A stretch of DNA of 62,951 bases, counting the filler, from Salisapilia sapeloensis CBS 127946 (Eukaryota > Protista > Oomycota), in the NCBI GenBank assembly GCA_023334545.1. It is 9 parts of 9 records of this genome, joined end to end, with 100 filler letters (N's around TTAATTAATTAA, not from the genome) between each part and the next. Parts side by side here need not be neighbours in the genome. Positions count along the whole stretch, not along the records: positions 24,580 to 39,663 come from JAADVB010000375.1; 8 more parts are not named here. The stretch is one strand, 5' to 3'. A model generated the notes under the pieces. It saw only the letters and a list, made by a program, of their open reading frames with translations, did no database searches and was not told the DNA's origin. This document shows positions 1 through 62,951 of this stretch, piece after piece. Made by a program: the position numbers and the translations under genes. How positions within the stretch are numbered: the first letter of the stretch is position 1; each line of letters starts with the position of its first letter.

Positions 1-4
1 GGAA

Positions 5-623
5 ATGGGTACATCTTCGATACGAAGCGGCGCAGTCGAAGACCTATCAAAGATCGCCGTTATGAGTGCCATCAACCGTCTCCAGCGCTCGGTGAACAAG
101 GTGAAAGCCCTCGGACTACCTGATCCGGCAACACAGAAAGCACTGTCTTTGCTGTTCAATTCTCAGGTGAAGATGGCGTTCACTTGTGGTATCCAGATCC
201 AGGATTTGACGCCGAATGAGGCTCGCGTTGGACTACAAAATCGACTTCGCGTCCAAAATCACATCGGAGGAGTCCACGCATGTGGAATGGCGTTGTTAGC
301 TGAATCCGCAACGGGGATGGTGTTTGGGATGAACGTCCCTGATTCAAGCATTCCTTTAATGAAAAGCATGAAGATTAATTACAAGAAGCGTGCTGAGGGC
401 GATCTTGAAGCTGTGGCATCGCTTTCTCAAGAGCAAGTACGTCCTTTTAAATGTATTTGTTGAATAATATGATTATATCATGATGGTGTACTAGATCGAC
501 GACATTGTGGGTAAAGAAAAAGGAGAGACCTTGGTCAATGTTCAAGTGACTGACTCTTCTGGAGCATCTCCGATCGAATGCGAGATGCTGTGGGCCTGGG
601 TGCCAAAGAAAAAGAATAATTGA
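5..623 (+). CDS. Hotdog-fold thioesterase-like protein (DUF4442/YiiD-C-like), 2 exons
   Basis: ORF 5-463 has the motif QNHIGGVHACGMALLAESATG. A GT-AG intron at 437-494 restores the C-terminus IDDIVGKEKGE...MLWAWVPKKKNN*. The 5' end could extend outside the window. Confidence 0.75.
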
Positions 624-703
624 ATCAACACAACCAATATGGCTTCTACCTTTATCTATTTTCGTACAATACTCTTTGCATTGAAACGGAATTAAAATCT
701 ACC

Positions 704-1176
704 ATGGCAAATCGACCACCGGCAGGAAGACCATCCATTGCTCCTCGAAAGGATGTTGTGAAAAGAAATCCCGCGACATCTAATGTCGAGCGATTCATTA
801 AACGAGAAGATCAGCTCCACGCTGCGAAATCATACACCAAGTCGAATGAAGAGAGCGCAATTCGATCCCAATGGGAAGAAAAGCAGAACCTTCGGTCGAA
901 CAATGGATCTCGTACGCAAAAGACGCAAGAGTAACCTACCGCATGACCTTCTGTACTCTCTCACCTAATGGCTGTTTACAGATTGGAAAGCGAAATGGAC
1001 CTGATGAATCAACAGCTAGTAGCTATACGACACGAACGTCTTGCCAAGTACTATCAAGAGTGCTATGACGAGTATATATCCTTCTTCAGTTGTCATGACA
1101 GCAAATTAACCTTTGGTGTAGATGGGACCAACAACTACAAGCTCGTGGATTAGCACTTATACGTGATCGTGACTAA
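704..1176 (+). CDS. CFAP141: CFAP141/C1orf189-like small cilia/flagella-associated protein, 3 exons
   Basis: Introns 931-981 and 1072-1121 (GT-AG) join three short ORFs. The C-terminus EMDLMNQQLVAIRHERLAKYYQECYDEWDQQLQARGLAL resembles the C1orf189 family as recalled. Confidence 0.55.
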
Positions 1177-1221
1177 GATCGCATACTACTTTCACTTGTA
1201 ATTCCAATAGACACTACTTTT

Positions 1222-3081
1222 CTACTCTTCATTCTCAAGCAAAGAAGCTTTTTGATCTTGCTTCAAGTCGTCTTCCGAGTCATATCCAAAGCAAGTACTC
1301 ACACCTGGGCACGTTGGCATACTTTCACAGCAGCTACTTGTGCTACATCCATACTCCGTGCTCTCTCCCCATGGGTAAAACAGTATCAAATAGAGTAGCA
1401 GCCCAGCATAAAAACTAGCAAATGCAGCGAGCGCAAACCACGCAAGCGGTGACGTATCATCTGGTAAGCTATCTTGTAGGATACGGTAGACGAGAGCATA
1501 GTTGACGCCACAGACGAAGACGGTTCCGACCATCATGAGGACTGCTGTCACGGCTGAATTGGCAAATGCATTCCCCATCAGTCTCTTCTTAGATGTGAAA
1601 GCAAGGAGTGGAATTAATGCAAATGGTAGTTGGACACTTTGTAAGACGTTGAGGAACTCGTTAAAGTGATCACTCTTCGAGTTCTGCTGTTGACTTAGCA
1701 ACGCGACAAAGAGTGCCGGGATCAGTGCCATCCCACGAGTCAGTGCCACTCGCTTCCATGCATCAATGCGTAGGTTCAAGAACCCTTCCATGACGAATTG
1801 GCCTGCATAGGTGCCTGTCATAGTCGATGCTTGTCCTGATGCGAGGAGCCCGACGGCCCAAATGACACGAGCAGCACTCCCGAGGGATGCACTGATGGCT
1901 TCACCTGCATCTGAGAGTCCGATCTCTTGGCAATATCCTGCATTCGGTGCTGTCAAGTGGAACTCCTGTGGCGCATGTGACGTCTTATTCACGTAACAAG
2001 GTTGGCAGCCAGAGATCGAGGATATGTAATCTAGGGACGTGATGCTCGTGTTGGATGGTGTTTGCCACTGGGCGTCAAAAGTACACAAATGGCCTGTTTT
2101 CGAGTCATAGATAGGACTGCCGGATGATAGAGCAGCTTGGACTGGGATGCAAGACGTTTGGATGCCCATGCCAGCAATGTCCGACATGGGGGACACAGAT
2201 AGATCGGCACACTCGGCACTGTAGAAACTACTAGCAAAGGAGCAGACGACAGCGGCATTGATGAGGAAACTTATGAATAACGCTGCTGCGGATTCAATCG
2301 CAAAGTATTTGTTGGCTTCTCTCACTTTTGGATGGTCACTCCTGTCGATTTGACGAGCGTGCACAAGAGCAGAGTGAAGGAAGATGTTGTGTGGCATGAT
2401 GATGGCACCTAGTGTACCGATGGCTTGGGTCAGATCTTGCTCCTTCATCCGAGGTATGAGAATGCCACGAGCAATTTCTACGCCATCCGGGTCGCTCACG
2501 GTGAAATCCAAAAAGAAGCACAGGCACATGACACCAATAAGAGCTAAGAAGAGCATCTCGAGGTAGCGAGACGCTCCATGCTTTTGGTCTGCTCGGTGCA
2601 GGCCCAAGAAAGTGAATGTGTCGAGAGCGGTGAGCAAGCAACCGACCCAAAGAGGTAGACCAAACAGGAGCTTGAATGCAATGGCAGAGCCCAGTACTTC
2701 CTGTACGTCACTACCGATAATCGCAAGCTCGGTCATGACCCACAAGGCCATTGAAACGGGCTTTGGATATTCACGACGGCAGAGTTGAGCCAAGTGATGG
2801 CCTGTGCAAGCGCCTAGTCTAGCTGCAAGAACCTGGAATAGGCATCCAGCGACAGTACTCAGCAGGACAACGTACAAGAGTTCATACTCTGTATAGGCTC
2901 CATTTTGCAAGTCAGCCTCGAGATTGCCTGGATCGAGGTACGCGAGACTCATGAGCCACCCTGGACCCGTGTACGCCCAGAACAGCGTCCATGAGAACAT
3001 TGGGGGTTTAGACTCGGAGCTCTCGTCTTCAAGACCCTCCGTATAGCCCTCTGAATTATCCTCATACGCCTTCCTCATCAT
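1222..3081 (-). CDS. NRAMP (SLC11) divalent metal transporter
   Basis: 619-aa ORF with AYLDPGN, IMPHNIFLHS and the GQASTMTGTYAGQFVMEGF transport motif, plus many TM segments. Confidence 0.95.
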   Translation of the reverse strand: MMRKAYEDNSEGYTEGLEDESSESKPPMFSWTLFWAYTGPGWLMSLAYLDPGNLEADLQNGAYTEYELLYVVLLSTVAGCLFQVLAARLGACTGHHLAQLCRREYPKPVSMALWVMTELAIIGSDVQEVLGSAIAFKLLFGLPLWVGCLLTALDTFTFLGLHRADQKHGASRYLEMLFLALIGVMCLCFFLDFTVSDPDGVEIARGILIPRMKEQDLTQAIGTLGAIIMPHNIFLHSALVHARQIDRSDHPKVREANKYFAIESAAALFISFLINAAVVCSFASSFYSAECADLSVSPMSDIAGMGIQTSCIPVQAALSSGSPIYDSKTGHLCTFDAQWQTPSNTSITSLDYISSISGCQPCYVNKTSHAPQEFHLTAPNAGYCQEIGLSDAGEAISASLGSAARVIWAVGLLASGQASTMTGTYAGQFVMEGFLNLRIDAWKRVALTRGMALIPALFVALLSQQQNSKSDHFNEFLNVLQSVQLPFALIPLLAFTSKKRLMGNAFANSAVTAVLMMVGTVFVCGVNYALVYRILQDSLPDDTSPLAWFALAAFASFYAGLLLYLILFYPWGESTEYGCSTSSCCESMPTCPGVSTCFGYDSEDDLKQDQKASLLENEE

Positions 3082-3404
3082 TTTGTTCTTAAGCGTGTGC
3101 CAGATCGGTCCTCTCTATGCACGATTCTCAGATTACCTCATCTGTACCATTCCAGTACCATCTTCAAGTAGCCTTCGTCTACCCAACCTATCGATAGCAC
3201 AGCGTTTCCAATACGTAGATACGAGTATGCTATTGCTGAGTACCTTCATGCATTCAAAACACTGGTGTATGTGCTAGTTTGGATGCATTTTATAGTAGTA
3301 GTAGATTGCGTTCTGTTTTTGAATTTGACAAAAGCCCAACGCAAAGGACAAGAGCTCTGTATTGTGGTTTTAATGGTCTTCTCCTGGTCGATGGAGAAGA
3401 AAGT

Positions 3405-4393
3405 CTATGTTGCGGGGGAAGCTTGTAGTCGTTTTGCCTCTAGTTTTTCTACAATTTCCTCCTCGAGCTTTCGAATGTCCGCGATCGTCAAGCCAAACCA
3501 TTCGTCGATGAGGCATTGTGCTTGACGCAACGTCGAGTGGAAAAGCTGGCGCTGTTGGTTTAAAATGGCATTTTGTACTTTGGTTTGGACGCCCCAGTAG
3601 TCAAAATTGATACGAACGGACTTGTAGCAAGTCATGACTGGATCCACTTTGCTATCCCACCCAGACGTCAGTGGCCCCCTCCCAGTCTTGGTCGATACAA
3701 ACTACCATCCAATCGTTAAGATCAATCGCTTTTATAAGAAAATGTGATACATGACATACTGTCGAGAGATCATTTCCTTCGTCAATTGGTTCATTCGTCG
3801 GCTTTTGGGCGATATCTAAGCTCTCGACCTTTCGCTTCGAAAGCTCGTTGTTGGACATACCAATCGCGTTTTCAGCAGTGCGGTTACCAGGCAAGTGCAT
3901 TGATTCAATAGCAATGTAAAAGCGGTTTTTCGCCAAATAGCCATTTACGATGACTGTGACGCAGTGTGGGTAGGCATTCCAAGCCTCTTCGATCAAGACC
4001 ATGCTATCCTCTGGACAACTAGAACGTCTTCAGTATCATCGCTGGGTCATCTTCAGGAATACAAATGTACATTTTCGAGACGTAGGAAGGGATCTTGGAT
4101 TTACAGTAGTAGTGCTTTAGCGTATACTGGCCTCTGTTGCGTGGTACAGTCCATTGGGAAATGGGTGAGACGCCCATCTAACGAGTCATGACGTAAGCAA
4201 GATGCATAGATGACAATAAAAGGTAGTATACGTGGCCGTCGGTGTTGTCATAGGGCTCGTTCTTGATGATTTCCACCCCTTCGCCGTCTCCAGTGAGCTT
4301 CTCACTGGCATCCACGACCATGTAAAGCTGTGCGACTTGAAATTCATCCACGCTCATGTGCAGTGGAACTTGGAATTCATGAATCAAGACCAT
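3405..4393 (-). CDS. Phosphatidylinositol transfer protein (IP_trans family), multi-exon
   Basis: ORF pieces [26 protein letters not shown]...[24 protein letters not shown] and [21 protein letters not shown]...[15 protein letters not shown] are diagnostic of PITP. Exon boundaries were not all resolved. Confidence 0.9.
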
Positions 4394-4649
4394 TTTACGC
4401 AAGCTAGTGCAACGAGGGGGAAAATTAAAAGTAGCTCTGAATGCAATCGGTCGATGCACTCGGGGGAGAGGTGGCTAGCAATCTTCCAAGAGCTGCTGAG
4501 CTTAAACACGTCTATAGAATCGTGGATTTCTGTCCGCAGAACCTCTCATTTTCGATATAGACCTGTTTACTTGAATTGTATTGAAAGTATTTATAGTAGT
4601 GAACAAGTAGCTTGTACATTCTTCTTTCCTGAATTTATATGAAAGCAGG

Positions 4650-7362
4650 ATGGAGGATGCCAAGGATTGCCTGCCGTTCAATGATTGCATGAGTTCATGT
4701 CGACGTCTGGTGTCTGGCATTCGAAGTCTCGTCGTGGTAACTTCGTTGCGTCATGAAATTCATCGTGAAATCGTGTGCAAAGCTAGCATGCTGAAAGGCT
4801 TTGAAAAGATATCTCCTCGATCTCAATACCTTCGGTCTTTTCTTGCTAATGGTCAAATTGCATATGCATATTCACTAAATTGTGCTAGACAATATCAGGA
4901 GCATCCAGCATTATTAATTCAGACAACCTGGAGGAGGTGTGTACATGCGTTTGTGTTGTCTATCGACTTATTTTAACTGCTACTTGCTTGGTAAGGTACC
5001 AACGATACCAACGAAAGCTCAAGGAACAAGAATTTATTCGTAAAATTCGTCGCAGTCGAGGTATGAAAACAGTATAAAGGTTGTGAATATCCAAGTTACT
5101 ATAAAGTTACAGGTATGGGAAAGTTTGAGCTCGCAGCAAGAACCATGCAGAGATTGTACCGTGGTCATCGAGTACGCAAGTGCATGTGGGTTCATTGAAT
5201 AATGTACGGACCGAAGGAGTATAAATTGACGACTCGTAGTCAAAACGGAACCTTAGGCGCAATCAGAGTCTTTATATCCAAGATGAAGCGTTTGCACTCG
5301 CTCCGTCTTGAGTATACGACTGAAGTAAGGAAGATATCCGAAGCATTATCTTATAATACAGCAGAGTTGGAGCGAATGCAAGAAGCTGTGGTAGTCACCC
5401 AAGCACATATGGAGAAGGACATGGAGAGTGAAGATGAATTGCTGGATGCTGTGCTTGTAAATGGCGAGCATGTGCGTATGCAAGCAGGAAAGTTGTACGC
5501 TAGACAATGTCAAGACATCGATACTCTCAGGAAAAACTGTGCAAAATTTTGCAGTGCACTAGACGAAATTAAATCTTCTCACCCTGCTGCTCATTTTGCC
5601 GCCACCATTATTCGAGCGAGGTTAATGCTTTGACTTGCATATCGTCGTGATCGTTTCCTACTTATCATTCGTTCATACTTTAGATATCTATCGTTCAAGT
5701 TCACTAAAGCTCGTAAAGAAGCGATTAGAGATCGAAAACGTCAACTCATGAGGTAACCATGTCTATGGATAATTCTTTATGTAACAGAAAGATGACATTG
5801 CTTGCTGCAATAGGAGAATCTTATCAGAGGAAGAATGCTACCAACGAATGAATGAAGCCTTAAATAAACGACTAGGAGCATTACATGAAGAGATGGCGTT
5901 AAAAGTCGTAACACTTTACCATATACGTCGAGCAAAAGCTGTCGCTCAAGGCTATCGTGAAAATCGAGCAGCCAGGACAATAGGATCTTTTTATTTGAAG
6001 ATACGGGCGCGAATGCATGCCAAGCAACGGTGTCGTTGGCTACGCATAAAGCGTGAAGCACGTCGCAAGCGTTACAGTAAGTTACTGCAGGTAGCTCATA
6101 AGGTATGGACAGCATGGAATTGGTTCGTCAAATGTGAAATTGAGAGACGACGAAGAATCCATGATGCGTTGCAGAATGGGCAACTGCAATGGATTCTACG
6201 ATACGTGTTGTACCTTCAGCGATGGATACGGCAAAGTATAATCTTGCGAACAAAGAAAGCAAACTCTCTGACCGATGAACTCCACGTAAGGGTCTTGGAA
6301 ATTGTAGCAGTGGCTAGTGAAAAGCGTACACCTAGGAATAGTACAAAGAAAGACATATATGTCAACTTCTACAAGGCTATTGAATGCGAAATCAAGTCAT
6401 GGCATGAACCGACTCCCTGCATCTATCAGCTAGCTCGAAAGTATCAAATACCTATGGCAATTCTTCCCCAGCAACAAATGTATGAATGGCTTGATACTTC
6501 TTCCCCTTTTCAAGAACGGCAACCGGCGTTCCTAGACGTCGAAAAACCATTTACAAACAGAGCACTAAACCAACTTGGTCTTCTGTCTAGTTGGTTCATG
6601 GCTCATGACCAAGTTGAAAAGGATCAGCAGCTTCTCTGGACAAAATATGAAACTCTGAACTTGGTACGATCCTATCTTCACCAGCTCTTTATCTCGGACA
6701 AAGTACGTTCGTTTCCATCGTTCAAGTCTGTTCTACCCAAGGATGCATCGAAAGCAGCACAAATTTTGTCACGAACGATGAAAAGTGAATATCTGTATTT
6801 AAATGTTCCGGACGATGCTCATGCACACATGAGGTTTCCTTGGCGATATGTTGTCTCGCTTGGAAGTTCAAACGTGAAAGGGAACTTGTTCACCTCGTTT
6901 CATTGTACGTTTAAAGACTTATGCTCAAACTGCTTGATGCTGCGTGCTAACAATGCGATCGCATGCGAACGATGTGATTTTCATCATTATGAAGAATCAA
7001 CAAAGGTTCAACCAAGTCATGCAGATCGGACACAACCACTTCCATCCGAATCTACCATCGAACGATTATTCTGTCCATACGAACGATGTGACCTGCTTGT
7101 CGTCCATGCCTATCTACACGTCATCTGTCCACCAGACAGTGAAGCTCGCATGCTTTACTCCAGCTTCGACTTGTGGGAAGTAGCTCTAGCCCAAGCCTAT
7201 CCAGCTCTATCCCTTCTGTACTCTAAAGGCATCACGACACTAAACGACCTCTTGGAAACTTTAGAATCATCGCCACCATTTCCACCTCAAGTCATGGAGA
7301 AACTATTCGACTTTCACCATGTCCTGACGAACGAATTAAGACGCGTAGAAGTAGAGATTTAA
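4650..7362 (+). CDS. Large multi-exon IQ-motif/coiled-coil hypothetical protein
   Basis: Collinear ORFs 4650-4976, 5202-5633 and 5848-7362 are separated by GT-AG introns. IQ-like motifs ALLIQTTWRR and ARTMQRLYRGHRVR appear after splicing, and there is a CxxC...CxxC pair (CSNC..CERC). Confidence 0.55.
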
Positions 7363-7402
7363 GTAGATTTGAAAAGTGATTGCTCTTATTACACCAGATC
7401 AT

Positions 7403-8087
7403 CTACTTGCGCAATTTCAGCAACAAGGTCTTGTCCTGTTTGACCTTCTTCTGAAGCTGGAGCAGTCCGTAGAGCAAAGCTTCAGCCGTCGGCGGACAGC
7501 CTGGGACGTAAATGTCCACTGGGACAACACGGTCGACACCACGCGTGACGGCATACGAGTAGTGGTAGTATCCACCTCCATTTGCGCAACTGCCCATGGA
7601 GACCACGTACCGCGGCTCTGGCATTTGATCATACACACGACGGAGAGCCGGAGCCATCTTATTCGCGAGGGTTCCAGCGACAATCATGACATCGGCCTGA
7701 CGCGGGGAAGCACGTAGCACGATACCAAATCGCTCGAAATCGTATCGAGGACTGGCGACCTGCATCATTTCAAGCGCACAGCATGCGAGACCGAAGGTCA
7801 TGGGCCACAACGAGCCTTTACGACCCCAATTGACAAGGTCATCAATTTTGCTGACAACGTATTCTATCGTGGCGATTAGTACGGATGCTATAGACGTTCG
7901 TTCTCGAGGACGTACCAACACTGTTGCGAGCAGTCTGATTGCCGCCGATCAGGTCCGAGACGTTGCCGCGCTCGATGAGGTCATCAGCCGACTGGGTTTT
8001 GGCGGGGGCTTCCGTCGCAAAGGAAGCACGGAGGACGGGAGAACGGGTAGCGGCCCGAGCGGCCCCACGGCGAGCGATCTGCAGCAT
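7403..8087 (-). CDS. NDUFS7: NADH:ubiquinone oxidoreductase 20-kDa (PSST) subunit, mitochondrial precursor, 2 exons
   Basis: [20 protein letters not shown] and [10 protein letters not shown] motifs. Intron 7864-7915 (GTACGT...TACTAAT...TAG) joins an Arg/Ala-rich transit peptide starting at ATG 8087, giving 210 aa. Confidence 0.97.
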
Positions 8088-8892
8088 CGTTTTTCGTTGG
8101 TCTCTCACGTCCGCAAATGTCGGATCACCAGAAAAAGTTTCGCAGAGGTTGGTCTTGACTTGGTTTCAGTATGACGCGAAGAATTCGGTAGGATCTGATT
8201 TGAGAAGGTTATTCCTTTTGAAAGGTCATTGTGTTAAATTCAACGGTTCTTTGACCGTCAACAAATGAAGACTTGGGTGGCTACTTTCTGACCCTCGGTA
8301 TGTCTTTACATAGATCAAGAAATTAGATGAGCTACCACTCGCTCGTATTCATGGTTTCTTTTATGATTAAAGATGTATGTGTAGGAGTTTCATTGGTTAT
8401 CTTGATGTTTGCTTTATGGTGTGGATGGCTAGCTTACCGTCAGCTGTGTTTGTGTATTCGAAATGAGCGATTGTATTCTTATTTTTTCCCATTTCCCTGT
8501 CTTCACTGCTAAGTAAAGGACAAGAATACTTTCTTGTAGCAATAGTGTCGATGAACGGTAAGAATGCGATGTATATATACGCGAATGTTTGACGTCACCT
8601 TCGACGACAACAAGTAATTCACGACTGGAACGCGTGCCAAAAACTACTTTTTGATGTATTTAGGGCTACGAATACTTACAGGCTAGGATATGATTCAGTC
8701 ACATGCGAACAAGATTGCGGATTGGGCAGACGACGACTTCTAGACTGGCATGTCATGGCCACAATTACTGCAGTTACCATAAAATGCTTTTGCATGCTAG
8801 ATAAATATCAGCAGATTGAATGTAAACCCATACGATGCGTTCATCCAATTCCAACCAAAGCGTTTACATTGTAATCCTTTCGTTTTAATGCA

Positions 8893-9935
8893 TCAAGGAA
8901 CAAAGCAAGTGACGCATCGAGGCGAGGTAATTGTAGCAATGGCAGTACTTCCGAGCTTCGTACTGGATGATTTTGAAACATCTTGCTTTCCAATGATAAG
9001 GTAGGATGCGTGCTTCTCCCGAATGAATTCCTGTAGGCTTTCGCTGACATTGCAATCCTCAGGTAACGGTATCAAGTGGAAATTGGTACTTGTTGCCTAG
9101 CACACCATTCCATTACGAAGCGAAAGATTATTGTAAATACTCAAGCAAAGCTCACCGACAAGTTGGAAGCAAATGTGTGATAGTAGTCAAATGCACTTGC
9201 GTCATAGTCACCCGAGATCGGAGGCTGGTAGAAATGAACAATTTCAAGCCGATCTGTTGGTTGCATCAATTGTAAGGCCACGTGCAAGCACGAATGGTCT
9301 TTGGGGTTTTCTCCAATTGCAACGACGAACGTATAGCTGGATTGGTCTACCGCATTGATTGGAGTCATAGGTACGACTATAGTCGGAATGGACGCTGATA
9401 GTATCAATTCGCGTGGAATGTGTGCAACCTGTTCGATGGCTGGTCCTCCTTTACCAACAGAGCCTGCGACAAGGAAATGACTCTGAGTTTGTTGAGCTAT
9501 CTCGAGCAGTCTCTGGGAAGTAGGTATTTGAGTAGTTGGATCAGTAGCTGTTTCACAATTAATGTGCACAGCATTGCGAGGTAGCTTGAGTCGATTACAG
9601 TGGGATTCATATTCTACACAGCTCACTGTTAGACTAATACTTTCGATGATGTAATAAAAAATGATGGTGACCCGCTTGTATGAAGTCAGGGGACATAAGA
9701 GGAAGTTGTAGACTTGAACCACTGTCCTCGTCAACATGGACGATATTGATTTTCCCATGTCGACGAAGTCGTACTGTTACTTGGAATGCAACGTAGGATT
9801 GGCCTACGTATATCGTCATAAAATAATGTTTAAGCAGAGCTACACCATATATGGTAAATTCGTACGACTTCCATCTACAGCGACAGTGAAAGATGTTGTC
9901 GGATGGAAACGTGGATTCGCTTCATCGACTATCAT
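8893..9935 (-). CDS. Tandem universal stress protein (USP)-domain protein, multi-exon
   Basis: N-terminal FTVAVDGS. Internal FLVAGSVGKGG...IPTIVVP and FVVAIGE. C-terminal YLIIGKQ...KLGSTAIATI. Two USP-like repeats. Confidence 0.7.
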
Positions 9936-9961
9936 GGGTGTATAGCTCATCAAAAATAAAG

Positions 9962-10388
9962 TTAAATAGCCATTAAATACACAGTGAAGTTACTTGATTG
10001 CAGCTGAAGCAATAACTTGTCAACCACACCTTGCAGGTCGAGGAAGAACCCAAACTCGGTATAGCGTGCGGCAGTCACTGGATCAAAGCTGGCATCTCGA
10101 GTAATACCACACAACTGATAATACCATTGGTTTGATAATTCCTTTGCATCAATTGTTGAAAAAGTCTGTAGCAAATGATCAGGTTCTCCAAGCAATATTT
10201 CATGCAGACTTTTATCTTCCATCGACTCTGTATCATCTGGTCTTGACTACATTTCCATACTCACCAAAACAATATGAAACAATATCGAGAGCATCATGTA
10301 CTTTAATAACATCCAAAAGAAGCTCTGTCAATTGCACACATAGCTGCACACAAGTCGGAGCCTTCTTGCTTAGCATCGCTGACATCAT
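9962..10388 (-). CDS. Small hypothetical protein, 2 exons
   Basis: ATG 10388 exon splices (GTGAGT...ACAG) in frame onto ORF 9962-10222. No family recognised. Confidence 0.35.
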
Positions 10389-10495
10389 GACCGTCGATCT
10401 TGAAGCGTTGCGTCGGTTACCACTTCAAATATCTCTTGTACTCTTGTTGATTTCTTATAAAAGACAACAACTAAAGCACAAGCATACCAAATCTC

Positions 10496-12493
10496 ATGGA
10501 AAATATAGAGGATGAGTGGCCTTCAGAGGCATCGCCTGATGGTGGTGCTACCTTTGATGTCGGTACTAGCCACTACACGAGTACCATGCCTGCCCACAAG
10601 CGCATGCGGAAGCCAATCGTTCGTAAAAGTGTCGATCCGAACGCGACGTTCGTGCGTTTTATTACGCAGCGTCGATTCTTCCCTATTGGCGGTGGCGCAG
10701 GTGGTATGAAGCCACCTCATCTCCCTCCTCATTCATTCTACAAGCGACAGATGCTTCCTCCACTTGCCTACCCAGCCGCAGACGACTTAGCCTCATGCGT
10801 CTGCACTAAATTCTGCCGTTGTTCTACCAATAAGCAAAGATGTCCTGTGAATTGTCTCACGTGGACACCGGAGGGAAGACGTCTTATCACGGGCAACTCG
10901 GTGGGTGAGTTCACACTCTGGAATGGACTCGCGTTTAACTTTGAGACCATCCTACAAGCCCATGACGACGCGGTTCGGGCGATGGTCTGGTCTCATAACG
11001 ACAATTGGCTCGTGACAGCGGACCACGGCGGTGTCATTAAGTACTGGCAGCCGAGTATGACGAATGTCCAGCTACTTCAGGGTCATCGAGAAGCCGTCCG
11101 GTCTCTCAGTTTCGCCCCGACAGACTTTAAGTTCGTCTCGTGCTCAGATGACGCGACGGTCAAGATATGGGACTTTGAGAGTGGACGTGAAGAGCGTGTG
11201 TTGACAGGTCACGGATGGGATGTTAAGTGCGTGGCATATCATCCACAGAAGAGTCTTTTGGCGTCTGGAAGTAAAGATAATTTGGTCAAGTTGTGGGACC
11301 CAAAGTCTGGCAACAGTCTAAATACGCTCCATGGTCATAAGAACACAGTTTTTAAAGTCGCTTGGAACGACAATGGGAACTGGTTGCTCACAGCTAGTCG
11401 AGACCAGTTGATTAAAATCTATGACTTGCGTATGCTACGAGAGATGGCGACACTACGTGGACATGCGAGAGAAGTGACGTCGCTCGCGTGGCATCCGTGG
11501 TACGAAAAGCTGTTTGTAAGCGGATCATACGACGGTTCGCTCATGTATTGGGAAGTCGGGAAAGAAAACGCGCTTGCCTCGATACCGCAGGCGCACGACA
11601 TGGCTGTGTGGGACGTTCAGTGGCATCCCGTCGGCCACGTGCTCGCGAGTGGAAGCAACGACTATAGCACCAAGTTCTGGAGTCGAAACCGGCCTGGAGA
11701 CCCCATGGATGACAAGTACAATGGCGGACAGACGTCGTTGGAAGGAGAAGGGTTTGTGGAGGAGACGGAAGCTCCTGCTCCAGCTCCTGTCAGCAACAAC
11801 GTCCTACCTGGCATGGGTGTCGGCGCTAGCTCTCTTCCGTCCGAAGCACTCTCCAACGTCAATCTCGAGACACTCCAGGCGAAGACACAGGCTGTGGACA
11901 ATAGTAACAAGAGCAGTTTCCATCGTCCGCCACCTGATAACTATACCTGTAATCGATGCGGCACCAAAGGTCATTGGATTGAAGACTGTCCAACGAGAGA
12001 TCAAGGGTACGTTGCGAACAATAATGGACAGAGAAGGATTCCACCGGACGGATACCTTTGTAAGCGGTGCAACATCCCTGGGCACTACATCTCGGACTGC
12101 ACAGAGCCCAAGGTTCCTCCTCCGAACTATACTTGCCACAAGTGTCGTCAAAAAGGACATTGGAAACAAGATTGTCCGTTGGATCCAGCTAATGCAAGTG
12201 CAGGACAGAATGGACCATCGGGTGGACCGTCAGGTGGGCCACCACCTCCGAGAAATGGACCGTTTAATGGGATGCAACCGCCACCGAGGCCGTCGATGGG
12301 AATGGCACCACCGCCACCACAGATGATGAATGCCGGGATGAAGAGAGGACGAGAGGATAATATGCCTCCACCACCAAGGGGCTTTGGGCCACCTGGACGC
12401 ATGCGACCGCCACCGCCACCACACATGATGGAACCACCGAATGGACAGCAGAATCGTAGGCAACAGGGAAACAACTACTACGGTCCACGATAA
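10496..12493 (+). CDS. WDR33: WDR33/Pfs2/FY polyadenylation factor subunit (WD40) with C-terminal CCHC zinc knuckles and Pro/Gly-rich tail
   Basis: KRMRK...RKSVD N-terminus, [22 protein letters not shown], seven WD40 repeats and FWSRNRPGD. Three CX2CX4HX4C knuckles follow. Confidence 0.93.
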
Positions 12494-12821
12494 ACGAAAG
12501 ATAAATGGCAATAGCGCACACCAATATATCAAGTTCTTCCTGGCGTTCGTGTCAGTTGCATCCATGTTAATTTGGAAGGAATCTAGGTTTGATACATGTC
12601 AGGTCTCAGCTGGAGGATATAAAGATAGTGTTTTGTCCTCTGTTCTTGGGACTGTCTTTTACAAGTGGAGGAGGTGACAGTGGTAAGATGATCGGTCTCA
12701 GCACTAGACATTGAAGATTTTTAGACAAAGTTTATGGTAGCTGCTTTTCTCTCCTTTATCATGCCAGTATCCCTTGTGAGATGGCTTCTCTAAGACGAGT
12801 TTGTATTCAAGCACTTGAGCG

Positions 12822-13948
12822 CTACCTACTTATTAATTCATGCTCTCTAGTCCGAAACTGGACATGGAATGGTAACACCTCATTTCGATAAGGTAACCTC
12901 GATAATTTCTTAGCATATATTGTAGCTAGAGTCGACGCTGGACGATTCATACGCTCACTACATGCAATAAGCTGGCGAGGTATGTACACTAAAAGAAAAG
13001 CTTTTACTTTTAGGGTATCCATGCAATGAGCAGTGCCTAGTCATGTATATATGCTTGGATTTCACTAATGAACGCTCTGCTTATATGCTTCTGACAGAGA
13101 CGATGAAACAAAAGATATTTGGTGACGAGTGAATAGATGAAGCGCACACGTGGCCACATGGATGAATTGCTAAGTATGTTTCATTTTGTGACACCACCAA
13201 ACATCGAAAAGCCATTTTTGTGAGTTGGTGCGCTGTCAAGATGAACGGGTATGTAGTGGATCCTTGAAGTTTCCAAAACCAAACAATCGGCCTGACATAG
13301 TCGAACATACTCGACATGTGTAGAGGTACTAGGTCTTCGAAAGAGAACACGGCACAAAGGTGTAGATTTGGGTTTGAAACCGCATGCAAGCGTTAAACAA
13401 GACTCCAAATCGATGTCCTGATGTGAAGAATAGTAAATAAAGGGATCCGTTCGATTGCATTGGAAATTCGGATTCAGTAGCAACGTAGAACATGTGAAGA
13501 CATTTTCCGACATTTAATCTGCATGTACATTCGCTTCTGGCATTTAACGAGCATACTTGTACAAGCATATTGTACTGGGATGGAGCTGCATCCTTGCCAA
13601 CCATTCCACCTACCTAGATATCTACTAGCAATCCGAAATTTTTTAGTATCAGATCAGTCCCTACCAACTTCAAAGACAAATTTCCAGGGAGTTTTCAGTC
13701 ACAGGCGCATCAGATACGCTCGATGTTTAGCAGACATTTGGATCCACGAGTTCCCATACCGCTTCCTTCATACATTCTGTCAAGTGAAGCATGTCACAAG
13801 ACATCGTGTTTCGAAGGCTATTGCCAGTGATGATGGCCTTTCGGACGAAACAAGTCGGAGTATCGATTGTGATAAGCAACACTTTATCGCAGATATCAGA
13901 TGGCACTCGAGATGGCATGGTCATTGCACACAACGTTCGATACGCCAT
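12822..13948 (-). CDS. Possible multi-exon hypothetical gene
   Basis: Several overlapping minus-strand ORFs (13727-13948, 13329-13604, 13081-13389, 12822-13022). No coherent splice model or family. Confidence 0.25.
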
Positions 13949-14206
13949 ACTTCTGGATGAAATGAGGACTTTTCACCTTTGCCCATGCTAGAGTAATGTA
14001 ACTGCCATACCAAAGCTTCGAATTGTCAGCTAGGAGCATGCTTTGCTCACGACATGAACCCTCGCACCTCCAGCTTCAAGTACTTGTTTTCGCAGGTATC
14101 ACCTCCGACAGGTATTACGCAATCTGAATTTTGGTGTAATAATTCCGCGTGCTGAACGCATACAAAATCACAGTCAGTTCGCTCGACTCAGACAATAGGA
14201 AGTCAC

Positions 14207-14214
14207 GCTCATTC
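14207..14214 (+). promoter_or_regulatory. Candidate oomycete initiator (Inr) element
   Basis: GCTCATTC about 110 nt upstream of the kinase ATG; matches YCATTYY. Confidence 0.35.
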
Positions 14215-14320
14215 AGCGTCTTCCTCTGTCTGTGACGGACTTCGCCTCGACAGCCCGTCGGTCTGACAGTTATCCTCGATCAGTTTGTCCATTATCCATT
14301 CCAAGAACTCGGTAGGAAGG

Positions 14321-16576
14321 ATGACACCGCCTGAACCGATCGCTGTCTTGGGGGACGCGAACTCACCGTCGAGCGCGAAAGGAAGTCGACGATGGGCGCA
14401 CCCGCAACGGCTCTACCAGGAACTATCAGCCAGCAGCCACAGTCGACGTCGTGAACCAGAGGAGAAGAAGGCTGCCTTAACGCCACGATCCGCGCCTCGA
14501 CATACCTCCCACCATCAATTGGGCTCGATCGAACCCCGTTCCAACGCTATCTCGATCCTCAGCCATCCTTCTCCAGCAGGCACTGCGGGTGCGAGTGCAC
14601 TCGTGACTGGGCCACTACTAGTCCGTGGCCACGTCATCCGTGCCTTCGTCCCTCGTTTCGCTGTATTAACGAGGCATTCGTTCAAGTACTATCGTAAGAA
14701 TCCATTTGCATATGTCGAATCTCATCGGCACAAGGATGCATCGGACATGGCTGACGTTGACAAGCGCCTACTAAAAGGCGAATTGCCTAAGTCAGAGGTG
14801 TTGAAAATCGAAAGTGTTAGCTCCTTTAAGAACCATCCGTACAGCTTTGTGATGACGATGAAGTGTCGGCCGAGTACGAAGCCTAATGTCTTTGCTAGTA
14901 TGCTCGGCTCAAATAAAGACGGACGAGCACTCGCAAAGAAATCGGACGATAAGACTGAATTCTACGTCTACTTTTCCGCCACGAAAGACGGAGATCGACA
15001 GAAATGGATGCGAGCGTTACAGCGCTGGATCGATAGTGAGTCCCCCGCATGCATCGGTCGCGGTATCTTTCAGTACATTGTCAACAACGAGCATCAACAC
15101 AGGTACGAGCAAAAGGTGAATTTGGACAGCGGATACACCAGTGGCGACTCGTTTACGAGTGGCGGACAGCTATCGCCAGCGACACAGGCTGGACGAATCG
15201 TCGAGCAGGATTATCCGATCCTAGCAACTCTAGTTCGTGAGATGCATGACTGCGAGAGTGAGCAGGACATGGTGTATATCTTAGATCAGGTGCTAGGCGA
15301 AGTGGCAGATGGAGCAACGAGTGGATACATTAAGAAGCTTATTTCCACCGCCGCGGAGAATAAGTTGGAGGCATGTCCTCAAGTGTGGACGCCACCAGTG
15401 AAAACGGCCTATGCGTCGATCATGAAGGCACTAGCAACGGCCTCCACAACATCATTACGCTCAGAGATTCGAAAAGCGTGGGTTCCACCCACGAAAAAGT
15501 CGTCTTTAATCCCACCTACGAGGAAAACGTCGGACGGCACGGATGCTCATCCGTCGTCCTTCCATCATCGATACAAGCTCGGACGTAAATTAGGCGCCGG
15601 AGCCTTCTCCGTCGTCCACACCGCGACGGATCGGGAGACGAGGAAGCAAGTGGCTGTTAAGTGCATTGCTAAAAGTAGTCTAGGCGACGCCGAGATCGCG
15701 TCTTTAAAGCAGGAAGTTGAGATTATGTCTAGCCTAGAACACCCGAACCTCGTACCCCTCCTCGGATACTATGAAGAGAGCAAGTACTATTACCTCGTCA
15801 CTCCGCTGTGCACCGGTGGAGAGCTCTTCCATGACCTCGTGAAGCGCAAGACGTATACGGAAGATGACGCTCGAGCGCTCATGAAGAAGCTGGCGAGTGC
15901 CATCCAGTACCTCCATGCACGAGGTATCGTCCATCGTGACTTAAAGCCGGAAAACATTCTCCTTAAGACGTCGGCGCCGGATGCCGAAGTAATGATCGCT
16001 GACTTTGGATTCGCAAGACCGTGGCACGGCTCACAACGTGGCACGGCTTGCGGAACACCAGGGTACGTTGCTCCTGAAGTTGTGCAAGTGAAACCGTATG
16101 GACCCAAGGTCGACTGCTGGAGTCTCGGCGTCGTCCTCTTCATCCTCTTGTGTGGCTACCCTCCGTTCCCAGGTGCGAATCACGCTGCCATCTTGGACAA
16201 GGTGGTGCATGCGAGCTACAAGTTCGAATCTCCGCATTGGGATACAGTGACGGATGAAGCGAAGGACCTCGTGACGAGATTGTTGGATGTGGATCCAGAC
16301 ACGAGATGGGATGCATCGGCAGTGCTGGGGCATGTATGGATGGCGCCTGTCATGTCGGATGGAGAAGATGATTGTCAGTCATTGACACATGCCAACTCCA
16401 ACTTGCTGCCGGTGCTGAATGAGCTTCGGAAGCATAGCTTGACGCCGGAGAGACCTCGAGAAGATGAGATGGAGGCAGATGAACTGGATTTGACGGGATT
16501 CACGATCAGTGGAGATGTAGCTTTATTGGATCAAGAACTGTCGGAAGAAGGCAGTGGACACTCGAGTCCGAGATAA
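14321..16576 (+). CDS. PH-domain plus CAMK-group Ser/Thr protein kinase
   Basis: PH-like region (GPLLVRG...PRFAVLT...FKYY...DRQKWMRALQ). Kinase motifs LGAGAFSVV, VAVK, HRDLKPEN, DFG, GTPGYVAPE and DCWSLGV. First ATG is at 14321. Confidence 0.92.
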   Translation: MTPPEPIAVLGDANSPSSAKGSRRWAHPQRLYQELSASSHSRRREPEEKKAALTPRSAPRHTSHHQLGSIEPRSNAISILSHPSPAGTAGASALVTGPLLVRGHVIRAFVPRFAVLTRHSFKYYRKNPFAYVESHRHKDASDMADVDKRLLKGELPKSEVLKIESVSSFKNHPYSFVMTMKCRPSTKPNVFASMLGSNKDGRALAKKSDDKTEFYVYFSATKDGDRQKWMRALQRWIDSESPACIGRGIFQYIVNNEHQHRYEQKVNLDSGYTSGDSFTSGGQLSPATQAGRIVEQDYPILATLVREMHDCESEQDMVYILDQVLGEVADGATSGYIKKLISTAAENKLEACPQVWTPPVKTAYASIMKALATASTTSLRSEIRKAWVPPTKKSSLIPPTRKTSDGTDAHPSSFHHRYKLGRKLGAGAFSVVHTATDRETRKQVAVKCIAKSSLGDAEIASLKQEVEIMSSLEHPNLVPLLGYYEESKYYYLVTPLCTGGELFHDLVKRKTYTEDDARALMKKLASAIQYLHARGIVHRDLKPENILLKTSAPDAEVMIADFGFARPWHGSQRGTACGTPGYVAPEVVQVKPYGPKVDCWSLGVVLFILLCGYPPFPGANHAAILDKVVHASYKFESPHWDTVTDEAKDLVTRLLDVDPDTRWDASAVLGHVWMAPVMSDGEDDCQSLTHANSNLLPVLNELRKHSLTPERPREDEMEADELDLTGFTISGDVALLDQELSEEGSGHSSPR

Positions 16577-17854
16577 AGTGGTGAAGCTGTAAAAAAGCAG
16601 ATTTGATTTTTCTTTTGTATCCTTAAAGGAATACATGTGTATATTGGCAATTCATTTATAATCCCATGTCTTCTGCGGCTTGCATAGCTTGCTGCGTTTG
16701 TTTTGACTCTTGCTGCATCATTAAGTAGAAGTGGTTAAAGTCGAGAGCAGAGAGGATGCAATCGATGTTGTACGCGGCCGTCTCTTGCTTCGGACTAGAA
16801 AATAGTCGCTGGCAATGATAGTAAAAGTCTTGGTCCGTGAGCTGTACATTTGATTATGTAAGTCACTTTTAGATATGAAATGGTCTGCTATGTTCGGACC
16901 TGCTCTTGGTCGAGGAAGTCTTGAATTAATTCTTCGAAAAGCTTTTCATACTCCTAGTGACCAGGTGAGAGATACCAAATGCATTACTAGACATGTACAT
17001 TGCATACTTGAAACAAGTCGTGCATGGCATGAGAACACTCAGAATCAATGTCAGTGGCGTCAGCAAATATGTGCGAATGCCTGCGTTGGTCAAAGTGTAA
17101 GGCTTGGCGATGGACGACATATATAGGAAGAACCTGCCTTTGGCAAAACTTTGTCAGCGTAGTTTGAGCGTGCTCTGGAAAATATGACGAGCTAAGGTTC
17201 GAACGCAATTGGCTTTAAGTATGGATAAAGTATTACGCTCATCGCAGTATGCAACGAGTCTAGCAATAAGACCATCTGAACTTGGCACCGCAAGTATAAT
17301 CTCATCCATCACGATTGAAATCGAAAACGGCGAAAAGTATTTTTAATCGATGGTCACTTCATTGACATCTTTTTCGTCTTCAAGCACCGTAACTCTGTCA
17401 TATTGGACCGTAAAGTAAATGTCTTAGGCTCACGGATGATCAGCCATTATCCAGTGTCCTGCTTTAATGGTGTGAAAACGACGAATCAATTCTGTATGTA
17501 GCTACCGACAGACAACCTTTATGGCAATCCACGAATGCGACGGTAAGCAAACAAGTCCTGACTTTGCGCAGCTAAGCTACAACTTTTGAACCTCGAGCGA
17601 AGCGGGGTCATGTCCAAGTGTCCATTTAAAAGCTTGATATCCCAAGTAGCACGACATGAACGGAATTCGATTGAAATTAGATAAACAAATAAACAATATA
17701 AACTAAATAATATAAACAAGCTAGTAGTAAAGTGCTAATGCCATTTATTTTTGCCTTACGACTCTCTTCATCACGTAGTCGAAAAATACCAAGACGCCAC
17801 AGCCTAGCAGTAGTAATAGCCACCGATCACGCGACCGAAGGGGCAATTGTTGCC

Positions 17855-17954
17855 NNNNNNNNNNNNNNNNNNNNNNNNNNNNNNNNNNNNNNNNNNNNTT
17901 AATTAATTAANNNNNNNNNNNNNNNNNNNNNNNNNNNNNNNNNNNNNNNNNNNN
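17855..17954. other. Artificial contig linker N44-TTAATTAATTAA-N44
   Basis: 100 bp with stops in all six frames; identical at eight places. Confidence 0.99.
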
Positions 17955-18095
17955 ACCAGGCGCAGCAGAACTGCATGCAGGTGGCCGAGTTCCTTCGGGA
18001 CCACCCTGCGATCCAGCAGGTCATGTACACCGGTCTGCTGTCCGAGACGGACGAGAACCGTCAGATCCACGACCGTCAGTCTCGTGGCTTTGGCA
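17955..18095 (+). repeat. 141-bp inverted repeat, copy A (partner 24339-24479)
   Basis: Base-by-base identical to the reverse complement of 24339-24479; the next base inward differs. Confidence 0.97.
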
Positions 18096-18364
18096 CGGTC
18101 GTAGCGTTCCGACTAGGTTCTCTAGCGTTTGCACACCACGTCGTTGACCACACCAAGTTGTTTAAGATCACTGGAAGTTTCGGCAGTGTCAACTCTTTAA
18201 TCAGTCTGCCAGCACTGGTATCGCAGGCGAGCGTTCCGGAGGAAGTGCGGAAAGCTCAAGCCTTCCCAGAAGACTTGGTCCGTCTGTCCATCGGCGTAGA
18301 AGATGTGCGTGACCTCATCGCCGATCTGCGTCAAGCTTTTGAAAGTTATAAACCAACTGAATGA
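17955..18364 (+). CDS. Cystathionine beta-lyase (Cys/Met PLP enzyme) copy 1, C-terminal part, 5'-truncated by linker
   Basis: KLFKITGSFGSVNSLISLP...DLVRLSIGVEDVRDLIADL matches the plant CBL/yeast STR3-type C-terminus. Confidence 0.8.
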
Positions 18365-18596
18365 GAATACTCATGATCAAGCTAAAGTTGATTTCCTACA
18401 CCAAGCAGCTCTTGTAGATCGATAGCTATGCTTATGATGCGTGACGATCCATGTGGAAATAGGCAGAGGGTAGAGGTGACATATAGTTTGGACAAACACG
18501 AGCCAAGAGAATTTATTCGCCAGCCGCTTCAGGAGCTCGCCTGGTCCAGCTCAACGCTGAAACCGTTCATAATCGATTTTTCAGCCGACGGTCTCA

Positions 18597-20365
18597 ATGT
18601 GTGGCATCTGCGCTATCTTTAAGTCCCTTCTACCCGAGTCGGAGCTCCGGCAGGCTGCGCTCAAAGGAGGCAAGTGGTACGTAGCGGCATATCTTAATTG
18701 ACACGGTAGCGTGTCTCGACGTCCATGGATTTGATGTACTTATTCGTGTGATATAGTCTTCGCCACCGTGGACCTGACTGGACAGGAATCCGCACGTTCC
18801 CAGAGAAGGGAATTGCCATTGAGCACGAGCGTCTGGCTATCGTGGACCCGGAGTCCGGTGCTCAGCCTCTGAGGAGTAGCGATCCTGACCGCGACATTAC
18901 GCTTGCGGTCAATGGCGAGATCTATAACCACAAGGAGCTCGCGGCGTCCTTGGACAAGCCGTACACGTTCCGCACCAAGTCCGATTGCGAAGTCATCATC
19001 CCGCTGTACATCCAGCATGGACCTTCGTTTGTAAAAATGCTACGTGGCATGTTCTCCTTTGTGCTGTATGACGCCGAGAAAGACTTTTTCATGGCGTCTC
19101 GCGATCACATTGGTATCACGCCGCTCTACTTTGGCTACGGTGCCGACGGTAGCGTCTGGTTCGCCTCCGAGATGAAGGCTCTGGAGCACGGCTGCGTCGC
19201 CTTCGAGCTCTTCCCGCCTGGACACACGTTCACGAACGAAACGGAGCAGTGCGAGCCATGGTACACGCCTGAATGGTACGACGAAAGCCATTTGGGCAAG
19301 AACCCACTGGACCTGGTGCAGCTCAAGGACGCGTTTGAAGAGTCCGTGAAGAAGCGCATGATGGCGGATGTGCCATGGGGAGTGCTGCTGTCTGGCGGTC
19401 TCGACTCGTCGCTTGTCGCTTCCATCGCTGTGAGAGAAAAGCAAAAGCTTCTTGCCAGCGGTACCGAGTGGACGAACAAGATCCACAGCTTCACGATCGG
19501 ATTGGAGAACTCGCCGGACCTGAAGGCTGCCCAGGAAGCCGCTGACTTCCTCGGCACGGTCCACCACGCCTACACGTACACGATCCAGGAAGGTCTGGAC
19601 GCTGTCCACGAGGTCATCAAGCACCTCGAGACGTACGACGTGACCACGGTGCGTGCCTCCACACCCATGTTCCTCATGTCTCGTAAGATCAAGGCCATGG
19701 GCGTCAAGATGGTCTTGTCTGGCGAAGGTGCCGATGAAATCTTCGGCGGCTACCTGTACTTCCACAAGGCTCCTAACAAACAAGAGTTCCACCGCGAGAC
19801 GGTAGACAAGCTACGTGCCCTCCACCAGTATGACTGCCTTCGTGCGAACAAGTCGACTAGTGCATGGGGTGTGGAAGCTCGTGTTCCGTTCTTGGACCAG
19901 GACTTTTTGAATGTCGCGATGAACTTGGACCCGGCGGAGAAGATGATTGACAAGAGCAAGGGACGTATTGAAAAGTATGCGATCCGGAAGGCCTTTGACG
20001 ACCGCGAGAACCCGTACTTGCCAGACTCGATCTTGTGGCGACAGAAGGAACAGTTCTCGGACGGAGTTGGCTACGGATGGATCGACGCCCTGCGTGACTG
20101 GGCTGAGGCTGAAGTGAGCGACCGACAGATGCGCAACGCGCCGAAGTTGTTCCCGTACAACACACCGCAGACAAAGGAAGCGTACTTGTACCGCCGCATC
20201 TTCCAGCAGCACTTTGAGCGTGAAGTTGCTGCCCAGACCGTCCCTGGTGGTCCGAGCATTGCCTGCAGTACCGCACGTGCGATTGAGTGGGACGAGAGCT
20301 TTAAGAACGCTGCGGATCCGTCCGGACGCGCCATCGCGGGTGTCCACAACGACGCTTACGACTAA
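18597..20365 (+). CDS. ASNS: Glutamine-dependent asparagine synthetase B, 2 exons
   Basis: MCGICAIF N-terminal Ntn Cys. An intron ending at 18756 joins it to LRHRGPD...HERLAIVD. VNGEIYNH, LLSGGLDSS, SGEGADE and WRQKEQFSDG motifs. Confidence 0.97.
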
Positions 20366-20473
20366 ACGTATCAAATGGAAAGATAGTCTTTTACTTTGCT
20401 CAATACTACCAATACATTCTACTTTTCTCCCATTGCATTAATTGTCATGGAAGCAAGGTGATATCAACTAGAT

Positions 20474-20648
20474 CTAGTACAAGTAAAGAAGAGGTTGCCA
20501 TCGTCCGCGCTGGTGGATACCAAGATAAAATTTTGAATAGCAGGGCCGGTAGGCTGGCATGCGATTAGCGCATGCTGGGGCGAACATTAGATGTCGTAAG
20601 TAGCTCGAAATCAATGTGCTTCATTTCAAAACCTAGTACAAGTAAAGA
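20474..20648. repeat. 16-bp direct repeat CTAGTACAAGTAAAGA (20474-20489 and 20633-20648) flanking 143 bp
   Basis: Exact match seen. Internal GCATGCG-ATTAG-CGCATGC hairpin. Confidence 0.85.
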
Positions 20649-20873
20649 TAGAAACATCAAAGACGTATCTTATATCATGTGTTTTGAACCGTAATCGAGA
20701 TATGTCGCGAGATATATTACGGGTTTGGCATTCAGATGACCTATACTTTTGCTGAAATGCACGTTTGTACGTGTACAGATCACTTCATGCGGCAGTCAGT
20801 GTATCGAAAGCACTCGATTATTAGATTTTATCCTGTATTAAAGCACTGTCGGTCGCAGTGGGAGTCCTGCTTT

Positions 20874-20890
20874 GCTCATTTCCACATTCG
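20874..20890 (+). promoter_or_regulatory. Oomycete Inr-like core promoter
   Basis: GCTCATTTCCACATTCG 40 nt upstream of ATG 20914. Confidence 0.5.
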
Positions 20891-20913
20891 ATCTCCAGTG
20901 CAAAAGCTGTATC

Positions 20914-21807
20914 ATGTCCTCCGTCCGACATTTTATCTCCAAGACTCCAGGATCTACCTACCCGCCTGAAAAAGGTCGTTACCACTACTACATGGCATTA
21001 GCATGCCCATTCGTCGGTCGATCCCTCGCGGCACTCTACTTGAACAACCTTGATGATTACTTTACGTACTCGATCGCCCATCCAGTCAAACAACGAACTC
21101 GTCCAGATGACCCAGAAGACAAGCATGAAGGATGGTTCTTTCTCGATCCATCCGAAGGGAAGACGGTGACCATTAATGGGAGGGAGTACCCGACCGATGG
21201 TTGCATCCCAGATACTGTCCATAACATGAAGTTTGTTCGTGACATCTACGAAAGCGTGGACGATGAGAAACATCCGTATACTGTCCCGATGATCTTTGAC
21301 AAGAAGACCAACACGATTGTGAACAGCGAGTCGGCGGATCAAGTACGCATGTTCAGTAAGGCATTTAAAGGTCTGACGGACTCTCAAGTGGACCTCGTTC
21401 CAGATGATATTGAAAAGAATATTGACGAGATGAACGATGGACTTATTGAGAAGCTAAACTACAACTTGTACCTGGCTGCTTTCATGGGTGGACCACCGGA
21501 AGAGTTGTACAAGCATATGGACACTTTGGAAGATATACTTGCTAAGAACAAGTACATCCTCGGTGACCGATTGACCGAGACCGATATTCGCCTCTATCAC
21601 ACGCTTATTCGATATGACGCGATGATGACAGACAATATGAAAAAGCTGACCGAATTCCCAAACGTCACAGGGTATATCCAGGAGTTGTACCAGATCCCAG
21701 CCTTTCGGAAGACGACTAATTGGGCTCATTTGAAGATGTTTAATCAAGGCCACCCAAACAAGAACGGCCCATACGTCGACTACGACGCGCCTTCGAAACG
21801 AAAGTAA
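20914..21807 (+). CDS. Glutathionyl-hydroquinone reductase-like GST (Xi class; ECM4/YqjG family), divergent
   Basis: YPPEKGRYHYYMALACPF, GWFF, FVRDIYE, YTVPMIFDKKTNTIVNSES and LTETDIRLYHTLIRYD motifs. Confidence 0.88.
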   Translation: MSSVRHFISKTPGSTYPPEKGRYHYYMALACPFVGRSLAALYLNNLDDYFTYSIAHPVKQRTRPDDPEDKHEGWFFLDPSEGKTVTINGREYPTDGCIPDTVHNMKFVRDIYESVDDEKHPYTVPMIFDKKTNTIVNSESADQVRMFSKAFKGLTDSQVDLVPDDIEKNIDEMNDGLIEKLNYNLYLAAFMGGPPEELYKHMDTLEDILAKNKYILGDRLTETDIRLYHTLIRYDAMMTDNMKKLTEFPNVTGYIQELYQIPAFRKTTNWAHLKMFNQGHPNKNGPYVDYDAPSKRK

Positions 21808-22378
21808 ATCTTATCAATTACATTGGCAGAATTACCACAAAATTCTGAAGCAATACAGATGAGATGCTGTCTGAGAGAAGGATGTCTTTGCTTTCTTATT
21901 TGTACGTACTTATTCTACACTTTGGCAATGAGAGCTTAGAGACTCCTGAAGCAATGCTCACGCTGATACCTTGTGGTGGTTAACGTACATTGCGTCGTAC
22001 AAAAGCACCTTGGCTTCCGCTTTCGAATAGTCGAAGGTACCAGGCGATTCTATCAGATATAGAAAGATCTAGGGGCCATATTACCGGGAAATGAGATGAC
22101 GCTGGCTATTTACAAAGTACTATGACAACATACACGAGAACATGGTTAGAACATGGCCATGAATAGACGTCATAATGCTACAGTAGTGTGGCATGAATCT
22201 ATCGCAAGAACTTAATTAACATTTAGCAAACTTCATCGACACGAATTTAATGATGTGACTTCATTGATGTTAAGGTGTAGCTCGCTAGAAGACATGGATA
22301 TTAAAAGTTATGTTTACTGAGGATAGAAAGCCACAAACTATAGGTAAGCGGATGCATCGACAAAAGTTTCCATTTCGA

Positions 22379-22831
22379 TTAATCCTGCCACCAAGGTTTT
22401 TGTATGCGTGACAGAGCTTGGTATTTGTTGCCTTTGCCAGATCCGAAAGTGAGTGTCCAGAACTGGAAGTTTTCCTCTTGACTAAAAGCCACGCCGAAGT
22501 ATTCTAGTCTGTCCGAGAGAAGATCTTCTTCATAGCGTTCCTTAATAAAACGAAAAGTTTTCTCCTGGGTACGTTGCTTGTGGTCTTTCTTATACTTTTC
22601 TTTATCCATTGTAATCACTCGAAAGTCTATCTCCACGTATCCAGTGGGATTAAAATTTGACAGGAGTATATGCTCTTTAGCAGTACTTCCATCCGATCTA
22701 TTTGTTTGCGGTAACCTGATATTTTGAACGATGTCTTCGACATGGTCAGCAGCGACTTCATGTAAGTCTATGTCCCAACATAAAGCTTTGCCCCCGTTTT
22801 CTTCCCGGAGATTGGCTTTATCCTTCATCAT
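22379..22831 (-). pseudogene. Orphan ORF, possible degenerate PD-(D/E)XK nuclease-like fragment
   Basis: 150-aa ORF in AT-rich DNA. The pattern HILL..GYVEIDFRV...IKERYEEDL...EYFGVAFS parallels the PDDEXK_9-type C-terminus, by eye only. Confidence 0.3.
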
Positions 22832-24066
22832 GTCGAACTGGATCCCGTTTAACTTGATTGTCAGGCGAAAAGGGGTTGCGCCTTACTGGACTAGTAAAGT
22901 TCCCACCGCGGACGTGAATAGGCAGAAGTTGATAAAGCAGAAGATAGAGATGATGAATCATACTTTTGCTGTCGTAAGTGGTTAGTAGTAGGTCGATTGT
23001 AAAGTGATGAAAGCAATGCACAATCGATGTAAGAAACCATGCTCCGACCTCAGGTGTCGTTCACTTAATAAGCTTGAATGTTGATTGATTGCTGCTGCTT
23101 TAAGTGCAAATACGAGGACAGCAAGACATCTCGAGGTGCTTGCGCTTAGCGTAATAACGTGGCAACTTTGTTTAATATCAAAGTTTCTACAATGAGTTAT
23201 CGTCACAACCCATTGTGACCGGAGACAATCTTCCATACGCATTCATGGTTCACAGTCGTACATGACGAAGGAGAAGATTGTCATAGACACACAAGTGGAG
23301 GTGCCGCTTACTCTATCACAAACTACTGTTTGTGACCATCACCGGGTTTGTTTCTGCCTACGGCCTAAGATGCCCATTCCCTTATTGGATATGATTCTTC
23401 GTTCCTGCATGAAGGATAATCAAGTCGATTCTTTTACTCATTTTCGTAGGTCAGGCTTATAATTTCAGGTCTACCCTCTACAATTTCGAGCCTTGATTGT
23501 TAATGGAAGCTTATGAAAGAGGAAGGCCGAATACTTGGTATCAAGTCGTAGTCACCTCCGATCCATCAACACAAGAGAAAACACTGCGTAGCTTATGAGC
23601 CGCATACACACCAGCATAGGATAACCCTCGGAAAGACCTTCTCTTGTAAACATTTACATGCAGCTAAAGTCAAAGGCAGCACACAACATAAGTGGAAATA
23701 AAGATAGCTAAAGGATTCTACAAAGAAATACATAGCCAGTCATCAAAGCTGCCACTGTAACTACCAGATGCAGCTACCGCTCTGTCGATACCTCCAACAA
23801 ACGAAGAGATGCGAATGCACCATGCCTAGGGAACAAAGCAGCAACAATCTTTATAGCAAATACAAAGTGTCTTTGGTACGTTAAAACTGTCTGTCAGAAA
23901 CAGAAGAGTTATTACAAGTCGAGTCCTCACTCTTGCGCGAGCTGTCTATCTAGTCTAAAGAGCTGCGGAACTACGGAGGAAATCAAACTCCATGCGAAAT
24001 CATCAAAAGGCAGGGAGCTCTCTCGGACTACACAACTCCATTGCGTCCGACTTGAGAATAAAAGAG

Positions 24067-24479
24067 CTATTCGTCCTTGGGGACGTAGCTCTGGAAGGCC
24101 TGGCTGAGGTCACGAATCAAATCCTTCACATCTTCAACACCAATCGAGAGGCGAACGAGATCCACTGGGAAGTCACGCGCCTTGCGAACTTCTTCCGGAA
24201 TGCTGGCATGAGACATCACACCTGGCAAACTGATCAATGAGTTAACGCTGCCGAAGCTCACTGTGATTTTGAATAGCTTCGTCTCACTGACGATGTGCTG
24301 AGCGAACTCGAGCGAGCCTGGACGGAAGGCGAGCACACTGCCAAAGCCACGAGACTGACGGTCGTGGATCTGACGGTTCTCGTCCGTCTCGGACAGCAGA
24401 CCGGTGTACATGACCTGCTGGATCGCAGGGTGGTCCCGAAGGAACTCGGCCACCTGCATGCAGTTCTGCTGCGCCTGGT
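24067..24479 (-). CDS. Cystathionine beta-lyase copy 2, C-terminal part, 5'-truncated by linker
   Basis: KLFKITVSFGSVNSLISLPGVMSHASIPEEVRKAR...DLVRLSIGVED. Confidence 0.82.
24339..24479 (-). repeat. 141-bp inverted repeat, copy B (partner 17955-18095)
   Basis: Exact reverse complement. Confidence 0.97.
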
Positions 24480-24579
24480 NNNNNNNNNNNNNNNNNNNNN
24501 NNNNNNNNNNNNNNNNNNNNNNNTTAATTAATTAANNNNNNNNNNNNNNNNNNNNNNNNNNNNNNNNNNNNNNNNNNNN
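24480..24579. other. Artificial contig linker
   Basis: N44-TTAATTAATTAA-N44. Confidence 0.99.
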
Positions 24580-24720
24580 GAAAGAGCACCATTCCTTCTC
24601 CACTAACACTGCAAATCCTCGTATCGTACGATAGTAAGGATCGAGCATCAACTGCGCCAAGGCTGTCAGCTGCGGCGTCCGATCCCATCCATCACTACAG
24701 TGCACGAGGACACTCGCACC
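24580..24720 (-). repeat. 141-bp inverted repeat, copy A (partner 39523-39663)
   Basis: Exact reverse complement; encodes GASVLVHCSDGWDRT...EKEWCSF (47 codons). Confidence 0.97.
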
Positions 24721-26460
24721 ATCTTCATGCAGCACTTCGGCAATATGCCTCGCTCCAGCGAGAATGCAGATGATATGCTTGAGCCAATTGGATGCATCCG
24801 GACTACCTTTAACATCACTATAACTCTCGTCGACAATGTTTGCTTTCAAAGTGTCGAAAGATTCTCGCATCTTATGGATGTTGGCGATATTCAGAAACGT
24901 GACACGAGCGTTGTCATAGTGCTGTGGGTTCTCGACGCCTTTACCTCGTAATCGGTTACCTCTCGTTGCAATCGGCTTCCTGGCGTCTACAATATGCAGC
25001 ACGGGAGCATGCTCACCGATGCGTGTTTCAGACGCCTCTCGATACGCCTGTAGAAGGCATCGATCTGCCTCGCATCGGTTACCAATGACTCCGTATTTTG
25101 GCTGACTGGACCTGACTAAGACGTTCTGGTGTGTCGGGTGTCTCCACACAGCGACTGGTAGTCTCGATCGTGATCGAAACTTGGCGGACTGGACGAACTC
25201 GTCTTCACTCAAGTGCGACGGCACGATGACGAACTCGGGGTAAGACGGGCAGAAGCGATACTTTCGATTCCGATACAAGCGCCAGTATCCTTGGTCGGAT
25301 GGAGAGACGAGTCTCCGAGAGCTATCGCTTGCTTCTGTCGAGGGAGGTAGGAAGCCTAGGCGTCTGTACTCGGATACGGGATGGAAGAGATGCCACCCGT
25401 TTTCATTTCGACCGTGCGGGTCTTCCCGTGCTTGCATCTTGGCAGCATGATGATCAAAGGCAAAGAGAGCATCAGGTGCCGTGGGTGGCATCATCCTGAG
25501 CGCTAAGAAGTTCACCCAACGCATATCTGGCGCAGTAGCGAACCGTCGACCGAGGACGTTGCCTTCACGATCACTGGAGAAAGCTTCATGCATCGCTAGA
25601 CGAAGCGTACGGATGGTTTTCGCTTCCACAACAACAACAAGACCTTCACGCTTGACACTGTCGATCGTCGCGATCGGGAGTTGGAAGGCACGATTTTCAT
25701 GGCTAGAATGTTGCGGTGTGAAAATGAGACGATAGTTGGTGATCCGAAGTGTCCCGTTGACACCAATGTCTCCGGTGGAAGCTCGGACGGTAATAGATAC
25801 TCGATGAATAAGCTGCGTTTCGTCCTCTCCTTCTAATAGCTCCACTTCTTTAATGGTTTCTCGTGAACTAGAAGGTGAGATACTCGAGCTTGAGGACGAG
25901 ACCAAGTCTGAGTTGGGTACGTCGGCGTCGGAAAACGTGGCCGAACGAATGCAACTACTGGTTAGCTTGTCTGACGTGATGGTCGCGTGCATGCTTTCTA
26001 AAGCAGCTAGAAACTTGGCTCGTTCTTCCGTGCTTTCGAATGAAATTTTCTCGCGCTTGCTCTCTTTATTTACACGAAGCTGGACACTAGACGTCGAATA
26101 CGGACGAGCGACTACTTGTTCACAAGGATAATGTCTACACGCTTTGGTCTTCGAGATGAGTGTAAGAAGTCTTGTCTGAGTGTCCAATTGCACACACATG
26201 TTGGATGTCTTCTTGGTCTCGAGTCGAAGAGATAGATGACTCTTTCTGGCATGGAACGTCACGACTTGCGAGGTATCGGCTGGTGCTGTGTTTGACAAGT
26301 ACGCGTCGTTCTTACTAGCTGCAATCTGACGTTGGCTGTAGCCGGCGAGTAGATCATGTAACTCAGCTGAACTCTGTAAAAGAGGCTGCGTACTATCACA
26401 GCTGCGGCGACGTCCTTGAAGTAGGTAAGAGGAGCTCATGGAGCGCATAGTGGCGCTCAT
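24580..26460 (-). CDS. Myotubularin-family phosphoinositide 3-phosphatase A, 3'-truncated by linker
   Basis: GRAM-like GTLRITNYRLIF, RSRSRLP, IVDAR, active site VLVHCSDGWDRT and LVEKEWCSF. Confidence 0.95.
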
Positions 26461-26748
26461 GGGAAGCGCAGTGTGGTGAAGTAGACTTTTGGCAAAGTGC
26501 CTCCTGGAACGTTACCAGTCGCGAATATCGAAAGCTACGATGGTACGAAGAAAGAGAGAGAATATGGAAGGCGGAAGAGAAGGTGGTAGTAGAATAGGAG
26601 CTAAGGTCGGATAGAAAGTTAGTCGGACTGAAAGTTACACTTTTGAATCCTCCTTTCTTCCGCAAATCGACGATTTGACGCAAGTAGCCGCGACTGTCGC
26701 TGCTGAAAGCTTAGTCTCGGTTTACCTCAGGAAGTAATTGGAGTGTAA

Positions 26749-27790
26749 CTACGGGCTTTGTGGAGATGAGTTCTCGACATCAGTCGAGTATCGCAAAAAT
26801 TGGTGTAACTGATCATCTTTTATGATATAGCCTTCATCTCTTCTATCCACCGACACGTATGGTGGAACAAAAGAAGATTTAGAAGCGAAGAGAGAGTCCA
26901 ACAGTATCTGTGATAGTGCTAGCAAAAGTGCATGCTGTGAAGGTGGAACGAAGGGTCTGACGATACAAATCGTATCTAGATACAAGATACTTTATCATCG
27001 ATTGGTCTCATGACTGTATCAACATGAAAGTGGTAGGCAGATAGACGAATGAAGAATAGACAAATGGGCATTTGGACTTGTCAATGCTACTAATGATCGA
27101 GTATCGTTCGCGGATTGATTCGTATTATGTGTGGTATCCCACCACCCATAAAGATAAAAATCAATTCACGTCCGAGACTGAACGTCTCAAAAGCTATAGC
27201 TATACTGACACTCGATACTCTTTCTCAACGTACAAGAGACACTTTTCCAACAGCAGGATACAAGATCGAAATATATGGAAATTACGAGCAAAAGTATACA
27301 TCAGAATGATACGTCGTTGTAAAAGATAAAGGCATGGACGAAGACGGTATCAACAAGCATATATCAGGATACCCAAAGGGTCATTCAAGCTTTCCATACC
27401 ACACAGGCTATTTTGGTGGTAAGAGGATTGAGATCGCGATGCAAGGTTCAAGTGAGGATCTACTTGGAATAGAAAGATTGGCATTGGAAATCTCTCTCGC
27501 ATTCACAAGCTGTGGGATTGAATCGAAAGAGTGCTTTATCGCCTCTCGCGCGATAAAGGTTCGTGGTCTCAGTTTTGCCCATCTCAATCACATGATACCA
27601 ATAGCTGTAGATGGCAGAGCATTCGATAGAAAAGGTACGAGTGCCTTCAAACTCACTGATCAAGTATGGTAACCTAGATAACAAATCGCACACTCATCGC
27701 GAGCGCATCCAAAGCAATGCCAACACCAGTATTAAGCAATTCTCGCGAAAACTCTCTTCCGCCACTGCAACCAAAGGCAGAGCTTTATTG
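26749..27790 (-). CDS. Possible multi-exon hypothetical gene
   Basis: Short minus-strand ORFs (27460-27693, 26749-26985) with intron-like spacers. No family, and the strand is uncertain. Confidence 0.2.
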
Positions 27791-27851
27791 GATTCGTTCA
27801 AGGCCGTGGTTTCTACCGTAAAAAAGTATTCGTCCTACCCTTTTATTCGTC

Positions 27852-30800
27852 TCATTGCGCCGTCAAAAAGCTGCGTATGGTCGTTCGGAACTGGCCCAAT
27901 CTCTGTGTAAACTTGTCTCGGTTCGCCGCCTCGAGCGTCGGCATGACATCGCTGAAAAGTAATTTAAACGCATCATCAATCTTCTGCTGATTTTCGCCTG
28001 ATTGAGATGCTTTCAACGACTGCTGGTACGAGTTGAGTGCTTCTTCACTGCACAACGTCAAGCTCAAGATCGGTCTCGACAGCGCCCACTGCGACGTCGC
28101 TTCGCCATAGATGAGAACGTCCAAGAGTGCCGACAAAAGCATAGACCACATGTTTGGGTTCGCCTGGACGTGTGCCATCAGCGCCAGTTTCACCGGCGTG
28201 TCTCTCTTCTTCTTCATCTCATGATAGTACAACGCCGCTAAATGGTCCACGGCCGTGGCACATTGTGCTGCGATGCTTAAATCATGAGAGTTAATGCCTT
28301 CATGCAACGACTGGACGAGTTGCGTGAAGATCGCGTCGTCTAGCGCGACGACAGACGCAATTTGATTGCGGAAGAGGATCTCGAGGAAAAAGTAATACGC
28401 GTTCTTGACCTTCGGGTACGTCATCAAGTCATCGTGCGGGATGTTCAGCACGAGTTGGAACGCGACTTCCAACGCTGCATCAAGTGACTCGTCATTATAC
28501 AGCTTGAAGACACCAAAGTTCACGTAGTTGCCACCAATCGCTCGGTACAAAATGCCAAGACACAAGGAGATACCCTTGTACTTTTCTCCATACGGATTCT
28601 TACCCACCTGCACTTGCTGCAGGCGTCGACCGTATGCGACGACGACACGACTGAGTTCTCGAAAGAGCAGGATGCCGTTCGCTGAGCTCTGGTCGAACAT
28701 GACGCGCTGCGCTTTATTGTACGCGAGCTCCTGGAGGAACTTGAGAAGCGCAGTCATGGCTGCAGGACTATCATACAGCTGCTCTGCTGCTCTTACAAAG
28801 ACAGGAAAGTAGGTCGGATAGAGAAAGTCAAAGATGCAGCTAAACGTCCGACGGTTGTGCGTCTGTTGGACGACGCCTCGCAAGTCTCGGCAGACGCCAA
28901 TGACCGCGTCTTTCACCTCTGGCAGTCGGAAGTTCATCGTATTCATGAGCTTGTTCAAGACGTCTTCAAAGGGAGCCATGAACCGTTCAAAGCGTTCACT
29001 CGACTCGTCGAAGGCTGTCGTGAACAAGAGACGAGCAATCGTCATGTGGAACGTCGTACGGTGTCTTGTATTCACCGCAAGCGCCAGGAATGGGAATTCG
29101 TCTTCCGTGTGGTGTCCCAAGAGGTATTGTACGGTCTCCAAGCCAAGCAGTAGCTTGCCTGTGGAGTATCCAGACGCAACTTCAAAGAAGAGGTTGAGCG
29201 TCCGTTGGACAACGGCCTCTTCTTCTCCCCAAAACTTGAGGTTATTCCCGATCTTGGTCACAATCATATTCACGACGTAGATGTGATCACCCAGACCCAT
29301 GCGATCGAACATGCGTTGATACGCCCTCGCTTTCCCCGACAACTGCTGGTCGCTCGGCGCAAGACTCGGTGATCCGGACTGCAATGCAGCGGATGGAGGC
29401 GGCGCTGACGGCATGCCGTGCTGCTCACCAATGTAACTCTTACGGAAACTGCTAAAGTAGTATAATAAGGCAACTTCAAAGTGGACACTTGGCTTTTGCG
29501 ATCCGCCCGTCGTGATTAATCGATGCTCCGTCAGTTGCATCGCTCGAAAGACGCGCTGGGATAAGTCTGCGTCGACTAGTTCATCGCCTTCTTGCGCCGT
29601 GTTCGAGTACGTCTGTCCGCCGATGACAGCACCAACGAAGTAGCAGAGCCACGCGAGCTGCATCTCCATGCTTTCAAACTGTTCCGGTGACGCGATGCCG
29701 TCCCGTCCGCTCTGTTCAATCTGACTCCATGCCTCGGCATACCTGTTCAAGATTGGATCCATGACACTGATAAAGTAGTCTGCAGTCGATCGGTAGTTGA
29801 AGTGGCAGAGCGTCGGCAGTTTCTCCAGCTGCTCATACAACGTTCCTTCCTCGTCTAGAGGGTTATCCAGCGCTCCGTCGTTTGCACATTGGTCGGCAGA
29901 GTCCAGTCGAGACTGGACGTATGCCTGGAGGATGTGCGGAACACTCGTATCCAGGAAGGAAGTCGAAACGGGAGAGCTCGATAGTGTGTCCATGCGAACG
30001 TACGGCAAGGCAGCGACGAGTCGAGCCCATAGCGCGAGCAAGTAGTGGGCCGAATTGGCCGACCATTGCCACTGTCGGAAGGATTTGACGGTAAAGTCCG
30101 GCACGAGGTCCATCCAGTCTCGAAAGCTCTCGGCTTTCATCAGCTCTGACAGCTGAAAGTTCGATTTGAGTCTTCCTAAGAGCCGACAGAACTCGTGATA
30201 GTTCTGCTGGTCGCTGAGACCTTGCTGACTGCGTAGGATTTCACATGAACCGTCTAAGAGTCGAGCCAAGTAGGCTGCACGTTCCTTGTCAGGAGAAAAG
30301 AGGTTTCGACGCACGGATGCCATGAGCATGAGAGCCTCTAGACACCGACTGGCGGTCGGTGGCGAGTGGCTCTTGTAGTAGTCGAATAGTAGCTGCATGG
30401 TCTGCGCGTCCTGGATGACGTTCCGCCAGGACGTAGGCACTTGCAAAGACCCCATTTCCTCTGAGCTTTCGTCTGGATTTGTCCCGATGAAGTCAAACGA
30501 GAGGCACTTGATCAGTAGACCGAGCGCTTGGTCGCCCATGCGATCTTCCTGTTCGGCCGTGGCACCTGTGACGCTATGCATGTGCAGCTGACGGAGGGTG
30601 GAGAGGGATAGCTGGAAGATGCGGAAGAGCGCTTCTTCTCGGAACGAGACGGCAATCTTCCGATGGAAGGTGATATTACGGCCGGCAACGGGCAAATTCA
30701 TTTCGGTTACAAGTTCATGGAGGATCTGGAGGCCAATGATACAATGATCGACCGTCGCTTGCAAGAACTTTGTGACTTCATTCACGATTTCTCGATGCTG

Positions 30801-31238
30801 TTCATCGTCGAACCAACCGTACTTTGTTAATCGACAGACCATTTGGATCAATGCAGTCGTCACGAACTTTTCTAGATTCGGACCTTTTTGAGCCAAATAC
30901 CCCAAGACGTAGTTACCTAGTAGATAAGCAAATGCATGTTAGTGATGCTATAGATTTATGGATGGTACGATGCTAAAAGGCGTACGGATGTCGATACGCT
31001 GTGGAGGCGTAAAGTTGTTCCAGTGGGTTGTGATGAGTTTCGTGAGACTAGTGCTAGCAACGAGTAGAGCATAGGGCGAAGAGGAGTTGTCGAGGACATA
31101 TTGGCATTGCGGAATGTACTCTGCAGAGCTCTGTAGGATCAGCACAGACTGCTGCGCACGCGCTCGTTCGGCTTCATTCGTGCATGTATACAGCGCTTCA
31201 CATAGCTGTTCCAAGTTGCGAAACTCTGTCGTGTCCAT
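27852..31238 (-). CDS. XPO7: Exportin-7/RanBP16, 2 exons
   Basis: LEQLCEALY...AQQ N-terminus. Intron 30917-30985 joins to RNYVLGYL...RLTKYGWFD. HEFCRLLGRLKSNFQLSEL, KYKGI...GNYVNFGVFKLY and NRDKFTQRL motifs. Confidence 0.96.
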
Positions 31239-31832
31239 CCTGTCGTCTTTCTACGATATCCAGACAAAAATGATCTCGTGAGCGTGTGGATGCTAACAAC
31301 ACGTTTTTCTGGCAGTTCGTTTCAAAAGCAAGTGACAATGCGAATCGATCTACGAGATGCCACTTGTCTACGCGAACGTCTTGATGATTAGATTATTGGA
31401 GGTAAAGAGGAATCGTATTGACTGCCAAGGAAGGGAGCGATGGAAGAGCAGATTCGACCACCAAACGCACAAGCTCGTTTTGTTTCGCTCGCTTCTTTGG
31501 TTTCAAATATGCGTAAATTTAGGTACAGACTAATTATACTATGCTAAAGAGGATAGGTCGGCGTAGGTTTAGATGCGGAACCTCCGTCTGACGTGGTGCG
31601 TTCCAGTAGTTAGGACACATCGAGCTCGTATACTTCGATGTATAAGAGTCTGGATTGACTTAGATGCTAGCTGTATGCTTTCCTCATCGAGAGTGGCGTT
31701 GTTGTAGGATAGTACGAGTGACGAGCAGTCGGTCATGATACGAAGGGGCGTGTATACAAAAGCGTAGTGTAAGGATGCTGGGAAGAGTAGGAGCTATATT
31801 GACGGAAATGGAAGCTAGCTACGACATGTGGA

Positions 31833-32476
31833 TTATGCGCCGCTGTTGTCGGGATTCGTGCGTTCTTGCTCTTCCATCCAGCGATAGGACGGGAGACGGT
31901 TGTCATCTTCGTCGAATTGACAGTCGCGATTGAGGCAGACCCAGATGAGACGCAATGTCGATTGCTTGACACCATCGTGCGAGCGGATAAAGGCTGCGCC
32001 TTGGTGGTCGCACATAGGGCATTGGACATCCATGTCACGTTGGAGCGTCGGGTCATCGATCACATCTGCTGGAATGACATCCAACTGCACTCTAAAAAGA
32101 CATAAGTGCGATGCAAAGAGGATGCTATCAAGCGGTGTACCTCGTGTCCTTGACTAATTCATTGACATAAATACAGTTCTCATCGACTTCCTCTGCCTGT
32201 CCACAGTTTCGGCAGCGAAACATGAGTCTCCTAGCTTCACGGTCTTGACTCGGATACAGCATGTTATTGCTATCATGAAAAAAATAACAAGGTCAGTCGA
32301 TTGTTTGGCTATGCACTGCACATCCATTGCTCTCCCATTTCTTTACGTCTTTACATCAGACAATAAAAATGGTATCATTAAACACAGCGGTCTCTTCCGA
32401 CTATTTTACAGGAGTTAATATCCATATCAATCACGTACCACTCGCGGCAAAAGCGCATTCCTGCCGTCGACGACAT
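31833..32476 (-). CDS. RPB9: RNA polymerase II subunit RPB9, 3 exons
   Basis: Spliced product MSSTAGMRFCRECNNMLYP...FRCRNC...DPTLQR...CPMC...LIWVCLNRDC has two Zn ribbons. Intron 1 is 32270-32438. Confidence 0.92.
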
Positions 32477-32685
32477 CCTGTCGTGCGTTCTATCGATATG
32501 TGCTCCTAGCTGTCCTCAGCAGCATACAAACATCAAGTCTATTTAATTCGCATTTAATTGAAATCGGTAACCATACCGAAAGCAAGTTCTTTATATCGCA
32601 CTTGATCGCACCAAACGACATCCGTCCTTCTACCGATCGAACGGATTAGCGCCGCCATCGACCTCTTGGCAAGTGTCCTCTAGAT

Positions 32686-34416
32686 ATGGAGCAATTTCGG
32701 ATGTTAGAAAAAGGCGACTTCGACACGTCAAACGGCCGTGAAAGCCGTAATATTGGTTCCCAATTCAGTACGAACGAGAACTCGCCATTACTGCCAGAAG
32801 GTCGAATCGCTCTCAACTATAACTCCGACTCGGCCATGTATGACCAGGAAAGCCCAAGATCACGTCGAGGATATTATGCCACTGGCCAGTATTATGGTGA
32901 AGGTTCCAGTGGAGATGAAAGTGATGACATGCAGGATCTACTGCCAATGACGTACTCTCAGCCGACCATCAGTGGCCGTGCGAGTGGCAAGACCGGTGCG
33001 TCGAAGGATTCATGGAAATCGAAGAATAAGCGAGACGTATCCATTTATTAACAAACTTGCTTTGCATAGACTTATCTATAAAGTAGAATTCGACGCCATC
33101 GAAGCAGCAGATTGTCAATCGATTCACAAGGCGATCACGTATGCGTACAATCAAGAAACGATTCCGAGTACGTCCTATAACTTGTTATCCTAGTATTCCA
33201 TCTAAGATACTTATATATGTATAAAAGGAACCGCCAAGCTTTCAGAAACTTCGCGTGTCAGCGTACTGTATCTCGGATCAATTGCAGCTCTTCAAACTCC
33301 TCAAATGGCTTAATCGAGTCGATTCGGGTCAATTGCCTGGAGGTGAACTCAATCCGAACGGGTGGACGCACAAGATGTACATGGGTGCCATCCATTCGAC
33401 TTGTGTCCCAGCAAGTGAGCATAGCTACAGGTACTTTTATGCCCGCACGACTGTTTCGAAAAAGTACTGAGAGATAGTAGTGACGGGAACATGATCCCGA
33501 TCGAGTACAAGCAAAAGGACGTCTTCTACTTTGCGTATGTTTTCGATACATTACGAAACGACACGACGAAGAGGAATTAAAGTGATGTATAGGACGGGAT
33601 GCATTGTCTTTTGGGGCTTGACCAGAACGGAGGAGCAGGCTCACGTGACTGCGTTAGAAACCTTTGTCATTGGGCGTGTGAAGCAAATGGAAGTGGAGGA
33701 CATGGACTATGTCTATGGGGAAGCGAGCAAGTAAATGCTGTCTGTAGTGTGCCTTATATTTCGTATTGACGTGGAAATAGAGTGGTGAATGATGCGATCA
33801 CGCTGAGTAGTACGCGTGCATCGGAGAAGCTAGCTATTGCGTTCGCGATGGCTCAGTCGTCCAAATTGGACGTGTTTGAAGAGCGTGTGGAAGAAACGAT
33901 TCGTGAGACTAAGCACATTCCACAGAATCTCGCGAGCACTGGATCGATTCAGTACAGTCAAGGCGACATTTCGAAGCTCATCGGTCGTCTCTTTATTGAA
34001 GTATATCTTGAGTAAAATCGTCTAGAAAGCATATACTCATGTATGACTAGCGTACGGATGTGAATTTGAACTCAGATATGTTGGATGAGCCGGATTTCTT
34101 CTGGGAAGATGACGAGTACGAGCCTTTGTATCGTAAGATGATGAAGTATTTGGATGTGGACAATCGTGTCCAGATTCTTAACACTCGTCTCGATATTCTT
34201 CGCGAATTGTACGTTGGTTTATATCTAGTAGAAGCAAAGAGAGTACTGATGGAATGTAGGTTGGATGTGCTGAGTCAACAATTGGCGCATCAACATGACA
34301 CCAAGCTCGAGTGGATTGTCATTTGGTTGATCGTGGCCGAAGTCGCGGTCCAAGTCGTGTGGAATATACTGATCAAAGACATCCTTGGCTTCTTCCCACA
34401 TTCGTACACGGACTAG
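32686..34416 (+). CDS. RMD1: RMD1/DUF155 family protein, multi-exon
   Basis: RVSAYC, GCIVFWG, EKLAIAFAMAQSSKLDVFE, NLNSDMLDEPDFFWE, YLDVDNRVQILNTRLD and KLEWIVIWLI. Confidence 0.9.
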
Positions 34417-34448
34417 AAGATTGCAAAAAGATAATCCATTTGTCATTG

Positions 34449-35688
34449 CTACCTTTCATTTCGTCTCGATCTCGACTTGTTCGTCCGGTGGATGCGCATG
34501 CTAGCTGTAGCTCTTCGCACTTGTCGCTGCATACGATGTGATCCGACTGCACTGTGCTTGTTGGCATCTTGAACTGGTCGATGCACTTTTCGACAGACGT
34601 ATCCACGCGCGATCTGTTGGATTTGAACAGCAGCGTCATGACGCTGTCGTTCAGCTTTCTCTAGCTCCTCTCTCTCGATTTGTGCTTGACGCAGCTTGCG
34701 ACGATAATGCAGCTCTCGTTTTGCTCGCATCCGGAGAATGTACTTCTTGCCTACTTGCTGCAAGATGTGAGCGGTTTGAACGAGACGTTCCATCTAGACT
34801 AAAGTTAGTTGGGTAAGACCGACATATATGCTTCTATAAGCTACCTTTTTGTGCTCTAGCACAGCTTTGGCACGAACGACTTGCAAGTGACGACGTGCCG
34901 TGTACTGGATTCGAATGGCTGCATCGGTTTCCAAGACGTAGCGTTCATGTCGAAGGCGCTGTCGTGTTTTACGACCTCGAACGAGCGCTTGGATTGCGGA
35001 GGCGGATTGATGGCGCTTCTTCATAACCATTCGACGCTGATCTCTTGCTTCACGCCGTAGTAACTTTTCTGCATCAGCTCGCTATGCACGACAGTAGCAA
35101 TGAGTAAAGAGGATGTGAATCAATAAATGCAGTAATCTACCTTTTGTAGCTCATTACATCGAATGCGCATTTGCTCTGTTCGCAGCTCTACTTTTCGCTG
35201 CCAGCTCTCTGCTCGTTGCTTACTAGTTTCGATTCATACGATCGTCAGCATTTGCACAGGAACATAAGATGTCACGGTAATGCTATTATACCTCTTGTCG
35301 ATGGAAGTGAGACTGGTATCCTCGTACATGCCCGTGATAAAGTCTTTTGTGAAGCCACTCGGTCGAGCATGTTTGGGACAGCTCAATGCTACATCTCTAA
35401 TGTCTAAGTAGCGTCCATATTCGAACCTGTACATGCAAAGGATTGTCAATTAGGATGTTATGATGACAAAAGATGATGATCCACTTGCCCAGTTGTGGTC
35501 CGGTAGAACGGATTTCCAGGTTTCCGAAGCATTTCTATCTTGGAGAGAGAATGTGGAGCTCTCGGTGCATGACCATTTTCCGGTAACGATAGTCGTGGGA
35601 GATGTATTTGCTGCGACGATGGTTTGTGCGCAGCCCGTGTCTGTGCCGGTGTCGGCGATGACAGCCCATAGCTATTTAACGACAACAT
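34449..35688 (-). CDS. IQ-motif protein, multi-exon
   Basis: IQ motifs ASAIQALVRGRKTR, AIRIQYTARRH and AVQIQQIARGYVCR in collinear ORFs. The ends are uncertain. Confidence 0.55.
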
Positions 35689-35962
35689 GGTAACGAGCTC
35701 AATATCAAAAGTGTAAATCCCTTGTCATGCAAGTGACCTATGATTTCGTTCTTATCCTACTTGTGCCTCTAGCTCTGGTACTGCCCTCTACGGTCTACCT
35801 CGTACGATCAACTAAAAATACTTTGTGCCGGGTCTGATTTTGTACCTGATCTACAAAATTGGCACCACATCCACCTTCAAAATCACATCAGGTTGAAGTT
35901 TGTCTTAGAAAATTGCGTTCATTGACCTCGTCGCTGCGATCGAAAGCAGAACCACGAATGAT

Positions 35963-37066
35963 ATGCGCCGCCAAAGACTTGGGCGATCTTTACTAGATAT
36001 ATGGCGTGCTTCCAGACGCCCACACATGTGTATAAGGAGCCATAGTACCCAGAAAGTGTGTGATGAGATGCATTCGATTTGGAAAGAACGTATGACACCA
36101 GAAACTGCGCAAGAACTCATGACGAATGGGTATGCTGTACTACATAATGTTTTTCCAGGCAAATACACACAGCAATTGCGTCAGGAGATCGACGCATTGA
36201 ATCAAGAGGACCAAATGTACTTGAATTCGACGCACATTGTTACTCCTTCTTCCAGTAACACCATGGAGACGACGTTATTGGAGAAAGAACATATCTACGA
36301 AGCTGAATTAGGGATGGAAGATGTGCGGAAGCGAGTGCCATTGCTCGGCCAGTTCTTTGAAAACCAGTTAATGGCAACGCCATTAGAAGAGCAATTACCA
36401 TCATGGCTTCAGCTGCATGGGAGTAGTGTCAAACTCCAGTATAATGAAGGCAATGGCGGTTGCTTCCCCATGCACTTTGATTCGTATGGGGACGGCAGTG
36501 ATACAAAATGCGTGACAGCGATTCTGTATCTCACAGACAATTGGACGGATGGGGATGGCGGTGAGCTCGTGCTCTATCCCTTCCCAAAAGACGAAAAGGT
36601 ACTTGTCGCACCAAAGGCAGGTACCGTTGCCCTGTTTTCGTCACAGCAAATGCTCCACCGTGTTCTTCCCTCCCACAAGCCGCGGTATGCCTTAACGACG
36701 TGGATGTACAATACGCCGACAAGTGATATGCAGCAACATCGCATACGGTACTATCAAGCTCGGCCAGCTCATTCAGGCTCAAGCTTGGATCAGATGATGG
36801 CAAAGATCGTACACTCATCGTTCCGGAGACATTTGGCAAAACTCGTCTACAAGGATGAATGGAAACTCTCTTTACAAGAATCCCATCGACTAAACGCGGC
36901 CTTTGACGACTACTTGGCACGTCACGCGCGTGAGATGGGTACGATCGAAGCCGCAACGCACCAGATGCTCTCGACCTTTGTCGAAAAGGACTCGAATCTC
37001 CCGTCTACGCCGTCGGACCTCGTGACAGCTCTTCACGCCTCGCAGGCGTCCGTGCGCTGGTTTTAA
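35963..37066 (+). CDS. 2OG-Fe(II) dioxygenase (prolyl-hydroxylase-like)
   Basis: FPMHFD (HxD), TAILYL, WTDGDGGELVLY, LHRVLPS and RYALTTW. The true start may be a downstream ATG. Confidence 0.88.
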   Translation: MRRQRLGRSLLDIWRASRRPHMCIRSHSTQKVCDEMHSIWKERMTPETAQELMTNGYAVLHNVFPGKYTQQLRQEIDALNQEDQMYLNSTHIVTPSSSNTMETTLLEKEHIYEAELGMEDVRKRVPLLGQFFENQLMATPLEEQLPSWLQLHGSSVKLQYNEGNGGCFPMHFDSYGDGSDTKCVTAILYLTDNWTDGDGGELVLYPFPKDEKVLVAPKAGTVALFSSQQMLHRVLPSHKPRYALTTWMYNTPTSDMQQHRIRYYQARPAHSGSSLDQMMAKIVHSSFRRHLAKLVYKDEWKLSLQESHRLNAAFDDYLARHAREMGTIEAATHQMLSTFVEKDSNLPSTPSDLVTALHASQASVRWF

Positions 37067-37293
37067 AACAATTAACGGCTAGAGTGGCTGCCGAAAATGT
37101 CTTTGACGTTGTGTCGTACCGTTGTGTGTCCTCTCTTGTTGTTTGTATAGTCGGCAGCTGCCCGAGACATAGGCGAGCCAGTACTCGGACTTGGCAGACC
37201 GAAAAAACTGGCTTCGACTGGGAGCCGCAAACTCGTTCGAGCACCCGCTTTCGTTCCTTGTACGAAACACAGGTAGGTACGTGTGACAGATAG

Positions 37294-39663
37294 ATGGAGA
37301 GTCAAGAGCAGGACCGACTCGCATCCTCGACGTCATCTTTGAATCGGAATGAGTACTCGAGTCAGGAACAGGCCATGGACATGGCCACGTTTGATAAATT
37401 GATGAAAGTGGAACAGAATTTATTCAATGCTGGACAAGCGACGTTGGAGGCGTGGAAGATTATCGGGAGGAACCCGTCTGAGGTGGAAGGTGGGGAACAG
37501 GAGCCCGTCGCGCCGTCCTCTGCGAGCGACGCTGGCGATGTCTCAACGAACAAAGCCAATGCAGTCGGTAGATCCAACTCGACAGCAGGCGCGTCGGTCT
37601 CCTCTTCTTCGCCCAAGACGACGAGGGATCCCCCACCGAGAGCCGATACTGGGCGAAATTCGCTGGGAGCTTACAGCGGGAAGAAGAACACTGGGTCGTC
37701 TGCCTCGACCTCAAACGTGTTCGAGCGGAACAACCTTGCAGACTACAAAGCCGATGGTCTAGCGTCCAATGTCGATCCTTGGCAGTCGGCTCCGAACGTG
37801 TTGGCTGAAAATGGTCGCTCGAGGTCTTCCCACAATGTCTTTGGTTTCACGAAAGACCATCCTCCCCAGTCCGACGTGACGCTATTCACGTTTACAGTCA
37901 AGAAGAATGACAACGTCTTGCGGATGGGTGGCAAGCGAGCCTCTTTACAGCTACAAGTCGATGTCGAGCAGCGAACGCTGAGCTTCCTCTCTCCTCACGA
38001 TAGTCGTGAAAGCTTTTCCTGTGCAGCCGTGACGGCGAAACCGTACTCCAAACTCGGTATGCAGCTTAAGATTCAGATGAACTCGACGGCGACGACCAAG
38101 AAGATTTTGTTTTTAAGCAACGAAGACCGGTCGAATTTCTTACAAGCGTTAGAGGATGGTAAAGTCATGTACAAAAAGAGTAGTATGTCCATTCCTGTCG
38201 CCAAGACACCTGGTGGTGCATCCCAGGACGCATCGACACCTCTGCCTGCAGGTCGATCCACCTCTACGACGAGTTACGAAACGGAGCCGCGGGAACACAG
38301 CTCGACCTCGTACCAGCGCTCGACAGACGACAGTGCGATCGTCTTGAGCGAGAACGCCAAGTCGCATATTCGAGGCTCTTTATCGAACGATCAGTTTGCG
38401 TCCTTACCAGGTGAAAATGCGCTTGAGTACGTCCAGCGCGTGACGAACATGGTTGCCATGTCGAAGAAAGATCTGTCTGTCCAAGGCGTTTTGAAAATCA
38501 CGTCCTACCGTATCACATTCACACCGTACGATTCATCTTGGAAAGTCGGTTCGTTCGAAGTCCCTTTAGCGACCATCGACGTCATTACGCGCGAAGGGTT
38601 GATGCTCCACATACAGTGCAAGGACCTTCGGACGATCCAATTGTCCATGCACGACGCGTACTCTCGTAAGAAGAACTACGACCAACTGCCTTCGACACCA
38701 GACTTTCGATGGCTCAACCTGCTCATGCTTCGTATGAAACCTCCGAACATGATCGGTGCACTCTTTGCGTTCGACTATCATACGGAAAAGAGCAAGGAGC
38801 AAGATCATCCGAAGGAGAATGGGTGGTATCTGTATTCTCCAGTGGCAGAGTACCAACGTCTTGGCTTTCTCAAGTCGAGTGACAGTCGATCGAAGAGCTC
38901 TCGAGAGCGTCGGAAGAACGGGAGTGAGTCAGGCGAGACGGTCGCGTGGCGTTTGCTCAAGAACTCCAAGTTCCGCTTCAGCCCGTCGTACCCGCAGCTC
39001 ATGGTCGTCCCGAGTATCATGACGGAAGACCAGCTAGTCCAGTCAGCTCGTTTCCGGTCGAGAGCGAGACTCCCGGTCGTCGTGTGGAGGCACCCGGTGA
39101 ACAAGAGTGTCCTCGCGCGGTCGAGTCAACCGAACTATGGTATGGCAGGCAATCGGTCGGAACCAGATCGACTGCTATTGCGCGCGTATCGAGATTCGGC
39201 ACAGGCGACGGGGATGGGTGTCCCGCCGCCGCTGCACATTATTGATGCTCGGAAACCGATTGCGACGAAAGGAAATCGACTGCGAGGTAAAGGTGTGGAG
39301 AACTCGCAGCACTATGACAACGCGACGATCGACTTTATGGGCATCGCGAACATCCACAAGATGCGCGAGAGTCTCGAGGCACTCAAGTCGCTCGTGAGTC
39401 CGAGTGGCGTCGAGGATGGAGATAAGAATTATCATCATCGACTGGAGAATACGCGATGGCTTAAGCACATTATGCGTGTCTTGTCTGGTGCGAGGCAAGT
39501 GGCCGAGTCGCTGCATGAGAAAGGTGCGAGTGTCCTCGTGCACTGTAGTGATGGATGGGATCGGACGCCGCAGCTGACAGCCTTGGCGCAGTTGATGCTC
39601 GATCCTTACTATCGTACGATACGAGGATTTGCAGTGTTAGTGGAGAAGGAATGGTGCTCTTTC
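37294..39663 (+). CDS. Myotubularin-family phosphatase B, 3'-truncated by linker
   Basis: GVLKITSYRITF, RSRARLP, IIDAR and VLVHCSDGWDRT. Confidence 0.95.
39523..39663 (+). repeat. 141-bp inverted repeat, copy B (partner 24580-24720)
   Basis: Exact match to the reverse complement of 24580-24720. Confidence 0.97.
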
Positions 39664-39763
39664 NNNNNNNNNNNNNNNNNNNNNNNNNNNNNNNNNNNNN
39701 NNNNNNNTTAATTAATTAANNNNNNNNNNNNNNNNNNNNNNNNNNNNNNNNNNNNNNNNNNNN
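39664..39763. other. Artificial contig linker
   Basis: N44-TTAATTAATTAA-N44. Confidence 0.99.
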
Positions 39764-39797
39764 CTCCGAATCAAGAGCACTTGTGGCTTCATCCAAG
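39764..39797. repeat. 34-bp terminal direct repeat (partner 44339-44372)
   Basis: CTCCGAATCAAGAGCACTTGTGGCTTCATCCAAG at both contig ends. Confidence 0.95.
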
Positions 39798-42700
39798 AGC
39801 AGAATATCCGGGTCCTTCAGGATAGCTCGAGCGATAGCGATGCGCTGTTTCTGGCCACCGGACAGCTGCTCTCCCTTGAGTCCGACCTGCGTCTCGTACC
39901 CGTCTGGGAACTTACTGATAAAGCCATGAGCGTTGGCCATCTGAGCCGCCTCCTCGATCTCGGCCTGCGAGGGTTCTCGTCCGAGCCCCATGGCAATGTT
40001 CTCTGCGATCGTGCCGATGAAGAGCGTCGGTTCTTGACCCACCAGTCCAAGTCTACTTCGCAACCAGAACAAGTTTAGCTCTTTGGCATCGATGCCGTCG
40101 AAAAGCACTTGGCCTTTCAATGGGTCGTAGTATCGCTCTAGAAGACCAATACAGGTACTCTTGCCGCCTCCGCTCGGTCCACAGAATGCAACTGTTTGTC
40201 CTGCATTGATTTTCAAATTATACCTGTTCAGGACAGGGACTTCCGGTCGTGTTGGATAGCGAAAGTATAGATTCTTGAACTCAATCTTGCCCGAAAGGTT
40301 CTTTAGCTTCATACCTCGGTCGTCAAACGAGTCGATCGGAGGAACACGCTCTTGTAGCTCCAAAATTGCTTTACCTGACTTCAATCCTCGATCGGAATCT
40401 CCAAGGAAGGATACAGCTTGACCAACACCTTGCGCAGACATCATGACTGCCATTAGAGTACGCATCATCTCTTTAAAATTGATCTCCTTCTTATCGACAA
40501 GATAACCACCAAGGTAAAAGACAAAAGCGTATGTCATGAACACGATGAAGGAGCTGAACCCAATTGCTAGTCCGTTGATCTGTGCCTCCTTACGCCCACC
40601 CTCCAAAGGAGCTTCGAGCAAGTGATTAAATTTGCCAACAATTTGCTTCTCCAAGCCCAGGGATACAACTGTGCGAATGTTACTAAGTGCTTCAGAGGCA
40701 TGCGCGCCCACTTCGGCTAGTTCATCAGTTCCAGCAGCAGCCTTCTGCATTAAGCGACCACGAACCATGTGACCGACGATTAATAGAGGAAATATGGCCA
40801 GCATGATCAATGTAAGTAGCCAACTACCAGTTGTGAAAGAAATCACTAGTGCTGCAACAAAAGTGAAAGCGGCTTGCATGACGCGACCTTGAGAGTCCCC
40901 AGATAGCAGTGCTACTTTGGTAGCATCTACCGATAAATTCGCTGTCAATGCACCGGTTGAATGCTCTCTAATATCAAAGTACGCAATGTTTTGTCGGCAC
41001 ATTGCACCAAAGTGGATGTCTCGCATGCGAGTAATCAGCTTTTGTGCCATGAATTTAAAACAGTAGTTCTGAATTGACGTGAATAAAAACATGCCGACTG
41101 CTCCACCGACGTAGCAAAGTCCATAAATCATTACTTTATCCGAGAGCTCGTCAAGATATACATGATTCTGTGTTGTCATGAATAAGCTGTATTTTTGCGT
41201 CATGATTGCTACGAGCTCACTGATTAAAAGAGAGGAGCAAGGCATTGCAAAGCCACAAACACCTGCAGCTATCATTCCAACTATAAAGTACTTCTTCTCC
41301 GGTTGACTGAAGCGCATTGCAGTTACCAAGCTGAAATTGGTTTCATTTTTCTCTACTCCTGCTTCTTTCGCAAGATCAGTAATATCGCTTTGAATGCTCT
41401 GATTCGACTGATAACTAATCATATGAGGTAGAACTGCACTGTTTTGCCTTTCAACAATATCAACGTCTTCGTCCGATGCTTCATCCTCTTCTGCTTCATC
41501 GCTTCGCTCTTGAAGTTGATAAAGTCTTTTATATATACCATTATCAATCTTTAGTAGATCATCATGCTTTCCTTCCTCAGTTACATGACCTTTAGATAGC
41601 ACTACAATCTTGTCGGCGTGTCGGACGGTGGTTAAGCGATGTGCGATGACGAGAGTGGTCATCTTCGTCTTTTCCATCAGGTCGTTCAGTGCATCCTGGA
41701 CGATACGTTCACTTTGAGCGTCTAAAGCACTTGTTGCTTCGTCAAGCACAAGGATCTTTGGCTTTCGAATGATTGCTCGTGCGATTGCAATACGCTGCTT
41801 TTGACCACCAGATAGCGATGCTCCTTTCTCGCCTATTAGTGTATCGTAACCTTCCGGTAATGTTAAGATGAAATCGTGCGCATTCGCCATCTTGGCGGCC
41901 ACTATCACTTCATCACGTGTCAAATTGTCATTTCCACTAACAATGTTTTCATGGATAGTAGCTGCGAAGAGAACAGGCTCCTGCGAGACCATCCCAATTT
42001 GAGATCGCAACCATTTAACGTTTAACGTCTTGATATCTTGTCCATCCAAGTAAACACAGCCTCTGTCTGGATCATAGAATCGTTCAAGGAGAGCGATAAG
42101 AGTGCTTTTGCCTCCACCGCTCTCCCCAACGAAAGCAACTGTCTGTCCACTTTCGATCGTGACCGTGTAGTTCTGTAAAATGCTAACATCAGTACGACTT
42201 GGGTAGGCAAAATATAATCCTTTCGCTTCGATCTTTCCAGCGCATGAAGTAGGAATAGTGCCGTCTTCGTTTGAAGCATCCACAGCCGATGGGGTTGCGA
42301 TAATTTTATAAATGGCGGCTGCAGATCCTCTTCCCTCAGCTATAGCGGAGATATTTGGAGAGATCTGTGCCAGCGAGACGGTGCCTATAAGCATGCCAAA
42401 GAACGATGAGAATACATCAGCTGGGGAAGCAGCATTTGACGATACACGAGACCCTCCGTACCAAAGACCACCAGCATACATTAGCCAGATACTCCCCATA
42501 AAGACACCAAACACGACTGACGCATATTTGGCCATCGAAATGTTCTCTTGTTCTCCAATGAGAGCCTTTGCATTGTACTTAGCCATCGCAATTTTTTCTC
42601 CATTGAGTGCAGCTACGGTTCGAATGGAGCCTAGTGTTTCTTCGGCTACAGCACCTGCCTCAGCGTATAGTTGTTGAGAATGCTCGGCACGAGACCGCAG

Positions 42701-43399
42701 CATCTTGAGTAGTGAACCAAGTGACAATGCCATGAAAGGCATAGCACACGCCATTACAAGTGCCATATCCCACCCACGAGAGAACCCGATGATGTAACCC
42801 GTGAGGCATTGGCACATATATTTAATGGAATCACCAAGCTTTTGACCGAGGGCGTCTTTAATTTTAATGGTATCGCCAGTCAACCGACTTGACAGTTGAA
42901 GTGCATCGTGGCAATCATACCAAGAGATGTCGAGGTAGAGCATGTGCTTTAATGCTTCGTTGCGCAAAGCCATCATTTGTCGCTCTGCAGTGGTAGAAAA
43001 GATGACAAATGACATATAGTCCGTGACAAACAATGCAATCGCAATCATAGCAAATTTGAGCGCAGCACTGTTCACTTGGTCGCGGTCAACGCTACCATCC
43101 GCGTTAGCGAACGCAGTGATGGCATCGCCGAAGACGAGGGCCATGCACGGGAATAGGGCACCATTGATAGCACTGCAAAGACATCCAATGGAAAGCATGA
43201 CCTTATCCAAAGATGTAGCATAACGGTAGAGCTCAGAAAACCTGGTGGAAGTTAATTCTTTCACTGAAGTGCTACCAAGTTCTTTGGGTGCCTTAGAAAA
43301 GATAACTGGTTCCGTGCTTGGATGGGGTGAAATGACCCCGACGTAAGCAGCCGACTCTCTTCCAGAGCTCAGTCTCGAAGAGCTGTGCTCTCTAGACAT
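39764..43399 (-). CDS. Full-size ABCB (MDR/P-glycoprotein-type) transporter, 3'-truncated by linker
   Basis: TMD-NBD-TMD-NBD. Walker A GESGGGKS and GPSGGGKS, LSGGQKQRIAIAR twice, [10 protein letters not shown]. Confidence 0.97.
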
Positions 43400-43450
43400 G
43401 AATTTATGGTAGTAGCTTTAATGAATAAATTCGATACTTGCGTTGCACTT

Positions 43451-43469
43451 GCAAATTTGGTGAATGGGA
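43451..43469 (-). promoter_or_regulatory. Oomycete Inr plus FPR core promoter of ABCB gene
   Basis: Minus strand TCCCATTCACCAAATTTGC (YCATT... then MWTTTNC), 52-70 nt upstream of the ATG. Confidence 0.6.
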
Positions 43470-44128
43470 TCACTATTATCTTTGCTCAGGCAACATGAAA
43501 CTCCCCATCAACAAACACTTTTAACGTCCAATGAAATCCTGGGCGTTTCTAAGTTGAAACGGGCAGAGTATTGGGTGTTGTATGTTTCGTTTTCATTCAA
43601 ATATTTCTGGTAATCTACAATTAGTTGAATAAATCTTTTTTAGGTCTCAAACTTCAAGGCTTTTGGAGCCGAATGTCCTATTGCAAATACCTATTTTAAT
43701 ACGCGAGGCGAATCATTTGCTTGATCAAATACCACAAGCTATTTGGCGACACAAAAATATACTGCATCAAATAAAAGAAGAACATCATGCAGTCTCGACG
43801 AACCTAGCTATCCTGTCGATCGATCTGGTTCGATTCGTATTACTTTATAGCGGTAAAGACATTTAGCGGTGTCGTTATACCTCAGGTGCATCAAGCTAGA
43901 ACGTCAACACTCTTCTGGATGCAAGTGCAGTTGTATGGATACAATTGAGGATCCAAAACCTAAATGAGTCTGGTATGATGGTAACTGAGAGAACTTGCTA
44001 TCATGCAACCCGGACATGTCAAGACCGACAAAGTGCAAATATGGGCGGGAAAAAATAATATTATGCATGTGCTTCTTTACTTTTAAATGCATGCAGATGA
44101 TCTCACTTTCGATGTGTTTACTTTTTTT

Positions 44129-44372
44129 CTACGACATCGACGTCTCGACCAATTGACGATATACCCCGTTGAGGCTCATCAACTCAGTATGGGTCCCTTG
44201 TTCTTCCAACACACCTTTAGAAACGACACATATCTTGTCTGCCTTGCGGATCGTCGACAATCGATGTGCAATGATGATCGTCGTACGCCGCTTCAGCGCC
44301 ACCACCTTATCCAGCGCTTCCTGCACGATCTTCTCACTCTCCGAATCAAGAGCACTTGTGGCTTCATCCAAG
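44129..44372 (-). CDS. C-terminal tail of an ABCB transporter (tandem upstream copy or same unit)
   Basis: [21 protein letters not shown]...[12 protein letters not shown]...GVYRQLV*. Confidence 0.92.
44339..44372. repeat. 34-bp terminal direct repeat (partner 39764-39797)
   Basis: Exact match. Confidence 0.95.
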
Positions 44373-44472
44373 NNNNNNNNNNNNNNNNNNNNNNNNNNNN
44401 NNNNNNNNNNNNNNNNTTAATTAATTAANNNNNNNNNNNNNNNNNNNNNNNNNNNNNNNNNNNNNNNNNNNN
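44373..44472. other. Artificial contig linker
   Basis: N44-TTAATTAATTAA-N44. Confidence 0.99.
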
Positions 44473-45115
44473 CACCAGCGCCGACACCGGCGTCAATATC
44501 GGCTCCCGCACCAATGCCAGCGTTACCGCCAACACCAGCTCCGGCACCAACACCAGCGCCGACACCGGCGTCAATATCGGCTCCCGCACCGATGCCAGCG
44601 TCAGCACCAATGCCAGCTCCAGCACCGATTCCATGATCACCGTAGGCGTTGCCATCAGCACCGATACCAGCGGCCAGGCCGGCATCAATATCGGCACCAA
44701 CTTCAAAACCGCCAACGCCCACACCAGCGCCAGCGCCTACACCGGCACCAGCACCAATTCCATGGTATGCGTTGCCGCCAATGTTAGCATCCGCATCGAC
44801 GCCACCGTAGGCATCACCGTCGGCCGCAGCATTCACTCCAGCATCAGCTTCGTAGCCCGCATCGCCATGAGCATTTTTGCGACCGAAGAGCGAGGCATGA
44901 CCTCCATTACCGTAGTATCCTTGTCCGAACAAGTTGTGCAGACCTCCAATGATACCTCGAAGTCCAGCATTCGCATTGGCATCAGCATTGGCGCCAATTC
45001 GGGCACGAACTTGGTCTTCACCATATCTGTCGTTGCGGAGGTGGAAAGTAGCAGTAGCATCTTGCACAGCCAAAGCCGTCACAGCAAGGGCAATCGCAGC
45101 AGTAATTCGAACCAT
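44473..45115 (-). CDS. Secreted Gly/Ala-rich repetitive protein (cell-wall/spore-coat-like), 3'-truncated
   Basis: Signal peptide MVRITAAIALAVTALAVQDATA followed by (GAG/GIG/ADID)n repeats. 78-bp tandem units at 44473 and 44551. Confidence 0.8.
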
Positions 45116-45174
45116 GTTGATGGGTAGAAGTTGAGAGGTAACCGGGAGGTGGTTTGTCTTGAGCTTGGGCTCGA

Positions 45175-45190
45175 AGATTGGTAAATGAAC
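45175..45190 (-). promoter_or_regulatory. Oomycete Inr/FPR-like core promoter
   Basis: Minus strand GTTCATTTACCAATCT, 60-75 nt upstream of ATG 45115. Confidence 0.5.
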
Positions 45191-46037
45191 GTAGAGGAGA
45201 GCTGTAGACAAGCTCGCGAGCGGACACGCTCGGTATGCGGTATACTGTTCCGGTGAGTGCCTTGCATGCGCTCTATACCCAGTCGAACGTATATTCCTGA
45301 TCCGACGTGCTACGTTGGTTGGTAGACGGATCGCTTAGATAGAAATCCAGCAAACAGACACAGAGCTGTCATGCAGCGCTGAACACAGATGGTCTTATCG
45401 CATACTGTCAAAATGATCTATTAATAAGACGTTTCCATATCTTCTAAGTCGTCTCCAGATTTCAGCATACAGTGATAGACCTCAAGATACTGGGAACAAA
45501 ATCAATTTCACAGTGTGTGATCTAGGTCTTGCATTTTCGCCACAATACCGATAGCTATGTCTCGCCTACGACTGTAGCAAGGACATATTAGAGCATTACG
45601 TGGACCAGATCTCGGCAACCAAATTCTGAACAGTCTGTGCGGACCAGTTTATTCAGTCGTGCGACCGGTTCATAATCAATCTGAACAGCACGCGTGCGTC
45701 ACATGTGTCAGGCCGTCATACGATTCCAGAGACTCGGATAAACTCATAGATTGAAGATAACTCACTTGTCGACTAAACGTTATAAATTGCTTTACGTTCA
45801 CTTTACAAAAGTTTTATATGTGCTGTAAAAAGTATCCTCACGATGAATAAAAATATATTTTGAACTTCTTATTAAACCAACTTGTCAACTTGTTCATGCA
45901 ACGGCGCTGACGGATGAAAGTATATCGGATTCACTGATGAAGTAGATGGGTACTGTGGCTACGAGTTGCGTCTTTCTTTCATCGCCGGTGTGAGTACGAG
46001 CGGCGGTCTGGCGGTGGAGACCGGTCGTTTCGACGTG

Positions 46038-46137
46038 NNNNNNNNNNNNNNNNNNNNNNNNNNNNNNNNNNNNNNNNNNNNTTAATTAATTAANNNNNNN
46101 NNNNNNNNNNNNNNNNNNNNNNNNNNNNNNNNNNNNN
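46038..46137. other. Artificial contig linker
   Basis: N44-TTAATTAATTAA-N44. Confidence 0.99.
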
Positions 46138-46761
46138 AGGAGTCGCTTCCAAGGCGTTGATGAACTGGATGGCCAAGTGTCCAAGGCCGCCGATGCCAAC
46201 GACACCCACACGGTCACCAGCCTTGACACCCAATCGGCGGAGAGGAGTGAAGACAGTGGCGCCAGCGCAGAGCAATGGGGCAGCGACATCCGACGCAATG
46301 TTCTCCGGGATCTTGAAAGCATGCGTGTGCTCCACACGAACGTAGTCGGCGTAGCCGCCGTAGCTAAGGGCGCCGCTCTCGTACTTGGAGTTGTACGTAC
46401 CCACGCCTCGGAGACAGTATTGATTGTCTCCGGACTTGCATTCGACGCATGGCTTGTCAGCGTCCCGGTTAAGGCAGGCCCAGACTTGAGCGCCGACACC
46501 GACACGGTCACCGACCTTCATGCCTTGTACTTCTGGGCCAGCTTCCGTGACTTCCCCGACAATCTCGTGCCCGACGACGCAAGGATAAGTTGTGGGTCCC
46601 CACCCGCTTTCCTTGGTGTGTATATCCGAGCCGCAGATACCGCAGTGGGAGATCTTGATCTCAATGTCCTTTGGCATAAGCGCCGGTGCCTCATACTGCC
46701 AGGGCTTGCAGTCCGAGTTGGGCTCAAACGCGGCGTAGGCATTGACTGTTCGAGTAGTCAT
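46138..46761 (-). CDS. Zn/NADP-dependent alcohol dehydrogenase (cinnamyl-ADH/YahK-like), 3'-truncated
   Basis: CGICGSD, GHEIVG, GDRVGVG, CxxC...QYC, LCAGATV and GIGGLGH. Confidence 0.93.
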
Positions 46762-46798
46762 CGTTGATTTTTTTGGAAAGCGATCTGATGCAGCTGAA

Positions 46799-46816
46799 GC
46801 AAATTCGATAATGACC
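46799..46816 (-). promoter_or_regulatory. Oomycete Inr plus FPR core promoter of ADH
   Basis: Minus strand GGTCATTATCGAATTTGC, 38-55 nt upstream of the ATG. Confidence 0.55.
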
Positions 46817-47343
46817 TTTGGTAGTCAAGCGTACGCAAGTTGAGTCGGTGCCACGCTGCTTTGGTTGAAGTTGATCGGTATCGTGGATTTGGTGATTCGC
46901 TAATCAGATTGATGCCGCAATCGCAACAAGATTTCAGTCATTGTAGGAAGAGTGTGATGCTTTAATTCGACGCTATTTTAGTCGGGCACTTGCAGATCTT
47001 ATCTACAGAATGACAAGAGTCAACTTGGAGGAGCCTTCATGAACTCAACTGACCAACACTCATTATCGCAGCATGCATTCATCGCCCAATAATCCAATAC
47101 CATCGTAGATATTGTCACTTCCGTTTAAATTTACCGACTACCGGCTAATTTAAGCGAAAACGAAAGCGCACTGGCATCCATATTGATCTTCCGTATGTAC
47201 TTAATGATACATGGATGCAGACGGCTACGCATATCTGCAGTACGTGTGCTGCATAGCTTTCCGCCTACATGGGTCTTTTTAAATTTTTGGTAGTCCACGC
47301 CGCATGGCTCGAATTTCAGCGGTCCCGTGCTTTTCCTTTAAAC

Positions 47344-47443
47344 NNNNNNNNNNNNNNNNNNNNNNNNNNNNNNNNNNNNNNNNNNNNTTAATTAATTAAN
47401 NNNNNNNNNNNNNNNNNNNNNNNNNNNNNNNNNNNNNNNNNNN
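47344..47443. other. Artificial contig linker
   Basis: N44-TTAATTAATTAA-N44. Confidence 0.99.
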
Positions 47444-47928
47444 ACGACGACATGGTGGACAAGAAGCCTGGCATGGGCCACCACCACGGCAAGGGCTACG
47501 GCGGCTACGGCGGCTGGAACAAGCACGACGACATGGTGGACAAGAAGCCTGGCATGGGCCACCACCACGGCAAGGGTTACGATGGGCACAATGATGATGA
47601 AAAAGATGCAGATTACGAGAAGGATGTCGAGTATGAAAGTGAAGAAAATGACTACGAGAGCGAGGACAAGGACGAGTACGATAGTTACGACGGTGAAAAG
47701 GTCGGCGCTTGGGGCGACTGCACGAACGTGAAATACTGTGTCGAAGACTACAAGTGTATTGTGCACTCTGACTACTATGCTCAGTGCATGCCATACGAAT
47801 TGGAAGCGGAAGCTCTGTGCGGACAGACGGGTGACCAGAACTGGGACTACGCCGAGGGATGCCCTGAGGGCTACAAGTGCAAGGCTCGCTACGACGGTGA
47901 CAAGGATCTCCGCTGCCTCGCTTATTAG
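47444..47928 (+). CDS. His/Gly-repeat protein with acidic linker and C-terminal CBM1-like Cys modules, 5'-truncated
   Basis: 27-aa repeat HDDMVDKKPGMGHHHGKGYGGYGGWNK (81-bp units at 47444 and 47525). WGDC...C...YKC...DYYAQC resembles CBM1. Confidence 0.7.
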
Positions 47929-48218
47929 GCCATAGGAATCGCCACGCATTCTGCTATCAACCAACCGTTTTACTCTTTTCTAGGTGTCGAGGGTTTGAAG
48001 AAGTATAGGAATACCATTCGCTAACTCCAATGCAAACACTCTAACTGCATTTGAACCCTTATAAAGTGTTTTTCTTATTATGAACCCTTGGTAACCTAAG
48101 CTGCCAGCAGTAGGGAATCCATAAAACAGACTTGTGTTCTAGGCTTGAACTCAATGCTAATTTGTCAGTGATCATCTGAGTGCCATTCGTAAGGATGGAC
48201 GGTAAAGTATGGCATAGC

Positions 48219-49004
48219 CTACGTCGTCGTGTACGTGACAACAGATACAGCATCGTTACCGCTGTGGTGCAAAACATTTTCAAGTTGAGGGTTCTCTTCA
48301 ATATACGCCAGATATTCTGGAGCCCCAGGCACCAGCACGTTGTCGGCCAAAATAACGGACCCAGACTGAATATATCCCTCGTCCATCATCGTCTTGGTAT
48401 CCTTCGGGTACGCCTGCTTGTCATGGTCCAACAGGACCATCTACACATCCGCGTGAAACGTCAAGTGAATATGTAGATGTCATGTACGCATGTATACAAG
48501 TGACCGACGTACATCAACGACTTTGCCTTGTAGGATCTTGTGCTTCTCTGCAAATTCACCCTCTACGACAGTTATAATGTCGGAGAGGCCAGCATGATCG
48601 ACCACCTGTGTGTTCATTTTAGGGATGGTAGACTTGGCCCCTACAACAAAACTATACAAATATACCTCACGAATCAGCTCCGCAAGACTTTCGTGCTGCT
48701 CGAACGAATAGTACTGGATCTTTCCTACTTCCGGAGCAGCGTTACGCATAACATCCGCGAAACGAACCGCACTATAGACGAAGAAACCGCCAAGTTCGAC
48801 CATCACCTGCGGCTTTCTCTTCCGAATCTCTTCGTCACAAATGCTCCCCTTCTCCGTACCAACGTTCATCATGGGATGCGTCGAGCAGTACTCGTCGGCA
48901 GCAGAGATGACGGATGCAGGATCACCGCGCGTAGCATGCTTTTTGATGTACTTGGTTACCTTTTGCACTTGAGGCAAAAGCTTTGTTTCAATGTGTGCTG
49001 CCAT
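48219..49004 (-). CDS. Catechol O-methyltransferase-like SAM methyltransferase, 3 exons
   Basis: MNVGTEKG, VELG..YSAVR, VLLDHDK and GSVILADNVLVPGAPEYLAYI. Two GT-AG introns. Confidence 0.85.
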
Positions 49005-49197
49005 TATTCTTTGTGATGCTTCAAATGCACGCTCGTAGTGTGATGGAATGCAGTCTCGACGTAAAAGCTTGACATGCAGTCATCTTGGTGAGCTGCAAGA
49101 ATGTTGGTAAAGATTATGCAATCGACAAAGTACCTACCCTAGTGACAACATGTGAGCACCTCAGCAAACGTTCGTCAGAATTTGGAAGCTTCCGCCA

Positions 49198-49297
49198 NNN
49201 NNNNNNNNNNNNNNNNNNNNNNNNNNNNNNNNNNNNNNNNNTTAATTAATTAANNNNNNNNNNNNNNNNNNNNNNNNNNNNNNNNNNNNNNNNNNNN
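49198..49297. other. Artificial contig linker
   Basis: N44-TTAATTAATTAA-N44. Confidence 0.99.
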
Positions 49298-49420
49298 CGC
49301 ATCCGAGAGCTCCAGGCCGACCCTGCGCACATCGACCGCGTCCTCGAAGACGGCGCAGAGAAAGCTGGCGCCATGGCCGTCGACACCTTGCAACAAGTAA
49401 AGCAACGCATGGGCTTATAA
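49298..49420 (+). CDS. C-terminal 40 aa of bacterial-type (mitochondrial) tryptophanyl-tRNA synthetase
   Basis: Manual translation RIRELQADPAHIDRVLEDGAEKAGAMAVDTLQQVKQRMGL*; not in the ORF track. Confidence 0.75.
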   Translation, partial: RIRELQADPAHIDRVLEDGAEKAGAMAVDTLQQVKQRMGL

Positions 49421-50627
49421 TCGTCATGAGCATCTATTCTTTCTTTCTGAAGTGTTAAGACTTAATCGACAAAGTTTCTATCCTTCGACTGTAGTGAAGA
49501 GCTCGTAGAACCTTTGTGTAGTGTATAGTAGTCTTCATCGTTGGATGGTGACATGTAGAAATATCGTGGATGAGATCGTACTTGTCTGCTGTCATGTTGT
49601 CTGGGATGAAGCGATGGAAGATCCTTCCCGTATTCCTTTCTTGGTCTGCTCTACGGCTTGTGTATGTTCGTATGTCGAGTACGCGAGGGTAGATGAAGGA
49701 ATGTATGCATCCAGGTAGATCCTGTCTGGCGAGTGGCGACAGGAATAAAGAAGAGGTAGGAAGGTAGAACGCTTAGGACTTGCATGGCGGATGGGACGGA
49801 ATGTCTTGGAAGGAGGAATGTTTGTACACGTACGCACTCGTGTACGTAGAAAGGATGATAGGACAGACATGAACATGGAATAGGAAGGAATATAACGAGG
49901 TAGGAGGACCGTGAGAAAGAAAAGGAAATACCAATCCATCGAAAGAATGTATAGATATTTATTAGGATAAGTACAAGAAATGTTTATGTGTATATGAATA
50001 GAAGAGAAGGACGTGGTAAACGTCTTTAATCGCATGGAATCATGGTTTCTCTGCAAACTGCATGTCCGAGCTAAAGGCAGGAGTATAGTGAGATTATGGG
50101 GAAAGCTACGTGTCTGGGAATGACAACATATCGCTCTGAATGTAACCTTCCTAGTGATCTTGAGTCGAAGAAGTACTAGGTAGTATAGTGCTTACAAACT
50201 ATCTGGTCTATGGAACTATCCGAGCACATCTACCTAGTGTCGGTACTTGCCTGCTACAGCTCATCTGACCACTACCATCCCATACAAAAACCAAGATGAA
50301 AGGTAGATTTCATATCCGTGCATCTACATTCGCAATATGGTGTAATTACCCAAAAGTAACATGTTCACATACATCCTACGACGCTCTCCTATCGTCCTAC
50401 GTACACAATAATGCGGCAGGAAGCACACACACACAGTAGCGGACATGGCATCGCGCGTAGCTCTTCGCGGTGCCGACAAATCGGCCGGCTCTCTGTCTCG
50501 TTGAAACGCCGTCTGTTTATACAAACACCAAGTGAATCGACAAGTTATTTTCTGGGCAACGCTCACTTTTCCTTTTTCCTTCGTTGACGTTAGGGACGCT
50601 CGAGTAGATCTCCCGCGCATTCTTTCG

Positions 50628-53247
50628 ATGCAAGCGATACAAGAGTACCAGCAAAAGCTGAATGATCTTGTCAGTAATGAAGTAGGCCATTGTATTTATA
50701 TAACGTCGATTTTATTTTTCCTCACGCACGTGATAGCATGCGGACAAGCGGCCGCCTCTCGAGTCGCAACCGACTTTTGACAAGAATTGTATGAAGGAAG
50801 GATACCTTCAGAAAAAAGGGCAACGATTGAAAGGTTGGAAGCGCCGGTGGTTTGTCTGTGATGGGCATAATCTGGCCTACTATGCCAGTCGTCGAGATAA
50901 AAAGCCGAATGAAGTGATTGCCTTGGCAGGATGTGCTGTCCAGGATGGAGGGCGTAGTGAGACATGGAACTCGCCGCGTATTTACCTCACGGATGGTGCG
51001 ACGGGGGTCATGTACTGTTTGTCAGCAGAGGATGCCAAGGAAGTGAAAGAGTGGTTGCAAGTACTGCAGAACGCTGTATCCAAATTAAAAAAGACCGAGC
51101 AACCGGTCAAGAGACCGAGTGCAAAGGGTTCTCCCACCAAGAGAGCGAGTGCAGTCATTTCGGCAGTCAAACCTTCGCCGTCGAAGGAAATGTCGAGCCC
51201 GTCACATCGTCGACAGACGTCTCCGTCGATCGAGAATGATCTATCGAGCGGTTTATCGCAGTTGGAAGGCCTTTTGAAAGAAAAGAAAGCAAACTTTCGA
51301 CCGGTAGATGCGAAAGACGGAGTGATCCAAAGCATCGGACTGGATGAACGAAGTGGTCGGATTGTAGGCAAAGCACGCACGGTGCTTCCGATCTCATCGG
51401 ATGTCGCGGCGTACCTTCTGACGGACCACCATAAGCGCAGTGAATGGGATACGCAATTCCCCGTGTCGTCTCACGTTGCTGCCTTTGACGATAGCACGTC
51501 TCTAGTGCACTTATCGTCTGGTGAGATCCGTTCGATGCCTCCAGTCATGTCTCCTGCCATGGCTGCCATGGGATCGACGATCGCTGGGGCAGTCGTACCG
51601 AATCTACCGATCTTGTCGTCGCTACTATCTGTCGTTGGCTTAACGAGCGACTCGACACTGACGAACATGATCGCAACGGGCGTGTTTGGCTCCTTGGCGA
51701 ATCAACTGGACTATAGCAGCTGGACCAAGCCGCGAGACTTATTACTGCTGCGTCACGTCAAGGAAGAGACGTCGTCTTTGCAGGGCGAGACAGGGGAAGA
51801 GATCCTCGCTGCGATGAAAGAGAATGACGATAGCGAAGTGTCTGTCGTTCTGATCTTGGAAAAGTCCGTCGCGAGTGACTTGAAGCCAGTGGCAGACGAC
51901 GTCATCCGCGCGCATGTAGGTCTCAGCGGATGGCTGCTAGAGCCAGTTGACCATGGCGACAGCACGCTCGCGACGTTCGTGACGGACGTGGATCTAGGTG
52001 GGTGGCTGCCGACGTCGTCCCAACGCGCTTTCCTAGAGCAGCGTCTGCATAACGTCGCGGTGCTACGGGAGTACGTGAAGCAGAGCCGACTTGCCGGTGC
52101 CGACTTGGGTCTAGATGAAGACGAAGGTGTGTCGGAGAACCTGGTGGCCATGTCCGGCGAACAAGGTGTCTTCCATCCGAAGGAATACGCTCGTGGCATG
52201 GTGCGTATGCCTACCGGCGGTCTTAAACTCGTAGACAAGGAAGTCGCGAAGAAACAGAGCGGTGTGCTCAAGGACGTGATGAAGAGCGCAGGCGCCAAGA
52301 TGCTGGAAGGCAAGTCGGCCGTGAGTCTCTCGCTTCCCGTTCGTATCTTTGAGCCGCGGACGAACTTGGAGCGTGTCGTCGATTTGTTTTTATACGCACC
52401 AACGTTCTTGCATAAGGCTGCAGAGGCAACGGATCCCGTCGAACGCTTTAAATACGTCATGGCATTCGCTGTCGCTGGTCTTCACCACGGTGTCGGTCAG
52501 CTCAAACCGTTTAATCCGATCTTAGGAGAAACGCTACAGACGTCATTGGATGACGGGACGCAAGTCGCTTGTGAACATACTAGCCACCATCCTCCTATCA
52601 GTCACTTTTGCCTTCGTAACGATGAGTTCCGAGTGTCTGGTCACGTCCTTTGGCACGCATCTTTTAGTGTCAAGAGCAATGCGTTGATGCAGACGAATCG
52701 TGGTCCTGTCCGCGTCGCGTTCCAAGACTCGCTCGTGACGTACAACCTTCCGTACCTTCAATTCGGTGGTTTCTTATGGGGTGAACGTACGGTCGACATT
52801 GGTGGTTCGATTCATTTTGAAGATAAGAAGAACGGATTGACTTGTGAGCTCAAGTTTAATCCTGATGAAAAGAAAGGGATGGGTGGTATGTTTGCTCAAG
52901 CGAAGACACCGTCGGATGCGTTTCGAGGTGTCATTCTTGAGAATGGGACGAAGGAAGTGGCGGAAGTGAGTGGTAGTTGGTTGGATGAATTGCGATGTGG
53001 TGAAAAAGCGTATTGGACGATGAATAAGGAACCGAGTGGGCAGATCGTGCCGTGGGAAGATAAGAATTTGCTACCGAGTGACTCGAGGTATCGAGAGGAT
53101 TTGAGGTACTTGGAGAAGAACGAGCTGGATGTCGCGCAGGAGTGGAAGGTCAAGCTGGAAGTGTTGCAACGAGCGGATCGGAAGCTCAGGCAGGATGGTC
53201 GACGTCCGAACCATTGGTCGTTCAAGGAAGAGAGCAAGGGGCATTAG
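50628..53247 (+). CDS. ORP1: Oxysterol-binding-protein-related protein ORP1 (PH-START-ORD), 2 exons
   Basis: PH (KEGYLQKKG...WKRRWF...WLQVL), START-like (RSEWD, SGWLLEP, DLGGWLP) and ORD (KPFNPILGET, EHTSHHPP). Upstream exon 50628-50681 splices in frame via intron 50682-50736. Confidence 0.92.
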
Positions 53248-53340
53248 TTTAAAATACATCTTGACTTGAATTGGCATCCAAGGGTCTTGGTAGATGTTGG
53301 GAGGTGGGGTGTTGAGTGTATCTGATGCGGAGATAAAGAT

Positions 53341-53346
53341 AAAAAA
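53341..53346 (-). terminator. Pol III T6 terminator of tRNA-Gln
   Basis: TTTTTT on the minus strand immediately 3' of the tRNA. Confidence 0.75.
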
Positions 53347-53347
53347 G

Positions 53348-53419
53348 AGGTCCTACCGGGATTTGAACCCGGATCGCTGGATTCAGAGTCCAGAGTGCTA
53401 ACCATTACACCATAAGACC
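53348..53419 (-). tRNA. tRNA-Gln (anticodon CTG)
   Basis: GGTCTTATGGTGTAATGGTTAGCACTCTGGACTCTGAATCCAGCGATCCGGGTTCAAATCCCGGTAGGACCT. Full cloverleaf, no intron, TATA-like run 25-33 nt upstream. Confidence 0.97.
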
Positions 53420-55037
53420 TTATACTTCAATATGGTAAAAGGTTATATATAAATTATAAAAAATTGTATAGGTTTCCATGACCACTTTAGGCTTGGAATG
53501 GGAAGAGTACATGTTAGATTGAGGTGTCTCGAGCTGCAGGTTTTAGGTTTTAGTAGTGTAGAATGATGATATAGAGAGATTGCATTGGTGGTGTGTGGTG
53601 GTGGGAAGAAGTTGTTATGGCTTGGATGAATACTTGTTGTACGTTTATTTGCTTTGTTGTTGTCGTGATATGGTGGATGGGCAAATAGCTTGTAGCCTCG
53701 GTTTTAATTATAACTGCAGGGAGTTTCCAAGATTTATTCAGGATATGTGGATGCTTTGCGGGGAGGTCATGCTAGCTGCAAATAGAGGATATGATCTTAC
53801 GTTGTTGACGAATTCAAATTTCCAACGCTGTCTCACTTCCATTCGTAAGCATCATTCAAACACAAAGGTTGAACGTGGACGCCATACTGTACAAAGTAAA
53901 AGAATGCGGATTAGCGTAGGATGGTGAAACTTTGAGATGCTTGGAAAGAGATAGAACAGAGTTTGCAACTCGTATGATTACTTGGATGATCAGAACTGTC
54001 TGCTGGACCCGAGACTTCAACAAGTCCACTCTACTTTTTCGTTTCTACAGGGACTTCTGTAGAAACAGCACAGCTACTTGCTCTACAGTTTGCATCGAGG
54101 AGTAGTAGGATGAGACTTTCTCGTCGTTAAACGGATATCTGAGAATTAGTTGAACATTCGATAGCAATTAGACGAAAATGGTAGCACGACAGACATGCAT
54201 GCTTTTCAGTCTAATTCTAGGTGATTATGTCCAGAGATAAGAATGATGAAGTGAGAGACTACAGAAACCACTTAAAGTCAATACCGATGCAGAATTAATG
54301 TTGTATGTACAAGATTAAAGAAGGTTAAATTGATAAAATCAATCGGTGCCGGATTGCTTCTCGTCGCAACTTGGAAGTTACCCTCGGTACCTTCTACGCA
54401 CGGATATAAGATACACTTTTAAATGATTCAAACGACTTCAATTAAAGTCATGATTAACGATGCAATCCAACGAGAACTCTTCAAAAACACTTGTCAAGGA
54501 GCATATACATAAAATATTTAGAATAGTCCCTTGCGTACCTCCTTCCGAGGTCTTCATAAAAACCATGGGCCGGACAAAATCTGATAATAAACATTATAGT
54601 CTTATACAGCGACCATGTCGGCTTGCAATGAGGAGCTACAGTACAAAAGGCGTGGGGATTCAAAGCAATTTTTGGTCAAGTTACTTTCTGAAGCGGATAC
54701 ATTCGATAACTTTCTGACCAGCTCATATCGTACATTTAGATATCGCGTAGTACTCACGAACAAGCAAAGTATCCAGGAACCTGGCGATGCCGTGCTATTC
54801 CGGACAAACAACTGTGTCTGACGTCTTCTTTAAGAACTTGAAAGTGATGTCCTGATACTACAATAGGCTCATTTTCAACTTATTAATCGATTAAAGATCA
54901 GCAAGCTGTTTATCTGTTCTTGGAAAGCAAATGGAGATCGCACGAGCTTAAGGGCCACCCTTCCATGCCAGCTCGTTTGCTTTTTATTTTCCAATTTGCT
55001 TTGGCAGTGACATCCTGAAAACACAACAGCTATAACT

Positions 55038-55727
55038 ATGAAGGTTACCAGTGTGATCATAGCCTCGGCCCTTGCGGTGCACCAAGTAAGTGCCCACGGC
55101 TATCTCTCTCAGCCAAAGGCTGAATTCTTGCCCGACTGGATGTACACGGATATGGTTGGCGAAATTAATGCAAACACTGACCCGGATGCCTTTGGTGGTC
55201 TCCAGTGGAACCGTAGCCCGGATCAGAACGCGGAAGTGTTCACCCAAGCCTTTCCCAACTCCAAGTACAGCAATCTGAAGGAGATGATCGATGCAAACTA
55301 CCAAGGTTGTGGTCCTTCGAACCCGGACAACAGCCCGGTCGATGTCAGTGGCATTAGCTCTATGACATGGCAGAACAACGAGTACCAGGAAGGTTTCCTC
55401 GAATCTCACACCGGTCCATGTGAGGCGTGGATCGACGATCAAATGGTCGCCCAGGACATGAACTGTGCGAGAACATACACGGGTTACCCTGCCGAGATCC
55501 CGATCGACTATTCAGCTTGCTCTGGCACGTGCGAATTTAAGTTTTACTGGCTCGCTCTTCACTCGCCGGAGTGGCAGATGTACAAGAATTGCGTGAAGAT
55601 TCAAAATGGAGCCGGCGGTGGCAACACCATGGCGGATGATGCTAATGCTGCTGGCAACGGACAAGCCCCTGCTGGCGACGGACAAGCCCCTGCTGGCGAC
55701 GGACAAGCCCCTGCTGGCGACGGACAA
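55038..55727 (+). CDS. Secreted copper LPMO, AA17-like, with (GQAPAGD)n tail, 3'-truncated
   Basis: Signal peptide ending VSA followed by His1 (HGYLSQP), SHTGPCEAW and FYWLALH...WQMYKNCV. Confidence 0.85.
55659..55727 (+). repeat. 21-bp coding tandem repeat (GGACAAGCCCCTGCTGGCGAC)n
   Basis: At least three units running into the gap. Confidence 0.9.
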
Positions 55728-55827
55728 NNNNNNNNNNNNNNNNNNNNNNNNNNNNNNNNNNNNNNNNNNNNTTAATTAATTAANNNNNNNNNNNNNNNNN
55801 NNNNNNNNNNNNNNNNNNNNNNNNNNN
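55728..55827. other. Artificial contig linker
   Basis: N44-TTAATTAATTAA-N44. Confidence 0.99.
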
Positions 55828-56536
55828 AGCATGACTACATCCATCAGCGTCCACTGGGATCATTCCCAATGCTTCATCTATTCATTCGTCTGGCTTAAGG
55901 ATCTACGGATGCATGGCGAAGTGGTATGAGTCTCAAGCCGAGTGCAGTACTCTCACTCGAGCACTCAATCCACGATAGCGATAGCATATTTGCTCTACTG
56001 TCGGATGATAACCTCCTGTCTTTCCATCTCCCTTCCTGCCAGCACACCCTCACTCCACTGCTTGATCTCCTTCGCCAAATCCTCTGCACGAGTCTTTTGG
56101 ATGTTGTGACCTCCTTCTGAAGACTCAAGCCGCGAATTAGTCAACATGATCTACGCTGACCAGACCGTAAGTCTAGAGACTAGTTTCGGTCTACACTCGT
56201 CAAAGCATCCCACAGTCGAATCAAGAAGACCATGACTAAATACGATCTGGCCGAAACCTTCCGTCATAAAGTATACAAAGAAGACTATGTACACATTCCA
56301 TCCCAACTAGACATTTGATACTGTTGTACAAGAGTATATGATGCTGCAAGCTACGTCTTAAAAGTACATTTCCACGACTCAACTAGGCAAATGGAGTAGC
56401 TGAAAACTTAGCGACATCATGTCTGCTGGGACGGATGCATCTCCGAATCGTTTATCTTGTACGAGTCATACAAATCCTAAGTACATTGCCCTCTTCGGAT
56501 CGCAAACCCCAAAAGCGTCAAGAGCCACCAAGGAAG

Positions 56537-58218
56537 ATGAGCCGAGTCCAGGGCATGAACCCGAACGCGGAGATCGTAAGCAAGTCCCAGGCATTGCAAG
56601 TCAATGTGAGTGCCGCCAAGGGTCTCCAAGGTGTACTCAAGTCGAACCTCGGTGCGTACACTTTGTTCTAACGACCAGTGGATCGAAAATCTTAGTATGA
56701 AAAATAGGACCGAGAGGCACACTCAAAATGCTTGTGGGTGGCGCTGGACAAATCAAACTCACCAAAGATGGCAACGTCTTGCTGCATGAGATGCAGATTC
56801 AGCACCCGACGGCTGCGCTCATCGCTCGCGCCGCGACGGCACAGGACGATATCACTGGAGACGGCACGACGTCGACCGTTCTTTTCATCGGAGAGCTTTT
56901 GAAGCAAGCAGAGCGTTTCTTAGCAGACGGTCTCCACCCTCGTATCTTATCGGAAGGCTTTGAACTCGCTCGTGAGAAGACGTTGGAAGTCTTGGACTCG
57001 ATGAAAGAGTCCCACGAGGACATTCTAAAGGACCGAGAGCTCCTGTGCTCCGTCGCGCGAACGTCGTTGCGTACGAAATTGGATGAAAAGATGGCAGACC
57101 AGCTCACTGGCATCATCGCTGATGCCATTGTGACGATTGCCAAGCCAGGCAAGCCTGTGGACCTACACATGGTCGAGCTCATGCACATGCTCCATCAGAG
57201 CAGCAGCGACACCAAGCTCGTGAAAGGCCTGGTCCTCGACCATGGGTCGAGACACCCGGATATGCCGAACATGGTCGAGAACTGCTACATCATGACGTGC
57301 AACGTGTCGCTCGAATACGAGAAGAGTGAAGTGAACTCTGGCTTTTTCTACAACAGTGCGGACCAAAGAGAGAAGATGGTCGAGGCTGAGCGTCAGTTCA
57401 CGGACGCCAAGGTCAAGCAGATCATTGAGCTCAAGCGAGAGCTATGTACGGAAGAGAACGGCAAGGGCTTTGTCATTATCAATCAAAAGGGCATCGACCC
57501 GCTGTCGCTCGATATGCTCGCCAAGGAAGGTATCCTCGCCCTGCGTCGTGCCAAGCGACGTAACATGGAGCGTCTGACGCTCGCATGTGGCGGCATGCCG
57601 ATCAACTCGACGGACGACATGGACGAGTCGATGCTCGGATACGCCGGACGTGTGTATGAGCAGACGCTCGGGGAAGAGAGGTATACGTTTGTGGAGGACG
57701 TGCAGCACCCGCAGTCGTGCACGATCCTCATCAAGGGTCCGAACGAGCACACGATCGCGCAGATCAAGGACGCCGTGCGTGACGGTCTTCGTGCGGTCAA
57801 CAATGCCATTGAGGACAGCGGCGTGGTGCCTGGTGCCGCTGCCTTCGAGCTCGCGGCGAACGACGCTTTGCTCAAGTACAAGAACGAGGTCAAGGGCCGC
57901 GCCAAGCTTGGTGTGCAGGCGTTCGCTGACGCGTTGCTTGTGATTCCGAAAGTGCTGGCAGAGAACTCTGGTCTGGACTCGCAAGACACGTTGATTGCAG
58001 TGCAGGAGGAGCGAGCAGAGAGCGGTGAAGCCGTGGGCATGGACTTGTTTAGCGGCGAGCCGATGCTTCCGGCCCAAGAAGGTGTGTTTGACAACTTCCG
58101 TGTGAAGCGGCAGTTCATTCAATTGGCGACGACACTTGCGTCCCAGTTGCTCTTGGTGGATGAAGTCATGCGAGCTGGTAAGCAAATGGGCGGCGGAGGC
58201 ATGCAGCAAGAGCAGTAG
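56537..58218 (+). CDS. CCT6: Chaperonin CCT/TRiC subunit zeta, 2 exons
   Basis: Exon 1 [12 protein letters not shown]...[11 protein letters not shown], intron 56652-56707, then [27 protein letters not shown] and [13 protein letters not shown]. Confidence 0.97.
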
Positions 58219-58258
58219 ATAAGAGGAACGGAATACCATTTTCTTTGAAAGCGACTTG

Positions 58259-58760
58259 TTAATGGATGAAGAGGAGGTAGAAGACGAGTAAGTCGGTCAG
58301 GCTCAGGAGGATAATGACACCCCATAGACATACCTAGGAAATAGGATGAGAGAAAGTGAGGGGAGTAGAGGGTAGAGCGTACTTTTTGTCGACGAGCTCG
58401 ATCGGAGATGAGGTGTAGGAGCTGTCGGACGCGGCCAGTTGTGTCCGATGTCTCGGATAGCATACCCCTTACGTCTTGGATCTGTCCTCGCTGCATCTCC
58501 ATGTCGACCATGACATTCTTGGCAACTTCCTCCGACTCGTTGATACTCCGCTGCGTCTGCTGTAGCCGATCGGACGTCCTCATAAGCGTTTGTACGCTCT
58601 GCCATCGCGCTTATTAGTCTCTATGATGCTCTATATGTGCAATAATTAAGATATGCACCCGGTCGGATCCGTAGAACGTATTGTAGTTGGATTTGGCATC
58701 GGAAGGTGATCGATTCGGGCCTTTGCTACCAGCGTAGGCATCCCGGAAGCTGCCCTCCAT
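58259..58760 (-). CDS. Short Qb-SNARE (Vti1-like SNARE motif plus TM anchor), 3 exons
   Basis: TSDRLQQTQRSINESEEVAKNVMVDMEMQRGQI...RQLLHLISDR splices to a hydrophobic tail VCLWGVIILLSLTDLLVFYLLFIH*. Confidence 0.75.
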
Positions 58761-58878
58761 CGTTCCGATCACTCGAGTATCTGATTCGCATCGGATGATG
58801 AAGGAATAGATTTAGTATGGAGAGTAAATTGGATACGAGTGTATGTTTATCGGACACAAAAAAGCATTTGGAGCTGGT

Positions 58879-59880
58879 ATGAGCTTCGGACGGACGAATT
58901 ATCGGAATGGAGGCACACGAGGAGGAGCTGATCGTATGTTTGTGTGCTTATGTAGTTGCTAGATGTCGTAGAACTTATGTGTGCGAATATTAGAGTTCCG
59001 ATGGGAAGATGTGAAGAATGACAAGTATCGAGAGAATTATCTAGGTCATTCTCTCCATGCTCCTGTCGGTCGATGGCAAAAAGGTGCCTTGATTGTGATT
59101 TTGGAATATGCCAGGACCCATGTAGTAATCATGGCGTAGATAAGGACTTGACATGGTATAATAAGACGAGCACACGAGCCGCGAGTCTCCAGTCGGAGTT
59201 GGCAATGGCCAAGCAGCGAGATGAGGACATGATGAACGAAGCATTGTATGCTCCTTTCTGAAAACTACTTTATTCCTCATACTTACCTCTTATCTATCCA
59301 CAGAGGCATTGCTCCTCGTCGCCCGAAGGAACCATCGCAAGAGCTGAACGCATATGAAAAGCAGGAACTGCTTAAGAAAGGGAATGCCGAGCGAGACGAG
59401 CTGGATATCGAGCGAGTGCAAGGTCTCGGAGCAGCTCCGACATCCGGTGGGAGTAGCAGGAAAAGAACGATGGCTGAGGAGTATCAAGACAAACTGAATA
59501 GTGGTCAGCAGGACGACACGCATCGTCTTCCAGGTCAGTCTCATTCGCCACTAGTAGACGAAGAGACTGGAGAAGAGATGGACGTGAAGAAGATGAAAAA
59601 GCTGCTGAAGAAAGAGAAGAAAGCAAAGAAGAAAGCGAAGAAGAGAGCGAAGAAAGAAGCGAGGGGGAAACAAACGGAGGCGTCGCAAGCAGACACTAGT
59701 CATGGCGACAGATCTCGAGACCGACGGACGACACGGTCTAGGTCACCAGCTCGTCGCAGTCGACAGGACTCGAGATCGAGATCGCCGAGATCTCGTCGTC
59801 GACATGAGTCGAGATCTCGTTCTCGATCGAGAGACCGAAGTCGTCGATCTCGATCGAGCTCGTACCATCGCCGCAGATAA
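58879..59880 (+). CDS. MMTAG2/C1orf35-like (MMtag domain) protein with Lys-rich and RS-rich tail, 4 exons
   Basis: Spliced N-terminus [27 protein letters not shown]...GRWQK.KDLTWY and C-terminal RSRSR repeats. Confidence 0.85.
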
Positions 59881-59967
59881 CTCTATACACACCTCTTCCT
59901 TTTCACTCGCCCTCTAGATGACGTCTGACGTTGGAACGGAGGTTTATTGTATCGTTGCATGTCTAGA

Positions 59968-60885
59968 TTATTCACTTTTAGAAGTCGTTCGAGCTTTCCG
60001 CTGTCGTCCATTCCGTTCTTTCGTTCCGTCCTGAAGACGATACGCTGGGAGATAAGCCCCTTGCTCCCCATCTTTCCCAGTGACCCACAGTTCTGGATTG
60101 GGCACCGTGTCATAGATATTGCCGAGAGACGTGTACCTACGCCAAGGAAGCACGTTAGATCACATGCGTGAGCAGACAGAGGATAGACTAGAGTACCCAT
60201 GGTCGTACAGATGGCAGTAGTCTAGCTGACATTCTCGCAGGAACACCCAGACGTCGTCGTACGTCCACTCTAAGATTGGATTGACACGGAAGAAGGGCGG
60301 CCAGCCGGGAGTGCTTGGCGAAAAGTGCTCCATCTCTTCCGTCCGAGGGTCTCCACCTCGAACGCCCATGTATACACCTTTAATGTTTAACCGATTGATC
60401 ATATCCTGAACGCCTTCGACGAAAGAACACTTGTACGCGTGGAACGTGAGACAGTAGTTGGTGCGACAAGACTCGATAAAGTCGCGTACTTCAGGAAATT
60501 GGTCATGCGAGTCAAAGTACATGACTGGTACCTGCTGCATCTGTTCCTGGACAGCATCAGCTAGTGCCGATTCGCTCATGACGTTTGTGCTAGGGAAGGT
60601 CAGAGGTGGGCATGTCACGACATGGCTATTGCCATTCTCTTTGCTCTTCTCTTCCTGCGCGTTGGCGAGGACCATTTTCGCTAGCAAGACTCGGATCAAA
60701 TGCAGCACGACCGTCGAGTCTTTGCCACCGTTGAAGCTAAAGCAGACGCCAGCAAGGCCTAGAATCTCGACAGTTCGATGGACTACTTCGACGGCTTTTA
60801 GAAGTCTCGCTTTACGCAATTCATCCGATTTTTCAACTAGAGCATCAAAACGATCTACGAGCTCTTTGGCAGATGTCACGGACAT
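59968..60885 (-). CDS. FAD1: FAD synthase (PAPS-reductase family FMN adenylyltransferase), 2 exons
   Basis: FSFNGGKDSTV, GVRGGDP, RVNPILEWTY..VW. The spliced tail GYTSLG...PNPEL...YLPAYRL...ERNGR completes the domain. Confidence 0.9.
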
Positions 60886-60975
60886 GATCAATTTAACGCA
60901 GAGGACTTTATGACAAGGGTGATGAGCTGCAAAGATGTCGCGCTCGCCGACTATTGTTCGCTTGACGTGTTCAGT

Positions 60976-61661
60976 TTAACTTAGGTGTGTTATATTTCGG
61001 TTAATTGTTGGAAAATGTTGCCAGTCGTAGAGGTACGATCTACTATCTGTAGCTGCATGGAGCGGTTGAAGGGTGACTGCACGAGCCATATTTTGTTGAT
61101 AGACATGTTGTCTTGTGATTGGAGCTTGGGTGGTCGTGGGATAATGCCTTGAACCAAGGTTGATGATTGAAATGGTAACTTTGGCATGGATCACTCTTTT
61201 GCTGTAGGAGGTTATCAGAAACGTCTTATTCGCGACTCTCTTTAGCGTGTAGATCGTTTCGATGGGTGAGGTAAGACTCGCATGGTCCTGTGTATTCCGT
61301 TTGCACGCATGTTTCATGGACTGTATAGCTGGGAGGATGGGATACGTCGTCGTTCAGAAAGAGAGAAATCACATTTGACCTCAGCTTCAGCACAGTATCG
61401 CGATAAGTATACGTCATGATGTGAATAGGAATTAAAGTAAGGCATTATAGTTGCCTGAGCTACGAATAACAACGAAGACATATCTGGATAGATGGATAAG
61501 TTTGATTTAGGTATGGATACCAAATGCATGGAAGAAGGCAAACTAGTGTGCACTTCTTTTTGCATGTGAAGATATGCTTCAGCTATTGCAGTAGCTCCTA
61601 TACGTCTACGTAAAGTAATTCCTGGGATCCCATGCCAGTCGCATACTATCATGCAAACCAT
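60976..61661 (-). CDS. Possible multi-exon hypothetical gene
   Basis: Overlapping minus-strand ORFs only; no family. Confidence 0.15.
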
Positions 61662-62168
61662 GATAAACAGGGTTTGGACATTTATCCTGTAGAATGGATA
61701 GACGCTTGTTTATCGATTCCGTCCACATTGACAGCATTGTGTATTGACTGTGACTTTCATAGAGCTACTTGGACGACTTGTACCCGTGGCATCGATTAAT
61801 GAAGACATATAGTTATATCACATTCTACAGACCTCCAAGGGTGAAATTGTGGGAGATGTCGGTTGCAAAATAATTCTAGCTGATTGAGAAAAGATTTTTT
61901 ATTAGGCCAGCAGCATAGTTCCTCTCTGGCAAAATTGTTATGTCGCATTCATTGAGCGGATAATCCGGTAGCATGCAAGGCATTCAAGGCAATATGAAAA
62001 CAAGCATGCAAACACTGTAACAGGAATCAGTGCCTGAGTCTTTGGCACTTCGTCCTACTCGCTCATAGCTATTCGCGTATATTATCCTTCGCTATGTCAT
62101 GTTTCCGTGGGGCATAAAGTCGACTATATCGTGGTAGATCATCGGAAATCATTCAAGTTGAAGCTTCG

Positions 62169-62318
62169 TTCGATTTACTTGCGACATTGAGCTCTTCGCC
62201 ATTTCAGTGGGACGGAGTACAGTGTGAGTCGCAAATATCGACCAACTATTTCATCTACCACTGTACTACGTCTGTTCCGAAATAAAAGCGAAGAGCCCAC
62301 TAGCGCAAGTAAATCGAA
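62169..62318. repeat. About 150-bp imperfect fold-back with perfect 15-bp outer inverted repeats
   Basis: TTCGATTTACTTGCG (62169-62183) / CGCAAGTAAATCGAA (62304-62318); GCTCTTCGC / GCGAAGAGC; AGTACAGTG / CACTGTACT; central GTCG-CAAATAT-CGAC. Confidence 0.85.
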
Positions 62319-62951
62319 GAGCTCACCAAGTCGAGCGACTGTTTTGCGCGCTTTTTCAAATTTGCACACTTCGAGCACCAGGCATGCCTTGAGGTCTTCT
62401 CCAGGATTAGTTCCGTCTGACTGCATCAAAGACGAAGCCAGAGAAAGACTTATAATATAGAGCGGCATCTCCATTGCCAGTAAAAAACACTATTTTATCC
62501 ATTTGGTATAGTGGGGGAAAGTTATATGGTAGTGTCACGTTTGGTTTCCAATGGTAAGTGGGAGAACGAAATGGGTTATTCTACCGCAGGGGTCGGAAAA
62601 TACCATTTGCTATTGCATTGTTCAGCTACAGCTACGATACCAAGTACGGCAAGCTGACGCTTTCCAACAATACATATTCCAAAATTGCAATATATCGTAA
62701 AAATCAAGTACTTTAAATTCGTATGTGAGCTCGGAGTCTGCGATCAAGTAATCACTCTTATCATTCTTGTTTCGAGTAGTATCGACTGTGACTATACAGC
62801 ATGCATATTTCCTACATGTTGCCTTTTTTGTATGATTACTCCGCGTGAATGTAAAGCACCCTGAGCTAAAGTTAATATAATATGCAGCAATAATCTTTTG
62901 TATCGACTTGTACTTCTTCCGCTCGCTTCCTGTGTACAGCTTGATTAGTCG

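Follow-up and report, generated by a model that had tools for sequence, protein, structure and literature searches.

The window analysed here is a stretch of 62,951 nucleotides, filler included, from the oomycete Salisapilia sapeloensis CBS 127946, and the piece considered is a single contig of 15084 nt at positions 24580-39663 (JAADVB010000375.1). We observed that both ends of this contig lie within myotubularin genes that point outward, as an earlier note on this DNA had described, with the myotubularin domain PF06602 present in both end ORFs. Paralog A (24580..26460, minus strand) is an intact 627-aa ORF cut by the contig end, with a PF06602 score of 296.7 bits (E 2.7e-88), and paralog B (37294..39663, plus strand) is an intact 790-aa ORF cut in the same way, with a score of 312.4 bits (E 4.5e-93); both are above the gathering score (cut-off 25). 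The cut falls at the same place in each protein, at position 278 of the 352 positions of the PF06602 profile. Matches to the GRAM domain were borderline, at 23.5 and 21.5 bits in the two ORFs against a cut-off of 23.6.

The genes between the paralogs were identified by domain searches, in which the spliced genes (XPO7, RMD1 and an RPB9-like gene) were searched exon by exon. Exportin-7 (XPO7; 27852..31250, minus strand) was recognized by PF25795 together with an IBN_N exon: its large exon at 27852-30905 on the minus strand carries TPR_XPO7, and an upstream exon on the same strand, around 30951-31250, carries the importin-beta N-terminal domain. An RPB9-like small zinc-ribbon gene of at least two exons follows at 31836..32342 on the minus strand, and RMD1/RMND1 (DUF155; 33495..34413, plus strand) is composed of three exons, whose frames match the profile over positions 2-52, 56-129 and 131-174. 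Two open frames at 34452..35081 on the minus strand have weak matches to the IQ calmodulin-binding motif, both under the Pfam cut-off, and a 367-aa prolyl-4-hydroxylase-like 2OG-Fe(II) oxygenase (35963..37066, plus strand) lies immediately upstream of paralog B. The earlier note had placed XPO7, RPB9 and RMD1 in the interior of the contig; the first and the last are borne out by PF25795 and DUF155, whereas the RPB9-like open frames had no Pfam match at E<=0.01 and were assigned by eye from their CxxC motifs and NMLYP-type N-terminus. When the XPO7 protein was compared with metagenome contigs, 45 pattern matches were returned, and tblastn confirmed 0 of them.

An exact inverted repeat at the contig ends

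The identical inverted ends reported for 24580-39663 proved to be a terminal inverted repeat that is exact over 141 nt and first broken by a mismatch at nt 142. The left arm (24580..24720, minus strand) represents the last 47 visible codons of paralog A and contains the CSDGWDR catalytic loop, and the right arm (39523..39663, plus strand) represents the last 47 visible codons of paralog B. The identical tract begins 7 codons before the catalytic cysteine and includes the complete catalytic CX5R loop, which is intact in both proteins (VHCSDGWDRT). A repeat scan paired positions 24580-24786 with 39457-39663 at 90% over 207 nt. Base-by-base comparison resolved this similarity into the outer 141 nt, which are 100% complementary between the two ends, and the next 66 nt, which are about 68% identical. 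The edge of the tract is very sharp: the two ends differ at nt 142, 144 and 145, so that identity drops from 100% to 68% within three bases and without a gradient. The reading frame is kept through this junction in both ORFs.

The only inverted repeats that the repeat scan detected on the contig were two pairs belonging to the paralog homology, and no direct repeats were found. Scans of the contig for tRNA genes and tandem repeats returned nothing relevant. The exact 33-nt contig end had 0 matches in collections of genome contigs and metagenome contigs, which do not include this assembly.

Two diverged paralogs sharing an identical tract

Upstream of the repeat the two proteins differ clearly, as had been claimed; their overall identity is 46%, and both peptides quoted in the earlier note are present as written. 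Oomycete myotubularins of about 1150 aa, with PF06602 and a GRAM-like region, are found in Phytophthora, Peronospora, Albugo, Pythium and Saprolegnia. Paralog B is a clear orthologue of this conserved form, with 57-67% identity, and in trees it groups with Pythium sequences on a short branch of 0.3. Paralog A, a divergent copy within the same clade, shares 41-51% identity with other oomycete myotubularins and does not have a conserved N-terminal motif found in B. Its best database matches are B-type orthologues with at most 51% identity, and the use of A residues 215-580 as query, which yielded 216 matches, revealed no closer A-type orthologue (best match 51%, Pythium oligandrum). Trees placed A inside the oomycete clade but, owing to its long branch (1.6-1.9), only loosely within it. 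Judging from these comparisons, A and B are old, diverged paralogs, A being the fast-diverging copy and B the conserved oomycete form. Two paralogs of this type occur in Albugo laibachii as well; they are 53% identical to each other, diverged at the N-terminus and conserved in their catalytic and C-terminal part. The Albugo copies, however, differ in protein across the region homologous to the tract, whereas in the copies studied here this region is the same down to the silent sites.

Conservation among all myotubularins is highest in the tract, where amino acid identity is 70-94% even to animals and fungi. Taken alone, protein identity in this region therefore means little, and only synonymous identity counts. 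The claim of zero differences over 47 codons, synonymous sites included, was confirmed at all 141 of 141 nt; over approximately 32 synonymous sites there are 0 differences, which places dS below about 0.09. Outside the tract, the same codon is used at 43% of conserved residues, third-position identity is 0.23-0.57 per 47-codon window, which is near saturation, and exact DNA runs reach 17 nt at most. Given this level of codon sharing and the shortness of the longest run, chance is excluded as the source of the tract identity (for 47 conserved codons to agree throughout, the probability is approximately 7e-18). The 47 codons that precede the tract encode segments with 38% amino acid identity and an indel. 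Within the tract, both copies carry QLTALAQLML at a site where the aligned sequences of Peronospora, Phytophthora, Plasmopara, Albugo and Pythium have QLVALAQLIL, and this common variant points to homogenisation within this genome.

Contig ends and assembler word size

The length of the common end, 141 nt, equals the default largest k of MEGAHIT, whose default k list ends at 141. Where repeats break MEGAHIT contigs, the ends that these share measure maxK, and COBRA makes use of this rule (PMC10914622). The contig resembles such de Bruijn overlaps in its 141-nt common end and in stopping at the first fully repeated k-mer, and ends that are reverse complements of each other are the expectation for a unique segment between inverted repeat arms. 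In a toy edge-centric de Bruijn graph with k=141, true tracts of 141, 201, 541 and 3141 nt all produced the same 15084-nt contig. A k=141 unitig stops 141 nt past the last difference between the paralogs whatever the length of the tract, and 141 nt is therefore a lower bound only. The visible 141 nt, or 47 codons, was most likely set by a putative k=141 assembler and is not a biological length. The count of 47 codons to the contig ends in the earlier note agrees with the MEGAHIT parameter, and the toy graph is indifferent to tract length. That identity reaches the contig end is expected, not remarkable. More generally, when inverted or direct repeats at contig ends match in exact length a k commonly used by assemblers (141 by MEGAHIT; 127, 99, 77 or 55 by SPAdes), they mark a break of the contig, and their length is a lower bound only. 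The earlier note mentions a second arrangement of this kind in the window, which would fit a systematic property of the assembly.

The contig is best read as unique sequence flanked by the two arms of an inverted repeat at least 141 nt long. The earlier note had also considered that assembly collapse or a single shared downstream copy might explain the ends. Collapse of the repeat arms in assembly does explain where the contig stops. The logic of the graph rules out a single downstream copy, since no branch interrupts either end over the full k that it runs into the tract. From this unitig logic we infer two physical copies on one molecule. A de Bruijn overlap of length maxK characterizes the assembly rather than the organism, and leaves the identity of the two genes unexplained.

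Probable gene conversion between the paralogs

An identical tract with zero synonymous differences requires a recent homogenisation of sequence, and conversion between the inverted copies would be its simplest cause. We consider it probable that A and B have undergone recent interlocus gene conversion, or that they belong to a longer arm kept identical by conversion, with the 141-nt length coming from the assembler. The gene conversion proposed in the earlier note is upheld to this extent by the age of the paralogs and the zero synonymous differences. That the entire catalytic and C-terminal half is homogenised, as the note also proposed, is a conjecture, the 47 codons reflecting the assembler k. 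In the proposed mechanism, an inverted repeat in the nuclear genome of this oomycete would have arms that start inside the two outward-facing myotubularin genes, enclosing a single-copy segment of about 14.8 kb with five or six housekeeping genes. After a break in either gene, the other one, 14.8 kb distant, would serve as template for repair by non-allelic gene conversion, either once or in the course of a continuing homogenisation between the arms of a longer inverted duplication. The inner edge of the tract falls where the similarity of the paralogs collapses, and the variable, indel-bearing loop just upstream (38% amino acid identity) would stop heteroduplex extension there. GC3 in the tract is 0.57, between that of A (0.54) and that of B (0.64), a position that is uninformative as to the direction of donation.

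A tentative alternative, which we regard as possible but on balance doubtful, is that the tract is only where an inverted segmental duplication of several kilobases has its inner edge, and that continuing conversion between the arms keeps them identical, as in sex-chromosome palindromes. The arms would then span the 3' third of both myotubularin genes, and perhaps downstream genes as well. Orthologues run on for approximately 360 aa past the tract, and this highly conserved sequence would be a good substrate for conversion; the contig itself is the spacer expected of any inverted repeat of at least 141 nt. The sharp edge without a gradient, however, would be expected of one recent event no less than of long-term upkeep. 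This alternative overlaps with the explanation given above, from which it differs only in extent and persistence.

Inverted paralogs with a unique spacer under ectopic conversion are known from the palindromes of the human Y chromosome and from the X-linked FLNA-EMD region. The locus described here likewise has inverted copies around a unique spacer and perfect identity, silent sites included, beside old divergence, and benign inversion of the spacer by crossover would be possible in principle here as well. The arms of the human examples measure kilobases to megabases, whereas those found here are at least 141 nt, and, unlike in the human examples, the inner arm boundary lies inside the coding sequence of otherwise diverged paralogs. 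What the contig presents is most probably ordinary concerted evolution together with an assembly signature. As one more case of concerted evolution, in which ancient inverted paralogs 14.8 kb apart would have been homogenised over their most conserved exon segment, it is of modest interest for oomycete genome dynamics.

An error of assembly or library construction could also produce shared ends, if one of the two junctions between paralog and tract were false, through chimeric reads or over-aggressive simplification of the graph, and the 141-mer were truly carried by one gene only. The agreement between repeat length and an assembler parameter would suit such an error, but we judge it unlikely on several grounds. 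Both ends run the full k into the tract with no branch in the paralog-specific part, which needs (k+1)-mers across each junction; bubble merging needs common start and end nodes, which the upstream sequences, at about 68% identity, do not offer; and both ORFs continue in frame through the junction.

The earlier note had likened the locus to a eukaryotic shufflon. In a switch of this type, recurrent crossover would flip the 14.8-kb segment and join alternative N-terminal to alternative C-terminal halves, so that protein diversity would arise under regulation. In bacterial shufflons and invertible hsdS-type systems, such as the R64 shufflon and phase-variable type I restriction specificity genes, inverted repeats in coding sequence recombine the 5' and 3' halves of genes, and the repeats studied here could in principle do likewise. 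The geometry, with inverted repeats inside two outward-facing genes, permits it, and since conversion and crossover share intermediates, an occasional inversion is mechanistically possible. The bacterial systems, however, have a dedicated site-specific recombinase, short defined sites, often several, and clearly differing halves, none of which was seen here. A Pfam scan of the end ORFs and of most intervening open frames of at least 55 aa (all but a few overlapping frames) detected no recombinase, integrase or transposase domains, and the contig has one inverted-repeat pair and no direct repeats. The segment that would be flipped carries housekeeping genes (XPO7, the RPB9-like gene and RMD1), and the visible exchanged parts are identical, so that an inversion leaves the visible protein parts unchanged. 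We find a regulated switch of this kind highly improbable, and the claim was not sustained.

Inversion alters the proteins only if their distal parts beyond the tract differ. There is accordingly a very slim chance that the repeat is long enough for recurrent homologous inversion and that the distal C-termini differ, which would make this a two-state domain-swapping locus. If so, inversion would exchange the conserved N-terminal motif of B and the truncated one of A between two C-terminal tails, and the locus would represent recombination-driven domain swapping between two states in a eukaryote.

Finally, selection at the nucleotide level, acting on an RNA structure or a regulatory element in the catalytic-loop exon, might be thought to keep the copies identical without recombination, as the family shows its highest conservation in the tract, but this explanation is scarcely credible, given that the equally conserved codons 487-533 of A (81% amino acid identity) share only 58% of codons at conserved residues, that identity falls to 68% so abruptly, and that both copies share residues unlike the consensus of other Peronosporomycete sequences. 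In the building of myotubularin trees, the tract would mislead phylogeny.

Two outward-facing myotubularin paralogs

At each end of the contig at 24580-39663 (JAADVB010000375.1; 15084 nt, 49% G+C, 0 N) lies a long ORF without introns that points outward and is open at the contig end. These are myotubularin A (26460-24580, minus strand, 627 aa) and myotubularin B (37294-39663, plus strand, 790 aa). Both match PF06602 (E = 2.7e-88 for A and 4.5e-93 for B, the matches reaching profile position 278 of 352), and the Pfam scan gave a borderline GRAM match in each. BLASTP aligned the two proteins at 46% identity over 615 columns and reproduced both peptides quoted in the earlier note, confirming its description of two outward myotubularins with diverged upstream proteins. 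The N-terminal motif of the family (MD.AT.DKL...AGQATL.AWK) is present in B and its orthologues and missing from A (26101-26460 (-) vs 37294-37893 (+)). Homology between the two begins only at residue 53 of A, which corresponds to residue 184 of B. A is probably functional, judging from its 627-codon ORF, which is intact despite the divergence.

B is the conserved oomycete myotubularin, with 57-67% identity to ~1150-aa proteins of Peronospora, Phytophthora, Plasmopara, Albugo and Pythium and 42-43% identity to those of Saprolegnia and Achlya. The protein collection contained no close relative of the source oomycete, that is, nothing above ~70% identity across most of the protein. In trees built without the 47 residues common to A and B, B was placed beside Pythium sequences with an end branch of 0.3, and A had an end branch of 1.6-1.9 within the starred oomycete clade, its placement holding at clade level only. 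The closest database proteins to A were B-type orthologues (at most 51% identity), and A may be either an ancient paralog or a lineage-specific copy that evolves rapidly.

An identical tract at the contig ends

Base-by-base comparison revealed that the outer 141 nt of the contig ends (24580-24720 and 39523-39663, hereafter the tract) are complementary throughout. Counted from the ends, mismatches start at nt 142, 144 and 145, and the next 66 nt are ~68% identical; a repeat search reported inverted arms of 207 nt at 90% (24580-24786 and 39457-39663). In a codon-aware alignment, the last 47 codons of A and B were identical at all positions. The twelve 47-codon windows before the tract displayed amino-acid identities of 0.19-0.81 and third-position identities of 0.23-0.57, the longest exact nucleotide run outside the tract was 17, and the same codon was used at 43% of conserved residues across the remaining alignment. 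The probability of 47 conserved codons all agreeing is ~7e-18; the reported absence of differences, synonymous sites included, is thus real and not due to chance. With 0 differences at ~32 synonymous sites, dS in the tract is below ~0.09, and silent sites elsewhere are near saturation.

Within the tract, A and B both carry T and M (QLTALAQLML) at positions occupied by V and I in the aligned Peronospora, Phytophthora, Plasmopara, Albugo and Pythium proteins; Saprolegnia and Achlya differ again. The common T and M agree with a putative homogenisation within this genome. The GC3 of the tract lies between those of A and B, so that the donor copy cannot be told. A second inverted-repeat pair (39231-39377 vs 24854-25000; 147 nt, 76%) covers the DARKPIATKGNRL.GKGVEN...ANIHKMRES block and is ordinary homology of coding sequence; with a same-codon use of 58%, it bears no trace of earlier conversion.

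Contig ends and assembler word size

The default k list of MEGAHIT, k being the de Bruijn word size, is 21, 29, 39, 59, 79, 99, 119 and 141, and MEGAHIT or metaSPAdes contigs broken at repeats have common end sequences of length maxK (COBRA paper, PMC10914622). We simulated assembly with a toy edge-centric de Bruijn graph at k=141, using a model genome that consisted of outer flank, tract reverse complement, contig interior, tract and outer flank. For true tracts of 141, 201, 541 and 3141 nt, the interior unitig was exactly the 15084-nt contig each time. The contig must therefore stop once a whole 141-mer is shared, 141 nt past the last paralog difference, which makes the 47 codons a lower bound only and identity to the contig ends an assembly necessity rather than a finding. 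Of the earlier claim that 47 identical codons reach the contig ends, the identity stands, whereas its length and ends are set by k=141 in the toy graph and do not represent a biological extent.

Both ends run the full k into the tract unbranched. Each paralog-specific sequence is therefore contiguous with the tract, and by the graph logic two tract copies would lie on one molecule, either side of the segment. This unbranched run at both ends is incompatible with a single shared downstream copy, which was rejected; the collapsed part would be whatever lies beyond the contig ends. A 33-nt contig end had no match in genome_contigs or metagenome_contigs.

Origin of the identity

We consider it likely that, jointly, A and B are genuine paralogs in inverted orientation, a tract of at least 141 nt was recently homogenised, interlocus gene conversion was responsible and the ends were set by an assembler with k=141. 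Homologous repair between the two copies would convert the tract. This may have been a single recent event, or the tract may be the inner margin of a longer inverted duplication whose arms are kept identical to each other; the converted tract would stop where similarity falls too low to extend the heteroduplex. The tract begins 7 codons ahead of the catalytic cysteine (GASVLVHCSDGWDRT...), where the best-conserved stretch of the family starts; amino-acid identity in that stretch is 70-94% even against proteins of animals, fungi and alveolates. A variable, indel-bearing loop lies directly upstream of the tract, and the 47 codons before the tract are 38% identical at the amino-acid level. On sequence grounds, homologous repair combined with this drop in similarity would be the simplest account of the tract edge, requiring no functional module boundary, and the gene conversion proposed in the earlier note is plausible, its reach across the catalytic and C-terminal half being hypothetical. 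The arrangement is concerted evolution between inverted paralogs viewed through an assembly break, true but ordinary, and its main value is a methodological lesson on k-length terminal repeats.

Inversion and the genes between the arms

Occasional homologous inversion may accompany this conversion, since conversion and crossover have intermediates in common; such inversion would be usual for inverted repeats and has parallels in known segments flanked by inverted repeats in other genomes. The shufflon-like invertible switch suggested previously is unsupported. A shufflon would require a recombinase, or at least that both orientations be seen. Pfam searches that covered the end ORFs and most frames of 55 aa or longer lying between the genes found no recombinase, integrase or transposase domain. 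It also requires differing distal halves, but those parts lie beyond the visible sequence, and inversion would swap identical DNA as far as the sequence reaches. Furthermore, any segment so flipped would carry housekeeping genes.

For spliced genes, the searches by reference took each exon separately. Pfam matches identified Exportin-7 (-; main exon 27852-30905, importin-beta N-terminal exon ~30951-31250), RMD1/DUF155 (+; three exons, 33495-34413), weak IQ-motif frames (-; 34452-35081) and a 2OG-Fe(II) oxygenase (+; 35963-37066). An RPB9-like zinc-ribbon gene (-; ~31836-32342) was assigned by motif only, from an NMLYP-type start and the CRNC and CPMC zinc-ribbon halves; its frames gave no Pfam match at E<=0.01 in the exon-by-exon search. 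This gene is interrupted by one or more short introns, and the search did not locate its first CxxC. Between it and RMD1, frames at 32650-33048 (+, 133 aa) and 33261-33653 (-, 131 aa) had no Pfam match, the latter overlapping the likely 5' part of RMD1 on the opposite strand. Contig scans detected no tRNAs, notable tandem repeats or direct repeats, and the contig involves no toxin, effector or virus sequence. The 1.4 kb between A and Exportin-7 (26462-27859) is where the contig is richest in A+T (42-46% G+C); its frames of up to 120 aa (the largest at 27310-27669, +) matched no Pfam family, and it may be intergenic or contain an orphan gene.

A paralogous pair in Albugo

Albugo laibachii has two paralogs of this oomycete myotubularin (P0015 and P0050; 53% identical), with diverged N-termini and high similarity, estimated by eye at roughly 85-90%, in the catalytic and C-terminal parts. 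In the region homologous to the tract, the Albugo proteins differ from each other, whereas A and B are identical. A and the second Albugo copy have some residues in common (NRCEADR, GVENP.HYDNAR), and the duplication may therefore be old and common to Albugo and the source organism.
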